From assembly GCA_038883795.1 (NCBI GenBank), contig JAVZLK010000004.1, positions 1 through 64,000 on the forward strand: a stretch of DNA of 64,000 bases, read 5' to 3'. The notes beneath the pieces are model-generated. The model was not told the origin of the DNA and ran no database searches. It saw nothing but the letters and a program-made list of their open reading frames with translations. A program made the position numbers and the translations under genes. Each line of letters begins with the position of its first letter. Positions within the stretch are counted from its first letter, which is position 1. This DNA comes from Candidatus Bathyarchaeia archaeon. GTDB lineage: Archaea > Thermoproteota > Bathyarchaeia > Bathyarchaeales > Bathycorpusculaceae. Below are positions 1 to 64,000 of the stretch, piece by piece.

Positions 1-216
1 GTAAATGACTACGCCTAAGGGATTCTTTGTTGCAGTCTTTAGAAACCCTAAATCTTCCGTTAGCATTCGCATATACTTTTGAACTGTTCTTTTGTCTGCG
101 CCTACGCCTATCTTAATTAGCTTTTCAACTTCTGTGGATGGTATTTGCAGCCTGTAGCCTCTGCCAAGCATTTCTTCGACGAGTTCTACGCATTTGCGGA
201 AAGCCTTGCTAACCAT
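1..216 (-). CDS. Putative winged-helix DNA-binding protein (partial, 3' end outside window)
   Basis: Manual translation from ATG at 216: MVSKAFRKCVELVEEMLGRGYRLQIPSTEVEKLIKIGVGADKRTVQKYMRMLTEDLGFLK..., HTH-like; open to the window edge. Confidence 0.6.
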   Translation of the reverse strand, partial: MVSKAFRKCVELVEEMLGRGYRLQIPSTEVEKLIKIGVGADKRTVQKYMRMLTEDLGFLKTATKNPLGVVIY

Positions 217-231
217 CTGGCAATTCGCCTT

Positions 232-726
232 CTATTCTGGTTTTAGGGGTTTCCTTCGCCATTGAGGTTCAAAGCCAACTATGAAGTCGTGGAGGCAAAC
301 GTTTGGCTTATTGCCTGCTGTCCAGCCTACGTCTCCTCGCAGCCATCTTGTTAGCCTGTCGCTGAGCTGAAAGGCTTCGTCTAAAACCTTGATGTGCCCG
401 TGGTCTTCCGGAGCCCACGCGTAGAATCGCCTTTTGAAGATGGGGCTTTCGTTTAGCAGATCAGCCGTTAAGTCGCTTTCCATGAATATGGGGAATACGC
501 CCCAACCGTTTCCGCTCCGCTTGGCTTTTACAAGTCCCCAGCGGAATGGCGGCGGCTTTGCGTCTGTGAATTTTCGGTATAGGATTACGGGCATGGGCTG
601 GTTTATAGGCCATGCTTCAAGCTGTTTTATTAGGGCTTCTGGGTTGCCGTTGTAGGCGATTTCTGCGCCTAAATGGAAGTAGCCTTCAAAACGGCATATC
701 AGGTAAATCCACCCCAAGAAACCCAA
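232..726 (-). CDS. Hypothetical protein (mobile element)
   Basis: 164-aa ORF in a tightly packed minus-strand run. Confidence 0.65.
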   Translation of the reverse strand: MGFLGWIYLICRFEGYFHLGAEIAYNGNPEALIKQLEAWPINQPMPVILYRKFTDAKPPPFRWGLVKAKRSGNGWGVFPIFMESDLTADLLNESPIFKRRFYAWAPEDHGHIKVLDEAFQLSDRLTRWLRGDVGWTAGNKPNVCLHDFIVGFEPQWRRKPLKPE

Positions 727-741
727 TGGGCTTTTTCCGCC

Positions 742-1017
742 TTACTGGATTATTTTTAGGATTCCCTGTTCCGCGTTATAGCTTACCTCTTTGACTTTGT
801 AGCCTTGGGCTCTGATGATTTTCGCTTTTTCCTCTGTTATTTCGCCTGTGTAAGCCACCATTTTTGCCCCGCTGAAGTAAACCGCTTCTGTTATGGCTCC
901 GTCTTGGTTTTCGCGGTAGAACACTTTTCCTCCGTTTTTCTCTCCTGCCTTTATGTAGCCGTAGAACAGCTCCCAGTCTTTGACTTCGCCTTCAAGCCTA
1001 AAACTCATTTGAGCCAC
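742..1017 (-). CDS. Hypothetical protein (mobile element)
   Basis: 91-aa ORF overlapping the upstream gene; protein-like composition. Confidence 0.7.
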   Translation of the reverse strand: MAQMSFRLEGEVKDWELFYGYIKAGEKNGGKVFYRENQDGAITEAVYFSGAKMVAYTGEITEEKAKIIRAQGYKVKEVSYNAEQGILKIIQ

Positions 1018-1283
1018 GCTCCTTCCGTGGAGCCTAAAGGCTTGGCGTATTTTTCCACGAAACGTTTGTATTCGCTCTGATGCCTTTCCAAGTCTGCAAT
1101 TGTGCTGTTGGCTTGAGCCTCGAAAATGATGATGTGGCCGTTGTTTTTGTCTACGCCATACAAGCGGAAAATCAGCTTGTAAAAGAAGCCGTCCTTTGTT
1201 TTCCTTTTGGCGGCGTGGTGTATGGGCTTGGCTGTGTCAACTCTCTGCTTGAACTCTTCGAATTTGTAGAGAATCTCCCTCAT
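1005..1283 (-). CDS. Hypothetical protein (mobile element)
   Basis: 92-aa ORF; ATGA overlap with the upstream gene. Confidence 0.7.
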   Translation of the reverse strand: MREILYKFEEFKQRVDTAKPIHHAAKRKTKDGFFYKLIFRLYGVDKNNGHIIIFEAQANSTIADLERHQSEYKRFVEKYAKPLGSTEGAWLK

Positions 1284-1921
1284 TGAACGTGCCCTCTGAT
1301 CACTGCTTTTTCAAGAGGCGTGAGTTCCCATGTGGCTAATACGCCGAAGAGGTTGCTTGTTAACCGCTTAAGCAGTATAGGGTCTTGTGGCGGGACAGGC
1401 TTCCACTCCTCAACTTCCCACAGAACATGGTAGTTTCTAAGCCTATGCCTAACCTCTTCTACGAGGATTTTTGCTGGAATTATGGGCGCTGGACATTGAA
1501 CTGTCTGGTTTTTGATGTTGTATGCGCCTAATGGGCGGGCTGGATCTATTGGTTGCCACTGGAATGTTCCAGCTGGCAACTTGACTTCTGCGTAGGTTTT
1601 TCTTGGTTGGCGTTGCCAACGGTCAAGCCGCTGCATGCTGAATATGGCGCTTCCGTCTTCGATTTTTAGGCAGTAGCATTGTTTTGCGTCTGCACGGCAA
1701 ATAGCGAGCCTCGGGTCGCCTTCCCTGTTTAATCCCGCTTTCTTGAAGCTTTCGTAGATGTCGATTATTTTCTTTCCGTGTTTTAGATGTCCGTAAACGG
1801 CTATGAGTTCGCGGCGGATCTGCTCTTTTCTGAGTTGGGCATGCCTTCTTAACGCTTGTCTTAGGGCTTTGAACTCTTCTTCGGCTTGTTTTTGCGGTAG
1901 GGCTAACTCTTCAACTTCCAT
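1280..1921 (-). CDS. Phage/virus-like hypothetical protein
   Basis: 213 aa; the C-terminal VLWEVEEW..PPQDPILLK..LFGVLATWELT resembles a phage-associated family as I recall it. Confidence 0.7.
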   Translation of the reverse strand: MEVEELALPQKQAEEEFKALRQALRRHAQLRKEQIRRELIAVYGHLKHGKKIIDIYESFKKAGLNREGDPRLAICRADAKQCYCLKIEDGSAIFSMQRLDRWQRQPRKTYAEVKLPAGTFQWQPIDPARPLGAYNIKNQTVQCPAPIIPAKILVEEVRHRLRNYHVLWEVEEWKPVPPQDPILLKRLTSNLFGVLATWELTPLEKAVIRGHVQ

Positions 1922-2093
1922 GGGCTCCCTCTCCCTTCGGCAGGTTGTATTGTTGGAACAGCCTCCGCAGCGCTTCTTTGACCACTTCTGTTCTGCTTAC
2001 AAAGCCGTATTTGCCTACGAAAGCGTCTATTTCGTCCACGAGGTTTTTCGGCAGCTTTATGGTTACATATTTGCTGCCCATGAGGCTTTTCAC
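1911..2093 (-). CDS. CopG/ribbon-helix-helix regulator
   Basis: VTIKLPKNLVDEIDAFV..GFVSRTEVVKEALRRL RHH pattern. Confidence 0.85.
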   Translation of the reverse strand: MKSLMGSKYVTIKLPKNLVDEIDAFVGKYGFVSRTEVVKEALRRLFQQYNLPKGEGAHGS

Positions 2094-2226
2094 CTGCAGA
2101 TTCTATTTCAGCGCTTTCAGAGTATTTAAAATTGATGTAATGGATTAGTAATAAGTTACACTTTCATAACTACGAAGATTTGACAGAAAGTTTTATACAT
2201 TCAAATTAACCATATATGGCTAATGG

Positions 2227-2652
2227 ATGCGTAATATGAACAAGGATAAAGCAGGCTCAGACCACGTCACAATAAAACTTCCAAAAGAATTAGTAGAAGA
2301 AATGGACAGGCTCATAGGCGCTTTGGGTTTTAGAAGCAGAGGCGAAATAGCAAAGGAAGCCATAAGGCAACTTCTAAGCCACTATAAGGAAAGTCTTGCC
2401 CCACCACAGCTGCCACCACTTGAACATTTCAACATAAGCGAACACGGCGTAAGAGTATTGGACAGAACCCTTGGCAATGGCGTGTCAAAAGGACGCATAA
2501 TAGACGTTTACTTTAAGCCTGACAAGGTTTTATGCGAATACTGCCAAACGGACAACTGCCGCCATGTGGAGTTCGCCCTAAGCATACCAAAAGTTAAGAA
2601 GATTCTAATTGAGAAAGGTTGGCCGATAAGCAGCAGAATAAAGGAAGAATAA
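2227..2652 (+). CDS. RHH regulator with C-terminal Zn-binding (SWIM-like CxxCxxxxCxH) domain
   Basis: VTIKLPKELVEEMD..GFRSRGEIAKEAIR and CEYCQTDNCRH; divergent from the 60-aa RHH gene. Confidence 0.8.
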   Translation: MRNMNKDKAGSDHVTIKLPKELVEEMDRLIGALGFRSRGEIAKEAIRQLLSHYKESLAPPQLPPLEHFNISEHGVRVLDRTLGNGVSKGRIIDVYFKPDKVLCEYCQTDNCRHVEFALSIPKVKKILIEKGWPISSRIKEE

Positions 2653-2657
2653 GCCGT

Positions 2658-3037
2658 ATGAAAACGCTTAGAATATCAGACGAAACCCACAGAAAACTAA
2701 CAGCCACACTTGGAACCCTTATGGCTCAAACTAAGAGGTTGCAAACATACAGTGACGTTATAGAAGCACTCCTAAGCCGCTCGATAATACTAAACCAAGA
2801 CCTCCTTACAGAGGTTGAAAAATGTGTAAACGAAAACAAGCAGCAGGGCTACATAACAAGAGAAGAATTCAAGCAGAAGCCATACGTCTCCTATTGAAAA
2901 TGAAGTCTAAAAAATATCAATACATAGAAGTACCAATGGAGAAGTATGAAAAACTAAACCAAGCCATAAAACAAATGAAAACGCCCTTTTACAGCGCAGA
3001 AGAATACATAAAAAAACCAGATAGACGATGTACTTAA
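2658..3037 (+). pseudogene. Frameshifted tandem-RHH-like DNA-binding protein
   Basis: MKTLRISDETHRKL... continues in another frame near 2870 (..EAIRLLLKMKSKKYQYIEVPMEKYEKL). Confidence 0.55.
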
Positions 3038-3246
3038 AACTATGGAACGCGAAACCAGTAAAAGATGAGTTAATAAGCATCAATTGGCGTGAAGATAAAC
3101 CACGAGCAAACTGGTTTTAACGGCAATACTCGAGGAAATAAAGGTTTGGCTAAGAGAAATCAAGAAAAAACTATTATATCAATAAATTTCTCACTACTTT
3201 GAGCTTATGAACACCTCTAAGCGTCTGAAGGCGATGCAACAATAAA

Positions 3247-5013
3247 TCAGTACATTATTCTTTCGTTTGCGTTGAACTTGCGAGGGTTTTTAATTATTTT
3301 AACCAATGTTTCTTTTAATAATGGTTTATGCAAACAATTTATGAGAAAGTTCTTTGTGACAAACACTATATCAGGTGCGTCCTGTAGAATACTGCTGACA
3401 AGACTAATTGATTTTGCGTCCATTATCCCCTCATAAACAATTAACACTGAGTTTGGTTTTACCTCGGCAATTACTTGTTCATAAGTCATTATTTCTTTCG
3501 GCACACTTTTATCACTTAATGGAGTTTTCCATTCACCAATGCTTTTGCATTCTACCAAACTCTCGATTCCATTGGTTATTAAAATATCAGGATTATTCTC
3601 AAAAAATTTAATAGTGTACGTTTTAGTGCATCGGTCGGCCATTTGCCCTTGGTATTTATTCGCATTTAGATCAAGTATCCTTAACAATAAGGCAACTTCT
3701 TTTTCAAAATCACTTCTATACTGACTCAGAACACCAATAGATGGCACGACAGCCGATACTTTAGAAAGAATTGGTTCGGAAACTGTTGATGTTCTGGTTG
3801 CAAATGATTCTGTTTCTATTCTTCTTATGTTTTCATGTTCTCTTTGCAAATAAAACCTTAATTCGTCAATTTCGTCTAATTCTGTGGCGTCTAAAATATC
3901 TCTAAGCTGGACATTATATGTTTGCCCAAGTTCTTTAAGGAGTGTTTTAACCATTTCAGAGTCTTCCGGGGGGATGTCATATTCAAATGTAAAATCAACT
4001 TGAGATTTCATAGTCGAATAGTCTTGAGAAAATATGAGTCCTGTTATCTTTTCAAGGTCTTTAAGCGAATCTCTTATCCTAACCTCTACAAGACCTAACT
4101 TTATTTTTCGGCTTAGAAGCTTGTTACCTGCAGAAAGATTCCTTGCTTGTAAGAATCTATAAAACAGAATTAAGGATGCTTTAAGTGGTGCTTCGTTTCC
4201 GAGATCAGTATACCATATTGGAATTTTGCGTCGGTATACTGAGAGGATGTGCAATCCGCGTTCCGTCAAATTGTACCACCTGCCTCCGATATCTGGTAAA
4301 TCTCTTGATTTCAAAAGACCGGTTGCTTCACACCAATCTAACAAAGGTCTTATGTTTCGCGTCATATTTCTCCTAAGCTCTTCATCAATGTTGTAATCTT
4401 TGTAGAATTCCAAAAGTACTTTTTTATCGACACTACTGTATTTGCTAACCTGTGTTGAAATTATCCTCGTCTTTTTATCGACCAAAAGTGGGTCGCACCT
4501 TTCCGAACCCGTAGCTACTGCTATAACATGTTCATGTAGCCACTTTTGGGGCTCTAATACATGAAGGATGTATAAGCATGGTCTGGACCTGAGGTTGGTA
4601 TATTGTCTACTTTGCTGAAGATCAAATACGTTTGTTAGTTTCAGTCTCATCATTTTATCAATGAAAACTGCTTCCTCTTTCTCATCTTTTGGGCATTCTT
4701 CATCTGCGCTATACGTTTTTAACTGCTTGCCTGCTGTCGTTGACCAATATCCAAAGGGTCTTCCTTTTCTGCCAAGAAGCCCAAGATAAGATGCTGTAAG
4801 AAGATGATCTCTTGCTCTCCTCATTATCCTATCTTTTATTTTTTCCCTTCTTAATTTACTAAGCCCCTTTTTCGCCAAAACCATTGCAATTTCTTCGTCT
4901 CCTGGAAATCTCTTTTTAAGATTAAAATCACTTACAGCGTTCACAATAGTCCTAATTCTAAATAAATTATGCACCCGCGTTATGGGCGGTGCAAAAGTTA
5001 TTTTCTTTGTCAT
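3247..5013 (-). CDS. Putative type II(S-like) restriction endonuclease: wHTH recognition domains plus C-terminal PD-(D/E)xK nuclease
   Basis: NPDILITNGIESLVECKS catalytic motif; wHTH-like segments (LLDWCEATGLL..YNLTERG); directly downstream of a DNA methyltransferase. Confidence 0.7.
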   Translation of the reverse strand: MTKKITFAPPITRVHNLFRIRTIVNAVSDFNLKKRFPGDEEIAMVLAKKGLSKLRREKIKDRIMRRARDHLLTASYLGLLGRKGRPFGYWSTTAGKQLKTYSADEECPKDEKEEAVFIDKMMRLKLTNVFDLQQSRQYTNLRSRPCLYILHVLEPQKWLHEHVIAVATGSERCDPLLVDKKTRIISTQVSKYSSVDKKVLLEFYKDYNIDEELRRNMTRNIRPLLDWCEATGLLKSRDLPDIGGRWYNLTERGLHILSVYRRKIPIWYTDLGNEAPLKASLILFYRFLQARNLSAGNKLLSRKIKLGLVEVRIRDSLKDLEKITGLIFSQDYSTMKSQVDFTFEYDIPPEDSEMVKTLLKELGQTYNVQLRDILDATELDEIDELRFYLQREHENIRRIETESFATRTSTVSEPILSKVSAVVPSIGVLSQYRSDFEKEVALLLRILDLNANKYQGQMADRCTKTYTIKFFENNPDILITNGIESLVECKSIGEWKTPLSDKSVPKEIMTYEQVIAEVKPNSVLIVYEGIMDAKSISLVSSILQDAPDIVFVTKNFLINCLHKPLLKETLVKIIKNPRKFNANERIMY

Positions 5014-5020
5014 TTTTGTG

Positions 5021-6340
5021 TCACTTGGTCAATATTATAATGCTCTCTCTCGATATCGTTTTCCCGGTGGGAGTTGTCCACGGAATGAGCTTTTGTGGAA
5101 TCTCCCTAAAGAAAGAGATCTCATGGGCAAACCCCACATCTTTAGCCAGTTCTACAGTCACTTTTTCCATATCCAAGTGTTTTTTCCGTATAGACCTGTC
5201 GCCAATGACTATACAGCACCGAGAGCGTGGCTTCAAGACTCTATACATTTCTTTTAACGCGGTAAGATAATCAAAGAAAAAGGGTAATGCATCTTTTACT
5301 CTTTCCTCATCAGAATTGAGAATATCTTTCAAAAGATTTGATGCAGTTGGGGAAGGTAGCATTTCAAGTAGTTCTTTTACGCTCATTACTGACGTAGCGC
5401 CGAGCGTCTGTCTTTCCGAGTCTCTTATGGTTTTTCCATCAAGTCTAAGCCACATGAGCGAGAATTTTGCCCATCTCACATAACCAATCGTGTTTTTCTC
5501 TTCACCGTAGGGAGGAGATGTGATTATGGCATCAAAAACTTCATCATCAAAAGGAAGGTCTCGTGCGTCACCGCGTCTTACTGAAACTACTGGATGCTCG
5601 GGATTCCATTCTAATTCTATGTTTCTAATTTTTCTCGTAAAAAGATTTACCTGATGAATTGATGCCATCAATTTTTTCCTAAATTGAGCAAGAACATTAG
5701 GATTATAGTCAATTAACTTTTCTTTTGGCATGGTTCGTAAAAATCTGCTTGAGCGAAGATCTATATTAGAAGTTTTAAAAACAGTGTCCGAGAAAACCAC
5801 TTTTAGCAAGTCCTTGACATCTTCATTTTCAACTTCGTTTATCTTTTGATATAGAAATTCCAAATCTTGAGCAACGCGTATCTTAAACCAATGTAAAAGG
5901 TTTCCGCAAATGTATTTGGGAGGATCAGGCAGTTTTCCTTTGCTTTCAGCATACTTATGTTCGCTTTCTATCTTCCTCAAAAAATCTACGTGGTCAAAAC
6001 CAATAGACTTGAAATCGATTGGAGTAACTTTAACTTTGGTAAGAAGCACGGCGAACGGGTTAATATCAATCCCCACAGAATATCTTTTAGCAAGCCTTGC
6101 TTCAATCAAAGTTGTGCCACTTCCGCAAAATGGATCAAGAATTTTTCCTTTTTCTTTAGAATACCTCTCAGTCAAACGTTTTGCTATTTGCGGAATCATT
6201 CTTGCCGGATATTCATGGAGCCCGTGAGTTAAATAAGAAGTATTCGCCTTAGCAAAGTTCCAGTCTTCTTTAACTTCCTCTCCTATTAAAGTCATTTGTA
6301 TTTGCTTTTTTAATGGTACGGGGTTATTTTCTTCCTGCAA
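5021..6340 (-). CDS. DNA amino-methyltransferase (likely N4-cytosine)
   Basis: THGLHEYPARMIPQI, motif I LDPFCGSGTT, motif IV ITSPPY. Confidence 0.9.
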   Translation of the reverse strand: MQEENNPVPLKKQIQMTLIGEEVKEDWNFAKANTSYLTHGLHEYPARMIPQIAKRLTERYSKEKGKILDPFCGSGTTLIEARLAKRYSVGIDINPFAVLLTKVKVTPIDFKSIGFDHVDFLRKIESEHKYAESKGKLPDPPKYICGNLLHWFKIRVAQDLEFLYQKINEVENEDVKDLLKVVFSDTVFKTSNIDLRSSRFLRTMPKEKLIDYNPNVLAQFRKKLMASIHQVNLFTRKIRNIELEWNPEHPVVSVRRGDARDLPFDDEVFDAIITSPPYGEEKNTIGYVRWAKFSLMWLRLDGKTIRDSERQTLGATSVMSVKELLEMLPSPTASNLLKDILNSDEERVKDALPFFFDYLTALKEMYRVLKPRSRCCIVIGDRSIRKKHLDMEKVTVELAKDVGFAHEISFFREIPQKLIPWTTPTGKTISRESIIILTK

Positions 6341-6619
6341 ACCTAATGCTTCTCCAGAGTATACTGTTTCACGATTTGTTTTAAATAGTTAATGTATTGG
6401 AGTGTAATCTAAAACTTTTTCTTTGTGAACAAAGCAACTCAACTTTATTCACGCAGAAACTGAAAAACAAACTTTAGGATTCTAAAAATTTCACATGAAA
6501 AATCCGTTTAACTGCACAGAAACGTGAAACTCGCCGTTCTTAAACCTAAATTTTCACTTTAAGGCGATTCTAATCCAAATTTAGAAAATTGTGCCTATTT
6601 TTCTTTTGAGGTGAATTAA

Positions 6620-6778
6620 ATGGATGAGAAATTGGGAAAATTAAGTTTGGAGATAAGTGATTGGATGAGATTGGCTGAAAAATTAACAGCTGAAGGAGAC
6701 AGCATATGGAGCCTGTTAAGGGTTAACGGCGTTGTAATAGGTGTAAGGAAACTGCGTCCAAAAAACGGAGGCATCTAA
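6620..6778 (+). CDS. Small hypothetical protein (52 aa)
   Basis: GAGGTGA RBS; MDEKLGKLSLEISDWMRLAEKLTAEGDSIWSLLRVNGVVIGVRKLRPKNGGI; stop adjacent to the next start. Below the ORF-track cutoff. Confidence 0.6.
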   Translation: MDEKLGKLSLEISDWMRLAEKLTAEGDSIWSLLRVNGVVIGVRKLRPKNGGI

Positions 6779-6779
6779 A

Positions 6780-7091
6780 ATGCCGTTAAAATATAAGGGC
6801 TTTTGGAACAACGTAAACGAGAAACCAAAAGGTGAATGGATAGAAATCTTCGCCAGCGACTGGAACAAAGATTATTGGGGCTTCTACGCCTACATCAGCC
6901 TCGACAACTACGCGCAAGACATAGCAGCCATAAACAAACTAATCCATGAGCTTAATTGGAGAGACGGCGACGTTTACGTTCACCCACCATCGAAGAAGAA
7001 ACCATTACAGAAAATTCTATACTGCCATTTAAAAACCCGAAACAACAAAATAATAAACGTAAAAAGGAGAGTGAAAAAGAGAAATGCCTAA
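6780..7091 (+). CDS. Hypothetical protein
   Basis: 103-aa ORF with GGAGG RBS, coupled to its neighbours. Confidence 0.65.
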   Translation: MPLKYKGFWNNVNEKPKGEWIEIFASDWNKDYWGFYAYISLDNYAQDIAAINKLIHELNWRDGDVYVHPPSKKKPLQKILYCHLKTRNNKIINVKRRVKKRNA

Positions 7092-7479
7092 ACCTGGAAT
7101 GACAGGCTTATGCCTAAAAACAGAAGTAGCAGAACTCCTAAGAGCAAAAGCCCAAGAAGCCAACCAAAGCCTAAACGAATACTTGACCACATTACTCTTA
7201 GGACCGTCCCAACCATGTATACAGGACCGTCCTGGGACCGTCCCAACGCCTGTGGTCATACAACTCATCAGCCTCCTACAAGCTTTAAACCAGCAAATCA
7301 GCCAAAATCAAGCCGCCTTCACAAAAAAGGAAGGTATAGAAAACTCTGTTTCAAAATTGGCGCGGGGTGCGGGATTTGAACCCGCGCGGCCATTACTGAC
7401 CACAGGCTTAGCAGGCCTGCCCCCTACCAGGCTAGGGCAACCCCGCCTTGTTTTTCATCAACCTCGCAGGGTTTTGTGA
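7084..7479 (+). CDS. RHH-like small DNA-binding protein whose frame runs antisense through the tRNA
   Basis: MTGLCLKTEVAELLRAKAQEANQSLNEYLTTLL is RHH-like; the C-terminus is the antisense tRNA sequence. Confidence 0.5.
   Translation: MPKPGMTGLCLKTEVAELLRAKAQEANQSLNEYLTTLLLGPSQPCIQDRPGTVPTPVVIQLISLLQALNQQISQNQAAFTKKEGIENSVSKLARGAGFEPARPLLTTGLAGLPPTRLGQPRLVFHQPRRVL
7358..7446 (-). tRNA. tRNA-Ser(GCT)
   Basis: Reverse complement GCGGGGTTGCCCTAGCCTGGTAGGGGGCAGGCCT-GCT-AAGCCTGTGGTCAGTAATGGCCGCGCGGGTTCAAATCCCGCACCCCGCGCCA; long variable arm, encoded CCA. Confidence 0.95.
7433..7446 (+). repeat. att core, copy within the tRNA 5' end
   Basis: TAGGGCAACCCCGC, identical to 25372-25385. Confidence 0.8.
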
Positions 7480-7541
7480 GGTTTTTCATGGTTGTTTTTG
7501 CTTGGTTTTCTTGACCCCGTAGTTTTTGTGTATTTTCTTTC

Positions 7542-8516
7542 TTATTTGCGTTTTCGGAAGAATAGTATGTCGTCTTTCTGGCAGACGTATTCGAAGCCTA
7601 CTGAGAGCAGCTGTTTGATTTCTTCTTTGTTGTTTGTGGCTGTTACGGTGTATTCGTCGTCGTTGGTTAGTCCGAATATGGCTTGTTCAACTTGTATGTA
7701 GAGGAGTGTGTTTTCGAGGCTTGCGTGTCCGAGGTACTCTTTTACGAGGAGTATGTTTTTTGTTTGGTGGTATAGTGTTGTTGCTTTCCAGTGTCTGAAG
7801 GTGTGTAGGCTTATTCGGAGTAGTCGTGGGTTTTGTAGTTTTTGGCTCAGGCTTTTTCTTGTGTAGCAGTATGATGCTCTCATGGCGCGTGTGTTTGGGT
7901 TTCCGAAGATGTAGATGTTCCGTTTGGGCAGTGCGCTTAGCATTCCTGTTAGTCTTGTGCTGATTTTCCATATTCTTGGGTTGCTGCCCTTCTCCGGATT
8001 GTTTAGGGTGATTAGTCTTCTTTCTTCGTCTAAGTCTGTCCATTTGAGTTTGGTGGCTTCTCCTGAGCGCATAGCTGTTTCTTTTAGCAGGAGTAGAAAG
8101 GCTGCGAGTTTTCGGTGTGAACCTGCTATTAGGCTGTCAAGCTCTTCCTCTTTTGGTATGAATGGGATTTTGCGTGTGAATCTGGTTTTGGGTTTTTCCC
8201 ATTTTATTCCGTACTTGTTGGCATAAAGTTGGTAGGCGTTGGCTACGTTGCGTCTGCGGTTTTCTGACCAGTTTTGACGAGCTATAACCTCTTTTACGGT
8301 TTCTGGATCTGATAGGTCTGCTCCTCTTGCTATAAGCGTTCTTAACGCGGAATTCACCATCCTTATTGTTTCGTCGGCGTAGTTGGCTTTCTTTAGCGAC
8401 CAGGCGAGTTCTGCCATTCTGCCTTTCTGTTCCATTATGTTTGGTGCTGTGCCCTCCCGCTGGGCTTGTTCCTGTCGGGTTTCTACTGTGGTCAAGTTTT
8501 TCGACGCTTCTGTCAA
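7542..8516 (-). CDS. Tyrosine recombinase/integrase
   Basis: Catalytic residues: ETAMRSGE (R), EKGS (K), HTFRH (HxxR), LGH, TLLY (Y). Confidence 0.95.
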   Translation of the reverse strand: MTEASKNLTTVETRQEQAQREGTAPNIMEQKGRMAELAWSLKKANYADETIRMVNSALRTLIARGADLSDPETVKEVIARQNWSENRRRNVANAYQLYANKYGIKWEKPKTRFTRKIPFIPKEEELDSLIAGSHRKLAAFLLLLKETAMRSGEATKLKWTDLDEERRLITLNNPEKGSNPRIWKISTRLTGMLSALPKRNIYIFGNPNTRAMRASYCYTRKSLSQKLQNPRLLRISLHTFRHWKATTLYHQTKNILLVKEYLGHASLENTLLYIQVEQAIFGLTNDDEYTVTATNNKEEIKQLLSVGFEYVCQKDDILFFRKRK

Positions 8517-8604
8517 GCAGTCGCATACTTGACAAGTAGAAAATATAGCGGAAGCGATATTTATTGACCCGCGCAGATTTTTTGTAGAGGGTTTGTGTGT
8601 GCAG

Positions 8605-8814
8605 TCATGGTACTTTTGTCTTTGCGAGTTTCTCTGATTCTGAATGTAGTTTTCCGCCTGTCGCCCAGTTTGTTTTAGGCGTTTCGTAGATTATTATTTC
8701 TACTGCTTCTTTGGGGATTCCTATATCCTCAAAGACTTTGGTGATTCCTTCCACAATTTTCCGTTTACTCTCTTGGCTCATGCCAGCCCAAACAGAAACC
8801 TGAACCACTGGCAA
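8605..8814 (-). CDS. 4-oxalocrotonate tautomerase family protein
   Basis: TTG start at 8814 after GGTGA gives Pro-1: PVVQVSVWAGMSQESKRKIVEGIT...ETPKTNWATGG. Confidence 0.85.
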   Translation of the reverse strand: MPVVQVSVWAGMSQESKRKIVEGITKVFEDIGIPKEAVEIIIYETPKTNWATGGKLHSESEKLAKTKVP

Positions 8815-8937
8815 ACAATTCACCAATAAAATAAGAGCGCTGCTGAATATATTTAACATCTGCGTGCGTGAATCAGATTTGGCTTAAAATTCACGCAACA
8901 TTCCTTCTATAAAGACCGCCTACATCATTCTCGAGTT

Positions 8938-9132
8938 TGTGTGTGCGTGTGTGTGCGTGCGCGCCTCTGCACAGTGTAAATGTCTCTCTGTTTCTTTAAG
9001 AATCAAGCCTTCTTCTTTATGATGAAATAATAGCCTCTCCGCTAACTTATCTCTATGTTATTTCATCCTCTTTTCTCTTTTTTAGTGAGCGTGTTTAGTC
9101 TCTCTTCCTGCCTCCCTGCACACGCACACACA
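8938..9132. repeat. 14-bp inverted repeat of alternating purine/pyrimidine (TGTGTGTGCGTGTG)
   Basis: 8938-8951 pairs with 9119-9132; further TGCGTG motifs at about 8861 and 9203. Confidence 0.6.
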
Positions 9133-9263
9133 CTGTTTTTTCAAGTCTTTCATTGTTAGTTGGGCTTTCATTAAGCCCTGTTTCCTCTTTCTCATTTTTG
9201 TATGCGTGTGCATCTTTCATCAGCCTTTCTGGGTTTCCACCTCCATTTCCAAAGCTTTCCTCT

Positions 9264-9663
9264 CTATAGTCTCTGTTTCATTGAGTTGGCTGTTCTTTTG
9301 GTTTCTGTTTCAACTGAAGGTTTCAGTGTTGGTTTCTGATTTTTGGTTCCAGTGAAAGTCGTCGCTGTTCTCATTTTTGGTTGCTTCTTTTTGTGTTTAT
9401 AAATTGTTTTGTGATTCGACTTTTTTGGGCTGGGGAGAGTTGAGTAAAAGTGAATTTGCGCTTGTCCATTTGTAGCATGCTTTCTCAAGCGGATCAATTG
9501 ATATGCGCCAGTGGCTGCAGTAGGCTTTTTGGGTTGGTAGGTTTCTGCTTTGTCTTTCGCGTATGCCCATCGGCGCATTTAGCTGGTTGAGCCTGTTTCT
9601 TAGGTGAGTTGTTAGCTGGATTTGGATGCTGGAATAGTCGCATTCACAACAGTAACGTGTCAA
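9264..9663 (-). pseudogene. Degraded hypothetical gene(s)
   Basis: Two overlapping short ORFs (9397-9663 and 9264-9578) coupled to the wHTH gene, consistent with a frameshift. Confidence 0.3.
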
Positions 9664-9914
9664 GGGATTTTTGCCTCTGTTTTTTGGCTTATTTCCTTTA
9701 GGCTCTTAGCTATTTCAGCGCCTTTCTTGGTGAGTTTGTTGATTTTTCTGGGTGGTTTGAGTTCGCTTTCAATTAAGCCTTCAGCGTGTAAAGTGGCGAG
9801 GATTTGGCTGCACCATTGTTCTGTTATGCCCGCACGTTTGGCTATCTCGTTGTTTTGTAATGGTCCGTTTTCTAAAAGTGTGATTAGGATTTTCTGTTTG
9901 ACTGTTAGGAGCAT
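9660..9914 (-). CDS. Winged helix-turn-helix (MarR/ArsR-like) regulator
   Basis: LTVKQKILITLLENGPLQNNEIAKRAGITEQWCSQILATLHAEGLI..LTKKG. Confidence 0.85.
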   Translation of the reverse strand: MLLTVKQKILITLLENGPLQNNEIAKRAGITEQWCSQILATLHAEGLIESELKPPRKINKLTKKGAEIAKSLKEISQKTEAKIP

Positions 9915-10181
9915 GCTTATCTATGGTTGAATAGGGGCTTTTAGTAAATGATAAGTTATTCTGTCCGTTGTTGGAAAAACGTAGGGGGATAGGGGTAGGG
10001 AAAAATAAAGGAATGCCTATAGCCCATTTTGCCCGTGAAGAATAGACTCGGTATTTTTTGGTATGGTGTGGCTTACTTTGTTTTGGGTGGTAGTATGTTT
10101 TGCTTATGATGCGCATGAGGAAAGTAGAACAGGATAATAAGCTTTTTAGGAGTAACGATTTAATTATTGAATGGTGTTTGG

Positions 10182-10355
10182 ATGAGTGTGAAATGTCCGT
10201 CTTGTGGTCGTGAGTTTTCAAGTAAGCCTTTGAAGTCGTGGAAATTTAGATTCTATGATGTTAGCCGTTACGAGTGCCAGCATTGTAAGACGAAGTTTAA
10301 CATTTATGATAGTCCTAATTCGAAGTTTGTGATTGTTGGTAAGAGGCAAAAGTGA
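10182..10355 (+). CDS. Small Zn-ribbon protein (Cren7-like)
   Basis: CPSCG..KPLKSWKF..VSRYECQHCKTKF; ATG at 10182. Confidence 0.7.
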   Translation: MSVKCPSCGREFSSKPLKSWKFRFYDVSRYECQHCKTKFNIYDSPNSKFVIVGKRQK

Positions 10356-10368
10356 GTGGCATAAGGCG

Positions 10369-13300
10369 ATGAGTGGCAAGGCTTTAGCTGAAGCTGAAAG
10401 GACTTCTTTAAACCTGATTTTAGAGGATTTACGTTTTCTCTTTGCTAAAGACGAAATTCTGCAAGATGAGGTAGAGGGAATTCTTCAGACTCTCAAAAGT
10501 GAAGAAGTCAAGTCCTATATACAAAACCTTAGATATGGCTCTAAACCAGAAACTGCTCTTAGGGAATCTTTCATTGCTGGAAAATCTGTTCTTCTTAAAT
10601 ATCTTTTTGGTGAGGGGATCCCTGAGGTACGGTCGGATGGTTTTATTGACTATCTGCTTAAAGATGAGATGGGGCGAGGCATCGCTTTAGAACTCAAGCC
10701 GCTTTTTGAAGCTGTTGTAAAATTGGATAAAGCAGGCAAGCCAATACTCGAGAAACTTAAGCAAAAGAAGATTACGCCTGAGATTTATGCAGAGCAAATT
10801 CTTAAGTACATTCGAGAAGGCGAGGCTCAATTCGTTATTTTAACGAACTTGAAAGAGTGGTTCTTCTACAGCAAAGAGCTCAGTCCAAAAGAAGTGAAGT
10901 ATTTCTGTGCAATTGGCTTTTTTGATTTCATTAAGGAATATGATGTCGTAGGTAATTTGAGGGATTATCTGGAAAGGAAAGAATTCGAGTCTATACGATA
11001 TGACTTGGATAAGTGGTTCCTACAAAGTTTGAAAACATGGGTAGGCAAACTTTCAGAAATTGAGTTTATCGTCGACGATAAGCGGAAGCTTGAGCTAATA
11101 ATAGGGCTGATTAACAAGTTCATCTTTGTGCAAACGTTAGACGATTATGGAGTTATAGAATTCAACTGGATAAGAAAGCGATGGAATTATCAAGAACAAA
11201 TGTGGCAGAGAAAAGGAAAACTAATGGTGTTAGAGAAGTTTTTTGATGAAGTTGACAACTGGTTCTATCAATACTATGACACAGAGCTTTTTAAGGAGAA
11301 AATTTTGCAACATATCAAAAAAGATGATGAAAACATCGATAAGCTTTACAGAAACCTCCAACTGATCCTTGGTCTGACGTATCTACAGGTTCCATTCGGC
11401 GCTTTAAAAGGTATAATGCAACATAATTTCAGGTATATTGATGAGGATGTTCTTGGAAAGGCTTACGAAATATTCTTAGGTGAGATAAGAAAAGAAGAAG
11501 GAGTTTACTACACGCCTAAATATATTACGCAGTACATTGCGGAGAATACTGTTGGCAAAATTTTTGACGAACTGTTGGCAAAAATAAAAGAAGAATCGAG
11601 GAATGAGAATTTCGAAGGCCTAAAGGATTTAGTCTCAAGGTTTACTTCCATACGAATCCTTGACCCGGCGTGCGGGTCTGGATCCTTTCTTATTAAAGCC
11701 ATTAGGATCGTGGTGAGTAAATATAGAGAACTCAACCGGATAATTGAAGACCTTATCAAGAAGTATTCAAATTACAGGGGTTCACTTGATCTACCTCAGG
11801 AAGACAGAGCAAAAACGGAATTGTTATCTGAAATAAAAGAGATTATAGGACCAAGTAGTGACAGGGAATTAATTGCCCGAATTCTTGTGAGACATATTCA
11901 TGGTGTTGACCTGGACAGAAGAGCGTTAGAAGTTGCTAAGGTAAACATATGGTTGGAGGCAATTAAGCTTGCACCTAAAGAATTTAGGTATGATAAACTT
12001 CCTGCAGAAACAAATTATATTTTACCCAGCCTTGAAATGAATCTCTGTAATGGCGATTCTCTCGTCGGACTACCAGAAGAATCAACCATCAAATATCTGG
12101 GCGAAAACTTCCAAGAAATAATCATAAAATTATCCCAATTAAGACGAAACTACATGGAAAACCCTATGGAACCTAAGTTTGTTGATGAAGTTGAAAATTT
12201 AAAGGTTGAAATCAGAAACAAGCTCGGTGAAAAATTCAGGGAATTTTTAAAGACAAAAGATATTGCTGTCGAGATTTTTTATCAAACAAAGCCTTTTCTA
12301 TGGGCGTTAGAATTTTGGTATGCCTTCTTTAGTGAAAGTGGGGTTCCTTTACCAAAAGATATGCAAGGATTCGATGTCGTGTTAGGAAACCCTCCATATG
12401 TTGAAAATAAGAGGTTGAACGGGTTGATTAAGAAGTATCTTCAAAATTGTGGCACATACAAAACTGCTTACAAATTATTTGACTATGCAGTACCATTTAT
12501 TGAAAGAGCTATACAACTGCTAAAAAGAGGGGGACAGTTTGGATATATTGTCACAAATAAATTTACAGTTACAGATTACGGAATTAAGATTCGAGAGATT
12601 TTGACCAGGAGTACCACCATAGAACAGATTCTTGACGTATCTTACCTACCGGTTTTTGAAGGAACGGCGATATATCCAATAATTTTAATCTTCACGAAAC
12701 TCGACCCTGCAGAAGATCATGAGATTAAAATCGCACCCAAAGTAAGTTCAGAAGAGGACATAATTCAAACTAAATACGAGTACATCAAAACCAAGCAAAC
12801 CGCAATTTTAAAGACCCCAGGATATATATTTGACATCTCTGGAAACATTTTGCTCTGTGACAAAATACGCTCTTTAAACAACATTAGTCCAAAAGAAATT
12901 GCGAAGATAGGTTATAGAGTTCTAAAGTTTACGGGATGGGACGAATTATTAGGTAACGTAACAGACAAAAGACCAAATGAACCGCATCTGAAGTTCATAG
13001 GCTGTGGAAACATTGAGCCTTATCTGATAAATTGGGACTCTGAATTAAGACTCGCGGGGCATTCTTTTAAAAGCTCTTATCTGAAAAAACCGAGCCAAGC
13101 TGATGAAAGCAAATGGAAACTACTGGAATTGCCAAAGATTCTTGTCAGAGAGGTCGGTATCAAGTTGACTGCAGCCCTTGACGAATGTGGAGAATATGGA
13201 AACCTCACAGGCATGTACGCATTGTACGATATAAGCAGGGATTATGAACCAAGGTTCATTTTAGCTTTACTTAACTCGTCTCTTCTTGACTTTTATTATA

Positions 13301-14118
13301 AGTCGCTTTATGGAAGCACGCACATGGCTGGTGGTTACCTAAACTTTCATGGCACATACATTGAAAATCTTCCCATCCTTAAAGTCGAAGCTGCTCAGCA
13401 AAAAGCAATCGCTGATTATGTGCGTCGACTGGAACACCTCAAAAAGACGCATCATGTATTTTTCAAGATTTGGAAGGATTGGTGCACTCGACTCAAAACC
13501 AGTGAGTGCTCTCTCTACAAAATACTATGCGAAGATGCAAGATTCATGCAGACTGGCAAGTTCGATAAGGCTTGGACGATTAAAGTAACTTTCTACCCAA
13601 CTGAAAATGCAACATCAAAATTGGTCTTTTATGATTTCAAAATTGTAGGGGAGCCAAGCAAACATGGGATAAGCATTTATGGATTAGATGAAAACAACAA
13701 GGAACAACTGATTTATGAAATGGAATTAAGTCATAATGATTTAATGCTTCATATCTATTGCTGCTTACTTCAAGCACTGGCTTCACGGGTCAAAATAAAG
13801 ACTCTGTTTCAGCTTTTGGATAAAACTACGATACCAATAATAAAAGAGGTAAATGAAAACCCAAAAGAGTTAACACCCAATATAGTAAAGAAAGCCAAGT
13901 ATGAGGTCGAGACGTGGCTTAGAGAACAAAGAATTGAAGATATCGAAGCGGACATCGTGAAGGTGGATAACGAAATCAAGGACATCGAGGCAAGTATAGA
14001 TGCACGGGTTTTCAGATTGTACCAATTAAATGAAGACGAAGTGGCTACAGTCTTTCGCTTTTTAAAGATGCCAATGAGTCATCAAGAAAAAGTTCTTGAA
14101 ATCTTCAGGAAGTTGTGA
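10369..14118 (+). CDS. Type IIG restriction-modification enzyme (Eco57I-like; REase + N6-adenine MTase + TaqI-C-like TRD)
   Basis: N-terminal IDYLL..IALELK nuclease motif; YYTPKYI, LDPACGSGSFL, GNPPY; C-terminal TRD. ORF track start is 10333; ATG 10369 is more likely. Confidence 0.9.
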   Translation: MSGKALAEAERTSLNLILEDLRFLFAKDEILQDEVEGILQTLKSEEVKSYIQNLRYGSKPETALRESFIAGKSVLLKYLFGEGIPEVRSDGFIDYLLKDEMGRGIALELKPLFEAVVKLDKAGKPILEKLKQKKITPEIYAEQILKYIREGEAQFVILTNLKEWFFYSKELSPKEVKYFCAIGFFDFIKEYDVVGNLRDYLERKEFESIRYDLDKWFLQSLKTWVGKLSEIEFIVDDKRKLELIIGLINKFIFVQTLDDYGVIEFNWIRKRWNYQEQMWQRKGKLMVLEKFFDEVDNWFYQYYDTELFKEKILQHIKKDDENIDKLYRNLQLILGLTYLQVPFGALKGIMQHNFRYIDEDVLGKAYEIFLGEIRKEEGVYYTPKYITQYIAENTVGKIFDELLAKIKEESRNENFEGLKDLVSRFTSIRILDPACGSGSFLIKAIRIVVSKYRELNRIIEDLIKKYSNYRGSLDLPQEDRAKTELLSEIKEIIGPSSDRELIARILVRHIHGVDLDRRALEVAKVNIWLEAIKLAPKEFRYDKLPAETNYILPSLEMNLCNGDSLVGLPEESTIKYLGENFQEIIIKLSQLRRNYMENPMEPKFVDEVENLKVEIRNKLGEKFREFLKTKDIAVEIFYQTKPFLWALEFWYAFFSESGVPLPKDMQGFDVVLGNPPYVENKRLNGLIKKYLQNCGTYKTAYKLFDYAVPFIERAIQLLKRGGQFGYIVTNKFTVTDYGIKIREILTRSTTIEQILDVSYLPVFEGTAIYPIILIFTKLDPAEDHEIKIAPKVSSEEDIIQTKYEYIKTKQTAILKTPGYIFDISGNILLCDKIRSLNNISPKEIAKIGYRVLKFTGWDELLGNVTDKRPNEPHLKFIGCGNIEPYLINWDSELRLAGHSFKSSYLKKPSQADESKWKLLELPKILVREVGIKLTAALDECGEYGNLTGMYALYDISRDYEPRFILALLNSSLLDFYYKSLYGSTHMAGGYLNFHGTYIENLPILKVEAAQQKAIADYVRRLEHLKKTHHVFFKIWKDWCTRLKTSECSLYKILCEDARFMQTGKFDKAWTIKVTFYPTENATSKLVFYDFKIVGEPSKHGISIYGLDENNKEQLIYEMELSHNDLMLHIYCCLLQALASRVKIKTLFQLLDKTTIPIIKEVNENPKELTPNIVKKAKYEVETWLREQRIEDIEADIVKVDNEIKDIEASIDARVFRLYQLNEDEVATVFRFLKMPMSHQEKVLEIFRKL

Positions 14119-14176
14119 GCCTTGCGGAGTTTTGTATCAACAACAGGTTTCAACACCTGGGAGGTTCGTTAATTTA

Positions 14177-15256
14177 ATGAAGTTGGAGGTTCTGGGACCG
14201 GGACCTAAATCCTTAGGTCTTAAACCTTTATTGTGGTATGTTGAAGAGCGCCTTAATGAAATAAAAAAAGATGGAGAATTTCTAATTGTTTCCGCGCTAA
14301 TAGACGCTGATGGGCTAAATCTTCTGAGTGACGCGCTGAACCGTGTGATTAGCTTGGGATGTACTGTGAAGGCAGTTATAGGCATGGACCTTGGTATTTC
14401 AAAAGGCGCTTTGTTGAAACTGAACGAAACTTTTGGAAATCAAAATGTGTTTATTTACTGTAACCCAGCAGACTCCACTTTTCACCCTAAAATGTATTTA
14501 ATAAGGGCAGATGACTCAGCGGGTACAGTAATTATAGGCTCGAGCAATCTTACAAGTGCTGGATTCTTAAGAAACTTTGAAGTTAACATCGCACTTGAAT
14601 TAGACCTACACAATAAAGACGAGAAGGCGATCTTTAAAGGATTTGTCACAACGTTTAAGGATCTTCTGAAGGAAAGAAGCACACGTCCTCTCACGCTGAA
14701 ACTGCAGTCAGAGCTTCAGAAGAAAATAGAGAGAATCACTAAAACTGTCACTGAGACAAGGCATGGTCCAAGGCTTTCCGAGGGTTTCGAAGGCAAAGAT
14801 CACGGTTGGGAAATTCCCGTATTCGAAGGTAAGAATGCCTTCCTGATGACACTATCATACAACGACGTTTCTGGTGTACGGGGTGATCAGTATATAAGAA
14901 TTCCTGTGGTTGCTGTAATTTCAAATCCTAAGTTCTGGGGTTGGCCAAAGTTATTCTCCCCTTCTGCCAAAGGATATCCTGAACGTCTTGTCGACGTTTT
15001 TTATAAAGGAAAGAGTTACCGATACAGATTTTATTTTGCAAAGATACCTGACGAATTCCGACTGGTTATGCCACAAATATACAACCTCGGAGCAGCATAT
15101 GAAGGAAATATCCTTAAGATTTCTAAAGGACCAAACAGGTATTCTTTGAAACTTATTTCGAAGACGGATAAGAACTTTGGGCAATACATGAAATATTGCA
15201 CGGAGATATGCCCAAGAGGGCGGGCGAGAGTTCCAAAAAGGTGGGGTTACATTTAA
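14177..15256 (+). CDS. PLD-family (HKD) nuclease, NgoFVII/BfiI-like N-terminal domain
   Basis: FHPKMYLIRAD..IIGSSNLTSAGFLRNFE. ORF track start is 14096. Confidence 0.85.
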   Translation: MKLEVLGPGPKSLGLKPLLWYVEERLNEIKKDGEFLIVSALIDADGLNLLSDALNRVISLGCTVKAVIGMDLGISKGALLKLNETFGNQNVFIYCNPADSTFHPKMYLIRADDSAGTVIIGSSNLTSAGFLRNFEVNIALELDLHNKDEKAIFKGFVTTFKDLLKERSTRPLTLKLQSELQKKIERITKTVTETRHGPRLSEGFEGKDHGWEIPVFEGKNAFLMTLSYNDVSGVRGDQYIRIPVVAVISNPKFWGWPKLFSPSAKGYPERLVDVFYKGKSYRYRFYFAKIPDEFRLVMPQIYNLGAAYEGNILKISKGPNRYSLKLISKTDKNFGQYMKYCTEICPRGRARVPKRWGYI

Positions 15257-15278
15257 ACGTAGAGGAAGGCCCCAGTGT

Positions 15279-16706
15279 TTGTATAACTGTGGATTAAGAG
15301 AAGGATACCATCTCAAGGATTACCAAGAACCTTTGGTTAATGAAGCGCTTAACGAATTTGAATTAAAGGAAAAAAAGAATGTTTTCATCTCTCTTCCTCA
15401 AGGCACTGGAAAAACAATAATTGCCTTAGCCACCTTGTCAAGGCTCATTAATGATGGCAAGGTAAAACGAGCGCTTGTCTTAATTCCCAGAAGAGTTTTG
15501 GTCAATCAGTGGGTAGACAGAGCACAAGAGATGTTCTATGGGCTGGGTCTAATAAAGAACCCAACACTATCGAAAGAACAAATAGGAAAGATAAGAGGAT
15601 GGGTAAAGCACTCAGGTGCCGTTGGCATCGCCATGACCATGCAATCCTTCAAAAACATAATCAAAAAAGAATATTTTACAGAAAAAGACTTCGACATGGT
15701 TATCGTAGACGAAGCCGCCGACCTCGTCGTCTCCAGAGATTTCATTGAAGGCTTCAGAATGTCAAAATACCTGAAAGGCTTAGAAAAATGGAAAATTCCA
15801 AAACTCTTCATATTACCTTACCATGTCAGAGAAAAGAAAATAATCGCACTAATAAAAAAATTCGGAACCAATTCCGCCCTAATCCGAAAAATGATATCAG
15901 AGACTAAATTAATGTGCACCGTACGAGACCCAATAATCATAGAGGACCCTATCATCAACATCTTCGTCGAAAAACTACAAGACGACTACAAAAAAACCAA
16001 AACAAACGTGCACAGAATACTAACAAACCACGGAATCGAAGGCTACAGAGAAAACATCGAAACCCTTCTCAACCCCGAAACCCTCGACCGACTCAAAAAA
16101 GCCTATGGACTCGACGAAGAAACATGCCAACAAATCCAAGTACTAATAACCAAATACATCCTTGTACAACACATCCAAAAATGGTTCCTCTACTCTGGCA
16201 GATCAGAACTTGCTCGCAGTATACTCTCGGCTCAAAAAGACGTAAACAAATGGCTAAACTACGAGGACAAAAAACTAAATAAACTCATAGAAGAAGTCAA
16301 AACCCGCCTAAATCAAGGACAAAAAATCTACATCTTCTCACAATACGTAGCCACAGCCGAACTATTAACCACACACCTAACGGAAAAACTATCGCTAAAA
16401 CCAAGAGACATCACACTAATCACAGGCGCCGACGAAGCAGACGCACAATTCGAAAAACTCAGCAGCTACAAAAAAGTAGGCAAAATCCTCGTAACCACTC
16501 CAGTTTTTGACAAGGGCACAGACATTCCCCAAGCCGACGTAATTATCGTCTACACACCACCCCCCAGTAGCGAAAAACTACTCCAAGTCGTCGGAAGAAT
16601 AAGAGGCGGCGAAGTCGTATTCTTGGCATACAAAGGCTACGAAGAAGAATCAATCAACCAAATAGCTGACATCTTGAGAAAATCATTCGCATCAACTGCA
16701 GGGTGA
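15279..16706 (+). CDS. SF2 (DEAD/DEAH-like) helicase, divergent
   Basis: Q-motif LKDYQ, Walker A PQGTGKT, VDEAAD, KGTDIP, QVVGRIRG. Confidence 0.85.
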   Translation: MYNCGLREGYHLKDYQEPLVNEALNEFELKEKKNVFISLPQGTGKTIIALATLSRLINDGKVKRALVLIPRRVLVNQWVDRAQEMFYGLGLIKNPTLSKEQIGKIRGWVKHSGAVGIAMTMQSFKNIIKKEYFTEKDFDMVIVDEAADLVVSRDFIEGFRMSKYLKGLEKWKIPKLFILPYHVREKKIIALIKKFGTNSALIRKMISETKLMCTVRDPIIIEDPIINIFVEKLQDDYKKTKTNVHRILTNHGIEGYRENIETLLNPETLDRLKKAYGLDEETCQQIQVLITKYILVQHIQKWFLYSGRSELARSILSAQKDVNKWLNYEDKKLNKLIEEVKTRLNQGQKIYIFSQYVATAELLTTHLTEKLSLKPRDITLITGADEADAQFEKLSSYKKVGKILVTTPVFDKGTDIPQADVIIVYTPPPSSEKLLQVVGRIRGGEVVFLAYKGYEEESINQIADILRKSFASTAG

Positions 16707-17608
16707 AAAAAATGGACATAATCGCCATATCCGACATCTACTCAGACATGCACACAATCCAAGAATTCATCCAAATCGCAAGCCAGACCACAGACAACAA
16801 ACCAATAATCGTCATAACTGGAGACATCGGAATAAGAACCACATCAACACACTACAAACAAGACATAAACAAAATAATCGATTCACTTTCAAAAATCAGC
16901 AAACAAATCCTCTACATACCAGGCGACTCCGACAACAAACAACTCGAAATAACCTCATCCAACGCCAAAAACTTGGACAGACAAAACTATGTTATAGACG
17001 ACGGAGAAGTAAAAATCGGCTTATTAGGGCTCGGAGGAGCCCCAACACACAGCATGAGAAGCACTGATCTCTCGCCTTATTTATGGGATGAAAGCATTCC
17101 AATGGTTGCTGAAGACCTCCTAACAGAACTGAAGATAAACATAGAGAAAATAGCACAAGCACAACCAGACCACATAATCCTAATTACTCATTCCCCACCA
17201 TACGGCATAGCCGATCGTTCAAAACCAATAACCCTACAAGAAATGCTCGTCTTAGAAGACATATTAGAGGAGCTAAAAGGAGAAACAAAAACAGAAACCG
17301 AAGAAAACACCAAAAAGACACCAACAAGCATAAGACACCTCGGCTCCAGAACTATAAGCAATTTCGTCAAATACTACAAACCAGACATCCACATCTTCGG
17401 ACACGTACACAAGGAAGGCGGTAAAACCGAAACCCAAGAAGCAACAAAATTCTTCAACATAAGCCACTTATCCCCACTACCCTACAAACTCACAGGAAGA
17501 AAATACCTACACCTAAAAATAACCAAACAAAAAATCACCGCAACTTTCGACCACGCAATAACAGAAAGGAACATACCATTTAGTGAATTTGTCGAAAAAT
17601 ACCTATAA
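16703..17608 (+). CDS. Calcineurin-like metallophosphoesterase (Icc-like), divergent
   Basis: ISDIY, TGDI, PGDSD, THSPP, FGHVH; GTGA overlap with the helicase. Confidence 0.85.
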   Translation: MKKMDIIAISDIYSDMHTIQEFIQIASQTTDNKPIIVITGDIGIRTTSTHYKQDINKIIDSLSKISKQILYIPGDSDNKQLEITSSNAKNLDRQNYVIDDGEVKIGLLGLGGAPTHSMRSTDLSPYLWDESIPMVAEDLLTELKINIEKIAQAQPDHIILITHSPPYGIADRSKPITLQEMLVLEDILEELKGETKTETEENTKKTPTSIRHLGSRTISNFVKYYKPDIHIFGHVHKEGGKTETQEATKFFNISHLSPLPYKLTGRKYLHLKITKQKITATFDHAITERNIPFSEFVEKYL

Positions 17609-17680
17609 TGGGATGAACAACAATAAATCCTAACCTCCGAAAACCCCCTTACATTATTGCCTCTTCAAGCAAAGTATTAT

Positions 17681-18055
17681 TTAGTCTTCTTCGCGCCCAG
17701 GCGTTAGGTATCTATACAAAAACGTAATGATGCTTCCAAACGCTGTTCCAAAAATGAAAGCAACCGTCTCTCCGCCCAACTTCCCAACAAGAGCCAATGC
17801 ACTTGTCACACCAACTATCAAGAACATAAGAGCTATGAAACCTATCGTTGTCGAAAGAGCAAGTTTTGTCTCAGCCTTAATCTCCTCAGGATTCCCGCTT
17901 ATTCTAAACGCAATCGACTCCAAAATCTTGCCCATAGGCTCAGGATATTTATTTAATAGATCCTTAATTATGTCAAGCACTTTATCAATCGTTTGTTGCT
18001 GTGAACTCGGTTCTGGCTTCTTTTCTTTATCAGACTTCCTTTCAGAATTGCTCAT
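17681..18055 (-). CDS. Small membrane protein (2 C-terminal TM helices)
   Basis: Two hydrophobic segments at the C-terminus. Confidence 0.7.
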   Translation of the reverse strand: MSNSERKSDKEKKPEPSSQQQTIDKVLDIIKDLLNKYPEPMGKILESIAFRISGNPEEIKAETKLALSTTIGFIALMFLIVGVTSALALVGKLGGETVAFIFGTAFGSIITFLYRYLTPGREED

Positions 18056-18169
18056 GACAACACCAACTTTTTATTTGCTCATTTTTGATATAAATCTTCA
18101 AAACTATATGAAATTCTCCTTTTCGCATAGACAATAATGTAGCTGATATGAAAAAGCTTTGCGCCGAAC

Positions 18170-18802
18170 TCAGCGAAGGAGATATGGAAGTATCTTAGTC
18201 AAATCTTTGTCTTCAATTACTGCATCTGCTGCCTTCTTTACTTGCACATCATCTGTATTGAAAGCGATGCTAAACCCAGCATCTCTAAACATTGGAACAT
18301 CAAAAACGGTATCCCCTATGACCACGCATTGCTGTAAAGTCGCGTCCTCCATCAAAACAAGTTCTCTTAACACTGCGATTTTATTCAGAGGATTAACTAT
18401 TTCTTCACCTTCTCCAGTGAGAGCTCCATTTTCATCAATAACTATTCTATTAGCAAACACATAGTCAATTTTGAGTTCATGCTGGATGCGTTCTGCAAGA
18501 ATTGAAATTCCCGCACTGATAATGGCTGTTTTGTATCTCGCTTTTTTAAGTTCAGCAACGGTGATATTTGCTCCAGTCATCAGTGGGACTTTTGCCAAGA
18601 TGTTTTTAATGACGCTAACGTTCGTTTTGCCCCAAAGTGCGATGTCTTTTCTCATAAATTCGCTGTAATTAATCTCATGGTTGAGAAATTGTCTTAGATT
18701 CTCTGTGTTATCTATATTGAATTCTCTGTGGACAAATTGCCAGCTACTATCAATGTCAACCAAGACTCCATCCATGTCAAAAACAACTATTCTTATATCC
18801 AA
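18170..18802 (-). CDS. HAD-IB phosphatase (phosphoserine phosphatase-like)
   Basis: FDMDGVL, ISAG, K, GDTVFD motifs. Confidence 0.9.
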   Translation of the reverse strand: MDIRIVVFDMDGVLVDIDSSWQFVHREFNIDNTENLRQFLNHEINYSEFMRKDIALWGKTNVSVIKNILAKVPLMTGANITVAELKKARYKTAIISAGISILAERIQHELKIDYVFANRIVIDENGALTGEGEEIVNPLNKIAVLRELVLMEDATLQQCVVIGDTVFDVPMFRDAGFSIAFNTDDVQVKKAADAVIEDKDLTKILPYLLR

Positions 18803-18824
18803 TCTGCAAACCTACGACACTTGC

Positions 18825-19259
18825 TCAATTAACAGCAACAGAGTTAACGAAGTATGCTAACACGAAACCGAAAAATATCACGCCTAAATAGACGGTCATT
18901 GCACATATCCAGTGAAGGAGCGTAAGTTTAGGGCTCGTCAGCTTTGTAGTGATCTGAAGTTTGTCTTTATACTTAGGAATACTCTCAATTTGCTTTGCAT
19001 GCTCTACTGAGATAAGCATTAGCTTGTAATGCAGTATATCTAAGAGGAAAATTGGAATTAAATATATTGACCCGAGAGCTATTATCAATGAGGTAGCAGT
19101 AACACCCCATACTCTGATATTCTGAGTATATTGAAAAGACGCCAAACCAATTGCTTGAATAGCGGTTCCTATTGGAATACCTTGTAACCTTAGGCGAATT
19201 GTTGCATCATCAAAATGCTTTATTCTGTCCTTTGCCATCTCCCAATCTTTCAACACCAA
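18825..19259 (-). CDS. Membrane protein (3 TM)
   Basis: Hydrophobic segments; 144 aa. Confidence 0.7.
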   Translation of the reverse strand: MVLKDWEMAKDRIKHFDDATIRLRLQGIPIGTAIQAIGLASFQYTQNIRVWGVTATSLIIALGSIYLIPIFLLDILHYKLMLISVEHAKQIESIPKYKDKLQITTKLTSPKLTLLHWICAMTVYLGVIFFGFVLAYFVNSVAVN

Positions 19260-19542
19260 ATCCGTTTCTTTCTCTTCCAGACAAAAACCTCCAAACAGGC
19301 TGTTCTATCTTTATCTTATATTAGCTTTTTCTCTTAGCACGGTGTACGACTTGACGAAGACGAAGTCTACGAACTGAACGGAATGATTCTATGCTGGGGC
19401 TGCTACAACGAAGAGGAAGACTTACGCACAATAGAAGAAAAATGGATAGAATAACTGCCTTCAAAAAGCCTCCCAAGCTTTTTCGACAAGTCGCTTCCAG
19501 GCTCATACCTTGCTTAATATAAAGTGCATAACTCTCAATTAA

Positions 19543-20301
19543 TTAATCAAGCTTATCGATCCGCTTAACCCTTTCAGCTATTGACGGATGAGTCTCAGAC
19601 GGTTCTTCCAAGCTCTTTCCATTCGCAAATTTCAACAAGGCTGACTTAATGTGCCCTTTACCAACAAGTTTAGCAGCAAACCTATCAGCGTCCAGTTCAG
19701 TATACCAGTTTATAGGAATCATAACCAAAAACACAAAAGCTAACACAGAAATATTCAACATAACCGTCAAAATAATCTGCGTTACAGATTCAGAAAAGAA
19801 AATCGGCGAATATAGCTTAGACCAACTCAACATCAAAACAGTAAAAAGAAGGACAAACCAAACAATTCTGACAACCACATGCCTTCTCTTCATATGCCCC
19901 AACTCATGAGCAACCACAGCTTGACGCTCATCAAAACTCAGCTTCTTCAGCAAATCTATTCCAAGCACCAGCGACTTTCCCATAACATAAGCAGTATCAG
20001 CTCTCACTATCCCAAGCTCCTTAACCTCAACACCAGCTCTCTTGGACAAACCCAAAATCTCAGCAGAAACCGGAAGCTTAACCCTACTTTTATGTAATGC
20101 AAACTGTCTAAAAGTCAAAATAAAATGAGACGCGGCAACAGGCAAGAAAAAAGCACTCGCCACAATAAACACAACGAACGCTACAAGCTTGACAATCATA
20201 AACGGAAAAGTGCCAAAAAGAGTCATCGCCAAAACAACAAGATAATACAATGCAAACCTTTTCCTGAAACTTTTGATAAAATTCCAAAATTCACGCAGCA
20301 T
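19543..20301 (-). CDS. M48 (HtpX/Ste24-like) membrane zinc metalloprotease
   Basis: AHELGH, ELDADRFA, THPSIAER; ATG 20301 after GAGGT. Confidence 0.9.
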   Translation of the reverse strand: MLREFWNFIKSFRKRFALYYLVVLAMTLFGTFPFMIVKLVAFVVFIVASAFFLPVAASHFILTFRQFALHKSRVKLPVSAEILGLSKRAGVEVKELGIVRADTAYVMGKSLVLGIDLLKKLSFDERQAVVAHELGHMKRRHVVVRIVWFVLLFTVLMLSWSKLYSPIFFSESVTQIILTVMLNISVLAFVFLVMIPINWYTELDADRFAAKLVGKGHIKSALLKFANGKSLEEPSETHPSIAERVKRIDKLD

Positions 20302-20305
20302 ATCA

Positions 20306-20515
20306 CTACCTCTTTTTCGTGATTTTCTCCTTTGTTTCCTGCTGCAACTTCGAAATCTCATTTAAGTTTGAAACAACCTCTTCAGGAAATTGAAAACCTT
20401 TGCTAACCAAGAACTCTATCAATTCGCTGCGGCTCATTCCAAGAGCTTTCGATGTCTTATCTATTTTCTCAACACTTTCTTCAGAAAGCGCGAAGCTTAT
20501 AATCTTCTTTGGCAT
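20306..20515 (-). CDS. CopG/RHH regulator
   Basis: IISFALSEESVEKIDKTSKALGMSRSELIEFL. Confidence 0.85.
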   Translation of the reverse strand: MPKKIISFALSEESVEKIDKTSKALGMSRSELIEFLVSKGFQFPEEVVSNLNEISKLQQETKEKITKKR

Positions 20516-20665
20516 AATAAATTATTAATCTTAATAGCCATATAAAACTTACGCTGCAAACTCTTCTTGTTTGGTCTGCAACTTAGAAGTCTTTAAAGAT
20601 CATCAATTTATGCATCCAAAGTTATGTATTTATGCTGAAATTGCTTATTTGTAACTGGGAATAAC

Positions 20666-23600
20666 TTGATTTCGAAAGAAGATATCGAGAATATGGCGGC
20701 AGAAATCGCTGCAGAGTACGCACATTCTCCTATAAGACTTATTGAAGATTCCAGATCTGAAAGGAATATTGCAGAGAGTGAACAGGGAAGATATGTCCTC
20801 GAGCTTCTACAAAATGCAGATGACGCACAAATACCAGATACTTCAGATGACACTATCAAAATTGGGCAACCTGAAGTTGTTTTTTTGGTCACAGATAAAT
20901 ATCTCTATTGCGCGAACGGTGGCTTTCCAATATCAAAAGAAGGACTAAGGTCAATTTGCCGTGCCTTCTTAAGTCCTAAGAGAAAAAACGCTCCGGTGAT
21001 CGGTTTTAAAGGTATAGGTTTTAAATCAGTCTTAGCGTTAACGGAACAGCCTGAAATTTTTTGGTCGGATGGAGGTGTTTACTTCTCGAGAGAACGAACT
21101 TTTGAATATTTAAAACTAAAAGCACCCAATGCCTTAGCTGATGTAAATCCTGATGAGGTGCCAATCCTTAGATGCCCTCATCCCATCGATCTGAATTTAG
21201 CGCTCAAAGAAGACCCAACTCTCAAGAGTTTACTAACCAATTCAGCAACAGTGTTTCGATTCCCGCTGATCAATGACACAACCAGACAGAATCTCGTTAA
21301 CAGGCTTAATGATATTAAAGCTTCAACGGTGCTGTTTCTAAATAATCTTAAAACAATCAAGATCGTAATTGATGGAGACGTCAAAATCTACAGGATTTCA
21401 AAAGAGAACGCTAAATTTGATGAGGGAAATGGTGTCACTTATGACATTGCCCATGCGCACATACAAGATGAGGAAAGCAAGTCTAACTGGATAATAATTT
21501 CGGGTATTTATAAACTTCCTCTTGAAATAAAAAAACGATTGTCGCTTACTTGGAAGGATACTGATTATATAAGAATATCTTATGCCGTTGAAGTGAATGA
21601 TTTAGGCAAACCTATTCCGTGTTCAGAGTACCCCCTTCTGCATGTGTTCTTTCCTACGGAGGAACGAATTCCGTTTCGAATACTCATACACGGAACTTTC
21701 AAAACCAATGTGGATAGACGTCTTTTGACCCAAGAAGATCCGTTGAACGACTACGCCATAACAAAGTCTATTGAACTACTTAGAGACAAAGTATTACCCC
21801 TAATATCAGAAGAACTCGATGACCCAGGCAAAATTATGGATTTTCTTCAACCTCCTAAAGACTTAAACATATCAAGCACGGAAGGGAAGATATGGACTGA
21901 ATTGTGCGAAGACCTCAGAAATCATAAATTTGTGCCAAACCGTCGCAATAACAAAAAGCTTTCTCCACAAGAAGTGATCTTGTCCCCTATCCCACGTGAT
22001 GTGGAAGTTTTCAAATATCTCACTGAAAATAAACTAACTGACAGGTTTTGCTATGATACTATTGACATAAACGAAGACAGACGGCAAACATTGCAAAACT
22101 TTGGCGCAAAGGTTTTAGAAGTGACAGAATTGCCTAAATTTTTCGAGGATAACTTTACCCATGAAATCAAATGGGTTGCAAATATGTATGCACTTTTGGA
22201 TAACATTTCAAGCTATTTAGAATCTATCAATCCAACGCAAAAGAAAGTATTTATTGAAGAGATCAAAAAGAGAAAATTGCTTCTTCTCGCAGGCGGTGAA
22301 ACAGTAGCCGCGGAATTGATAACCCATGAAGGGGCGATTTTCTTCCCTCCGACAGCAGCTGTGCCAACTCCCCCCAAAGGATTAAATTTGCGTTTTCTGG
22401 AACGTTCAGTAATAGACGAGTATCTAAAAATCATTTCGAAGACGGTGAGACAGACATTCTTCGTAAGAGATCTCGAAATCGAGGAATATGCCGCAATTCC
22501 AGTAATTACGAAGATTATCCTTCCTGCCATAAGAGAATTCTGGCAGCAATGGCCTACTAAAAAGATCTTTGAACCAGAAAAAGTATTGCAGTTTCTTTAC
22601 GCTCTTTTAGGCGATGATCTGCCTAAAGATGAACGGTTAAAGGCGATAAGTCTAATGCCAGTCCCCGTAAAGGGTGAGCCCTATTATGCTCCTGCATGTG
22701 ATACATATGCGTCGAAAGAATGGACTGGAAATGATAGCCTCGAATTCATTTATGGTTCCGAGTCTGCCTTCTTAGCTCCTCCCGATAACATGTTGAATGA
22801 TGAGCTATTTGGAAAAATGAAATTGTTTTATCAATGGCTTGGAGTAGCTTGGCTACCACGAATTATCTCACAATTCAAGGATTTTGAAGAAAACAAATGG
22901 CGTTCATGTCGTTGGACATATGAAAAACGCTTTGAAAGCCCCCACTCTAAACTTCCGAATTGGGAAAAGTATTGCAAAACGGTTTACGAAGAATGCGAAC
23001 CTCTTGGCGGCGAAAGCCCATTTCAAAAATATGAAACATTGTTAGAAACCTCTTGGGCTCTTGATAGATTTGACAAAATAGTAACAGACCCTGAGAAATC
23101 CAGAAGGCTTTTGTCAATACTCGCTGCCAACTGGGACACGCATTACTCTAAATTTGTAAAGTGTACAGTTCTTTGGCGCACCAAGTCGCAACAATACTAC
23201 CGATTTTCGGAGGTTACTTCGTACTTCTTTTGGCAATTGACCCGTAGTTCATGGGTACCGTCATCAAAATTTGATATTTGGTCGTTCAGAAAACCCTCTG
23301 AGCTGTTCATCAAAACAGAATCTGTTTACAATGAACTTGGCGATCTAATACCGTATGTTGAAGTTAGTACAGATGGAGAACGCATACTACTTACAAGGCT
23401 TGGAGTAAAAACGAGTCTTGATGACTTAACAGCAGAAGATTGGTGGCGCATAGCAATAGACATACCTCGATTATTAAATCCTGATGAAAGAGTTGTACGG
23501 CCTCTTTACCGAAAAATGATGCAAGTAAAAGACATAGAAAAAGAGAGTAATAACAGAACAGATTTTATGTCAAACGGTAAGCTTTTGGCATTAGTAAATG

Positions 23601-24958
23601 GTAAACCAGAATTTGTCGATAGAGACGAAGTTTGGTATGTTGAAAGTGAAGAATTCAGAAGACTGTTTGGTAAACACATTCCAATATTCATTATACAGCA
23701 TGAAGAGAGAAGAGGAGCCGCAATAAAGAGAACTTTTGAGATAAACGTGCTTGAGGATTATCTGCACCCAGAATTAGAAATTGGTGAAGAAGACAAACCG
23801 ACATCAGATATGTTAAATCAGTTTTTGGATAGTGTTAAGGCATTTTTAGTAGCAAGAGTCTATGCACAAAGACCAAGCAGAGAAGACGAAGATGTCTCAG
23901 CTATAAGGCGACTTAAATTGAAGACCGTTAAGTCACTAAAAGTAAGTTATAACCTAAATCTCGGAGACAAAACAATTGAAGTCGCATCCGATAAGGGAAC
24001 ATACTTGGATAAACAGAACAGCATCATTTTTATCGATGCTGGAAGATTCCATGTAAAAGACTTGAAAGCTATAGAAGAAGATCCAAAGTTAGCCAGTGAA
24101 TTGGGCGTGCAAATTGCTTATTATTTGGGTATAGACCTTGCTAATGATTTCATGCTTTTGATAAAGAGCAATGACGAGTTGAGATACGAAATTTTGGACA
24201 GGGCGAACGTTTCGAAAATGGACATTGAAAACTTTAGGATCTCTTTAAAGCAGGAAGCGGTACCAAGACTTCCTATTGTTACCGCTATACCTACCGTCCA
24301 GCAAACTCCGCAGCTCATGGTTCATATAACATCAACGCCAACTATTAGCGAAAATTTGCCACAACCTCAAATTAGACCTTTGGAACTTTGGACGCCATCA
24401 GAATTAGGTTTCAAAGAACCTATCGAGATGACCCCAACTCCCGAAATGAAACATGCTGCATCCGGCTCTGGTAGTGGAAGTGGAACATCACATCCTGCTT
24501 ACATAAGCGATCAAGAAGAACGCAAGAAAGTCGATCAAGCAGGTATTGACCTTGTGAAAGCATATGAAAAGCATAGACATGAACAGGAACATAACTGTTC
24601 TCCCACAATAGAATCACGAGAGAAACAGAGCTGTGGTTATGATATCATTTCAGAATGTGACGTGGAAACCAGGCGTATAGAAGTGAAATCCTCGAAAGGA
24701 GACATGCAAGTTGTCGAACTTACTGCACTCGAATGGGATGCAGCTCGAAATGCAGAAAATCGTGACAATCATTTTCTTTACAGAGTGAGGTATTTGGATA
24801 AAAGAAGCGGAAAAGAACCTGAGATAGTGATAATAAGAAATCCATATTCTGCATTAATAGGAGAACCAACAAGGTTTAAAGTGCGCCTTAATAAACTGCA
24901 AGGCAAGATGCAAATTGTCCAATTAACGAGATCAGAAAAAGAGCCAAATGCTCAATAG
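20666..24958 (+). CDS. Sacsin-like GHKL ATPase with C-terminal DUF3883 (NO VEIN-like) PD-(D/E)xK nuclease
   Basis: YVLELLQNADDA, ANGG, IGFKGIGFKSV; C-terminal GYDIIS..RRIEVKSS. Confidence 0.85.
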   Translation: MISKEDIENMAAEIAAEYAHSPIRLIEDSRSERNIAESEQGRYVLELLQNADDAQIPDTSDDTIKIGQPEVVFLVTDKYLYCANGGFPISKEGLRSICRAFLSPKRKNAPVIGFKGIGFKSVLALTEQPEIFWSDGGVYFSRERTFEYLKLKAPNALADVNPDEVPILRCPHPIDLNLALKEDPTLKSLLTNSATVFRFPLINDTTRQNLVNRLNDIKASTVLFLNNLKTIKIVIDGDVKIYRISKENAKFDEGNGVTYDIAHAHIQDEESKSNWIIISGIYKLPLEIKKRLSLTWKDTDYIRISYAVEVNDLGKPIPCSEYPLLHVFFPTEERIPFRILIHGTFKTNVDRRLLTQEDPLNDYAITKSIELLRDKVLPLISEELDDPGKIMDFLQPPKDLNISSTEGKIWTELCEDLRNHKFVPNRRNNKKLSPQEVILSPIPRDVEVFKYLTENKLTDRFCYDTIDINEDRRQTLQNFGAKVLEVTELPKFFEDNFTHEIKWVANMYALLDNISSYLESINPTQKKVFIEEIKKRKLLLLAGGETVAAELITHEGAIFFPPTAAVPTPPKGLNLRFLERSVIDEYLKIISKTVRQTFFVRDLEIEEYAAIPVITKIILPAIREFWQQWPTKKIFEPEKVLQFLYALLGDDLPKDERLKAISLMPVPVKGEPYYAPACDTYASKEWTGNDSLEFIYGSESAFLAPPDNMLNDELFGKMKLFYQWLGVAWLPRIISQFKDFEENKWRSCRWTYEKRFESPHSKLPNWEKYCKTVYEECEPLGGESPFQKYETLLETSWALDRFDKIVTDPEKSRRLLSILAANWDTHYSKFVKCTVLWRTKSQQYYRFSEVTSYFFWQLTRSSWVPSSKFDIWSFRKPSELFIKTESVYNELGDLIPYVEVSTDGERILLTRLGVKTSLDDLTAEDWWRIAIDIPRLLNPDERVVRPLYRKMMQVKDIEKESNNRTDFMSNGKLLALVNGKPEFVDRDEVWYVESEEFRRLFGKHIPIFIIQHEERRGAAIKRTFEINVLEDYLHPELEIGEEDKPTSDMLNQFLDSVKAFLVARVYAQRPSREDEDVSAIRRLKLKTVKSLKVSYNLNLGDKTIEVASDKGTYLDKQNSIIFIDAGRFHVKDLKAIEEDPKLASELGVQIAYYLGIDLANDFMLLIKSNDELRYEILDRANVSKMDIENFRISLKQEAVPRLPIVTAIPTVQQTPQLMVHITSTPTISENLPQPQIRPLELWTPSELGFKEPIEMTPTPEMKHAASGSGSGSGTSHPAYISDQEERKKVDQAGIDLVKAYEKHRHEQEHNCSPTIESREKQSCGYDIISECDVETRRIEVKSSKGDMQVVELTALEWDAARNAENRDNHFLYRVRYLDKRSGKEPEIVIIRNPYSALIGEPTRFKVRLNKLQGKMQIVQLTRSEKEPNAQ

Positions 24959-25012
24959 TATTGAGCAAGCTTTTGCTCAATACTGCTTATAAATGCTCAA
25001 CGTAATTGAGCA
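24946..25012. repeat. Cluster of five TGCTCAA/TTGAGCA half-sites forming nested palindromes
   Basis: AAATGCTCAA-N5-TTGAGCA at 24946-24967 and 24991-25012; 12-bp perfect inverted repeat 24957-24968/24973-24984. Confidence 0.8.
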
Positions 25013-25139
25013 GCCTGATTGCCAAATCATAATAACAGTTATAACGAAAAATAACCAAAGAGTACATCCTAACAAGCGTGCCAATAAATTCAACCAAAAA
25101 TAGAGAAAAAAAGGAATCTGTGAGTGATAGTCAAGTATT

Positions 25140-25277
25140 TTAGTAGCGTGAAAACCTGTATGCGCAGTTTCGGCACAGATACCGCTGAACCTCTCCTTGA
25201 CGAGTATACCTGATACCATCCTTATACACGCGTTCGCAACCACACATAGGACACTTAACAGCCTTCTCATCCGCCAC
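25140..25277 (-). CDS. IS1 InsA-like Zn-ribbon peptide (45 aa)
   Basis: GGAGGTGA RBS then MADEKAVKCPMCGCERVYKDGIRYTRQGEVQRYLCRNCAYRFSRY; not in the ORF track. Confidence 0.75.
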   Translation of the reverse strand: MADEKAVKCPMCGCERVYKDGIRYTRQGEVQRYLCRNCAYRFSRY

Positions 25278-25371
25278 CGATTTCACCTCCATTTGCTAAT
25301 TTACCGCTCATTTGAGAAAAATTCTAAAAAAGAGGGATTTGCGGGAGAGAATTCGCCGTTTTCTCTGAAAA

Positions 25372-25385
25372 TAGGGCAACCCCGC
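25372..25385 (+). repeat. att core, distal copy of the tRNA-Ser 5' end
   Basis: TAGGGCAACCCCGC, identical to 7433-7446. Confidence 0.8.
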
Positions 25386-25534
25386 GCTGTGTTTATTTTT
25401 GTTGGGGTTGCTTTTGTGTTTTTTGTTATGGGGTAAAGGTTCTTGAGTTTTTGGTTTCGTTTGCTGGAAATGTTTTAAATTATTGTGTGGTTTTTTGTTA
25501 TGGTTTTTTGGTCTAGATTATTGTTCCATGGGTG

Positions 25535-25643
25535 TTTATATGTGGTTGTTGTTAGACATATTGTTTGGTTAGGCAGTTTAGCCGGCTAGTTGCACTGTGA
25601 TGTGGTTAGGCCGCGGCTTAGCCCGTGCCGAGGGTGGGGCACG
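25535..25643 (+). promoter_or_regulatory. TATA box plus GC-rich structured 5' leader of the filament operon
   Basis: TTTATAT at 25535; stems AGCC/GGCT and CGTGCC/GGCACG in an otherwise AT-rich region. Confidence 0.45.
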
Positions 25644-25675
25644 TTAAATATACCCAAAAGAGGAGAAGGAGAGTG

Positions 25676-26284
25676 ATGAAAGAAATGGATACTAAGAAGT
25701 TGATGGCTACGTTTGCAATATTAATGATAGTTTTAGGCGTTGCAGGATTCGCTTATGCGCACTGGAGCGAGAAATTATACTTGATTGGTACGGTTAATAC
25801 TGGTAGTGTATGTGCTGAATGGTCTTTTAGTGCCGAATTGATTAATAATACTAAGCCAAATTATGGACCTGTTGCCACACTCACATACAATTTTAGTGAT
25901 ACTGACCAAGATGGTTGCAATGACACGTTGACTGTGACTCTTAACAACGCTTATCCAAGTTTGACAGTTGAAGGAATGATTGACGTTCACAACTGTGGAA
26001 CAATACCAATAGGAATATATGACTATGATTGGACTATATCAGGCGATCAAAGAATTGTGGGCGCTGTTGAACTCAAAAATGTGGACTTTTACTTGAAGGC
26101 GCCAAACGGCACAACATACCCAATAACAGTGGACATTGAAGATTGGATTAGAACAGAGAACCAGATTGACCCATGTTGGTCGCTTGTATGCGAATTCGAA
26201 ATACACTTCACAGAAGCCTTACCAGAAAATGCAACAGCAACAATTAACGCATGGATAGAGTTCTGGAACTGGAACGAACTCTAA
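25676..26284 (+). CDS. TasA/CalY-like filament subunit with SipW-class signal peptide
   Basis: TM signal ending GFAYA-HWSEKLYLIGTVNTG; NAYP, HNCGTIP, QIDPC. ORF track start is 25625. Confidence 0.75.
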   Translation: MKEMDTKKLMATFAILMIVLGVAGFAYAHWSEKLYLIGTVNTGSVCAEWSFSAELINNTKPNYGPVATLTYNFSDTDQDGCNDTLTVTLNNAYPSLTVEGMIDVHNCGTIPIGIYDYDWTISGDQRIVGAVELKNVDFYLKAPNGTTYPITVDIEDWIRTENQIDPCWSLVCEFEIHFTEALPENATATINAWIEFWNWNEL

Positions 26285-26302
26285 ACGGACAGGTGATAAC
26301 CA

Positions 26303-26944
26303 ATGACGCTCTTAAAGAAGTCTAAAACAGCAGTGCCCGCAATTGCCGCCATCGCATTAGTAGCTTTGGCAATTGTAGGCTTCACATACGCTCACTGGAG
26401 CGAAACACTATGGCTAAACGGCACAGTAAACACAGGCAACATGTGCGCCGAATTCAAACCTCCAATAACACGCACGGATACTGGACTTGACTGGAGCTGT
26501 GGAGAAAACTTCACAAATCCTGACCCACATCAGATTGATAAAGACATAGGAAGCAGCAATGCATACTTTATGGATGTAAACCAAGACGGATGCAACGACA
26601 CAATAGTAATAGAATTAAACCATGTTTACCCATGTTACTATGAACACATGTCATTCTGGATACACAACTGTGGAACAATACCATGGAGAATATGGCGTGT
26701 AATATTTAACCCAGGAAACGTAACACTATACGATCGCGGATACTTAAACTTAGATTTAAATAACGATACAAAAGCTGACATAGAAATATACTGGGGCAAC
26801 AACTTCGGCGACCAAGTAGACCCATGCAGTAAAGTAGACTTAAGCTTTGAACTTCACATTCTGCAACCAATTCCACAAAATTCCACACTGACATTCACAG
26901 TCACCATTGAAATGGTTAACTGGAACGAATATCCACCGCCATAA
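26303..26944 (+). CDS. TasA/CalY-like filament subunit, paralog 2
   Basis: GFTYA-HWSETLWLNGTVNTG; DGCND, HNCGTIP, QVDPC shared with the upstream paralog. Confidence 0.75.
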   Translation: MTLLKKSKTAVPAIAAIALVALAIVGFTYAHWSETLWLNGTVNTGNMCAEFKPPITRTDTGLDWSCGENFTNPDPHQIDKDIGSSNAYFMDVNQDGCNDTIVIELNHVYPCYYEHMSFWIHNCGTIPWRIWRVIFNPGNVTLYDRGYLNLDLNNDTKADIEIYWGNNFGDQVDPCSKVDLSFELHILQPIPQNSTLTFTVTIEMVNWNEYPPP

Positions 26945-27015
26945 ACAACTTTGAAGAAACACACACAAATCCCCCTTTTTAGTTTAATTTATGTGCACCT
27001 TGCGGAATAGGAAAA

Positions 27016-28332
27016 ATGAAGTACATATTCGGGATTCCCGTTCTAATCTTAACCGTTTACCTACTCACAAACCTATTTGTTCCATATGTCTTCGGGGGCG
27101 AAATGATATTTATTATGGATGCCCTCTTATGGGCAATTATAATCCCGCTTACAATTTTAATTTCAAAACTAACAAAAACAAACCTTCTCCAAACGGATAA
27201 AACCCTAATCCAACTCGCCACAATAATCGCAGTATTCCAAGTTTTCCTTTCAGTTTTTATGGCGTTTTTCATTGGTTTCGGCAAAAACGCCCTCACATGG
27301 ACGCCAAGGGCATTAGCCATATACTTCCCATTCTTACTCACGCCTTTCTTGGCAACCGAAATTTCACGGGCTTACCTCGCCCAAACAGTAAGCAAACACA
27401 AACCAACCATGGCAATATTGCTCATAAGCATATTCTACACGCTTTTAACGCCAACAATACCCTACTATTTAGACTTAACATCGCCCCTCGCCATAGCAGA
27501 ATTCCTAATCCGCACACTCATCCCAACCCTCGCCACAAGCCTATTAGCCACATACTTCGCCTATCTAGGCGGCTTACCCGCAAACCTAACGTATATGGCT
27601 GTTCCAGTCTTCTTCACATGGTTCAGCCCCATACTTCCAAACATTCAATGGCAAACCCAATCCATATTAACCGTAACAGCCACAACCATAGGCTTCATAA
27701 TCCTAGACCAAACAGTAAAACCTTTACCAACAGCCAAAGAACGCCGAATCCACCGCATCCGCCTAACCAGAAAAGGCAAAAGCCAAACCATATACTGGAC
27801 AGCCATCGCCCTAATAGCCGTAATCGCAGTATGGTCAACAACAGGCTTACTGGGCTTCACACCAACAATAATCGCAAGCGGAAGCATGCAGCCAACACTT
27901 AATCCAGGCGACATAGCCATAGTAATAGCAACACCAGCAAAAACCATCAAAATAGGCGACATAATTCAATACCAAGCAACCGCACAAGCACCAACAATAC
28001 ACCGCGTCATAGACAAATACACATCCGGCGGAACCTTATGGTTCATAACCCAAGGCGACGCTAATAATGCTCCAGACAACCCCGTAAACGAACAACAAAT
28101 AATGGGCAAAGTAGTCTTAACAATACCAAAACTTGGCTGGATAAGCATATACCTAAAAGAATTCTTCGCAAGCGCCTACACGTTCTTCACAACAACATTG
28201 CCAAACGCCATAACAGAAGGCACAGCATTCACATTAAAAAACGGAGTCTACATAACAACAGCCCTCGCCCTAACCGCGTACTCATACTTACTACTCACAT
28301 ACCACGCAACAAAAAAGGAGGAAAAAACATGA
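27016..28332 (+). CDS. sipW: Signal peptidase I (SipW/S26 type) fused to an N-terminal multi-TM domain
   Basis: IASGSMQPTLNPGD, TIHRV, TQGDANNAPD catalytic motifs; about 7 TM helices upstream. Confidence 0.85.
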   Translation: MKYIFGIPVLILTVYLLTNLFVPYVFGGEMIFIMDALLWAIIIPLTILISKLTKTNLLQTDKTLIQLATIIAVFQVFLSVFMAFFIGFGKNALTWTPRALAIYFPFLLTPFLATEISRAYLAQTVSKHKPTMAILLISIFYTLLTPTIPYYLDLTSPLAIAEFLIRTLIPTLATSLLATYFAYLGGLPANLTYMAVPVFFTWFSPILPNIQWQTQSILTVTATTIGFIILDQTVKPLPTAKERRIHRIRLTRKGKSQTIYWTAIALIAVIAVWSTTGLLGFTPTIIASGSMQPTLNPGDIAIVIATPAKTIKIGDIIQYQATAQAPTIHRVIDKYTSGGTLWFITQGDANNAPDNPVNEQQIMGKVVLTIPKLGWISIYLKEFFASAYTFFTTTLPNAITEGTAFTLKNGVYITTALALTAYSYLLLTYHATKKEEKT

Positions 28333-29210
28333 AAAAACTGCTAATCACGCTAGCCCTAACAATAATCACATTAACAACAATAGGCTACAGCTACGCATGC
28401 ACAAATGGCGGAATAAGCATAAACTGCTACTGCAACTGCGACGTCAAATTCACATGCGTAAAAACATGGGACAACGAAATAGAAAAAGACGTAGCAAACA
28501 TAACCGCCAACATAATAGGCTGCACAGGCGACACAATAAAAGCCTACATAATAAATGCCTACCCATGCTACATGGCATACATAAACTATACAATCAAAAA
28601 CACAGGATGCCGACCAATCCACTTTGAAAACCTAACAATAATCAACCCCAACCCAGAAGCTTTAGAAATAACAACAACAAACCACACATGCACATGGCTC
28701 CAACCATGCGAAAAAATCAGCGGAATAACAACAGTCCACATACTCCAACCAGCAAAACAAAACTGGACCTACCAATTCCAAATAAAAATAGGCTTAAAAT
28801 GCCAAGAAGGCTACCCACGCACAATAGGCTTCTGGAAAAACCAATTCGACAAAGCCCTATGCAAAGGCGGCAAACCCCAAATAGACCTAGACACCCTCGA
28901 AAACTACCTTAACCAAATAAGCGCAAACTCGCCAATCTATGAATTCACGGGAAACCGCACCCAAAAATTCCAAAACGCCTCAAAAATCCTCAGCCCACCA
29001 TGGAATTCAAACATGAAAGCAAAACTCCTAGCCCACCTCTTGGCTTTGTGGCTAAACTATGTGGCTGGATGGACAGAAGGCTACAAATACAAAGGCATGA
29101 CCGCCTGGGAAATAATCCAAGGCTCAGAAAACGCCCTACTAAACAACCAAACAAACAAGTATGAATACTGGAAGAACATGTGCGACGGCTTCAACAACCT
29201 AGGAGGATGA
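28329..29210 (+). CDS. Secreted Cys-rich TasA-like subunit with C-terminal TIGFWKN helical domain
   Basis: Signal GYSYA; NAYPCY, KNTGCRP, LQPCE; YPRTIGFWKNQ. Confidence 0.7.
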   Translation: MKKLLITLALTIITLTTIGYSYACTNGGISINCYCNCDVKFTCVKTWDNEIEKDVANITANIIGCTGDTIKAYIINAYPCYMAYINYTIKNTGCRPIHFENLTIINPNPEALEITTTNHTCTWLQPCEKISGITTVHILQPAKQNWTYQFQIKIGLKCQEGYPRTIGFWKNQFDKALCKGGKPQIDLDTLENYLNQISANSPIYEFTGNRTQKFQNASKILSPPWNSNMKAKLLAHLLALWLNYVAGWTEGYKYKGMTAWEIIQGSENALLNNQTNKYEYWKNMCDGFNNLGG

Positions 29211-29214
29211 TAAA

Positions 29215-29970
29215 ATGAGAAGGTACAGAAGAAACACGCCAATCAACAAAACCGTAAGCATAACCTTCCTAACACTACTATTAGCTCTAGCAATAACAGG
29301 CTACAGCTATTCACATTGGACAGAAAAAATCCACATTCAAGGAACAATAACAACAGGCGCATGGGAAGAGAAAATCGCAAGCGTCCGCATAATGAAAACC
29401 CTAAACGGCTCCTTCACAGACCCCTATACAGGAAACGACATATCAACACCTACAAACCTAATCCACGTAGGAACCAACAAAAGCGCTGGATGGCCGACAA
29501 AATTTCAACTAATAATCACAGTCGAAAACAATGGCACAGTACCCATAGAAGATGCAGTACTAGATGTAATAGAAAATACTGTTGAACCAATAAACGCCAC
29601 ACCAAGCAAAGGCACAGTAGAATGGTACTACAACCATACCACCGGCGGCGAATTCGTCCAAAACTTCCTAAATTGGACAATAGGAACACTCGCACCCGGC
29701 GAAGTGGCAACCCTTGAAATATGGATACAAACACTACGCAACCCGACAGGAAAATATGAACCAACAAGCGAAAACCAACTTCTCGAAATTAACAGAGGCG
29801 CCAACATAACCGCAACCTCAGAATTAGGAACCCTCTTCGCGAGAACAGAAAACATAACCCTTACAATAGTAGACGATGGCACTCTTGGCAACAACATAGC
29901 AGTAATAACGCCTACATTACCATACTCTACTCCATGGGCAAGTGACACAAAAACAGAATACACGCCATAA
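29215..29970 (+). CDS. SipW-signal secreted protein with DUF11-like Ig domain
   Basis: GYSYS-HWTEKIHIQGTITTG; ITVENNG, WTIGTLAPGE. Confidence 0.7.
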   Translation: MRRYRRNTPINKTVSITFLTLLLALAITGYSYSHWTEKIHIQGTITTGAWEEKIASVRIMKTLNGSFTDPYTGNDISTPTNLIHVGTNKSAGWPTKFQLIITVENNGTVPIEDAVLDVIENTVEPINATPSKGTVEWYYNHTTGGEFVQNFLNWTIGTLAPGEVATLEIWIQTLRNPTGKYEPTSENQLLEINRGANITATSELGTLFARTENITLTIVDDGTLGNNIAVITPTLPYSTPWASDTKTEYTP

Positions 29971-30077
29971 AGCAACACCTTTTACAAATTTTATAAAACA
30001 ATATTGCCAAATTTGTAGTAAAACCTTTTAAAAAGAAACAATATTCAATACGATAAAGTATAGGTCGCAAACTATAC

Positions 30078-31088
30078 ATGAGAAGACCACCAAAAACGAT
30101 AATCCTCATTACCCTCTTCACAATTCTAACCCTAATCGCATTACTAACCCTTTGCATAGCACATCAAACCCCAACAGAAGAGACCACAACCCAAATCCTC
30201 TGCACATACAGAAGCACAGCAGACTACGATTACACGGCAACACTAGACCCAAACAACATAATCTACAACGGCAAAACAACACTAAAACCAGGAGAAGGCA
30301 CCATATACACAAAAATAACCCGCCAAATCAACCTAACCCTCACATACACATTCCACACGAGCATACCATCAGAAGCCACAATAACATACACCACAACTAA
30401 AACACTAAGAGCATCAGCAATAGAATACCAAATAAGCCAGACGCAGCCCCAAACAACAAACGAAAAACAAATCCAAATTGAACTACCCCAAATAAACAAA
30501 ACAGAAACAGACCCAATAATAGCCAGAATCGCCTCAGAAATGGGAATAAGCTCAACCCCATACTACACAATAGAAATAACAACAACATTCACCATAAACG
30601 CCAACACCACCATCAGCCCAATACATCAAACTTTTACGCCAACCCTTACAATAACATTCCAACGCACAGACCAAGGAGAAATAACAACAATAGGCGATTT
30701 ATACCAAACAAAAACAGAAACAATAACAGAAAACCAAACAATAACCCGCCAAGACATAATAAACCAACGATACGCATCATACAGCCTAACCACAATAGCC
30801 CTAGCAGGACTAGCCTTCTCCACATACTTCCACACAAAAACAAAACCCCAAACAAAAGAAACCCCCCTCGAAAAACTCATAGCCCCATACAAAGACCTAA
30901 TAATAGAAGCCGCAGAACCACCAAAAACCCCGCAAGAAACCACAATAATAAAGGTAGAAACAATAAAAGAACTAGCAAAAACAGCAGAAATCCTGGCAAA
31001 ACCAATAATCCTAACAAGAAAACCCCAGCCAACACTAATAATAATAGACCAAAACACCACATACCAACACATAATAGAAACCAAATAA
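30078..31088 (+). CDS. DUF5305-like membrane-anchored protein
   Basis: N-terminal TM, Thr-rich ectodomain (YDYTA..N.IY), second TM, then YKDLIIE..VETIKELAKTAEILAKPI; this family often neighbours SipW. Confidence 0.7.
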   Translation: MRRPPKTIILITLFTILTLIALLTLCIAHQTPTEETTTQILCTYRSTADYDYTATLDPNNIIYNGKTTLKPGEGTIYTKITRQINLTLTYTFHTSIPSEATITYTTTKTLRASAIEYQISQTQPQTTNEKQIQIELPQINKTETDPIIARIASEMGISSTPYYTIEITTTFTINANTTISPIHQTFTPTLTITFQRTDQGEITTIGDLYQTKTETITENQTITRQDIINQRYASYSLTTIALAGLAFSTYFHTKTKPQTKETPLEKLIAPYKDLIIEAAEPPKTPQETTIIKVETIKELAKTAEILAKPIILTRKPQPTLIIIDQNTTYQHIIETK

Positions 31089-31173
31089 ACGGCTATCCAC
31101 CATTTTGCACACGCATGAGCATAAGCAACACTTTTACCTTCTAAAACAAAAATAACAATAAAGGCGAAAATAA

Positions 31174-33075
31174 TTGTCAACAATAAGCAACACCCTAAAA
31201 AGAACAAGCGACATCCTAAAAAACGGAGCTACAAAACAAATTCTAGAATACGAAAAAAGCTTCTCAACCATAAAAAACCTCTATAACGCTTTACTCTCAA
31301 ACCTAATAAAAACAAACTTCAACCAAAAACAAGCTCACCAAACAGCAAAAAACTTCTTCCAAACAACAAACCTACGCTTCGCAGGAATAGACGGAACCAT
31401 GTACTCAAAACCCCTCTTCGATCTAGTCATATTCTTCGGAGGAGCATACGCATCAACAGGAACCGTAACTCTCCAAGAAAACAACAAACCAAAAATAGAA
31501 TACGACGAAAAAACCCTTCAACAGACTGCAGGCATATCAAGCGTAGTCCCCATATACGTCAACGAAATCCCAGACATAGACCAAACCTTCTTCGCTACGG
31601 AACAGCCAGAAGAAATAAGCCTAAACAAGCCGTTAATGGATGAAACAATAATAAACAACGCCACCATCGCCAACTGGATAATGACTTTCGCAGAATATTA
31701 CTTGGCTTATAAGCTTGCCACAGACCAAAACCAAAAAACCCACATAATCCTTTTAGACAGAAGCCTTTCCATAGAAAGGGCAAGCCTCCTCTATGATACG
31801 TCAAAACGGGAATTATGGGAAAAGAAAAGCAGCATCCTAGGCTACAAAATAGACAACGAACCCATAGACATCAACGACCTAACCATAGCAAGACAATACG
31901 TTTACAACCCAGCCTTAGGCTTACCGCCACCAAGGGCAGACTATCTACGCTATGCAATAATCCAACTAGCAAAACAAAAAGGAGGCTTAACAGAAGCTCA
32001 AATTCTTAAAGAGTTTGGCATAACAGACGAGAAGAGAGCAAAAAGAGTGAAAAGATACCTTGGACATTTGGTAAAAAGGGACATTTTAAAAGAGAAAAAT
32101 GAAGTTTACACACTGAATCCAAAATATGCCACAACATGGGAACGCATCAAAAAACTTGTAACAAGCCTCGGCGACCGCTTCTTCTTTACAAAAACCTCGG
32201 AAACAACAAGCCTCATGAAAATCTTGAAGGATGGAAAAGAGCATTGGTTGACAACTCTTGACATTGCTTTTCTGACGCTTTTCACTTTGCAAACGCTCAT
32301 GGAAGAATGCTGGAATAGGCATGTTTTGCTTATAGGCATAACGAAAGATACGGCGGCAAGGGATTTCAAAAGGCAGCTCATTCCAATAATGAATAATGAA
32401 GGCTTGTTGAAGGCAAATGTTACGCCTGAAGAGTTTGAAAAACTGCCAAACACGGACCGCATGATTCTCCAATCCACAAGCATTTTCAACCCGGAAGAAA
32501 TTAAGCCTCCGTGGAGCCTTATTGAGTATGATTCAGCTTACAGAACAATGATTCCAGATAGGCAGGGCAGAAAGGGATACGTTTCAGGTGCCATAAAAAA
32601 CAAGATAGGCTTAGAAAAAACTTTCTTAAAAACCTATGTGCAGTTAAGCCAAGCAAAAACAGATCCGCTTTTGCGCAGTAACGTCCTCTTGGTGGACCGT
32701 TTGGTCTATCCAGAGTATGATTATAAGCCAGAAAATGTTGTGGAGTTTTGGAATGAGCTCAGCGATGGAACAAGAGAAACCGTTGAAACCATCTTATTTG
32801 TGGATAAGGAAGTTCCTAATGAGATTCAGAATTTGGTTATGGTTGTTTTGGAGGCTATGGCACCGTCTAGCATTCCAGAAGCCTTCGGTCATAACAAGCC
32901 TTTGTTCATCGCAGATAAAGTTGCAAAGTGGAATTATAACCAGTTCAAGCGTATAGTAGATACGACGGCTGATTGGATACTCAATAACCATAAATTGAGA
33001 AAGTTCATATTTTACATGAGCACCTTTAGGGAGAGGAGGGCAACAATTGAAGCGGCAAGAAGAGAACAATTTTAA
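31174..33075 (+). CDS. nurA: NurA-family nuclease with inserted winged-helix domain
   Basis: FAGIDGT, ILLDRSL, LIGITKD, GHNKPLFIADKVAK; wHTH-like insert at about aa 255-320. Confidence 0.75.
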   Translation: MSTISNTLKRTSDILKNGATKQILEYEKSFSTIKNLYNALLSNLIKTNFNQKQAHQTAKNFFQTTNLRFAGIDGTMYSKPLFDLVIFFGGAYASTGTVTLQENNKPKIEYDEKTLQQTAGISSVVPIYVNEIPDIDQTFFATEQPEEISLNKPLMDETIINNATIANWIMTFAEYYLAYKLATDQNQKTHIILLDRSLSIERASLLYDTSKRELWEKKSSILGYKIDNEPIDINDLTIARQYVYNPALGLPPPRADYLRYAIIQLAKQKGGLTEAQILKEFGITDEKRAKRVKRYLGHLVKRDILKEKNEVYTLNPKYATTWERIKKLVTSLGDRFFFTKTSETTSLMKILKDGKEHWLTTLDIAFLTLFTLQTLMEECWNRHVLLIGITKDTAARDFKRQLIPIMNNEGLLKANVTPEEFEKLPNTDRMILQSTSIFNPEEIKPPWSLIEYDSAYRTMIPDRQGRKGYVSGAIKNKIGLEKTFLKTYVQLSQAKTDPLLRSNVLLVDRLVYPEYDYKPENVVEFWNELSDGTRETVETILFVDKEVPNEIQNLVMVVLEAMAPSSIPEAFGHNKPLFIADKVAKWNYNQFKRIVDTTADWILNNHKLRKFIFYMSTFRERRATIEAARREQF

Positions 33076-34924
33076 CAGTTTCTGCTTCACAGATTTTGAT
33101 GGAAGATTCCGCGCTAGGCTGGCAGCCGTCATACCAAGGTTTTTTGCTGCTGCTGAAGAGACTAAGCTTGCTGGCACAAGCGCTCGCTATCAATGTCGAA
33201 TTAAGGTTGAGTATCAGAAGGATTTGATGGGCCTTTTGGAAGAGGGCATGCTTTTGGCTGTTAAGAATTTCAAGCAGTGTGGAGAAGGCGAAGAACGTTT
33301 TACGCTTATGGAGATTAGCCGTGTTTGGCCTGAACATTTTGGTTTGAGGGGTTTGTCTGATCATGGTTATTATCCTATGCAGTTTGAGATTATTGAGCAG
33401 TCTGAGGAGGATTGGCAGACTGACGATAGGTCTACGATGATGGTTCAGATAGATGCCATACCAATAAATTATGATTTGATTGTTAATAGAAAATGTGAGT
33501 TTGAGTTTGTTAAAGGCTTCTCCTACCCAGTTGTGGGCAGCCCAGCCTATCTTTTAAACGGCGAAATGATAAATCGCATGTATAACCAGAAAATCGCTGA
33601 AAAGTTGGGAATAGACCCATCCAAAACTGTCAGTGACGCCCGTGCGGACCCGAGGCTTGGTTTAATAAAAATGTTTCAGGCAAGTGAAACTATAATTCCA
33701 ATTTATGTAGATTTTGAGAAGCTTGTGCGCTACCATTTCGGCGTTTTCGCCTTCACGGGCGGTGGAAAAAGCAATTTGATGTCGAATATTTTGAGAAGAT
33801 TATTGTATCATACTGAGCAAACGAAGGTTGTGGTTTTTGACATAAGCTGCGAATACGTTTTCCTTTTACTTGACATTTTAACGGATCCAGCGATTTCTGC
33901 GAAGGTTATTATGGAAAATAGGATAGATTCGTTAGAGCAATTTTTCAATTCTGTTGTTAAACCACGAGAGTACGAGACTGACGAGCGGATTAAGAAGGGA
34001 CTTAAATGTATAATGGACCAAGGCAGACTTTTCTATTACAAAAGACCACGGGGGAAGGTTCCAACTTACAGCGAGTTTATGGAAGAGCTGAGCGACCAAA
34101 GGAAGGGTTCTGCTGACAAGCCAAATTACATGAATGCCATTGACGAGATTCGTGATGCCATATTAGAGTATATTGAAGAGCATGGGCTTATGGAAAATCA
34201 GGAAGTCAGCGAAGACTTTGTTAAATATATAGACGAAATATCGAGAGCCAAAGTGGAGGAGTTTAAGGTTCACGAAAAAAGCGGTTTGTATGCTTGGGCA
34301 ACAACGCGGAGCATGCTTTTGGATAGGATAAAAAGGCGCAATGAAAGGGAAGAGAAGGAAACGGGCGGATTAGCCATAGAAAAAATTCGGGAGTTGCTTG
34401 AAGACAAAACAACGAGGCTTATTTGCATCTCAATTTCGGACCCATTCACGATAAAGGATTTGGTGATAACGCTTACGCAGGATTTGCTTGTTAGGAGAAA
34501 ACGCAAATTCCAAGTTAAACCATACATCCTCCTCGTTTTCGATGAAGCACAAGAATTCATACCAAGCGGAGGCTCTGGCATCGATGCCAAATGTTCTGGG
34601 CATGTGGAAACCTTGCTAAGGCAAGGACGCAAATACGGCTTAGGCGTTTGCATCGCCACGCAACGCATAGCCTACTTGAATACGAATGCCCTACAACAGC
34701 TTCACACATATTTTGTTGGCACTTTGCCAAGACCATACGACCGCCAACTTGTAAGCGAAACTTTTATGATAGATAAGGGCATCTTAGAGAAAACTTTGGA
34801 GTTTGCGCCTGGCGAATGGCTATTGTCAAGTTATATAGCGACTGGAATGGAGAACGTGCCAATATTCATAAAGGCGGACAACGCAGAAAACGAAATAGAA
34901 AAATATCTTAAATCAAACGCTTAA
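33047..34924 (+). CDS. herA: HerA/FtsK-family ATPase (DUF87)
   Basis: HFGVFAFTGGGKSN, VFDEAQEF, RQGRKYG, ATQR; overlaps the nurA stop. Confidence 0.85.
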   Translation: MKRQEENNFNSFCFTDFDGRFRARLAAVIPRFFAAAEETKLAGTSARYQCRIKVEYQKDLMGLLEEGMLLAVKNFKQCGEGEERFTLMEISRVWPEHFGLRGLSDHGYYPMQFEIIEQSEEDWQTDDRSTMMVQIDAIPINYDLIVNRKCEFEFVKGFSYPVVGSPAYLLNGEMINRMYNQKIAEKLGIDPSKTVSDARADPRLGLIKMFQASETIIPIYVDFEKLVRYHFGVFAFTGGGKSNLMSNILRRLLYHTEQTKVVVFDISCEYVFLLLDILTDPAISAKVIMENRIDSLEQFFNSVVKPREYETDERIKKGLKCIMDQGRLFYYKRPRGKVPTYSEFMEELSDQRKGSADKPNYMNAIDEIRDAILEYIEEHGLMENQEVSEDFVKYIDEISRAKVEEFKVHEKSGLYAWATTRSMLLDRIKRRNEREEKETGGLAIEKIRELLEDKTTRLICISISDPFTIKDLVITLTQDLLVRRKRKFQVKPYILLVFDEAQEFIPSGGSGIDAKCSGHVETLLRQGRKYGLGVCIATQRIAYLNTNALQQLHTYFVGTLPRPYDRQLVSETFMIDKGILEKTLEFAPGEWLLSSYIATGMENVPIFIKADNAENEIEKYLKSNA

Positions 34925-34929
34925 AATTT

Positions 34930-35691
34930 TCAGGTTCTTATGGAGAGATACGTCTTATATGATTTGAAGCCTACTTTTGAATATGCACGTATGGCTGGGG
35001 CGTTATCTGCTATTACATAGATTATTGCTATTGGAGATCTTTTGAAAATTTTTTGGACAAGAGCAGACACGATAGATGTAGCGTAACCTCTATTTCTGTA
35101 ATGTTCATCAGTGGCTACAACTCCAATTAGGCTTGCAAAATCCACGAATCGAGCATTGCCAACAGAAACCAGTCTACCTTCTTTTCTTATGCCAAGCCAG
35201 AAAACGTTTTGCCATCTCTGCTTCAACTGTTCTGCATTAGTTTCGCCCCACCACTCAGGATCGCATCGTCTCATTAATGCTGCAACTTCCTCAGCGTCTT
35301 CAACATTTAGCCTTATGGGAGTTTCAGTTATTTGAATGCGCTCGTCTCCGCGGTTCAAGCACATCAGCACCATGTTCTCTTTAACGCGTGGCTTAAATTT
35401 CTGACAAATGACATCTTCGCAGTCTGGTGGCGCCTGCAATTCAACCTTCTCAAGATTAGCATATTCAAGTAACTTCTGCACAGCTTCCCGACTGCCTCTA
35501 AACTGGACAATATAATCAGAAAAAATTAGCAGCAAACCTAATACTTCCCTTCTCTCCACTGCCAGAAATATCTTTGTCTGTTCCCTACGTTGAGTCCAAT
35601 CAAGTATGAAAAAATAGTAATCTAACTGGTCGCGGTTTACATATTCCCAGAACGTCTGCTCGTAACCTTCAGTCACAGAAACAATTTTCAT
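34930..35691 (-). CDS. GNAT (FR47-like) acetyltransferase
   Basis: VATDEHYRNRGYA, NAPAIRAYSKVGF. ORF track start is 35724. Confidence 0.9.
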   Translation of the reverse strand: MKIVSVTEGYEQTFWEYVNRDQLDYYFFILDWTQRREQTKIFLAVERREVLGLLLIFSDYIVQFRGSREAVQKLLEYANLEKVELQAPPDCEDVICQKFKPRVKENMVLMCLNRGDERIQITETPIRLNVEDAEEVAALMRRCDPEWWGETNAEQLKQRWQNVFWLGIRKEGRLVSVGNARFVDFASLIGVVATDEHYRNRGYATSIVSALVQKIFKRSPIAIIYVIADNAPAIRAYSKVGFKSYKTYLSIRT

Positions 35692-35746
35692 AAATACAGT
35701 CTCCGAACAGGTAATAAGGCGCAATGTGGAATAAAAGTTTAAGAAT

Positions 35747-36742
35747 TTATACTGCTGCCTTTGCAGGTTGCGTCATTCCGCATTTTTTGAGCAGTTTATT
35801 CCATCTTTCATCTGTTATTCTTTGTATTTCGTTAAGCATCTTCTCGAATTGTGGCGTAAACAAATGCCTAAACCGTCCTTGCACTTCCAAATACTCCTTA
35901 ACGGGCTTTTTCTTTTGTGGACTCAAAGCCATAACCTTGCTTGGTGCCGAAAGCTGATATTCGCCGTTTACTGCTTCCCATAATGGGAATATGCATGTTT
36001 CCACAGCCAAACGCGAAAGCTCTATGGTTTTTGCTGGGTCGCTTCGCCATCCGCGTGGGCATGGCGCAAAAACGTGCAGAAAGGCTGGTCCATTCACTTC
36101 TAAGCCTCTTCTCACTTTTGTTATTAGGTCCCGCCAATAATATGGCGATGCTGTAGCCACATATGGCATTTCATGAGCCACCATAATATCTGCTATAGGC
36201 TTTTTAGGCTCCAGTTTTCCTGGTATTACGGTGCCCGCTGGCGATGTTGTTGTTGAAGCGCCTAGGGGCGTTCCGCCGCTTCTTTGGATTCCAGTATTCA
36301 TATACGCTTCATTATCGTAAAGCACAAACAAGAAGTCATGTCCCCTTTCCACTGCGCCGCTGAGTGCTTGGATGCCAATGTCGTATGTGCCGCCGTCTCC
36401 AGCCAAAGCAATAACGTCTATATGCTCATGCTTTATTCTCCCCTTCTTCTTTAGCACTTTTATGGCTGCCTCAATTCCAGAAGCGTTTGCAGCTGCATTT
36501 TCAAAGGCTGTGTGAAGCCATGGCAAAGCCCAAGAAGTGTATGGGTATATGGACGAGACCACTTCCATACAGCCAGTGGCATTAGTTACTATGGTTGGTC
36601 CCCTAACAGCTTTCATTATGAGCCTTAAAACTGTTGCTGGTCCGCAGCCTGCACATGCTCTATGTCCAGACAAGAAGAGGTTTGGTTTTTCGGCTATGTC
36701 TTTTGCGGTGAATTTCCATTCAGAAAACATTTTTTCACTCAT
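35747..36742 (-). CDS. porB: Pyruvate:ferredoxin oxidoreductase beta subunit
   Basis: GHRACAGCG, GDGG TPP motif, YDNEAYMNTGIQRS. Confidence 0.95.
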   Translation of the reverse strand: MSEKMFSEWKFTAKDIAEKPNLFLSGHRACAGCGPATVLRLIMKAVRGPTIVTNATGCMEVVSSIYPYTSWALPWLHTAFENAAANASGIEAAIKVLKKKGRIKHEHIDVIALAGDGGTYDIGIQALSGAVERGHDFLFVLYDNEAYMNTGIQRSGGTPLGASTTTSPAGTVIPGKLEPKKPIADIMVAHEMPYVATASPYYWRDLITKVRRGLEVNGPAFLHVFAPCPRGWRSDPAKTIELSRLAVETCIFPLWEAVNGEYQLSAPSKVMALSPQKKKPVKEYLEVQGRFRHLFTPQFEKMLNEIQRITDERWNKLLKKCGMTQPAKAAV

Positions 36743-36749
36743 CTCTTTT

Positions 36750-37982
36750 TCACTCCCTTAAACCAACATAATTTACCAATTTTTCAACACGTCCTGTTTT
36801 GATTATCCTCCGCAAATCCTCATAAATACCACGTATTTGAGCTGGGCTTGTGTCTCTTCCACCTAAACCATAAACATAATTCACTACATGAGGACGCTCT
36901 CTAACATCGTAAAGCGCATGCCGAACCTCATGGAAAACTGGTCCGCCGTGGCTTCCGAAGCTGAGGCTTCTATCCATGACAGCCACAGCTTTCACATTTT
37001 TAAGCGCTTCAACGATTCCTTCGACTGGTAGGGGTCTGAAAGTGCGCATTCGCAGCAGTCCTGCTTTTATGCCTTCAGCCCTAAGCTCGTCCACAACAGC
37101 CTTAACCGTTCCAGCCGTAGAACCCAAACATACCGTGGCGATTTCTGCATCATCCATGTGGTAGAGCTCTAAAAGCCCATCTCCATAATGTCTTCCACTT
37201 AGTTGGGCATATTCCTCATGTACTTGTCGTATCACCGTAAGCGCATTTTTCATGGCTTCTTCTTGCTGCCGCTTAAACTCAAAATAATAGTTTGGCAAAG
37301 CTATGGGTCCCATAGTTGTTGGATTTTCTGGGTCAAGCCTAAAAGGCACCATTTTTCCTTCGTGATTCTCTACTAGTGGGAATTGGCGAATTCCAACAAA
37401 CTTTTTCACTACATCATCTGGGAGAACTTGCACATTTTCCAGCGTGTGGCTTAAAGTGAAGCCGTCCAAACCCACGATGGCTGGCAACAAGACTTCTGGG
37501 TTTTCAGCTATTTTGAAGGCTTGAATTACAGAGTCATAAGCTTCTTGAGCATTTTCAACATAAATTTGTATCCAACCACTATCCCGTTCAACCATGGTGT
37601 CGGAATGATCGCCGTGGATGTTTAATGGTGCTGACAAAGCCCTATTAGCGATTGCCATAACCACTGGCGCACGGCATCCAGAAGTTACAAAAAGCATCTC
37701 ATGCATCAAAGCCAAACCAGCAGAAGCCGAAGCCGTAAAAGCCCTTGCACCAGTCACAGAAGCCGCAAGACACGCAGTCAAAGCACTGTGCTCTGATTCT
37801 GTGCAGACAAATTCTGTTTCAACCTCGCCATTGGCCACATATTCGCTGAACTTTTCAACAATTATTGTTTGAGGCGTAATGGGATAAGCAGCCACAATGT
37901 CAACATCAGACTGCTTCACGGCATAAGCAACAGCCTCATCCCCGTTTAGGGCTAAAACCTCCTGTTTAACAATACCCTTCAT
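36750..37982 (-). CDS. porA: Pyruvate:ferredoxin oxidoreductase alpha subunit
   Basis: AAYPITPQT, ESEHSA, YGLGGRD. Confidence 0.95.
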   Translation of the reverse strand: MKGIVKQEVLALNGDEAVAYAVKQSDVDIVAAYPITPQTIIVEKFSEYVANGEVETEFVCTESEHSALTACLAASVTGARAFTASASAGLALMHEMLFVTSGCRAPVVMAIANRALSAPLNIHGDHSDTMVERDSGWIQIYVENAQEAYDSVIQAFKIAENPEVLLPAIVGLDGFTLSHTLENVQVLPDDVVKKFVGIRQFPLVENHEGKMVPFRLDPENPTTMGPIALPNYYFEFKRQQEEAMKNALTVIRQVHEEYAQLSGRHYGDGLLELYHMDDAEIATVCLGSTAGTVKAVVDELRAEGIKAGLLRMRTFRPLPVEGIVEALKNVKAVAVMDRSLSFGSHGGPVFHEVRHALYDVRERPHVVNYVYGLGGRDTSPAQIRGIYEDLRRIIKTGRVEKLVNYVGLRE

Positions 37983-38000
37983 TTTTATTACTCATCCTCC

Positions 38001-38279
38001 TCATCCAAGCTTCATTTCAATAGCCTTTGTTGGGCACTCGTTGGCGCATATTCCACAGCCTTTACAAAAGTTAAAGTCAAACTCAATATCCTCCTTCTCG
38101 GGATTCCAGTGAATTGCGCCATCGGGACAGAAAAGGACGCATAGAAGGCATCTTGTGCATTTTTCTGGGTCTCTAATGGGCATGTATGTTTTCCAATCTC
38201 CAGTTAAAAATTCTGTGCTCGGTTTCCAGCAAACTCCTGCTGGCGCAATTTCTTTCCAACCTTTCTCTTTAGCCGTCAT
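38001..38279 (-). CDS. porD: Pyruvate:ferredoxin oxidoreductase delta subunit (2x[4Fe-4S])
   Basis: TGDWK, CTRCLLCVLFCPD, CKGCGICANECP. Confidence 0.95.
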   Translation of the reverse strand: MTAKEKGWKEIAPAGVCWKPSTEFLTGDWKTYMPIRDPEKCTRCLLCVLFCPDGAIHWNPEKEDIEFDFNFCKGCGICANECPTKAIEMKLG

Positions 38280-38845
38280 TCAGATTTCACCCTCTCATAA
38301 GCTTCTTTTATAACTGCAAAATTTTTCTCAGCCACACCCAACCTAAAACGCTCCTTAATGACTTTTTCTAGGCTTTCCAATTTTACCAGCTGGGTTACGC
38401 GGGCTACAGCGCCTAGCATGGCTGTGTTTGTTATGGACATTCCTAAAATGTTTATGGCGATTTCCGTAGCTGGAACAGTCCAAACCTTGCCTTTATTCAT
38501 ATTAAGTGTTTTTCGCATTTCCGCTGGATCATCCTTAGAGTTAATTATGATTGTTCCTTCTTCATTTAATCCTTCGGTGACAGAAACCGTTTTCAGCAGT
38601 GTTGGGTCCAAAACCACTACAACGTCGGGATTATAAACTGCACAGTGTATGTTGATTGGCTCTGTGCTTATTCTTGTGAAGGCTGTTACTGGTGCGCCCA
38701 TTCTCTCTGGACCAAACTCTGGAAAGGATTGGATAAACTTCCCCTCATAGATGGCTGCACGAGCTAGGAGTTCGCTGGCTGTCCATGCTCCTTGTCCACC
38801 TCTGCCATGCCATCTAACTTCCAAGATTTTTTTCAATATGCTCAT
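38276..38845 (-). CDS. porC: Pyruvate:ferredoxin oxidoreductase gamma subunit
   Basis: EVRWHGRGGQG, FGPERMGAPV, NTAMLGA; ATG 38845 (track start 38926). Confidence 0.95.
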   Translation of the reverse strand: MSILKKILEVRWHGRGGQGAWTASELLARAAIYEGKFIQSFPEFGPERMGAPVTAFTRISTEPINIHCAVYNPDVVVVLDPTLLKTVSVTEGLNEEGTIIINSKDDPAEMRKTLNMNKGKVWTVPATEIAINILGMSITNTAMLGAVARVTQLVKLESLEKVIKERFRLGVAEKNFAVIKEAYERVKSE

Positions 38846-39040
38846 TCTCCATGAGTCTTCCAAGCTAATTGGGAAATCTAACATATACATTTTTCTATAC
38901 CGCGCGAAAGAAACGGGACAAGGCATATCAAATTTTAAATTTTCAAATTATTCAATGAAACAGCAATATTGTAACCATAATTCTTAAGTGGTAAAATTTT
39001 TCAATTAAATTTTTTAGACAACCAAGGGGCTGCGAAAATA

Positions 39041-40537
39041 ATGCCAGAAGCGGCAGCCAACACGGTGCTTTTGACGGCAGACAAAACATTAATGAGCGAT
39101 TATCATCGAAACATATTTTTGGGTTTTGGAACATGCGCCCCGCCGAATGTTATTCCAAACTGGCTTTACAGTTGGCTTTTCTTCCCACCAATAAAAACAA
39201 AAAATGGCATACCAATCGCAGCTCCATATGGACTAAGGAAAATTGAAGCTCAACTTTTAAGCGAAGGCTTCAACGTATTAACTGTTGCACCAGACCACCT
39301 TAAAAAGTACATAGACAAGGCAAAGGTTTTGGGTATATATGTCATGGACCCCTTCGGTTTGGGTCCAGCCTCAAGCACCTTCGCCTACATCCTTAAGAAA
39401 GAACCCTTTTTAGCGCAGCATTTCCGAGCCCTCTTAGATAAGCCGGAAGTCAGATGGGCTAAAAAGCATGGATTAAAGATTATTGTTGGCGGTCCTGGTG
39501 TTTGGCAGTTTCGTTATAGGCCAAAGTTTGTTGAAGAGTATGGAATAGACTGCATAATTGAGGGAGAAGCGGAAAAAGTCATAGGAAAAATTGTCCACGC
39601 AGCCCTTAACGGTGAAGAACTTCCAAAATATTATGAGGTTGGCATTAAAGAGGTGCCAGCCTTAAATGAGATTCCAGAAATTGTGAATCCTTCTATTGAT
39701 GGATTGGTGGAAGTTGGGCGTGGATGCTGTAGGGGATGCGAATTCTGCAGCGTAACATTAAAACCCTTAAGATGGTATCCCTACGAGAAAATACTGCGAG
39801 AAATTGACGTGAACATGAACTTTGGAGACATTAACTGGGCTTGCCTCCATGCGGAAGACGTTATGCTTTACGGCTCAAACAACACTATACCAAACGATGA
39901 AAAGCTCATTAAACTCCATCAATTGGTTTTAAAAAAGTGTGATGGAATAAGCTGGAGCCACTGTTCCTTAGCTGCTATCACATCAAAACCAAAACTTTTC
40001 TCGCAAATCGCCCAACTCATACTCCAAAAACAACCTTGGTGGGGTGCTGAGATTGGAATAGAAACGGGCTCGCCAAAACTTGCAGAAAAAATCATGCCAG
40101 CAAAAGCCCACCCCTTTAAGCCGCAGGAATGGCCAGAGGTTGTCCGCGCCAGCATGGGCTTGATGCATGATAATAAGCTGATTCCAGCTTGCACATTGAT
40201 TGTTGGCATGTTAGAAGAAACAGAAGAAGACATAATCAAGACCATAGAATTGGTAGAAGACCTTAAAGGTGTTAGAAGCTTAATCGTGCCTTTATTTTTT
40301 GTTCCCTTAGGCAGGTTGAAAGATAGAGAATGGTTTAAGGGAACCCAAATGACCGAACTGCATAAAGAATTATTAATCACATGCCTAAAACACGACTTTT
40401 ACTGGATAGAAAACCTAATAGACTTGGCTTTTGCAGGAAAATGGTACGCACACTTACTTCATCCATTTTACAAAGGTTTCGTAAAAATTGTTAAGAATAG
40501 AGCCATAAAGGCTGGAATAACAATAAAAACCAGCTAA
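39041..40537 (+). CDS. B12-binding-domain radical SAM protein (Grs/Gms/Gmm-like tetraether lipid modification family)
   Basis: VLLTADKTLMSDY, APYGLRKIEA, IIVGGPG, EVGRGCCRGCEFC (CxxxCxxC), GIETGS. Confidence 0.8.
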   Translation: MPEAAANTVLLTADKTLMSDYHRNIFLGFGTCAPPNVIPNWLYSWLFFPPIKTKNGIPIAAPYGLRKIEAQLLSEGFNVLTVAPDHLKKYIDKAKVLGIYVMDPFGLGPASSTFAYILKKEPFLAQHFRALLDKPEVRWAKKHGLKIIVGGPGVWQFRYRPKFVEEYGIDCIIEGEAEKVIGKIVHAALNGEELPKYYEVGIKEVPALNEIPEIVNPSIDGLVEVGRGCCRGCEFCSVTLKPLRWYPYEKILREIDVNMNFGDINWACLHAEDVMLYGSNNTIPNDEKLIKLHQLVLKKCDGISWSHCSLAAITSKPKLFSQIAQLILQKQPWWGAEIGIETGSPKLAEKIMPAKAHPFKPQEWPEVVRASMGLMHDNKLIPACTLIVGMLEETEEDIIKTIELVEDLKGVRSLIVPLFFVPLGRLKDREWFKGTQMTELHKELLITCLKHDFYWIENLIDLAFAGKWYAHLLHPFYKGFVKIVKNRAIKAGITIKTS

Positions 40538-40589
40538 TAACTAAACTTAAATATCACTCAAAACTCAAAATCACAAGGCAACACAGGGA

Positions 40590-40663
40590 GCCGCCGTAGC
40601 TCAGTTCGGTAGAGCGGCTGGCTGTTAACCAGTCGGTCGTAGGTTCAAGTCCTACCGGCGGCG
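40590..40663 (+). tRNA. tRNA-Asn(GTT)
   Basis: GCCGCCGTAGCTCAGTTCGGTAGAGCGGCTGGCT-GTT-AACCAGTCGGTCGTAGGTTCAAGTCCTACCGGCGGCG; CCA not encoded. Confidence 0.95.
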
Positions 40664-40805
40664 CCTCTAAAATTTATAAGGTTTCGCTCTGTTAAATTGG
40701 ATACCCTCTCTAGAATTTTCATTAAAATTAGAGAATGCGAAAAGAGAAGTTTTATCATAATTTATAAGTCATGAGGAGAATATAACATTAAAAGGAGGAC
40801 AGTTA

Positions 40806-41135
40806 ATGAAAGAGGATTTTTCTAAGCTAATTTCTATAAAGAAGTGTCCAATTTGTGGAGGAGAACTCGAGAGAGGATATATATTTTCATCTTCTACCAT
40901 TCGCTGGGATTTGGAGAAGCCTAAATTTTCATGGGTTTGGACGTTTAGAGATATTGTACCTTTTTGGAATGCTCCAGCCTTAAGATGCGAACAATGTGAA
41001 ATTGTAATTTTCGATTGGGAAGAATATGTGAGTTCAACAACGCCAAAGAGCTTTATGAAGAAATGCGTAAAATGCGGCAAGGAAATCCCAATAGCTGAAC
41101 TACAATGTCCATACTGCGGTTCCAAGCAAAATTGA
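40806..41135 (+). CDS. Double Zn-ribbon protein
   Basis: CPICGGELERG..RCEQC; CVKCG..CPYCG. Confidence 0.8.
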   Translation: MKEDFSKLISIKKCPICGGELERGYIFSSSTIRWDLEKPKFSWVWTFRDIVPFWNAPALRCEQCEIVIFDWEEYVSSTTPKSFMKKCVKCGKEIPIAELQCPYCGSKQN

Positions 41136-41191
41136 CAATATTCACGCATTGCATCCTTCTTTAGCGACCAAAAACGTTAAGCAAGAAAAGC

Positions 41192-41524
41192 TTATGTCTT
41201 ATTGATTTTTGCTTCTTTTCTGATCATCGAGACTTGCGTGGACATAAGCGGCGTTGGCATACTTGCCACTATGGGACGTTTTTGTATATGCTTATATCCA
41301 CATTCACATTTGAAGCCAATTATTTCGCCTCCACGTTTTATTATTTGCCACTTTCGTCCATTACAGCTGATGTCTTGTTTGTGAATTTTCCACAGAAGTC
41401 TTGCTTCATATGGCGTGAGAGGGGCATAATGTTTTGCTGATGTGAAATACCATGTTGCATAAACTACAAATATTGTCCACAAGGTGAAGGCAAGTATTTC
41501 TAGTGGTTCGAACATTTTTCTCAC
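41192..41524 (-). CDS. Small membrane-anchored protein with putative metal-binding His/Cys
   Basis: N-terminal TM; LWKIHKQ..C..CECG. Confidence 0.7.
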   Translation of the reverse strand: MRKMFEPLEILAFTLWTIFVVYATWYFTSAKHYAPLTPYEARLLWKIHKQDISCNGRKWQIIKRGGEIIGFKCECGYKHIQKRPIVASMPTPLMSTQVSMIRKEAKINKT

Positions 41525-41549
41525 GTGTTTTTGTGTTCTACATATATAC

Positions 41550-41573
41550 GATATGTCCTTTGTTTGACATATC
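41550..41573. promoter_or_regulatory. Operator-like inverted repeat GATATGTC-N8-GACATATC
   Basis: Perfect 8-bp arms in the 5' region of the 41192-41524 gene. Confidence 0.45.
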
Positions 41574-41640
41574 TAAGTTGAGAATATTATCTCTTACGAT
41601 ATAAGCATTATGTAAGATTCCGAATACTAAACCCTAAAAC

Positions 41641-42114
41641 CTAAAACTGTTGAAGAACATCTCGCTTCTCCATAATATACCCACAATAATGACACTTCAA
41701 AATAAGCGGCTCTTCACTTTCAACATAAAATTTAGCCACAACAGGTTCATTACTATTGCTTATACAAGCAGGATTAGCACATTTAATAATGTCCTCAATA
41801 ACCTTTGGCAACTGAACCCTTTGTTTAGCCACAACATTATAATCACGGATAATGTTAATTGTGGCGTGGGGCGCCAACAAGGCAATTTTATGCACTTCTT
41901 GGGGGTTTAATTCCCTGCCCTCAATCTTGACAATATCCTTAACTTTAAAACGCTTACTTGGAACATTAATGGCAATTGTAATAATGCCCTTCTCTCTTCC
42001 AGTTATTCCCAAAATTCTAGCCACATCTAAGGCGTGACCGCCAGTTATATGGTCAATAACAGTGCCATCCTTAATTTTTGAAACGTGCAGCATCGTATCG
42101 CTCATGCGTACCAT
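41641..42114 (-). CDS. pyrI: Aspartate carbamoyltransferase regulatory subunit
   Basis: IKDGTVIDHI, KDIVKIEG, CANPACISN, CHYC. Confidence 0.95.
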   Translation of the reverse strand: MVRMSDTMLHVSKIKDGTVIDHITGGHALDVARILGITGREKGIITIAINVPSKRFKVKDIVKIEGRELNPQEVHKIALLAPHATINIIRDYNVVAKQRVQLPKVIEDIIKCANPACISNSNEPVVAKFYVESEEPLILKCHYCGYIMEKRDVLQQF

Positions 42115-42199
42115 CTCTCTGTGAAGAGGCTATAATCTAAACAAGCATAAAAGATTTTAACTGTTCTGGCAGTGGTTGCTGATAAAAGTTATTTAGTAG

Positions 42200-43147
<948 letters not shown>

Positions 43148-43156
43148 CATTCGAAA

Positions 43157-45370
43157 TTAGACTGATGCAAAACGGTCAAAGGACGTCAGTGTGTCTATTG
43201 CTCCACATGATGGGCATTTATGCAAAAGTCCGAACCAGCTTCTTTTGCAGTTGAAGCAATAAGTCAGTTTGCAGTCATAAGTGAAAAATTCAATGCTGTA
43301 ACCCTCGAAAATTTGTTTGGTTAAAGCCATAAGCTCTTCAGGTTTATGTTCAGCATCTCCAAGCTCTATTATCGTTAAGCTTCCACCAGAATAAAGCCTC
43401 TGCATTTCCTGTTCAAATCTTAAGGCTTCTGGACTAATTTTTCCATCACTTAATGTTAGTTTGCTGACTGTTGAATAGTATGGTTTTTCCCTTGTTCCCG
43501 AGAATCGAATTTTCGCTACGCCGAATCTTTCAATGTCTAATCTTGCCAACCTTTCGGAAGCTTCAAAATCGGGTAATTTCGCTGGGACTAAGTTTTTTTC
43601 GCGTCTTCTGTCAATTTTGTGTGTATAATCCAAAATGTTTTGCATAATTTCTCTGGTAAAATCAAATGTTCTTTCATCTTCGCCAACATTTTTTCGGCAA
43701 AAGGCTTCGATTGTTTCTTTTAATCCTGCCAAATTTATTATGCAAGAACAGTTCTCATTTCTAAAATATCGGTCACCATTAATGTTTTGCAGTAGAAATG
43801 GAAGCAAACCTTTACCATGCTGTTTAATGGATTTATGCTTGATTTCTAAAGCCCGCGATGCCAAATCAAGCCTCTCTTTTAACGTCTGAAAGAATTTTGC
43901 CTTATCCCCTTCGCTTTCATATGCAATGCGTGGCAAATTAAGAGTTACATGGGCTAATTTTCCCGTGCGCAAAGTATCTATTTCCCAATCCCCATCCAAA
44001 CTCGCCCCTAGCCTAAATCCAGAGGCGGAGAAAACACTTTGCCTTTCCTCTTCTTTTAGGAGATTAGCAAAATAGGGTATTCCCCTTTCTGAAGCCAGTT
44101 GATGCGCCTTAAAAATTATGGCCTCCGCTTTCTCGTCTGCGAAGGCTTCTGGGCGTATTTTCAGAATAAGTTTTGGATTAAGTAAGGGCTTACTTGCGCT
44201 TTCTTCAATAAATATGTCGAGGAGAAGGGAAGCCAAATTTTGACTTTCCTCAAAGAAATCTCGATAATTACCCGCTAATTTTCCAGAGACTCCCACAGCT
44301 GGCTTGTTTGCAATAAAACCTGGAAGCGTCGGCTCAAGGCTTATGGAAACGTTCGCATGCTGATTTAGATTAATAATGAATAAGCGTAAAGCTTCCTTAA
44401 CCTCTGAAGCGCCTAAGCCTTTTACAAAGGGAGCGAGAAAAACATTAAAATACTCAAGGGTTTGCGTTTCGCATATTTCCTTGGACGAATGCAAAAGAAC
44501 ATTAAAAATGAGGGAAAGGGCTGTTTCCAAATTTTTAGGAGGAGGGAAAGAAAATTGAGAAGCATTTATTTTCTCTAATTTCAAGCCATTCTGGAAGAAA
44601 AATCTCAAATCATGCACAATCTCGCTTGGCTTCAAAATCCAAGAACCAAGCCCACTTATGTGCATTGAACCGGACAAGTGGGCGTCTGCAATATCCCTTG
44701 GAAAAACGTTTAGAAGCGTAAACTCTTTTAAAACAATGTCGCCAGCCGTTTCATGAATGTAAACCGGCCACTGGGGAGTTTTACTTTTCAAGTCGACAAG
44801 GGCTGCAACGTCATAGACTGGAAGCCCCAGCCTTGTGAGTTTGTGACGGTAATCTTCCAAGCCTTTTTCAATCAAAATTGCGTTTACAACCTCCCTCACA
44901 AGGGGCGCCGTCAAATACTTGGGCTTTGACTTAAGCAGCCTTTTTTCTGCTTCTTTGGCAACCTTTTGCGCCAAATCAGCAGGCATCTTCGTCTCTCTTA
45001 TGAGCGAATTAGCTATTTTGCTAACATCAAACTCCTCAAGTGTGAATTTGGAAGTGCGGACAAGCATGCTTCTGGGCTTGAAGGCTCTCTTTTCAATTCG
45101 CTCCGCCACCTCAATAACCATCTCGCCCAAATCCGTTAAACAATACTTTTTTGCTTCCACGTCTGCCTCAATCAAATCCGCCTTCAACAAAAACTTCAAG
45201 TGATAAGCAAACCTTCCAGCATCCCTTGTGGGGTTCATCTTCAAAGAACCCATCAACTCAGTATAGGAAAGGGGACCCCTATCAAAAAGCAAATTCAAAA
45301 TCTGTAGCCTAACTGGTGAAGAAACAGCTTTGAGTATCCTAACTCCCCGCACACGATGTGGAACAGACAA
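43157..45370 (-). CDS. nrdD: ArsR-wHTH + ATP-cone + anaerobic (class III) ribonucleotide reductase-like fusion, apparently catalytically inactive
   Basis: N-terminal LKAVSSPVRLQIL..FAYHLKFL; ATP cone LTAPLVREVV; RLGLPVYD, ADAHLSG, TLNLPRIAY, RLARLD, Zn ribbon CFNC..CPSCG. No RxxGY motif and no GCR cysteine. Confidence 0.85.
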   Translation of the reverse strand: MSVPHRVRGVRILKAVSSPVRLQILNLLFDRGPLSYTELMGSLKMNPTRDAGRFAYHLKFLLKADLIEADVEAKKYCLTDLGEMVIEVAERIEKRAFKPRSMLVRTSKFTLEEFDVSKIANSLIRETKMPADLAQKVAKEAEKRLLKSKPKYLTAPLVREVVNAILIEKGLEDYRHKLTRLGLPVYDVAALVDLKSKTPQWPVYIHETAGDIVLKEFTLLNVFPRDIADAHLSGSMHISGLGSWILKPSEIVHDLRFFFQNGLKLEKINASQFSFPPPKNLETALSLIFNVLLHSSKEICETQTLEYFNVFLAPFVKGLGASEVKEALRLFIINLNQHANVSISLEPTLPGFIANKPAVGVSGKLAGNYRDFFEESQNLASLLLDIFIEESASKPLLNPKLILKIRPEAFADEKAEAIIFKAHQLASERGIPYFANLLKEEERQSVFSASGFRLGASLDGDWEIDTLRTGKLAHVTLNLPRIAYESEGDKAKFFQTLKERLDLASRALEIKHKSIKQHGKGLLPFLLQNINGDRYFRNENCSCIINLAGLKETIEAFCRKNVGEDERTFDFTREIMQNILDYTHKIDRRREKNLVPAKLPDFEASERLARLDIERFGVAKIRFSGTREKPYYSTVSKLTLSDGKISPEALRFEQEMQRLYSGGSLTIIELGDAEHKPEELMALTKQIFEGYSIEFFTYDCKLTYCFNCKRSWFGLLHKCPSCGAIDTLTSFDRFASV

Positions 45371-45475
45371 AGGCTCAGCCTCCAGCCCGGTAAAGGCAAT
45401 TAGCGAAATAAGGGTTTAAAAGGTAAGAACACTTTATCCTTATATGCTTTTCAATCACTAAAAATCTTAAAGAGG

Positions 45476-45553
45476 GGGGCTGTCGGCTAGCTTGGTCTAG
45501 GCTTGGAGACTCGGGCTCTCTAGACCCCGGTTCAAATCCGGGCAGCCCCACCA
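45476..45553 (+). tRNA. tRNA-Pro(CGG)
   Basis: GGGGCTGTCGGCTAGCTTGGTCTAGGCTTGGAGACT-CGG-GCTCTCTAGACCCCGGTTCAAATCCGGGCAGCCCCACCA. Confidence 0.93.
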
Positions 45554-45563
45554 AGCTTTGAGT

Positions 45564-47516
45564 TTAAACCTCTGAAAGAGGGAGCAAGGTCAAAATTCTG
45601 AAGGCTGTTCCTCCAAATAGGATGGCGAAGGTTATCTCGAAAATTGTTATGTATACTGCTTTTTTCCATCCGAACTCTTTGGTTAAGGCTGCAATTGTTG
45701 ATATGCATGGTATGTAAAACATGGCTACCAGTGTGAAAACAACCATTTGGACGGGTCCGAATCCTGGAATTTCTGCGAAATTTGTTGTTCCAAAAAGCGT
45801 TGCAAGCATGATTAACGTTAATTCTTTCCTTAAAACGCCAAAAATTAATGTTATTCCCGTAATTGCGGGCAGTCCAAGCCATGCGACTGTTATGGGGCTT
45901 AACAAGTTTGCGATTGGCTCAAGTAAACCCAATATTTCGATAAGTTTTATGGTGATGCTTCCAACAATTATTATTGGAAAAGCTATTTTTATGAACTCAG
46001 CCAGCCTAAACCATGCTTGCTTTAAAATTGTCTTTAAATGGGGCAGTCGGTAATCAGACATTTCCATAATTAGGGCTGTGGGTTCGCCTGGCAATGCTTT
46101 AAATGCGAGTCTTCCAAGGATGAAGATTATGGCTAGGTTGAAAATGTAAAGGGCTAATGCGTATTGAACTCCTAAATATGTGCCAACTAAACCGAGGATT
46201 ATGACTGTGCGGGCTGCGCATGGAACAAGCGTTGTTACAAAGGCTGCGAGAAGTCTTTCCCTTTGGGTTTCCATTATTCTACATCCCAAACAGGCGGGAA
46301 CGTTGCATCCATAACCGAGAATTAGCGGGATGAAGGCTTTTCCATGCAGTCCCATTTTGTGCATTATGTTGTCCATTAAGAAGGCGATTCGGCTCAGGTA
46401 GCCCGAATCTTCAAGGAAGTATAGTATAATGTAAAATGGGACTATGTAGGGCAGTGCTATTGTGACGCCAGCAAGGATGCCTTCCAAAGCGCTCCAAACT
46501 ATTTTCCCAAAAATTTCTGTTCCAAAAAAGCTTTCAAAAGCGGGTCTCCAGTTGTAAAATAAATTGTTTAATGCATCTGAGGTGTATCCTCCGAAGGTGA
46601 AAATTGAATAGAATATTAAGAGCAGCGAGAAAGCCATTATTGGGTATCCCATGACCTTATGGGTTGTAATGTTGTGAAGTTGCTCCCCAAACTTTGGCTT
46701 TATTGGAGAAACCAGTTTTTGGGCTTCTCTGGCGATGCAGCCAGCAATTTCGTAACGCTCCGAAGTTATCACCGTTGAGCAAGAATGTCCATGAAGCTTT
46801 TCGATTTCTTTTGCAAGTTTTTTGGCTGCAGAAACTATTTTTGGATTAACTTTCGCGACTTCCCTCTCTATTTCTTCGTCTCCTTCCAGCAATTTGATTG
46901 CTACATATCTTGGCGGATACCAAAATTGGATGGGTTCAACCATTTTTGTGAGTTCGGCTATTTTCTTTTCAACCTCTTCCCCAAACCTCACTGGAACACG
47001 ATTTGCCGCTAATCCTTTTTCAGCCACTTCTATTGCTTTTTCTAAAAGTTGAAAGACGCCAACCCCTTTTATGGCAACGGTTGGGATGACTGGTATTCCT
47101 AAAAGCTTCTCCAGTTTTTCCACATCTATTTGAATTCCTTTTCTCTTTGCCATATCCATTTGATTTAATGCTATAACCATAGGGGTTTCCAATTCCATAA
47201 GCTGCAGCGTAAAGTAGAGGTTTCTTTCAAGAACCGAAGCATCCACAACATTTATTACAACATCTGGTTTTTCCACAGCAATATATTTTCTTGAAATCAA
47301 CTCTTCTAGGGAATAGGTTGAAAGCGAATAAATTCCGGGCAAATCAATAATGTCTATAGTGTAGCCCTTAAAGTGAAGCGTGCCCTCCGCTTTTTCAACA
47401 GTTTTTCCAGGCCAATTGCCAATATGCTGATGCAAACCAGTTAGGTAGTTGAATATGACGGATTTTCCAACATTGGCGTTTCCAGCCAAAGCAATGAGCA
47501 GTTTCTTCTTAGCCAT
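45564..47516 (-). CDS. feoB: Ferrous iron transporter B
   Basis: GNANVGKS, GNWPGKTVE, DLPGIYSL, NQMD, GYGCNVPA; membrane domain. Confidence 0.97.
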   Translation of the reverse strand: MAKKKLLIALAGNANVGKSVIFNYLTGLHQHIGNWPGKTVEKAEGTLHFKGYTIDIIDLPGIYSLSTYSLEELISRKYIAVEKPDVVINVVDASVLERNLYFTLQLMELETPMVIALNQMDMAKRKGIQIDVEKLEKLLGIPVIPTVAIKGVGVFQLLEKAIEVAEKGLAANRVPVRFGEEVEKKIAELTKMVEPIQFWYPPRYVAIKLLEGDEEIEREVAKVNPKIVSAAKKLAKEIEKLHGHSCSTVITSERYEIAGCIAREAQKLVSPIKPKFGEQLHNITTHKVMGYPIMAFSLLLIFYSIFTFGGYTSDALNNLFYNWRPAFESFFGTEIFGKIVWSALEGILAGVTIALPYIVPFYIILYFLEDSGYLSRIAFLMDNIMHKMGLHGKAFIPLILGYGCNVPACLGCRIMETQRERLLAAFVTTLVPCAARTVIILGLVGTYLGVQYALALYIFNLAIIFILGRLAFKALPGEPTALIMEMSDYRLPHLKTILKQAWFRLAEFIKIAFPIIIVGSITIKLIEILGLLEPIANLLSPITVAWLGLPAITGITLIFGVLRKELTLIMLATLFGTTNFAEIPGFGPVQMVVFTLVAMFYIPCISTIAALTKEFGWKKAVYITIFEITFAILFGGTAFRILTLLPLSEV

Positions 47517-47792
47517 TTACCGTTCTATCTCCACGAGAATTTTCTCTGCCATGCCTCTGCCAATGGCAAGCCTTGAGCCTCTCACAAGAATTTCTAACGG
47601 TCCATGGAAAGGGGCTGATTTTACTACGGTTACTTTTGTGCCCGGAGTTAAACCCATGTCCATGAGTCGCTTTTCAAATCCCCATCTTCCACGTCCTCTT
47701 CCCCTTCCTCTGCCGTGTCCTGCCTTTACAGAAGTAACTATTCCAGTCTCTCCATCCTTCAGTGCGGTCAATGGAACTTCCCGTTTTTCCAT
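47517..47792 (-). CDS. feoA: Ferrous iron transport protein A
   Basis: RLMDMGLTPG..APFHGPLEILVRGSRLAIGRG; track start 47810. Confidence 0.93.
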   Translation of the reverse strand: MEKREVPLTALKDGETGIVTSVKAGHGRGRGRGRGRWGFEKRLMDMGLTPGTKVTVVKSAPFHGPLEILVRGSRLAIGRGMAEKILVEIER

Positions 47793-47806
47793 AAAATCAC
47801 AACCTT

Positions 47807-48478
47807 TCATTTTAACTGTTTAACTTGGATGACCGAGGCGACTTGACGACTTATTGCATGGCGATTTGAACCCACCTTTACGGTGATTGGGCCACTCATG
47901 GGAGCTTTATCCAAAATCTCTATGGAGGCTCCGGGCACAAGACCCAGCTTACCCAAATATTGAAGCAATTCCACATGTTCTTCTGTTATTTTCACTATCG
48001 TTCCTTTCCTTCCTGTGGCAAAATCGGTTAGAGGCAGCGATTTTTCTTCTATTATTCCACCGCATGCTGTGGGTATGGGGTTTCCGTGGGGACAGGTTTT
48101 TGGATGTTTAAGCGCTTTCTCTAAAGGTTTGATTATTTCCTTTGTTATGCCATGTTCCAACTTGCAAGCTGCATCGTGAACCTTCTCCCATTCTATATGG
48201 AGGATGTCCACAAGCAAACGTTCCGATAAGCGATGCCTTCTTATAACTTGTAAGGCTATTTTTCTACCCTTTTCCGTAAGCTTAACGCCTTTGTAAGGTG
48301 AATGCGTCAAAAATCCTTCCTTTTCGAGGCGTTCCACAGTGTTTGTAACTGTTCCAGGCACAACCCCAAGCATTTTAACGATATCACTGGTTCTGGCGGC
48401 TCCGCTCTTTTCCTCCAGCCTATAAATACATTCGAGATATTCTTCTGTGGCTGCTGTGATTTCTTCGTTTTCAGACAT
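47807..48478 (-). CDS. DtxR/MntR metal-dependent repressor with FeoA domain
   Basis: EEYLECIY, RRHRLSERLL, ACKLEH, CPHGNPIP; ATG 48478 (track start 48565). Confidence 0.93.
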   Translation of the reverse strand: MSENEEITAATEEYLECIYRLEEKSGAARTSDIVKMLGVVPGTVTNTVERLEKEGFLTHSPYKGVKLTEKGRKIALQVIRRHRLSERLLVDILHIEWEKVHDAACKLEHGITKEIIKPLEKALKHPKTCPHGNPIPTACGGIIEEKSLPLTDFATGRKGTIVKITEEHVELLQYLGKLGLVPGASIEILDKAPMSGPITVKVGSNRHAISRQVASVIQVKQLK

Positions 48479-48584
48479 TTTACGAGCTCTCCAAATTAAA
48501 ATTACGAGAAGTCGTATTTTAACTTTCTCAAAGCATAAATCTTTTATGCGGTCGCCAAAAAACATTCAATTCGAGGAAAATTTT

Positions 48585-49562
48585 ATGTACGAACCCATTA
48601 CTGCGCTTAAAGAAGTTGATGGTGTAGAAATAATAAGTTTGATGGACAACTCCCTAGATTTCCTATCCACGATAGAAAAGGCTGAGGTTCGACAAGTTCG
48701 CGATTGGATAAGAGAAAGAAAAGGAGAAAAATGGGTGAGAGCACATTTTCGCTTACCCATAGCCGAGCATGGACTTTCTTTTTTGATTCGCATCTTCCAG
48801 GGCAGAAACGTTCACACACTACTGTTTGACACAGGCAGAAGCCCAGAAGGTGTTATAACTAATGCTGAACGAATTGGTATAGACCTTTCTGAAATAGAAG
48901 CCATAGTGATATCTCATGGTCACGATGACCATTTCGGCGGGTTGCTGACGGTTTTAAAGGCAGCTAAAAAGAGAGATTTGCCCATTATAGTGCATGACGA
49001 CATGTTCAAAACTAGGGGAACAGCCCAAAAAGATGGAACGATTAGGAAAGATACGCCCTTTCCATCAGAGGATATGGCGAAGCCAGCTAGATACGTTAAA
49101 ACTAAAAAGCCTTACCTTATTGCTGATGGTGCTGTGCTTGTCACGGGCGAAATCCCATCTGAAACGGATTTTGAGAAAGGTTTACAACGATATAAGATTT
49201 TAATTGATGGAGAGTGGAAGCCTTATCCATGGATGTGGGATGACAGGGCAATTGCCATAAACATTAAACGGAAAGGGCTTGTAGTGCTATCTGGATGTGC
49301 TCATGCTGGCATAATAAACACGATAAAACATGTGCAGCGTATAACTGGAGTTGAAAGAGTTCATGCGGTTATGGGAGGATTCCACTTAGCTGGGAAAGAA
49401 TATGAGCCAAGAATAAACCAAACAGTTGAGAACCTAAAAAACATAAAGCCATATTTGATTGCGCCATCCCACTGCACGGGTTGGAGAGGAATCTACGCCA
49501 TAGCCCAAGCCATGCCAGAAGCCTTCGTCTGGAACAGTGTTGGAAACCTATACAAATTTTAA
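48585..49562 (+). CDS. MBL-fold metallo-hydrolase
   Basis: AEHGLS, LFDTG, SHGHDDHFGG, GCAHAG, GGFHL, HCTG; ATG 48585 (track start 48447). Confidence 0.9.
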   Translation: MYEPITALKEVDGVEIISLMDNSLDFLSTIEKAEVRQVRDWIRERKGEKWVRAHFRLPIAEHGLSFLIRIFQGRNVHTLLFDTGRSPEGVITNAERIGIDLSEIEAIVISHGHDDHFGGLLTVLKAAKKRDLPIIVHDDMFKTRGTAQKDGTIRKDTPFPSEDMAKPARYVKTKKPYLIADGAVLVTGEIPSETDFEKGLQRYKILIDGEWKPYPWMWDDRAIAINIKRKGLVVLSGCAHAGIINTIKHVQRITGVERVHAVMGGFHLAGKEYEPRINQTVENLKNIKPYLIAPSHCTGWRGIYAIAQAMPEAFVWNSVGNLYKF

Positions 49563-49653
49563 AGACAAGTTTTATAAGAGACAATGCCGTGAAATAGCTG
49601 CATTGTGCAAACCTGTTTTTGCACAATAAAAAGTTAAGGAGATGAAAGAGTAT

Positions 49654-49794
49654 ATGTCAGGAAGAGAAATGCATAAGGCAGTTTGTGCTGATTGTGGAAA
49701 GGAATGCGAAGTCCCCTTCGAGCCTGACCCAAATAGGCCAGTTTACTGCCGAGAATGCTGGTCAAAAAGAAGAAATCAAAGAAGGAGATATTAG
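49654..49794 (+). CDS. CxxC-x17-CxxC small Zn-binding protein (46 aa)
   Basis: MSGREMHKAVCADCGKECEVPFEPDPNRPVYCRECWSKRRNQRRRY; below the ORF-track cutoff. Confidence 0.9.
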   Translation: MSGREMHKAVCADCGKECEVPFEPDPNRPVYCRECWSKRRNQRRRY

Positions 49795-49936
49795 TCCTAG
49801 ACTAAAATACTCTTCTTATTAACCATAATTTTCTAAATTTCTAGCTTTTTCCATGTAAGTTTTCAAATTAAACTCTGCGTTTGCTTGCATAACTTTTAAA
49901 AATAACTCATCAATTGTTAAGCTGGGTGCCACAAAA

Positions 49937-50668
49937 TTGAGTTTTGCAGTTGAAGCAAGGGACGTCGTTAAAGTCTTCGGCGCTATCCACGCACTGGATG
50001 GATTAACATTCCAAGTTAGACAAGGAGAAATTTTCGGTCTTATAGGTCCAAACGGGGCTGGAAAAACCACAGCCCTCCGCATAGTTTCAACTCTATTATT
50101 GCCAACCTCTGGCACAGTTAAAGTTTTCAACTTAGACGTTGTTAACCAAGCAGATGAAGTTCGCAAGATAATAACCTATCTTCCAGAAGAGGCTGGAGCC
50201 TACCGATATCTCTCAGGTTGGGAGTATCTGGAGTTTATGGCGAAATTCAACGCCAAAGACAAGGATGACGCTAGCGCAATGGTTAATGAAGCGGCTCAAA
50301 TATCTGGTTTGGGCGAGCGCCTTAAAGACAAGACTAAAACCTATAGTAAGGGGATGAAACGTCGGCTTTTAGTAGCAAGGGCGCTTATGCTTAAGCCTAA
50401 ACTAGCAATTTTAGATGAACCCACAAGCGGTTTAGACGTTATCCACTCCTACCATGTTAGAGAAATAATAAGAAATTATGTTAGGAAACACGGCGTAACA
50501 GTGCTTCTTTCAAGCCACAACATGCTGGAAGTGGAACACCTATGCGACAGAGTAGCCCTAATCAACAAGGGCAAACTCGTGGCCGAAGGAACCTCCCAAG
50601 AGCTTAAGGAACAGTTCGGATGCATAAATTTGGAAGAGGTTTTCGCAAAGGTGGTTAAAATTGCTTAA
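49937..50668 (+). CDS. ABC transporter ATP-binding protein (NatA/DrrA-like)
   Basis: GPNGAGKTT, YSKGM, ILDEPT, SSH. Confidence 0.95.
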   Translation: MSFAVEARDVVKVFGAIHALDGLTFQVRQGEIFGLIGPNGAGKTTALRIVSTLLLPTSGTVKVFNLDVVNQADEVRKIITYLPEEAGAYRYLSGWEYLEFMAKFNAKDKDDASAMVNEAAQISGLGERLKDKTKTYSKGMKRRLLVARALMLKPKLAILDEPTSGLDVIHSYHVREIIRNYVRKHGVTVLLSSHNMLEVEHLCDRVALINKGKLVAEGTSQELKEQFGCINLEEVFAKVVKIA

Positions 50669-51956
50669 AGGTTTTGGCAACTTCCTCCTAAAAGAGCTTA
50701 AAGAGCTTATTAGAGACCCTAAAGTTCTCTTAGGAATGATTGTTATACCGCTTATCATGTTCCCAGTCATGGGTGGAATAATGAGTTACGCCGTACAAAC
50801 AGCACAGGAACAGGCTATAAAAGCTTCGTTGATAGTTGTGGACAACGACTGTGGAAACTGGTCCCACACTTTTATTGACTTCCTAAAAGGCTTGAATGTC
50901 ACAGTTTATATTGAAAATAACATAAAATTAGATAACGAAAAGGTTCTAGAGCTGTTGTCGAGATACAATACGACACAGATTCTGGAAATTCCCGGAGGGT
51001 TTAGCGAAAATGCAACCATCCACTTTAGCAATCCAACCGTAAAAGCTTCCCTAAGGTTTTACGGCATCCTTCTCGGAACAAGCGTTTTTGAAAGTGTCGG
51101 CTCATCCATTGTTGACTTTTTGGTAGGCCAGTTTAACCGTGCTATAGCTCCGGACGTTTTATACTCTGAAAAGGCGACGGTGATTAAGGGTGAGATTAAG
51201 TATGGTGTTGACCCAGCCGCAGTTTCTGGGATTTTGATGTCGCAGTCTATAGTTTTGCCAGTCACAGTAATTATTCTGTTTATGTCTGCTGTTCAGATTG
51301 CTGCCACTTCAGTGGCTATGGAAAAAGAGGAGAAAACCCTTGAAACGCTTCTGACGCTGCCCATGGATCGTCTTGTGATTCTCTGGGGGAAGCTTTCCAG
51401 CTCTATCATTGTTGCGGCCATCGGTGCCGTGGCTTTTATGGTTGGTTACAGTTATATGATGGGCTCTGTTATGGCTAGAATTCCAGAGGGCTTAAACTTG
51501 GATTTGGCTGCTTTGGGGTTGATGCCATCGGTTTTTGGTTATCTACTTTCGGGTTTATCGCTTTTCGTTACGATGCTTTTAGCTTTGGCTTTGGCTGTCA
51601 TAATGTCTGCTTTTGCCGAAGACGTTAGAAGTGCCCAGTCCTTTGTCAGCTACATTTACCCTCTGGTTTTCATTCCATCCATCGCTCTAATGTACTTGGA
51701 CATTAACACTTTGCCTCTCGCTTTAAAATTGGTTTTATTTGCCATTCCCTTTAGTCATCCCGTCATAGCATCAAAAGCCGTTATAATGGGCGACTACTGG
51801 ATAGTCGTTTTCGGCATAGTTTATGTCTCAGTCTTCACGCTGATCATCATGTATGCAGCTTCAAGACTATTTGCAACTGAGAAAATCTTAACAGCAAAAC
51901 TAAAGTTTAAGGGGTTAAGAAAACGCAGACAAGTAACAGCTGAAGAGTTGGCGTAA
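50661..51956 (+). CDS. ABC-2 type permease (NatB-like)
   Basis: KELKELIRD, EKEEKTLETLLTLP; six TM helices. Confidence 0.93.
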   Translation: MLKGFGNFLLKELKELIRDPKVLLGMIVIPLIMFPVMGGIMSYAVQTAQEQAIKASLIVVDNDCGNWSHTFIDFLKGLNVTVYIENNIKLDNEKVLELLSRYNTTQILEIPGGFSENATIHFSNPTVKASLRFYGILLGTSVFESVGSSIVDFLVGQFNRAIAPDVLYSEKATVIKGEIKYGVDPAAVSGILMSQSIVLPVTVIILFMSAVQIAATSVAMEKEEKTLETLLTLPMDRLVILWGKLSSSIIVAAIGAVAFMVGYSYMMGSVMARIPEGLNLDLAALGLMPSVFGYLLSGLSLFVTMLLALALAVIMSAFAEDVRSAQSFVSYIYPLVFIPSIALMYLDINTLPLALKLVLFAIPFSHPVIASKAVIMGDYWIVVFGIVYVSVFTLIIMYAASRLFATEKILTAKLKFKGLRKRRQVTAEELA

Positions 51957-51992
51957 AGTTTTTCCATTAAAACCACATTACTCTGCAGTTAG

Positions 51993-53105
51993 ATGTTTAA
52001 AATGGGCATACAACAAATTGAAGTTTTCCCTGTAACCCTACGCTATAAAGAACCCTTTAGGATTGCTCCAGAAGCCCACACAGAAAGCCACAATGTCATC
52101 GTAAAAATAGTTACTGATTACGGCGTAATAGGTTGGGGTGAGTCTTCACCATCAGAAAGGGTAACTGGCAAAACTTCAGAAACCGTCCTTAACGCTATTG
52201 ATAAAATTGCGCCGAAACTTATTGGAATGTGCCCCTTAAGGATTGAGCAAACAGTTGAAGTTATGGACTCGATTGTAAAGGATAATCCAGCCGCAAAAGC
52301 AGCCATAGACATAGCTTTACATGACATTTTAGGAAAAACAGCCCGCAAACCCCTTTTCATGCTGATGGGTGGATACCGCACAGAAGTGTTAACTGACATT
52401 ACTTTAGGAATTAAGTCTCCAAAGGAAATGGCTAAAGACGCCAGAAAAGCCGTTAAGAGAGGTTTTAAAGCCTTAAAAGTGAAGGTTGGCATAAACCCAA
52501 CAGAGGACGTTGAACGCTTAAGGCTTATCCGCGAGGCGGCTGGCGAAGAAGTTCAAATAAGAATTGATGCAAACCAAGGCTGGACACCAAAGCAAGCTAT
52601 AGAAGCCCTAAACAAAATGGAAAAATTCAACATCCAATTCGCCGAACAACCAGTCCCAGCAGAAAACATGAAAGGCCTAATAGAAGTAAAACGGAACTCG
52701 CCAATACCCATAATGGCGGATGAAAGCGTCCACTCTCCAGAAGATGCCATACGCCTAATACAAGCCGGAGCCGTAGACCTAATAAATATTAAGCTAATGA
52801 AAAGTGGAGGAATACTCAAAGGGAGAAAAATAGCTGAAATCGCCGAAGCCGCTGGCATACCGTGCATGATAGGATGCATGGGAGAATCCGAAATAGGCAT
52901 AGCTGCAGGAGCCCATTTGGCTGCCGCAGTAAAAAACATACAATACGCAGACTTAGACTCAGACATTCTTTTAAGAGATAAACTTGTCAAAAAGGGTGGA
53001 ACAAAAGTCAAAAATTCCATGCGAACATTTCCAAAACAAAATGGTTTAGGCATAAAAGAGTTGGACGAAAGCTTGTTAGGAAAGCCCAAAAAGATTTACA
53101 AATAA
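51993..53105 (+). CDS. Dipeptide epimerase (L-Ala-D/L-Glu epimerase, enolase superfamily)
   Basis: KVKVG, DANQGW, EQP, DES, NIKLMKSGG, DLD. Confidence 0.9.
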   Translation: MFKMGIQQIEVFPVTLRYKEPFRIAPEAHTESHNVIVKIVTDYGVIGWGESSPSERVTGKTSETVLNAIDKIAPKLIGMCPLRIEQTVEVMDSIVKDNPAAKAAIDIALHDILGKTARKPLFMLMGGYRTEVLTDITLGIKSPKEMAKDARKAVKRGFKALKVKVGINPTEDVERLRLIREAAGEEVQIRIDANQGWTPKQAIEALNKMEKFNIQFAEQPVPAENMKGLIEVKRNSPIPIMADESVHSPEDAIRLIQAGAVDLINIKLMKSGGILKGRKIAEIAEAAGIPCMIGCMGESEIGIAAGAHLAAAVKNIQYADLDSDILLRDKLVKKGGTKVKNSMRTFPKQNGLGIKELDESLLGKPKKIYK

Positions 53106-53141
53106 CTAATTTTTACTAAAATTAAAGGAGTAAATAACAAA

Positions 53142-54131
53142 TTGGTTTCTCTTAGGGCTTTAGCCCCTTCATTAACACGTATCACTATTGCTGCTGCAGT
53201 TGGAGCGGCATTACATATAGGACAAGGCAGCCCAGACTTGATAGATGCAAAGGCTGTGGAATTTTCAAGGGCTGTCCTCGCTCAAACAGACGTTGAAGGC
53301 GAAGTCATATCATGCGAAGGTCCAAAAGACAATGCCCCAGCTTTTATGAAAAGAGAAAGAGTTGGAACTCGAAAAGGTCCTAAAGTGGAGTTTGTCATAG
53401 ACCCTGTGGACGGAAGCACAGCCGCATCGAAAGGCAGAAAAGACGCCATCTCTGCCCTTGCTTGTGCACCCGCTGGCTGCTTTCAAGTTCTTCCAGACGA
53501 CGGATACTATTTCAAAGTGGCAACCGATTATCGCTCTATTGGCAAAATCTCCCTTGACATGTCCATCGAAGAGATAGTGCGCACAGTCGCCAACGAAAAG
53601 AGTTTGCCCCTTGAAAACTTCACAGTTATAATGTTGGAACGAGAAAGACATTTGGAAATTCTTAAAACTCTTAGAAAATTGGGTGTGAGAATAATTTTGA
53701 TTCCAGACGGGGACATAGCAGCAGCCGTGGCCACATGCATCCCAAGCTCAGGCGTCGACCTCCTATTAGGTGCGGGTGCTGGACCAGAAGCAACCATAGC
53801 AGCAACAGCCGTAAAATGCCTAGGCGGAACGATGCTCGTAAAAGTTTGGCAAGACAAAAGAGACGACCCAAAAAGGCTGGAAAGACTAGAAAAGGAAGGC
53901 GTTGACGCAGAAAAAGTTTACAATCAAGATGAGTTGGCAAAGGGCAACGAACTGGTTTTTGCCGCCTCAGGCGTAACAAAAGGCGAACTTTTAGACGGCG
54001 TCCGCTTCATCCCAAACGGAGCCATAGTGAACTCCATCTGCATGAGACTACCAAGCGGAACGGTGGAAAAATCAGAAACAACATTGCGATTTAAAGCCCA
54101 CCCCATATACAAACACTTCATAATAAAATAA
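53142..54131 (+). CDS. glpX: Fructose-1,6-bisphosphatase class II (GlpX-like), divergent
   Basis: EGPKDNAP, DPVDGST, ERERH, DGDIAAA, GAGPE, SGVTKGELLDGV. Confidence 0.85.
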   Translation: MVSLRALAPSLTRITIAAAVGAALHIGQGSPDLIDAKAVEFSRAVLAQTDVEGEVISCEGPKDNAPAFMKRERVGTRKGPKVEFVIDPVDGSTAASKGRKDAISALACAPAGCFQVLPDDGYYFKVATDYRSIGKISLDMSIEEIVRTVANEKSLPLENFTVIMLERERHLEILKTLRKLGVRIILIPDGDIAAAVATCIPSSGVDLLLGAGAGPEATIAATAVKCLGGTMLVKVWQDKRDDPKRLERLEKEGVDAEKVYNQDELAKGNELVFAASGVTKGELLDGVRFIPNGAIVNSICMRLPSGTVEKSETTLRFKAHPIYKHFIIK

Positions 54132-54207
54132 CTGTCAAAAGCATGTGCATACAAAACTACGAGATTAATTTTGTATTTTAACCAAAAAGGGAGAATAGTT
54201 ATAATAA

Positions 54208-54432
54208 TTATGGTTGACGCCTGTGATTTTTCTTTGTTAACATTGCAAGTAAAATTATAATGACTTGTATAAACGACATCATAGCGGGGGTGAATTCGGG
54301 AATAATTATATTACTGAATAAATATGCAATGTAAGTTGGGTCATGTTGAATCTCTAACCCATCCCAAACAGGATAACAGATTCTGTAAAGTAATGCTGAA
54401 GCGTTGCAGTCTAACTCAGTTTTCCGCCAATG
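54208..54432 (-). pseudogene. C-terminal remnant of a PEF-CTERM surface protein
   Basis: Manual translation: ..LLYRICYPVWDGLEIQHDPTYIAYLFSNIIIPEFTPAMMSFIQVIIILLAMLTKKNHRRQP*; in-frame stop just upstream; 5' part missing. Confidence 0.65.
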
Positions 54433-54568
54433 TCACCCATGGAGGGAAACAAGGCGCTAATGTTTAAGTTATTCTCACCAGAAGAGCCAGCGCGCAATAG
54501 GATTAAAATTTATCTTAAAAAGGTATAAGCTAAACTTCCAGCATCCTATACTTATACAAAAATTTAAG

Positions 54569-54643
54569 TGGGCCGGACCGGATTTGAACCGGTGACCTTC
54601 CGCACGTCAAGCGGATGTCCTAACCGAGCTAGACTACCGGCCC
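54569..54643 (-). tRNA. tRNA-Val(GAC)
   Basis: Reverse complement GGGCCGGTAGTCTAGCTCGGTTAGGACATCCGCTT-GAC-GTGCGGAAGGTCACCGGTTCAAATCCGGTCCGGCCCA. Confidence 0.95.
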
Positions 54644-54755
54644 GCTGGCTTTTGCATTCTTATTTGATAATTTTTCTTTTAAAATAGGTTTTCGGTTTTA
54701 TAGCGAATAAGTAAACATTTTAAGATGGAGCGGATTAGATGAGCATGCCTATTAA

Positions 54756-54843
54756 GCCGGGATGGCGGAGTGGATAACGCGCAGGCCTTGAGAGCCTGTG
54801 GCCCTTTGGGGCCGCGTGGGTTCGAGTCCCACTCCCGGCGCCA
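54756..54843 (+). tRNA. tRNA-Ser(TGA)
   Basis: GCCGGGATGGCGGAGTGGATAACGCGCAGGCCT-TGA-GAGCCTGTGGCCCTTTGGGGCCGCGTGGGTTCGAGTCCCACTCCCGGCGCCA. Confidence 0.95.
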
Positions 54844-54854
54844 AAATATTTGAA

Positions 54855-57103
54855 TTATGTTTGAAATATTGAAGTTGGGCTTTGTTTTCTGTGCTTTTGC
54901 TTTGCGAAAACTATGGTTATTATAGAGAGAACTGGAAACAGTGTTAAGATAATGGCTTTTGGAAACTCGGAGACTATGGTTACTTGGTGGTTTGAATGAG
55001 TATAGTTTATGTATATATATGCGTGTGCCGTGTCTGTCCAGTTTCTGAAGGGCCATGGTTCACCGTTTAAGAGGACTGTGTAGTTGCTTTGCCAAAATTC
55101 TTGGATGATGATGTTTGGAATGATTATTCTGCAGAAGCCATTTGTGGGTTGCAAGCCGCTGACGTTGAAGCTTATTATTTTTTGGTCAGCGTCTATCTGA
55201 AAGTTTGAGAGTGTTGAGTTGCTTATGATGTCAATGGTGTATGGTATTTGGTTCCATGTTCCAGCCTCAAAAACGTTTATTGGTCCCATTAGGGGGTATC
55301 TATCTGTATTGTTCTCGTTGATGCCATAAGGAGAGTCGCTTATCCCGTCGCTTCCAATTTCATCTTGATTGAGCCCACTTTTTTCATCAACGCCTGTGTG
55401 GTCGCTCCAGTAGTTTCCGCCAGAAGGATAGCCGTTATCCCAAGTGTTTGGAGCACCATCGCTGCTGACTTGTTGAGTATTGTTTAGGAAATTGTTATGG
55501 TATATGATGTTGTTTTCCGATTCTTCCAAGCGTATGCCTTCAGTGTTGTTTGCTATGGTGTTTTCATATATGATGTTGTCGTTTGTTTCAGAATATGCAT
55601 AAATTCCATATTCATTGCTTGTTATGTTATTTTGATATACAATGTTTTTTGAGGCGTTGGAAAATTCGATTCCGTATTCGCCGTTTGCCAGGTTGTTTGC
55701 GTATATGAGGTTTTCGGATGAGTCGCTAATGACAATGCAAGTGTAGGATACTGAAATTTTATTTTGGCTGATGATTGCGCTTGAATAATATAGGTCAATT
55801 CCGCAGTCACCGCCTCTAATTTCATTTTTAAATATCGTGCAGTTTGAAGAGTAACCCAGTTCTATGCCAATATTTCCATTTTCTTCTAGTGTATTTTCGC
55901 TGATTGTGTTGTTTAGGGAACTTTTAAGGTAAATGCCACCATGATTTCTTTGAAAACTGTTTTGGGTTATCGTGTTATTTGATAATTTGAGGAGTCGTAT
56001 TCCAACATCGTTGCTTGTTAAATTGTTATTTTGAATTTTCGAATTATTTGTATAAGCTATTAAGATTCCTTCTCTGCTTTTTGTTAGATTTTGCCCTTCA
56101 ATTGTGATGTCTGTTGAGTTTATTAGGGCAAGATAACCAATTTTGGGATGTGTTGAAGCGTTAATGGTTAGGTTTTTTGGTTAATTAAGTAGTAGACTGG
56201 TTTGCCGTCCACAAGATTTGATGTATCAATAGAATGTAGATAATAATCCAGCTCTTCTCCTCCCACACTTAATCCATAACCATTATCATTCAGCAAATTA
56301 TCAGACAAGAAAATGTTTCTGCATTCATAGAGGCTTATTCCATCCGATTCTTGGGCTGTCACATTGTTTTGGTAAATCTTCGTATTATTGCAATTAGAAA
56401 GCTCTATCCCCCTAAAACTCTCAGTTATGTTGTTTCCATAAATTTGGTTATCCGCTGATATATAAAAGGCGATGCAAGCACCAGTTTTTGAAAACGTGTT
56501 TTCGGAAATGGTAGCATTATATGAATAAACAAGATTCATACCACGATTAAGATTGCTCGTAATATTATTTCCAGAAATTGTGTCATTGAAAGAATACCTG
56601 AAACTGAGACCTACACTGCTTTCTGCTATTTGGTTTCCAGAAATTATGGTTTTAGAAGTATTATAGCCTAAAAGACCATAGTCATAGTTATCGAGAATGC
56701 TGTTTTCAAAAATTTTTATGTCGGATGTTGAGCTTAGATTAATGCCAACCCAGAAATCCTTCACGATTACGTTTGCAATTGTAACATTGCTTAAATTTTG
56801 TAAAGAAATTCCAACGGACAAATAGAGTTTTTTGCCTTGGACTGCGAAACCATTTCCGTCAATGATTATGTTGCTTCTTTCCACAACTATCGGGTAATAA
56901 TTCGTGCCATTAAACGTGTAAGTGGTATTATCATATGTGGTAACGTTTGCCTCTGGGGGTTCAATTGCACCATTGGCCCTAATATAAATTGTTCCATTTG
57001 TCGCCTCGGTTGGTTGAATATCGTTTACAATCCTCAACATGCTGACAAATAGCAGCGCCAACATTATCCAAACAATTGCACTACTTTTCAACACATATTC
57101 CAC
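54855..57103 (-). pseudogene. NosD/parallel beta-helix surface protein (~750 aa) with one frameshift in an A6 run
   Basis: Signal peptide plus TIYIRANG and NN.I..N..GI repeats. The frame stops at 56168, but the -1 frame is open from about 56174 to 54855 (checked by hand). C-terminal GNYWSD, DRYPL and SEFP-TM-basic tail. Confidence 0.8.
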
Positions 57104-57129
57104 CTTTTCCCTCTTATGATTTTAAGCCT

Positions 57130-57235
57130 TCAGAATCCGACTAACCAGCCCGTCGCACCTACATAGGAGCGCAAAGCCAATAAGCCAGAAACGAAGGCTA
57201 TATGCCTCAAGAATTCTTCTTAGACGCTTTTAAAA
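57130..57235 (-). promoter_or_regulatory. TATA-like box plus GC-rich structured leader of the beta-helix gene
   Basis: TTTTAAAA at 57228-57235; stems AGCC/GGCT and CGCTCCTA/TAGGTGCG. Confidence 0.4.
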
Positions 57236-57289
57236 TTTATGGATAAAAATTCATGGCATCTATTTCAATAAAAAGGGTTGGTTAGGTGG

Positions 57290-59368
57290 TTATAGGCCTA
57301 AAAGTTTTAGGAGGTTGTAGTTTGCGATTAGCACGGCGAATAGTGAAGCTACTAGGGACATGACTGTTATCATCGTGTTTAGGGATGGTCCTGCTGTGTC
57401 TTTGAATGGGTCGCCTACTGTGTCGCCTACTACTGCTGCTTTGTGGGCTTCTGAGCCTTTTCCGCCGTGTTCTCCTGATTCTATTAGTTTTTTGGCGTTG
57501 TCCCATAGGCCGCCCGCATTAGCCATCAGCAAAGCGAAGAGTAAGCCGCTGAATATCGTTCCAGCCAGGTATCCGCCTAGGGCTTCTATGCCGCCCACAA
57601 AGCCAACAATTAGTGTTACGCTTATGGCTACGAGGCTTGCTGGCATAAGCTCTTTTATGGCGCCCACCGTAGCAATGTCAACGCATCTGGCATAGTCGGG
57701 TTTTACGCCTTCTTTGCCTTCTCTTAACCCTGGAATCTCGTTAAACTGTCGTCTAATTTCTTCAATCATTCGGAAGGCATTTCTGCCCACGCCAAGCATA
57801 ACCATAGCTGAGAATACTGCTGGCATGGCTATGCCTATCAATGCACCTAACAAAACCAGCGGGTTCATGAGGTTGAATGATGGGTTTACACCAGCGCTTT
57901 GGGCTCTTTCTTGGAATGCAGCTAAAAGCGCAATGACGGTAAGTCCTGCTGCGCCTATGGCGAAGCCTTTTGTTATGGCTTTGGCTGTGTTGCCCGCAGC
58001 ATCCATTTCGTCTGTTACTCGTATGACTTCTTCGCTGAGTCCGCCTTGCATGGCTATACCCCTTGAATTGTCAACTATTGGACCGTAAGCGTCATTTGAT
58101 ACTATAAGCCCGACTATTGAAAGCATTCCAACCGCTGCCATTCCAATGCCGTATAGGGCGTATTTGTCGCCTAGGGGTGCGCAAAGGAAATAGGCGATGG
58201 CTGAGGCTACGCCTATTCCGATTAGCGGTGGGAAGACGCTGTGTAAGCCATAAGAGAATCCAGTTATGATGTTTGTGGCGGTTCCTGTTAAGGATGCCTC
58301 AGCTGTTTTCTTGACTGGTGGTTTATCTTCTGACGTGAAATAGTCTGAGGTTGTGCCGATTATTATTCCAGCTATTAAGCCGACAACTGTTGCGCCCCAA
58401 ATTCTCAAATCATAATCCAAATAGTAAGATGCCAAAAAGGTTAAAACCGCAAAGATTATGCATGTGATATATGTGCCCATGTTAAGGGCTCTTCCAGGAT
58501 TGCCATGTTTGCCAACCCTAACTAATAGTGCGCCCAAAACTGCTGCTATAATGCCTAAACCAGCAAAAACCAATGGAATCTGCGTGAATTTTCCAGCCGA
58601 ACCAGCAATTATGTCGATGGCTTCTCCTAGAATCATTACTGCGACTATGCTTGCCACGTAAGAGTCGAAGAGGTCTGCGCCCATTCCAGCCACATCGCCC
58701 ACGTTGTCGCCTACGTTGTCGGCTATTACTGCTGGGTTTCGTGGGTCGTCTTCTGGAATGCCCAACTCCACTTTTCCGACCAAGTCTGCGCTTATGTCAG
58801 CGGTTTTTGTGTATATGCCTCCCCCAGCCTTGGCAAAAAGAGCCAATGAGCTTGCGCCGAAGCTGTAGCCCAAAACTATTTCTGGATTACCAGTGACAGC
58901 GTAAACTATGCTTATTCCAAGTAAACCTGCACCCACAACGGCCAAGCCCATTACTGCTCCGCCTCGGAAGCCTATTGGAAAAGCTTTATTCAATCCTTCC
59001 CTCGCTGCGCTAGCTGCTTTTGTGTTAGCCTTTGTTGCAATGCGCAAACCTAAAACGCCAGCAAGGGCTGAACAGAAAGAACCGAATATGTATGCTAATG
59101 TTAGTTCAACATTTTCTATTGGTTTTTGAGTTTGCCATATGGGTTCTGGCAGAAAAATGCACAATAAAACGGCTACTACGGCTACGAATATTGCTAATAC
59201 GGTATATTCTCTTCTTATAAAAGCGTTGGCTCCCTCCTCTATTGCAGCGGCAATTTCTTGCATCCGTTTTGTGCCGCTGTCCTGTCTTTTCACATAGTAA
59301 TAGAAGTATGCGCCAACCATAATGGATATCAAAGCTGAAATTGGAGCTATTATCCATGGCTCAAACAT
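57290..59368 (-). CDS. hppA: Membrane-bound ion-translocating pyrophosphatase (K+-independent signature)
   Basis: GGGIYTKTAD, DLVGKVE, EDDPRN, DNVGDNVGD, GNTAKA, GDTVGDPFKD. Confidence 0.95.
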   Translation of the reverse strand: MFEPWIIAPISALISIMVGAYFYYYVKRQDSGTKRMQEIAAAIEEGANAFIRREYTVLAIFVAVVAVLLCIFLPEPIWQTQKPIENVELTLAYIFGSFCSALAGVLGLRIATKANTKAASAAREGLNKAFPIGFRGGAVMGLAVVGAGLLGISIVYAVTGNPEIVLGYSFGASSLALFAKAGGGIYTKTADISADLVGKVELGIPEDDPRNPAVIADNVGDNVGDVAGMGADLFDSYVASIVAVMILGEAIDIIAGSAGKFTQIPLVFAGLGIIAAVLGALLVRVGKHGNPGRALNMGTYITCIIFAVLTFLASYYLDYDLRIWGATVVGLIAGIIIGTTSDYFTSEDKPPVKKTAEASLTGTATNIITGFSYGLHSVFPPLIGIGVASAIAYFLCAPLGDKYALYGIGMAAVGMLSIVGLIVSNDAYGPIVDNSRGIAMQGGLSEEVIRVTDEMDAAGNTAKAITKGFAIGAAGLTVIALLAAFQERAQSAGVNPSFNLMNPLVLLGALIGIAMPAVFSAMVMLGVGRNAFRMIEEIRRQFNEIPGLREGKEGVKPDYARCVDIATVGAIKELMPASLVAISVTLIVGFVGGIEALGGYLAGTIFSGLLFALLMANAGGLWDNAKKLIESGEHGGKGSEAHKAAVVGDTVGDPFKDTAGPSLNTMITVMSLVASLFAVLIANYNLLKLLGL

Positions 59369-59483
59369 CCTTTCACCTCAACGGAATCTTTCTATTTATT
59401 TTAAATACCTTTAGAGTGAAGTACAAAATTGCTTATAAACTTATTTCCCAAACATGTGTCCTTTTTAGAAAAGATTATATCTA

Positions 59484-62291
59484 ATGATTTTTAACACAAT
59501 AGAAGGTCTATTGGATAAAAGAAGGATGGTGATTAAAACGTCAAAGCCATGGCATGCGATGGAAATTGAAGAAACTTTAAAGGCTTTGAACACTTCGGAG
59601 AATGGCTTAACCCAAGAGGAAGTGCAAAAGCGCCTACAAGAATATGGACCTAATGAGCTTAAGAAGGAGAAGGGAATATCGCCAATAAGGCTTTTCATAG
59701 AACAGTTTACAGACATACTTATCATAATATTGCTAATTGCCACAGGGCTCTCCATATACTTAGGCGAAATTACCGATGCCATCGTCATAATCGCCATCGT
59801 CCTAGCCTGCGCAATTCTGGGTTTTGTAGAAGAATACCGTTCGGAAAAAGCTTTAGAAGCATTAAAGAAGATGACGGCGCCGACAGCCATGGTTTTAAGG
59901 GATGGAAAAGAGGTTAAGGTTCAAGCAAGCGAAATCGTTCCAGGCGACATAATCCTATTATATACAGGCGACAAGGTTCCGGCTGACGCCAGACTTATTG
60001 AGGCAATCAACCTAAAAATGGATGAAGCACCATTAACCGGAGAGTCCACACCCGTAAACAAGAGTGTGGATCCCTTACCTGAAGAAACTGGGCTTCCTGA
60101 AAGGCGAAATTTTGTTTTTACTGGAACGGCTGTTGTTTATGGGCGTGGGAAAGCTGTTGTTACTTCAACTGGAATGAACACTGAGTTTGGAAAAATAGCT
60201 AAAATGGTTCAAGTAACAGAAGAGGAGGAGACTCCTCTTGAAAAGCGTATGGCTTCTGTTGGGAAATGGATTGGAATTTTATGCATAGCCGTTTGCCTAA
60301 CGGTAGCAGGCATAGGTATAGCGGAAGGACGCAATCCTCTTGACATGATTTTGTGGGGTGTAAGCCTTGCTGTTGCTGCAGTTCCAGAAGCATTACCCGC
60401 CATAGTAACAGGCGCCCTCGCTGTTGGCATGTACCGCATGGCTAAGGTAAACACAATCGTCAGGAGACTTCCAGCTGTTGAAACATTGGGATGTACAAGC
60501 GTCATCTGCGCCGACAAAACTGGAACAATGACCAAAGGCGAAATGACTGTTCAAAGGATATACGTAAATGACCAAACAATCAAAGTTTCAGGAGTAGGCT
60601 ACGAACCACAAGGCGAATTCATATTCGAAGACAAAAAATTGGATCCAGCACAAGAAGAGGAACTTGTGGCGCTTTTAAAGATTTCAGCGTTGTGCAATGA
60701 TGCAAAGTTGGAAAAGGAAAAAGAAAGTGGGAGATGGATAATTAAAGGCGATCCCACAGAGGGAGCTTTGGTTGTTGCTGCAGCCAAGGCTGGATTATGG
60801 AAAGAAGAATTGGAAAAAGAAACTCCAAGGATAGGTGAGGTTCCGTTTTCTTCTGAAAGAAAACGCATGACCACCGTTCACTTTACATCTAAAAAGAAAA
60901 TGGCTTTCATGAAAGGAGCACCTGAAATAGTTTTGGAAAAATGCACAAGGATTCTTTCAAAGGGAAAAGTGCGCAAAATAACAGAAGAGGACAAAGAAAA
61001 AATACTGAAAGTAAACGAAGCTATGGCAATGCAAGCATTGAGAAATTTGGGCTTCGCCTACAAGGAATTGCCAGAATCTGCAACAAGTTTTGATGAGAAA
61101 ATTGAGAATGATATGACTTTTGTTGGAATAATGGGGATGATTGACCCTCCAAGGGAAGAAGTGAAGGATGCAATTTCGCTTTGCAGAAACGCCGGAATCA
61201 AGGTTGTTATGGTAACTGGTGACCACAAACTTACTGCGGTTGCTGTGGCAAAAGAACTCAACTTAATAGGCGAAAATGAATCGTCGAGTCAAGTGCTTAC
61301 TGGTCAAGAGTTGGACAAAATAAGTGATGAACAGCTAACCCAAATGGTTGAAAACGTTGTGATTTATGCTCGTGTTTCGCCTGAACATAAAATGAGGATT
61401 GTTAAGGCTTGGAAAGCGAAAGGATATGTTGTTGCAATGACTGGTGACGGCGTAAACGATGCACCAGCCCTAAAATTGTCAGACATAGGTGTCGCCATGG
61501 GAATCACGGGTACAGAAGTAACGAAAGAAGCTTCAGACATGGTTTTAACAGATGACAATTTTGCATCAATTGTTAAGGCTGTCAAAGAAGGACGCGAAAT
61601 CTATGATAACATAAAGAAATACTTAACCTATTTGCTCCGATGCAACGTTATGGAAATCCTCGTAATGTTCATAGTAATGGTAAGCGTTCCGTACTTGGCA
61701 GGTTCAGCCTATCAAGTAGGCGAAGATCCGAAACTTTCTCCAACAGTTGCCTTGACCGCAATACAGCTTTTATGGGTTAATTTGACAACGGATGGTTTAC
61801 CAGCCTTAGCCTTGGGGATAGATCCAGGCGATCCAGATTTGATGGAAAGGAAACCTAGAGATCCAAATGAGAGCGTTTTCACACGCGACGTTAAACTATA
61901 TCTGACATTAGTGCCCATTCTAATGACTGTGCTGCTTCTATACGGCTATTTTATGCATCAACCGTGGTTAGGCGAATACAACTTGCTTGAGGCTAGGACG
62001 CAGTTGCTTACGGCCATGATCTTAATGGAGTTGGCAAATGCCATATCCGCCCGTTCACTAAAATATACCGTATTCAAAGTAGGTGTCTTCAAAAACAAGT
62101 TCCTTTGGGTTGCAATTCTCTCATCTTTAGGACTTCAACTAATGGTTCTTTACACACCAGTTCTTCAAGACTTGTTTGATGTGCACGCTCCAGAACCCAT
62201 AGACTGGGCAATCGCAATATTATTTACAGCAATAGTCTTCGGCTCGTTAGAAATAGGAAAGTATGTTGCAAGTAAGAAACGGAAGGCGTAA
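59484..62291 (+). CDS. P-type (IIA, Ca2+-like) cation-transporting ATPase
   Basis: TGES, VPEALP, DKTGT, KGAPE, TGDGVND; the likely start is ATG 59526. Confidence 0.95.
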   Translation: MIFNTIEGLLDKRRMVIKTSKPWHAMEIEETLKALNTSENGLTQEEVQKRLQEYGPNELKKEKGISPIRLFIEQFTDILIIILLIATGLSIYLGEITDAIVIIAIVLACAILGFVEEYRSEKALEALKKMTAPTAMVLRDGKEVKVQASEIVPGDIILLYTGDKVPADARLIEAINLKMDEAPLTGESTPVNKSVDPLPEETGLPERRNFVFTGTAVVYGRGKAVVTSTGMNTEFGKIAKMVQVTEEEETPLEKRMASVGKWIGILCIAVCLTVAGIGIAEGRNPLDMILWGVSLAVAAVPEALPAIVTGALAVGMYRMAKVNTIVRRLPAVETLGCTSVICADKTGTMTKGEMTVQRIYVNDQTIKVSGVGYEPQGEFIFEDKKLDPAQEEELVALLKISALCNDAKLEKEKESGRWIIKGDPTEGALVVAAAKAGLWKEELEKETPRIGEVPFSSERKRMTTVHFTSKKKMAFMKGAPEIVLEKCTRILSKGKVRKITEEDKEKILKVNEAMAMQALRNLGFAYKELPESATSFDEKIENDMTFVGIMGMIDPPREEVKDAISLCRNAGIKVVMVTGDHKLTAVAVAKELNLIGENESSSQVLTGQELDKISDEQLTQMVENVVIYARVSPEHKMRIVKAWKAKGYVVAMTGDGVNDAPALKLSDIGVAMGITGTEVTKEASDMVLTDDNFASIVKAVKEGREIYDNIKKYLTYLLRCNVMEILVMFIVMVSVPYLAGSAYQVGEDPKLSPTVALTAIQLLWVNLTTDGLPALALGIDPGDPDLMERKPRDPNESVFTRDVKLYLTLVPILMTVLLLYGYFMHQPWLGEYNLLEARTQLLTAMILMELANAISARSLKYTVFKVGVFKNKFLWVAILSSLGLQLMVLYTPVLQDLFDVHAPEPIDWAIAILFTAIVFGSLEIGKYVASKKRKA

Positions 62292-62357
62292 CCGGAAAAG
62301 CATATATCCCTAACCCATTTTTATGTAAGGCTTTCACAACAAAAGAAGGATTAAAGC

Positions 62358-63011
62358 ATGAGTGAAAAAACTGCAAATCCAGCTCCGCTTGGGCTTTTAG
62401 GCTTTGGAATGACAACGATCCTCCTAAACTTTGTCCACAACGCCCGCTTAGGACCAGTTGACGGCATGATTCTTGGAATGGGGATATTCTACGGCGGTTT
62501 AGCCCAAATTATTGCTGGCATATTAGAATATAAGAAGGGCAACACTTTCGGCACAACAGCCTTCACATCCTATGGACTATTCTGGCTATCCTTCGTAGCC
62601 CTAAACTGGCTTGGAACAGCTAACGTGGCAGCGATGGGCGTATGGCCATTCTCTTCTTACGGACCAGCTATACCACAATACACTACGCCTTGGCTTGTCA
62701 GTCAAGAAGCCTTTATGGCTTATTTCTTCATGTGGGGACTTTTCACTTTTATCATGTTTTTCGGCACTCTAAAAACCAATAGGGCATTACAATTCGTTTT
62801 CCTAAGCCTCGCAATCCTATTCTTCCTCCTCGCAGCCAAATCTGCGCTTCTAGCCTACACATCTCTTACATCAGCAGACTTGGAATTGTTTACACGCATA
62901 ATTGGGGTTGAAGGCATAGTCTGCGGATTAAGCGCCTTCTACTTGGGTTTAGCAGAAATCCTAAACGAAGCCCATGGAAGAACAGTATTGCCAATATGCC
63001 CAGTAAGCTAA
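62358..63011 (+). CDS. satP: Acetate uptake transporter (GPR1/FUN34/YaaH)
   Basis: [27 protein letters not shown]. Confidence 0.93.
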
Positions 63012-63130
63012 ACTTTTTTGCCCCTTTTATTTTTGATATAAACCAACAATAATTCCATATTTTCCTAACCTAAACCTATAAATATGGTAAATAATTTTTG
63101 TAAAGAAAATCCTCAAAAGGTGAAATGAAA

Positions 63131-64000
63131 ATGTCCAAGGAAGGAATAGAAGTCTACAAAGAATTTGAAGCTAACATAATTCCGCCCAGTTGGAAAGACC
63201 GTGTATGGGATAAAAGCGACTTTAAAAAATGGTATGAAAGCACGGTAAACAATAAAAAAGCCATGGAGGAATGGTGGGAAAAGTGGGCGAACGAAATTTT
63301 CTGGTTCAAGAAATGGGACAAAGTGTTGGATGACAGCAACCCCCCATTTTACAGGTGGTTTGTGGGTGGAGAAACAAACCTAGCCTATTTGGACACGGAC
63401 TGGCAGATTGAACAGGGAAGAAAGAACAAGCTGGCTCTGATTTGGGAAGGTGAACCATGGGATGAAACCCTTGAACAGCCAAAAGAGGTTAGAAAATTCA
63501 CATATTATGACCTATACAGAGAATCCAACGTAATCAGCCACGCCCTAAAAGAGAAACTCGGCGTCAAAAAGGGCGAAATAGTGACATTATATTTGCCCAT
63601 GATTCCAGAACTACCCTTCTACATGCTTGCCCTCCAAAGACTTGGAGCAAAACACAGCGCGGTCTACAGCGGTTTTAGTGCTGATGCTTTAGCCACAAGA
63701 GCCATGGATGCAGGTTCAAGAATAATCGTCACTGCTGACGGATTTTATAGAAGAGGGAGAATAATTAGCCTTAAACCAATAGTGGATGAAGCCCTAAAAA
63801 TATGCGCACAAAGCGGCGTTAAAATAGAAAAGGTTATAGTGGTTAGAAGGGCTGGCAATGAAATACCTTGGAATACCCAAATAGACGTTTGGCATCATGA
63901 ACTGATAAAGGATGTGCCAAAAAATGTGAAGGTTCCAGCTGAAAGATGCGGCTCAGAAGATTTCTCCTATATCCTCTACACTTCTGGCACAACAGCCGCA
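63131..64000 (+). CDS. acs: AMP-forming acetyl-CoA synthetase (partial, runs off window)
   Basis: Manual translation: WFKKWDKVLDDSNPPFYRWFVGGETN, ALIWEGE, YLPMIPE, VYSGFS, TADGFYRRG, ILYTSGTT. Confidence 0.93.
   Translation, partial: MSKEGIEVYKEFEANIIPPSWKDRVWDKSDFKKWYESTVNNKKAMEEWWEKWANEIFWFKKWDKVLDDSNPPFYRWFVGGETNLAYLDTDWQIEQGRKNKLALIWEGEPWDETLEQPKEVRKFTYYDLYRESNVISHALKEKLGVKKGEIVTLYLPMIPELPFYMLALQRLGAKHSAVYSGFSADALATRAMDAGSRIIVTADGFYRRGRIISLKPIVDEALKICAQSGVKIEKVIVVRRAGNEIPWNTQIDVWHHELIKDVPKNVKVPAERCGSEDFSYILYTSGTTAA

What the first reader, a model, noticed from the sequence alone, without database searches (positions are those of the whole stretch)
43157..45370. Catalytically dead class III ribonucleotide reductase fused to an ArsR wHTH: candidate nucleotide-sensing transcription factor
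Seen: an intact 737-aa ORF with an N-terminal ArsR-type wHTH, an ATP cone, the NrdD barrel and the C-terminal Zn ribbon. It ends FDRFASV instead of the glycyl-radical RxxGY loop. The finger-loop GCR cysteine reads ASGFR, and the Cys before HDLR is absent. No NrdG activase is nearby. Established: NrdD needs these residues for catalysis, and ATP cones sense ATP/dATP (as in NrdR). Inference: an RNR pseudoenzyme repurposed as a (d)NTP-sensing DNA-binding regulator, an archaeal functional analogue of NrdR. It sits convergent with pyrB (pyrimidine synthesis).
Basis: partly seen in the sequence, partly recalled or inferred. Interest (0 to 1): 0.8.

Follow-up and report, generated by a model that had tools for sequence, protein, structure and literature searches.

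The report
Dead anaerobic reductase fused to DNA-binding domain
This archaeal gene encodes a copy of the anaerobic ribonucleotide reductase that has lost its catalytic parts and gained a DNA-binding domain; its relatives in other archaea sit directly in front of working reductase genes, so it is probably an undescribed regulator of DNA-precursor supply.

Summary
Window 43157-45370 (-) is an intact 737-aa ORF with an ArsR-type winged helix, a weak ATP-cone, an NrdD barrel and a Zn ribbon. Both radical cysteines, the NxN substrate flap, loop 2 and the glycyl-radical loop are missing. This is not a local truncation: 0 of 71 HTH-bearing family representatives keep all three radical residues, and dN/dS is about 0.09.

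The same genome has a real NrdR-NrdD-NrdG operon and a class II RNR.

The family is near-universal in Bathyarchaeia and Nitrosopumilaceae. Where a native nrdD exists, the gene sits directly upstream of it in 21 of 26 genomes. In Nitrosopumilaceae, which have no class III RNR in the 5 genomes searched, it sits upstream of the class II RNR in 15 of 16 loci.

The pyrB neighbour looks like a remnant of an older fusion-nrdD|pyrB layout.

Best reading: an RNR-linked transcription factor. Nucleotide sensing and the targets in this genome are not shown.

This scan flagged the family before on other DNA. Ten literature searches found no description.

The parts
43157..45370 (-). Whole gene: wHTH + atypical ATP-cone + catalytically dead NrdD barrel + Zn ribbon (737 aa, TTG start)
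   Evidence: AlphaFold2 model pLDDT 88.6, pTM 0.81; Foldseek top hits are class III RNRs, E 4e-27 to 7e-19
45110..45334 (-). ArsR/SmtB-type winged helix-turn-helix (residues 13-87); recognition helix RDAGRFAYHLKFL
   Evidence: Pfam HTH_5 and DUF7347. Family profile hits ArsR 6j05, 1y0u and HlyU 3jth at E 1e-3 to 4e-3, with the ..HLK..L helix aligned. D50 A51 G52 F54 Y56 H57 are invariant in 39 sequences. G(K/R)FAYHL(K/R) is shared with Nitrosopumilaceae members. dN/dS 0.02-0.10
44849..45067 (-). Atypical ATP-cone (residues 102-174), VRTSK in place of the canonical V(R)KRDG
   Evidence: Pfam ATP-cone 29.6 bits against cut-off 25.8. Model shows a beta-hairpin plus helices. 42% identical to the cone of an active native NrdD with the same VRTS motif. 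No solved cone found by sequence. dN/dS of cone plus linker 0.01-0.03 against the three closest orthologues
44807..44836 (-). Invariant linker TRLGLPVYDV (residues 179-188) between cone and barrel
   Evidence: R180 G182 P184 are invariant in 66 and in 39 sequences. Also present in active native NrdD
43301..44761 (-). NrdD alpha/beta-barrel core without radical or substrate-site residues
   Evidence: 22 of 55 canonical-conserved columns are kept in at least 80% of dead members and 22 in under 30%
44621..44623 (-). E250 at the position of the first radical cysteine (KPSEIVHDLR)
   Evidence: BLASTP; Cys at this column in 0 of 71 HTH-bearing representatives
44012..44029 (-). Finger-loop remnant SASGFR; F452 replaces the thiyl-radical cysteine
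   Evidence: BLASTP; Cys at this column in 2 of 71 HTH-bearing representatives
43205..43258 (-). Zn ribbon CxxC...CxxC (C705, C708, C719, C722)
   Evidence: invariant in 66 family sequences
43157..43204 (-). Short C-terminal tail and stop; glycyl-radical loop absent
45414..45421 (-). Conserved TATA-like TTTTAAAC about 45 nt upstream of the start; GGAGG at 45379-45383
   Evidence: sequence; CTTTAAAC(C/T)CTTA is invariant in 9 close orthologues and present across families
42215..43147 (+). pyrB, convergent neighbour (context, probably a synteny remnant)
   Evidence: TIGR00670 402.6 bits; convergent in 25 of 25 and 77 of 80 related loci

Best explanation
The gene encodes a transcription factor built from a duplicated, inactivated class III ribonucleotide reductase. 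An N-terminal ArsR-type winged helix binds DNA (inferred). The dead NrdD barrel, which in real NrdD is a dimer, serves as a scaffold that would place two winged helices (inferred). The strongly conserved atypical ATP-cone and its linker are the most likely signal-receiving part (inferred; ligand unknown, an adenine nucleotide is the first guess). Its ancestral job is control of RNR genes: in other lineages it lies directly upstream of nrdD or of the class II RNR gene (shown by gene order). In the window's family the native nrdD next to it was lost and an NrdR-nrdD-nrdG operon serves instead, while the regulator was kept under strong purifying selection (shown). Its targets in this genome are unknown. 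The class II RNR gene, which has no NrdR box, is the first candidate (inferred).
For: Domain architecture and loss of radical residues. Fold: pLDDT 88.6, Foldseek hits to class III RNRs. Selection: dN/dS 0.09-0.10 overall, HTH 0.02-0.10, cone plus linker 0.01-0.03 against the three closest orthologues, barrel 0.11-0.13. Single split between 40 dead and 17 canonical sequences, SH-aLRT 99. HTH found only on dead members: 0 of 71 keep Cys+Cys+Gly, and 7 of 7 canonical relatives scanned have no HTH. Gene order: the fusion is directly upstream of native nrdD on the same strand in 21 of 26 genomes that hold both (my reading of the tables; 11 loci checked by Pfam). It is directly upstream of the class II RNR in 15 of 16 Nitrosopumilaceae-type loci, the 16th ending at a contig end. 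Five of those genomes have no other NRDD match, so the protein works without any class III enzyme. NrdR over cut-off in 0 of 5 genomes from families where the fusion is adjacent to an RNR gene. The recognition helix is almost invariant across Bathyarchaeia and Nitrosopumilaceae. A word TGT[CT]AAT occurs in 12 of 15 nrdD promoters next to a fusion and in 8 of 15 class II RNR intergenic regions (shuffled expectation 0.16-0.18), and in 0 of 14 nrdD promoters without an adjacent fusion promoter. In this genome the only perfect NrdR box is at nrdR-nrdD-nrdG, and none with up to 3 mismatches lies on the class II RNR contig.
Against: No DNA binding, nucleotide binding or regulation has been measured. 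The cone lacks the Lys-Arg pair that contacts phosphates in solved cones, is barely above the Pfam cut-off, and matches no solved cone by sequence. The NxN flap, loop 2 and other substrate-site residues are gone, so the barrel probably no longer binds NTPs in the known way. In the window's family the gene is not next to any RNR gene (0 of 80 loci within 6 kb). The candidate DNA words are not enriched at this family's nrdR, class II RNR or own promoters. Gene-order counts come from related genomes and are not independent. The promoter words could be ordinary promoter elements inherited by descent.
Confidence: 0.6

Rival explanations
1. It is a DNA-binding regulator, but it senses something other than nucleotides (for example redox state or a metal through the Zn ribbon or ArsR-type sites, or another metabolite in the remodelled barrel). 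Its regulon may be wider than RNR, for example pyrimidine synthesis.
For: Canonical cone phosphate-binding Lys-Arg replaced by Thr-Ser. Substrate-site motifs lost. ArsR/SmtB relatives are mostly metal or redox sensors (recalled knowledge). pyrB is convergent in 77 of 80 loci. Kept in this family although no RNR gene is adjacent.
Against: The cone variant with VRTS is shared with active native NrdDs, where a nucleotide role is the default expectation. Y174, R175 and R180 at the end of the cone are invariant. pyrB adjacency is explained by the older fusion-nrdD|pyrB order seen in 9 of 11 scanned loci. pyrG or pyrH upstream in only 1 of 58 loci each.
Confidence: 0.2
2. It acts by protein-protein contact rather than on DNA: a dead paralogue that pairs with or titrates the active NrdD or NrdG.
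For: NrdD enzymes are dimers, and the dead copy keeps 22 of 55 canonical-conserved columns, including structural ones. It is adjacent to nrdD in many genomes.
Against: Five complete Nitrosopumilaceae-type genomes have no other NRDD match. The window's own NrdD is only 24% identical. The wHTH is among the most constrained parts.
Confidence: 0.08
3. It is still an enzyme with altered, non-glycyl-radical chemistry on nucleotides.
For: The Asn of the NLPR motif is kept in 71 of 71. The barrel is under purifying selection, dN/dS 0.11-0.13.
Against: Both Cys, Gly-Tyr, the NxN flap, loop 2 and TNS are lost. TIGR02487 scores 264.6, below the cut-off of 326.35. No activase is nearby.
Confidence: 0.04
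4. It is a decaying pseudogene or an annotation or assembly artefact.
For: None beyond the missing C-terminus.
Against: Intact frame. Orthologues of 730-737 aa in at least 120 clusters. 137 of 201 class genomes have a fusion-level hit (my count). dN/dS 0.09.
Confidence: 0.01

Closest known systems
NrdR (TIGR00244), the RNR-specific repressor of bacteria, rare in archaea (PMC9110341, abstract and introduction passages read)
   Same: A DNA-binding module joined to an ATP-cone-type domain. Genomic linkage to RNR genes of any class. Expected logic of coupling dNTP supply to RNR transcription.
   Different: NrdR binds DNA with a Zn ribbon, is about 150 aa and has a canonical cone. This protein uses an ArsR-type wHTH, has an atypical cone and carries a 500-aa dead NrdD barrel. 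There is no sequence relationship outside the cone. The window's genome has a real NrdR as well.
Class III RNR catalytic subunit NrdD, native Bathyarchaeial subtype (for example L146:648-2765)
   Same: 33% identity over 643 residues, including the VRTS-type cone and the TRLGLPVYDV linker. Same fold. Zn ribbon and NLPR motif kept.
   Different: Both radical Cys, Gly-Tyr, the NxN flap and loop 2 are lost. It scores below the TIGR02487 cut-off. It has an N-terminal wHTH that 7 of 7 canonical relatives scanned lack.
ArsR/SmtB family regulators (for example ArsR 6j05, HlyU 3jth)
   Same: wHTH with helix-helix-helix-recognition helix-hairpin-helix topology in the model and the ..HL..L recognition-helix signature.
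   Different: About 100-aa stand-alone dimers that sense metals or redox. Here the wHTH is the N-terminal module of a 737-aa protein. It scores below the NCBIfam NF033788 cut-off (29.6 against 55).
Enzyme-fold transcription factors such as MocR/GabR (HTH fused to an aminotransferase fold; recalled, not tested here)
   Same: The concept: a DNA-binding domain fused to a full-size enzyme fold that serves as sensor or scaffold.
   Different: Unrelated folds. I found no RNR-derived example in print (ten searches, listed in the full report).

Membership tests
Class III RNR NrdD (TIGR02487 / PF13597) | Glycyl-radical loop RxxGY at the C-terminus | tested here: not met
   Pfam match stops at profile position 532 of 562. 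The protein ends 15 residues after the Zn ribbon. 24 of 71 HTH-bearing representatives lack the loop and only 12 of 71 have Gly at the column.
Class III RNR NrdD (TIGR02487 / PF13597) | Thiyl-radical Cys on the finger loop and second Cys on the first barrel strand | tested here: not met
   F452 and E250 by BLASTP. Cys at these columns in 2 of 71 and 0 of 71.
Class III RNR NrdD (TIGR02487 / PF13597) | NxN substrate flap and loop 2 (PMC11226230, passages read) | tested here: not met
   ENAN falls in a gap. Both Asn columns are kept in 0-7% of dead members and the GGQ..F loop is deleted in 36 of 40.
Class III RNR NrdD (TIGR02487 / PF13597) | Ten-stranded barrel fold with C-terminal Zn ribbon | tested here: met
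   Foldseek hits 9dca, 8p2c, 4coj and 1hk8 at E 4e-27 to 4e-20. The four Cys are invariant.
Class III RNR NrdD (TIGR02487 / PF13597) | Equivalog HMM score over the curated cut-off | tested here: not met
   264.6 bits against a cut-off of 326.35. The domain-level Pfam cut-off is met (256.7 against 26.2).
ArsR/SmtB transcription factors | wHTH matching the family profile | tested here: inconclusive
   Pfam HTH_5 26.5 bits, over the cut-off of 22. NCBIfam NF033788 29.6 bits, under the cut-off of 55. Family profile against solved ArsR and HlyU structures gives E about 1e-3.
ArsR/SmtB transcription factors | Sequence-specific DNA binding as a dimer; metal or redox sensing site | not testable with these tools
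No experiment.
ATP-cone (PF03477) | Profile match over the cut-off | tested here: met
   29.6 bits against 25.8. Other members score 29-37 bits.
ATP-cone (PF03477) | Basic pair at the start of the hairpin (Lys7 and Arg8 in PcNrdD) that contacts phosphates | tested here: not met
   VRTSK aligns with VRKRDG in the own NrdD, NrdR and class II RNR. T106 and S107 are at least 90% conserved. Y174, R175 and R180 at the C-terminal end are kept.
NrdR (TIGR00244) | N-terminal Zn-ribbon DNA-binding domain plus cone, about 150 aa | tested here: not met
   No TIGR00244 hit for the fusion. The genome's true NrdR scores 160.7 against 124.65.

The most novel reading that the evidence does not exclude
This family is the native master regulator of deoxyribonucleotide supply in large parts of the Archaea (Bathyarchaeia, ammonia-oxidising Nitrosopumilaceae, some Asgard). 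It would be the long-missing archaeal counterpart of NrdR, made from a dead class III reductase. It would read the adenine-nucleotide pool through a non-canonical cone that it shares with the native archaeal NrdD, and it would control RNR genes of whatever class the cell uses. In the window's lineage it would work side by side with an acquired NrdR system, each controlling a different RNR.
Probability: 0.4. Interest if true: 0.85.

Novelty: new variant of a known kind. Interest (0 to 1): 0.7.

Why it matters
How archaea control RNR transcription is largely unknown, since NrdR is rare in archaea (PMC9110341). A conserved, mis-annotated protein sits in front of class III or class II RNR genes. 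It was found in 43 of 43 sampled Nitrosopumilaceae-type genomes and in about two thirds of sampled Bathyarchaeia. That gives a concrete, testable candidate, including in cultivated ammonia oxidisers (Nitrosotalea, Nitrosarchaeum). It would also be the first case of an RNR catalytic subunit recycled as a transcription factor. There is a practical point too: databases call it 'anaerobic ribonucleoside-triphosphate reductase'. That label wrongly implies anaerobic dNTP synthesis in obligate aerobes and inflates RNR class III counts in metabolic reconstructions.

Tried and rejected
(1) Operator search in the window's genome.
- A PWM built from the TACAG/TATACAG repeats of native nrdD promoters gave only irrelevant intergenic hits in G000, a subtilase and a glycosyltransferase.
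- The same PWM was not enriched on 30 nrdR promoters of the family: 20% reach 10 bits against 8.8% of shuffles.
- A bipartite pattern fitted by eye occurs in only 3 of 30.
- A loose TGTYAA..TTRAM palindrome has 66 intergenic hits, none at the fusion, pyrBI or class II promoters.
- So the regulon in this genome is not inferred.

(2) TATACA[AG] upstream of nrdD (14 of 15 against 0 of 14) may simply be a TATA box or tandem promoters, so I do not claim it as an operator.

(3) Pyrimidine link through upstream genes: pyrG in 1 of 58 loci and pyrH in 1 of 58. Rejected as a pattern.

(4) Cone against solved structures by sequence: nothing significant with the single sequence or the family profile.

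(5) Expression: one RNA-Seq run (X12) holds a single 200-nt contig with 1 mismatch at 43504-43703. Two other runs labelled 'metatranscriptomic' are probably DNA. This is too weak to claim transcription.

(6) Tools that were closed.
- The fold of the cone and dimerisation therefore rest on the full-length model's secondary structure only.

(7) One search was a mistyped query.

(8) Phylogenetic footprint of the gene's own promoter in 9 close orthologues shows only the BRE/TATA block.
Full report
1. WHAT IS IN THE SEQUENCE

Window 43157-45370 (- strand) is an uninterrupted 737-codon frame that starts with TTG. A GGAGG lies 8 nt upstream and a TTTTAAAC box about 45 nt upstream.

Pfam finds four elements:
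- an ArsR-type helix-turn-helix: HTH_5 at residues 18-68, 26.5 bits (cut-off 22); DUF7347 at 13-87, 30.0 bits (cut-off 27.6);
- an ATP-cone at residues 102-174, 29.6 bits (cut-off 25.8);
- the NRDD domain at residues 204-727, 256.7 bits. It matches only profile positions 11-532 of 562.

The NCBIfam equivalog for NrdD scores 264.6 bits, below its cut-off of 326.35.

I compared the protein by BLASTP with the genome's own canonical NrdD (P0122; 24% identity, E 3e-45) and with a native Bathyarchaeial NrdD (33% identity over 643 residues, E 6e-103). Both comparisons show the same losses:
- E250 stands where the first radical Cys should be.
- F452 stands where the thiyl Cys should be (SASGFR against S(M/Q)CCR).
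- The ENAN 'NxN flap' falls in a gap.
- The protein stops 15 residues after the Zn ribbon, so there is no RxxGY loop.

The roles of these residues are taken from passages of the Prevotella copri NrdD paper (PMC11226230; Cys416, Cys171, Gly711/Tyr712, NxN flap 114-116, loop 2).

An AlphaFold2 model built on a 66-sequence alignment is confident (pLDDT 88.6, pTM 0.81). Its best Foldseek matches are class III RNRs (9dca, 9d3x, 8p2c, 4coj, 1hk8; E 4e-27 to 4e-20). The model's first 96 residues show the helix-helix-helix-recognition helix-hairpin-helix order of ArsR/SmtB proteins (the topology label is recalled).

2. NOT A LOCAL ACCIDENT

The word-indexed search found 2055 proteins at E <= 1e-3 among 8000 scored candidates. 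The best 120 clusters are 65-91% identical, 690-770 aa long and have the same architecture. Their source names are split between 'anaerobic ribonucleoside-triphosphate reductase' and 'ArsR family transcriptional regulator'.

The exhaustive search of 50%-identity representatives gave 2083 hits at E <= 1e-3 and 414 at E <= 1e-30. I aligned the 99 representatives of 560-830 aa out of the 150 listed, plus the window protein and P0122.
- 71 carry the family's HTH (hmmsearch E <= 1e-3).
- Of these 71: 0 have Cys at the first column, 2 have Cys at the thiyl column, 12 have Gly at the radical column (24 lack the loop), and 0 have all three.
- 71 of 71 keep the Asn of the NLPR motif.
- Of the 28 without the HTH, 10 have all three residues.
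- Seven of seven canonical relatives scanned by Pfam have no HTH; three of these seven carry an N-terminal extension, and in two of them Pfam reports two ATP-cone stretches.

Many distant members still have the C-terminal domain (..GRxxxxYLPLxxW..) with Gly replaced by Ala, Ser, Thr or Asn. The window's subclade has lost the domain altogether. That looks like inactivation first and truncation later.

I then compared 17 canonical and 40 dead sequences. Of 55 columns conserved at 90% or more in the canonical set, 22 are kept in at least 80% of the dead set: AHxxGxxH, HD, NLPR, the Zn ribbon and structural Pro/Gly. Another 22 are kept in under 30%: both Asn of the flap, both Cys, Gly-Tyr, a GGQ..F loop deleted in 36 of 40 (probably loop 2), and the Asn of TNS.

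A quick ML tree of the barrel region separates the 40 dead from the 17 canonical rows by one branch (SH-aLRT 99). This was a quick search with the LG+G4 model, and the canonical sample was limited to the nearest relatives.

dN/dS against the three closest orthologues (L067, L065, L066) is 0.086-0.103 overall, 0.02-0.10 in the HTH, 0.01-0.03 in cone plus linker, and 0.11-0.13 in the barrel. More distant pairs are saturated at synonymous sites.

3. THE GENOME HAS WORKING RNRS AND A REAL NRDR

G000 (2.18 Mb, 81 contigs, 87% complete) has exactly two NRDD matches: the window gene, and a full-length one on contig C11 (668.9 bits, profile 1-562).

The C11 gene has MCCRLR and RVVGY. It is preceded by NrdR (TIGR00244, 160.7 bits against 124.65) and followed by NrdG (TIGR02495, 192.9 against 131.15). 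A class II RNR lies on C9.

The only perfect match in the genome to the NrdR-box consensus is upstream of nrdR at C11:26311. The consensus is recalled, not taken from a call. No hit with up to 3 mismatches lies on C9.

NrdR was found in 39 of 41 genomes of the family. Their nrdR promoters carry two NrdR-like boxes after the TATA box. So here the fusion does not replace a missing NrdR.

4. DISTRIBUTION

Bathyarchaeia. In 201 genomes of the class, 187 have a match at E <= 1e-20. By my reading of the table, 50 of these are canonical-level cross-hits only (best E 1e-21 to 1e-53): all 40 of family f18, 4 of f15, and G006, G048, G020, G056, G025 and G117. That leaves 137 genomes with a fusion-level hit. 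All 27 relatives in the window's own family have one. Homologue names place the window in Bathyarchaeia/Bathycorpusculaceae.

Rest of the phylum. Searching with a distant member (P0190), 124 of 301 genomes match at E <= 1e-60. This includes 43 of 43 genomes of family f33. Exact look-up names f33 proteins as Nitrosotalea devaniterrae, Nitrosarchaeum limnium and Nitrosopumilaceae. These are aerobic ammonia oxidisers (established knowledge). No match was found in those searched of families f34, f41, f42, f46, f48 and f50.

Asgard. One cluster is named Thorarchaeota.

5. GENE ORDER

(a) Window's family. pyrB is convergent immediately after the gene in 25 of 25 loci from the class search and in 77 of 80 loci from the GTDB scan. 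Of the three exceptions, two end at the contig edge and one (L091) is rearranged. None of the 80 has NrdD, NrdR, NrdG or a class II RNR within 6 kb. Upstream genes vary: pyrG in 1 of 58 and pyrH in 1 of 58.

(b) Other Bathyarchaeial families. Combining the tables, 26 genomes hold both a fusion and a native-type NrdD. In 21 of them the fusion lies directly upstream on the same strand. In 5 the two genes are on different contigs or places (G176, G013, G004, G071, G049).

I fetched 12 such loci and scanned 11 of them by Pfam (L153 was not scanned).
- All 11 show fusion -> (glutaredoxin/thioredoxin) -> canonical NrdD.
- In 9 of the 11 a convergent pyrB follows the nrdD.
- The native NrdD type was found in 0 of 27 genomes of the window's family.

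The simplest history is an older fusion-nrdD|pyrB layout from which the window's family lost the nrdD. That left fusion|pyrB with only 9 bp between the stop codons. The family's present NrdD is a distant type (24% identical to the fusion; long branch) that travels with NrdR and NrdG.

(c) Nitrosopumilaceae-type family f33. In 15 of 16 loci the fusion lies about 250 bp upstream of the class II RNR on the same strand; the 16th locus ends at a contig edge. In 5 of 5 complete genomes the fusion is the only PF13597 match (68-76 bits), so there is no class III enzyme for it to partner.

(d) NrdR. It scores over cut-off in 0 of 5 genomes taken from families where the fusion is RNR-adjacent (f4, f5, f13, f31, f33; completeness 88-99%).

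These counts come from related genomes and are not independent events. They do span two classes of archaea and two classes of RNR.

6. THE SENSOR QUESTION

The cone. It is the best-conserved part: R105, F114, I119, E126, R159, L166, R175, R180, G182 and P184 are invariant in 66 sequences.
- It is atypical. VRTSK aligns with the VRKRDG of the genome's own NrdD, NrdR and class II RNR, and about 7 residues of the last helix are missing.
- In PcNrdD, Lys7, Arg8, Arg87, Arg91 and Tyr83 contact the nucleotides (PMC11226230 passages).
[quoted passage not shown] Their correspondence to Tyr83, Arg87 and Arg91 was not aligned here.
- The same VRTS cone and the TRLGLPVYDV linker occur in the active native NrdD (42% identity in the cone). 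The fusion therefore inherited this cone rather than degrading a canonical one.
- Whether this cone type binds ATP or dATP is unknown. No solved cone was detectable by sequence.

The barrel. The flap, loop 2 and other substrate-site residues are gone, so I do not expect canonical substrate binding, or effector-to-substrate signalling through loop 2, in the barrel.

Nucleotide sensing is therefore plausible through the cone but not shown.

7. DNA SIDE

The recognition helix (R/K)(D/E)(A/S)G(R/K)FAYHL(K/R) is invariant within Bathyarchaeia and nearly so in Nitrosopumilaceae. This predicts a shared DNA site.

Looking for one, I found three things:
- TGT[CT]AAT occurs in 12 of 15 nrdD promoters that follow a fusion with their own intergenic region (always in the same orientation, 20-55 nt upstream of a TACAG-N7-TATACAG repeat). 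It also occurs in 8 of 15 f33 class II RNR intergenic regions, often as TGTCAA-N5-7-TTGA(A/C). Shuffled expectation is 0.16-0.18.
- The word is absent from 5 co-transcribed cases and from 9 nrdD promoters of genomes without an adjacent fusion.
- In the window's family the word is not enriched: nrdR promoters 6 of 30 against 0.17; class II 2 of 30; own promoters 1 of 30. Neither PWMs nor patterns pick out relevant promoters in G000.

I report the word as a lead for experiments, not as an operator. Descent within families, and my having chosen the pattern by eye, both inflate its apparent significance.

8. COMPARISON WITH WHAT IS KNOWN, AND NOVELTY

What it works like. Most likely it works like NrdR, a nucleotide-responsive repressor or activator of RNR genes. 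It is not a member of that family: the DNA-binding domain, the size and the cone type all differ.

Membership. It derives from NrdD but fails every catalytic membership test. Its wHTH is ArsR-like at domain level only.

Literature. Ten full-text searches found no paper describing such a protein:
- anaerobic RNR + pseudoenzyme;
- NrdD + ArsR + ATP-cone;
- DUF7347;
- class III RNR + HTH + archaea + glycyl radical;
- NrdR + archaea + ATP-cone + transcription;
- Nitrosopumilus + anaerobic RNR name;
- NrdD + Thaumarchaeota + RNR + regulator;
- RNR + catalytically inactive + ATP-cone + DNA-binding domain;
- Prevotella copri NrdD;
- Nitrosopumilus + RNR + ArsR.
The library lacks most subscription journals, and supplements were not readable.

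Papers read. [quoted passage not shown] For PMC11226230 I read passages found by term.

Earlier notes of this scan. The scan's own earlier notes describe the same family in at least 8 other genomes, with the same reading. These are AI notes, not independent evidence. I re-tested their claim of adjacency to RNR genes of two classes and it holds.

- the coexistence with a genuine NrdR system in the window's family;
- the synteny-remnant explanation for pyrB;
- the loss of flap and loop 2;
- the finding that the odd cone is shared with active native NrdDs;
- the negative result for a recognisable operator in this genome.

9. VERDICT

- Pseudoenzyme plus DNA-binding regulator linked to RNR genes: well supported by comparative evidence.
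- (d)NTP sensing: not shown.
- Targets in this genome: not shown.
- A pyrimidine link: not supported.

Novelty: a new variant of a known kind, namely an enzyme-fold transcription factor and a functional parallel of NrdR.

Interest 0.7. The family is large, conserved and unstudied, and it is experimentally accessible in cultivated ammonia oxidisers. Mechanism and regulon remain to be demonstrated, and this scan has already flagged the family on other DNA.

Noticed in passing
L001:635-650 (= G000 C11:26311-26326) and L001:701-3955: A bacterial-type NrdR-nrdD-nrdG operon in an archaeon, with a perfect NrdR box (ACACTATATATAGTGT) and a second box-like site after the TATA box. NrdR was found in 39 of 41 genomes of the family, although NrdR is described as rare in archaea (PMC9110341).
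   Followed up: partly
window 41641-43147: pyrI (-) and pyrB (+) are arranged divergently around a 100-bp intergenic region instead of as a pyrBI operon. The pyrB-pyrI pairing is kept in many but not all related loci.
   Followed up: no
window 45564-48565 (-): A dtxR-like iron repressor (with a FeoA domain), feoA and feoB lie in a row on the minus strand upstream of the gene, separated from it by tRNA-Pro (45476-45553, +). This block is shared only with the closest relative L067.
   Followed up: no
L147:7059-11885 (-); representatives P0167, P0169, P0180, P0209, P0212, P0216 and others: Some members of the dead family are 1100-1700 aa long and match in 2-4 separate stretches. One Bathyarchaeial fusion ORF is 1608 aa. 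These look like intein-sized insertions in a protein that is no longer an enzyme. Not examined.
   Followed up: no
L062, L063, L064 (class II RNR loci of G226, G203, G222): The class II RNR open frames are 1071-1081 aa, and the match is split at residue ~385 by an insert of roughly 370 aa. This is probably an intein. Several other class II matches carry a single in-frame stop.
   Followed up: no
L035 and most of L036-L064, just upstream of the class II RNR gene: A short gene ending ...DWVCPVCGAPK(D/S)QFVKKE (rubredoxin-like, read by eye from the DNA) precedes the class II RNR in many genomes of the family. The RNR promoter has a conserved TTT(C/G)AAAAC-TTTATAT block, and often an imperfect CAATT...AATTG repeat before the start codon.
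   Followed up: no
window 39041-40537 (+): A 498-aa B12-binding-type radical SAM protein (best hit TIGR04013, 58.8 bits, below cut-off) is conserved in synteny near pyrI in many related loci. It is not an NrdG.
   Followed up: partly
G095:C3:909605-911783 and G032:C4:69468-71680: In two genomes the fusion appears split into two adjacent frames (residues 1-260 / 256-731 and 2-487 / 480-736). This could be a frameshift, an assembly error or a real split.
   Followed up: no
L154:3948-6056 (G136): In one genus the nrdD that follows the fusion is not the native type. It is the type found in the window's nrdR-nrdD-nrdG operon (the two group together in the tree; strong canonical cone of 82.7 bits). 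This suggests in-place replacement of the enzyme while the regulator stayed.
   Followed up: partly
window 43157-45370: Public runs that hold this stretch are labelled hot springs metagenome: 13 runs from 7 studies, 4 of them with half or more of the sampled words.
   Followed up: no
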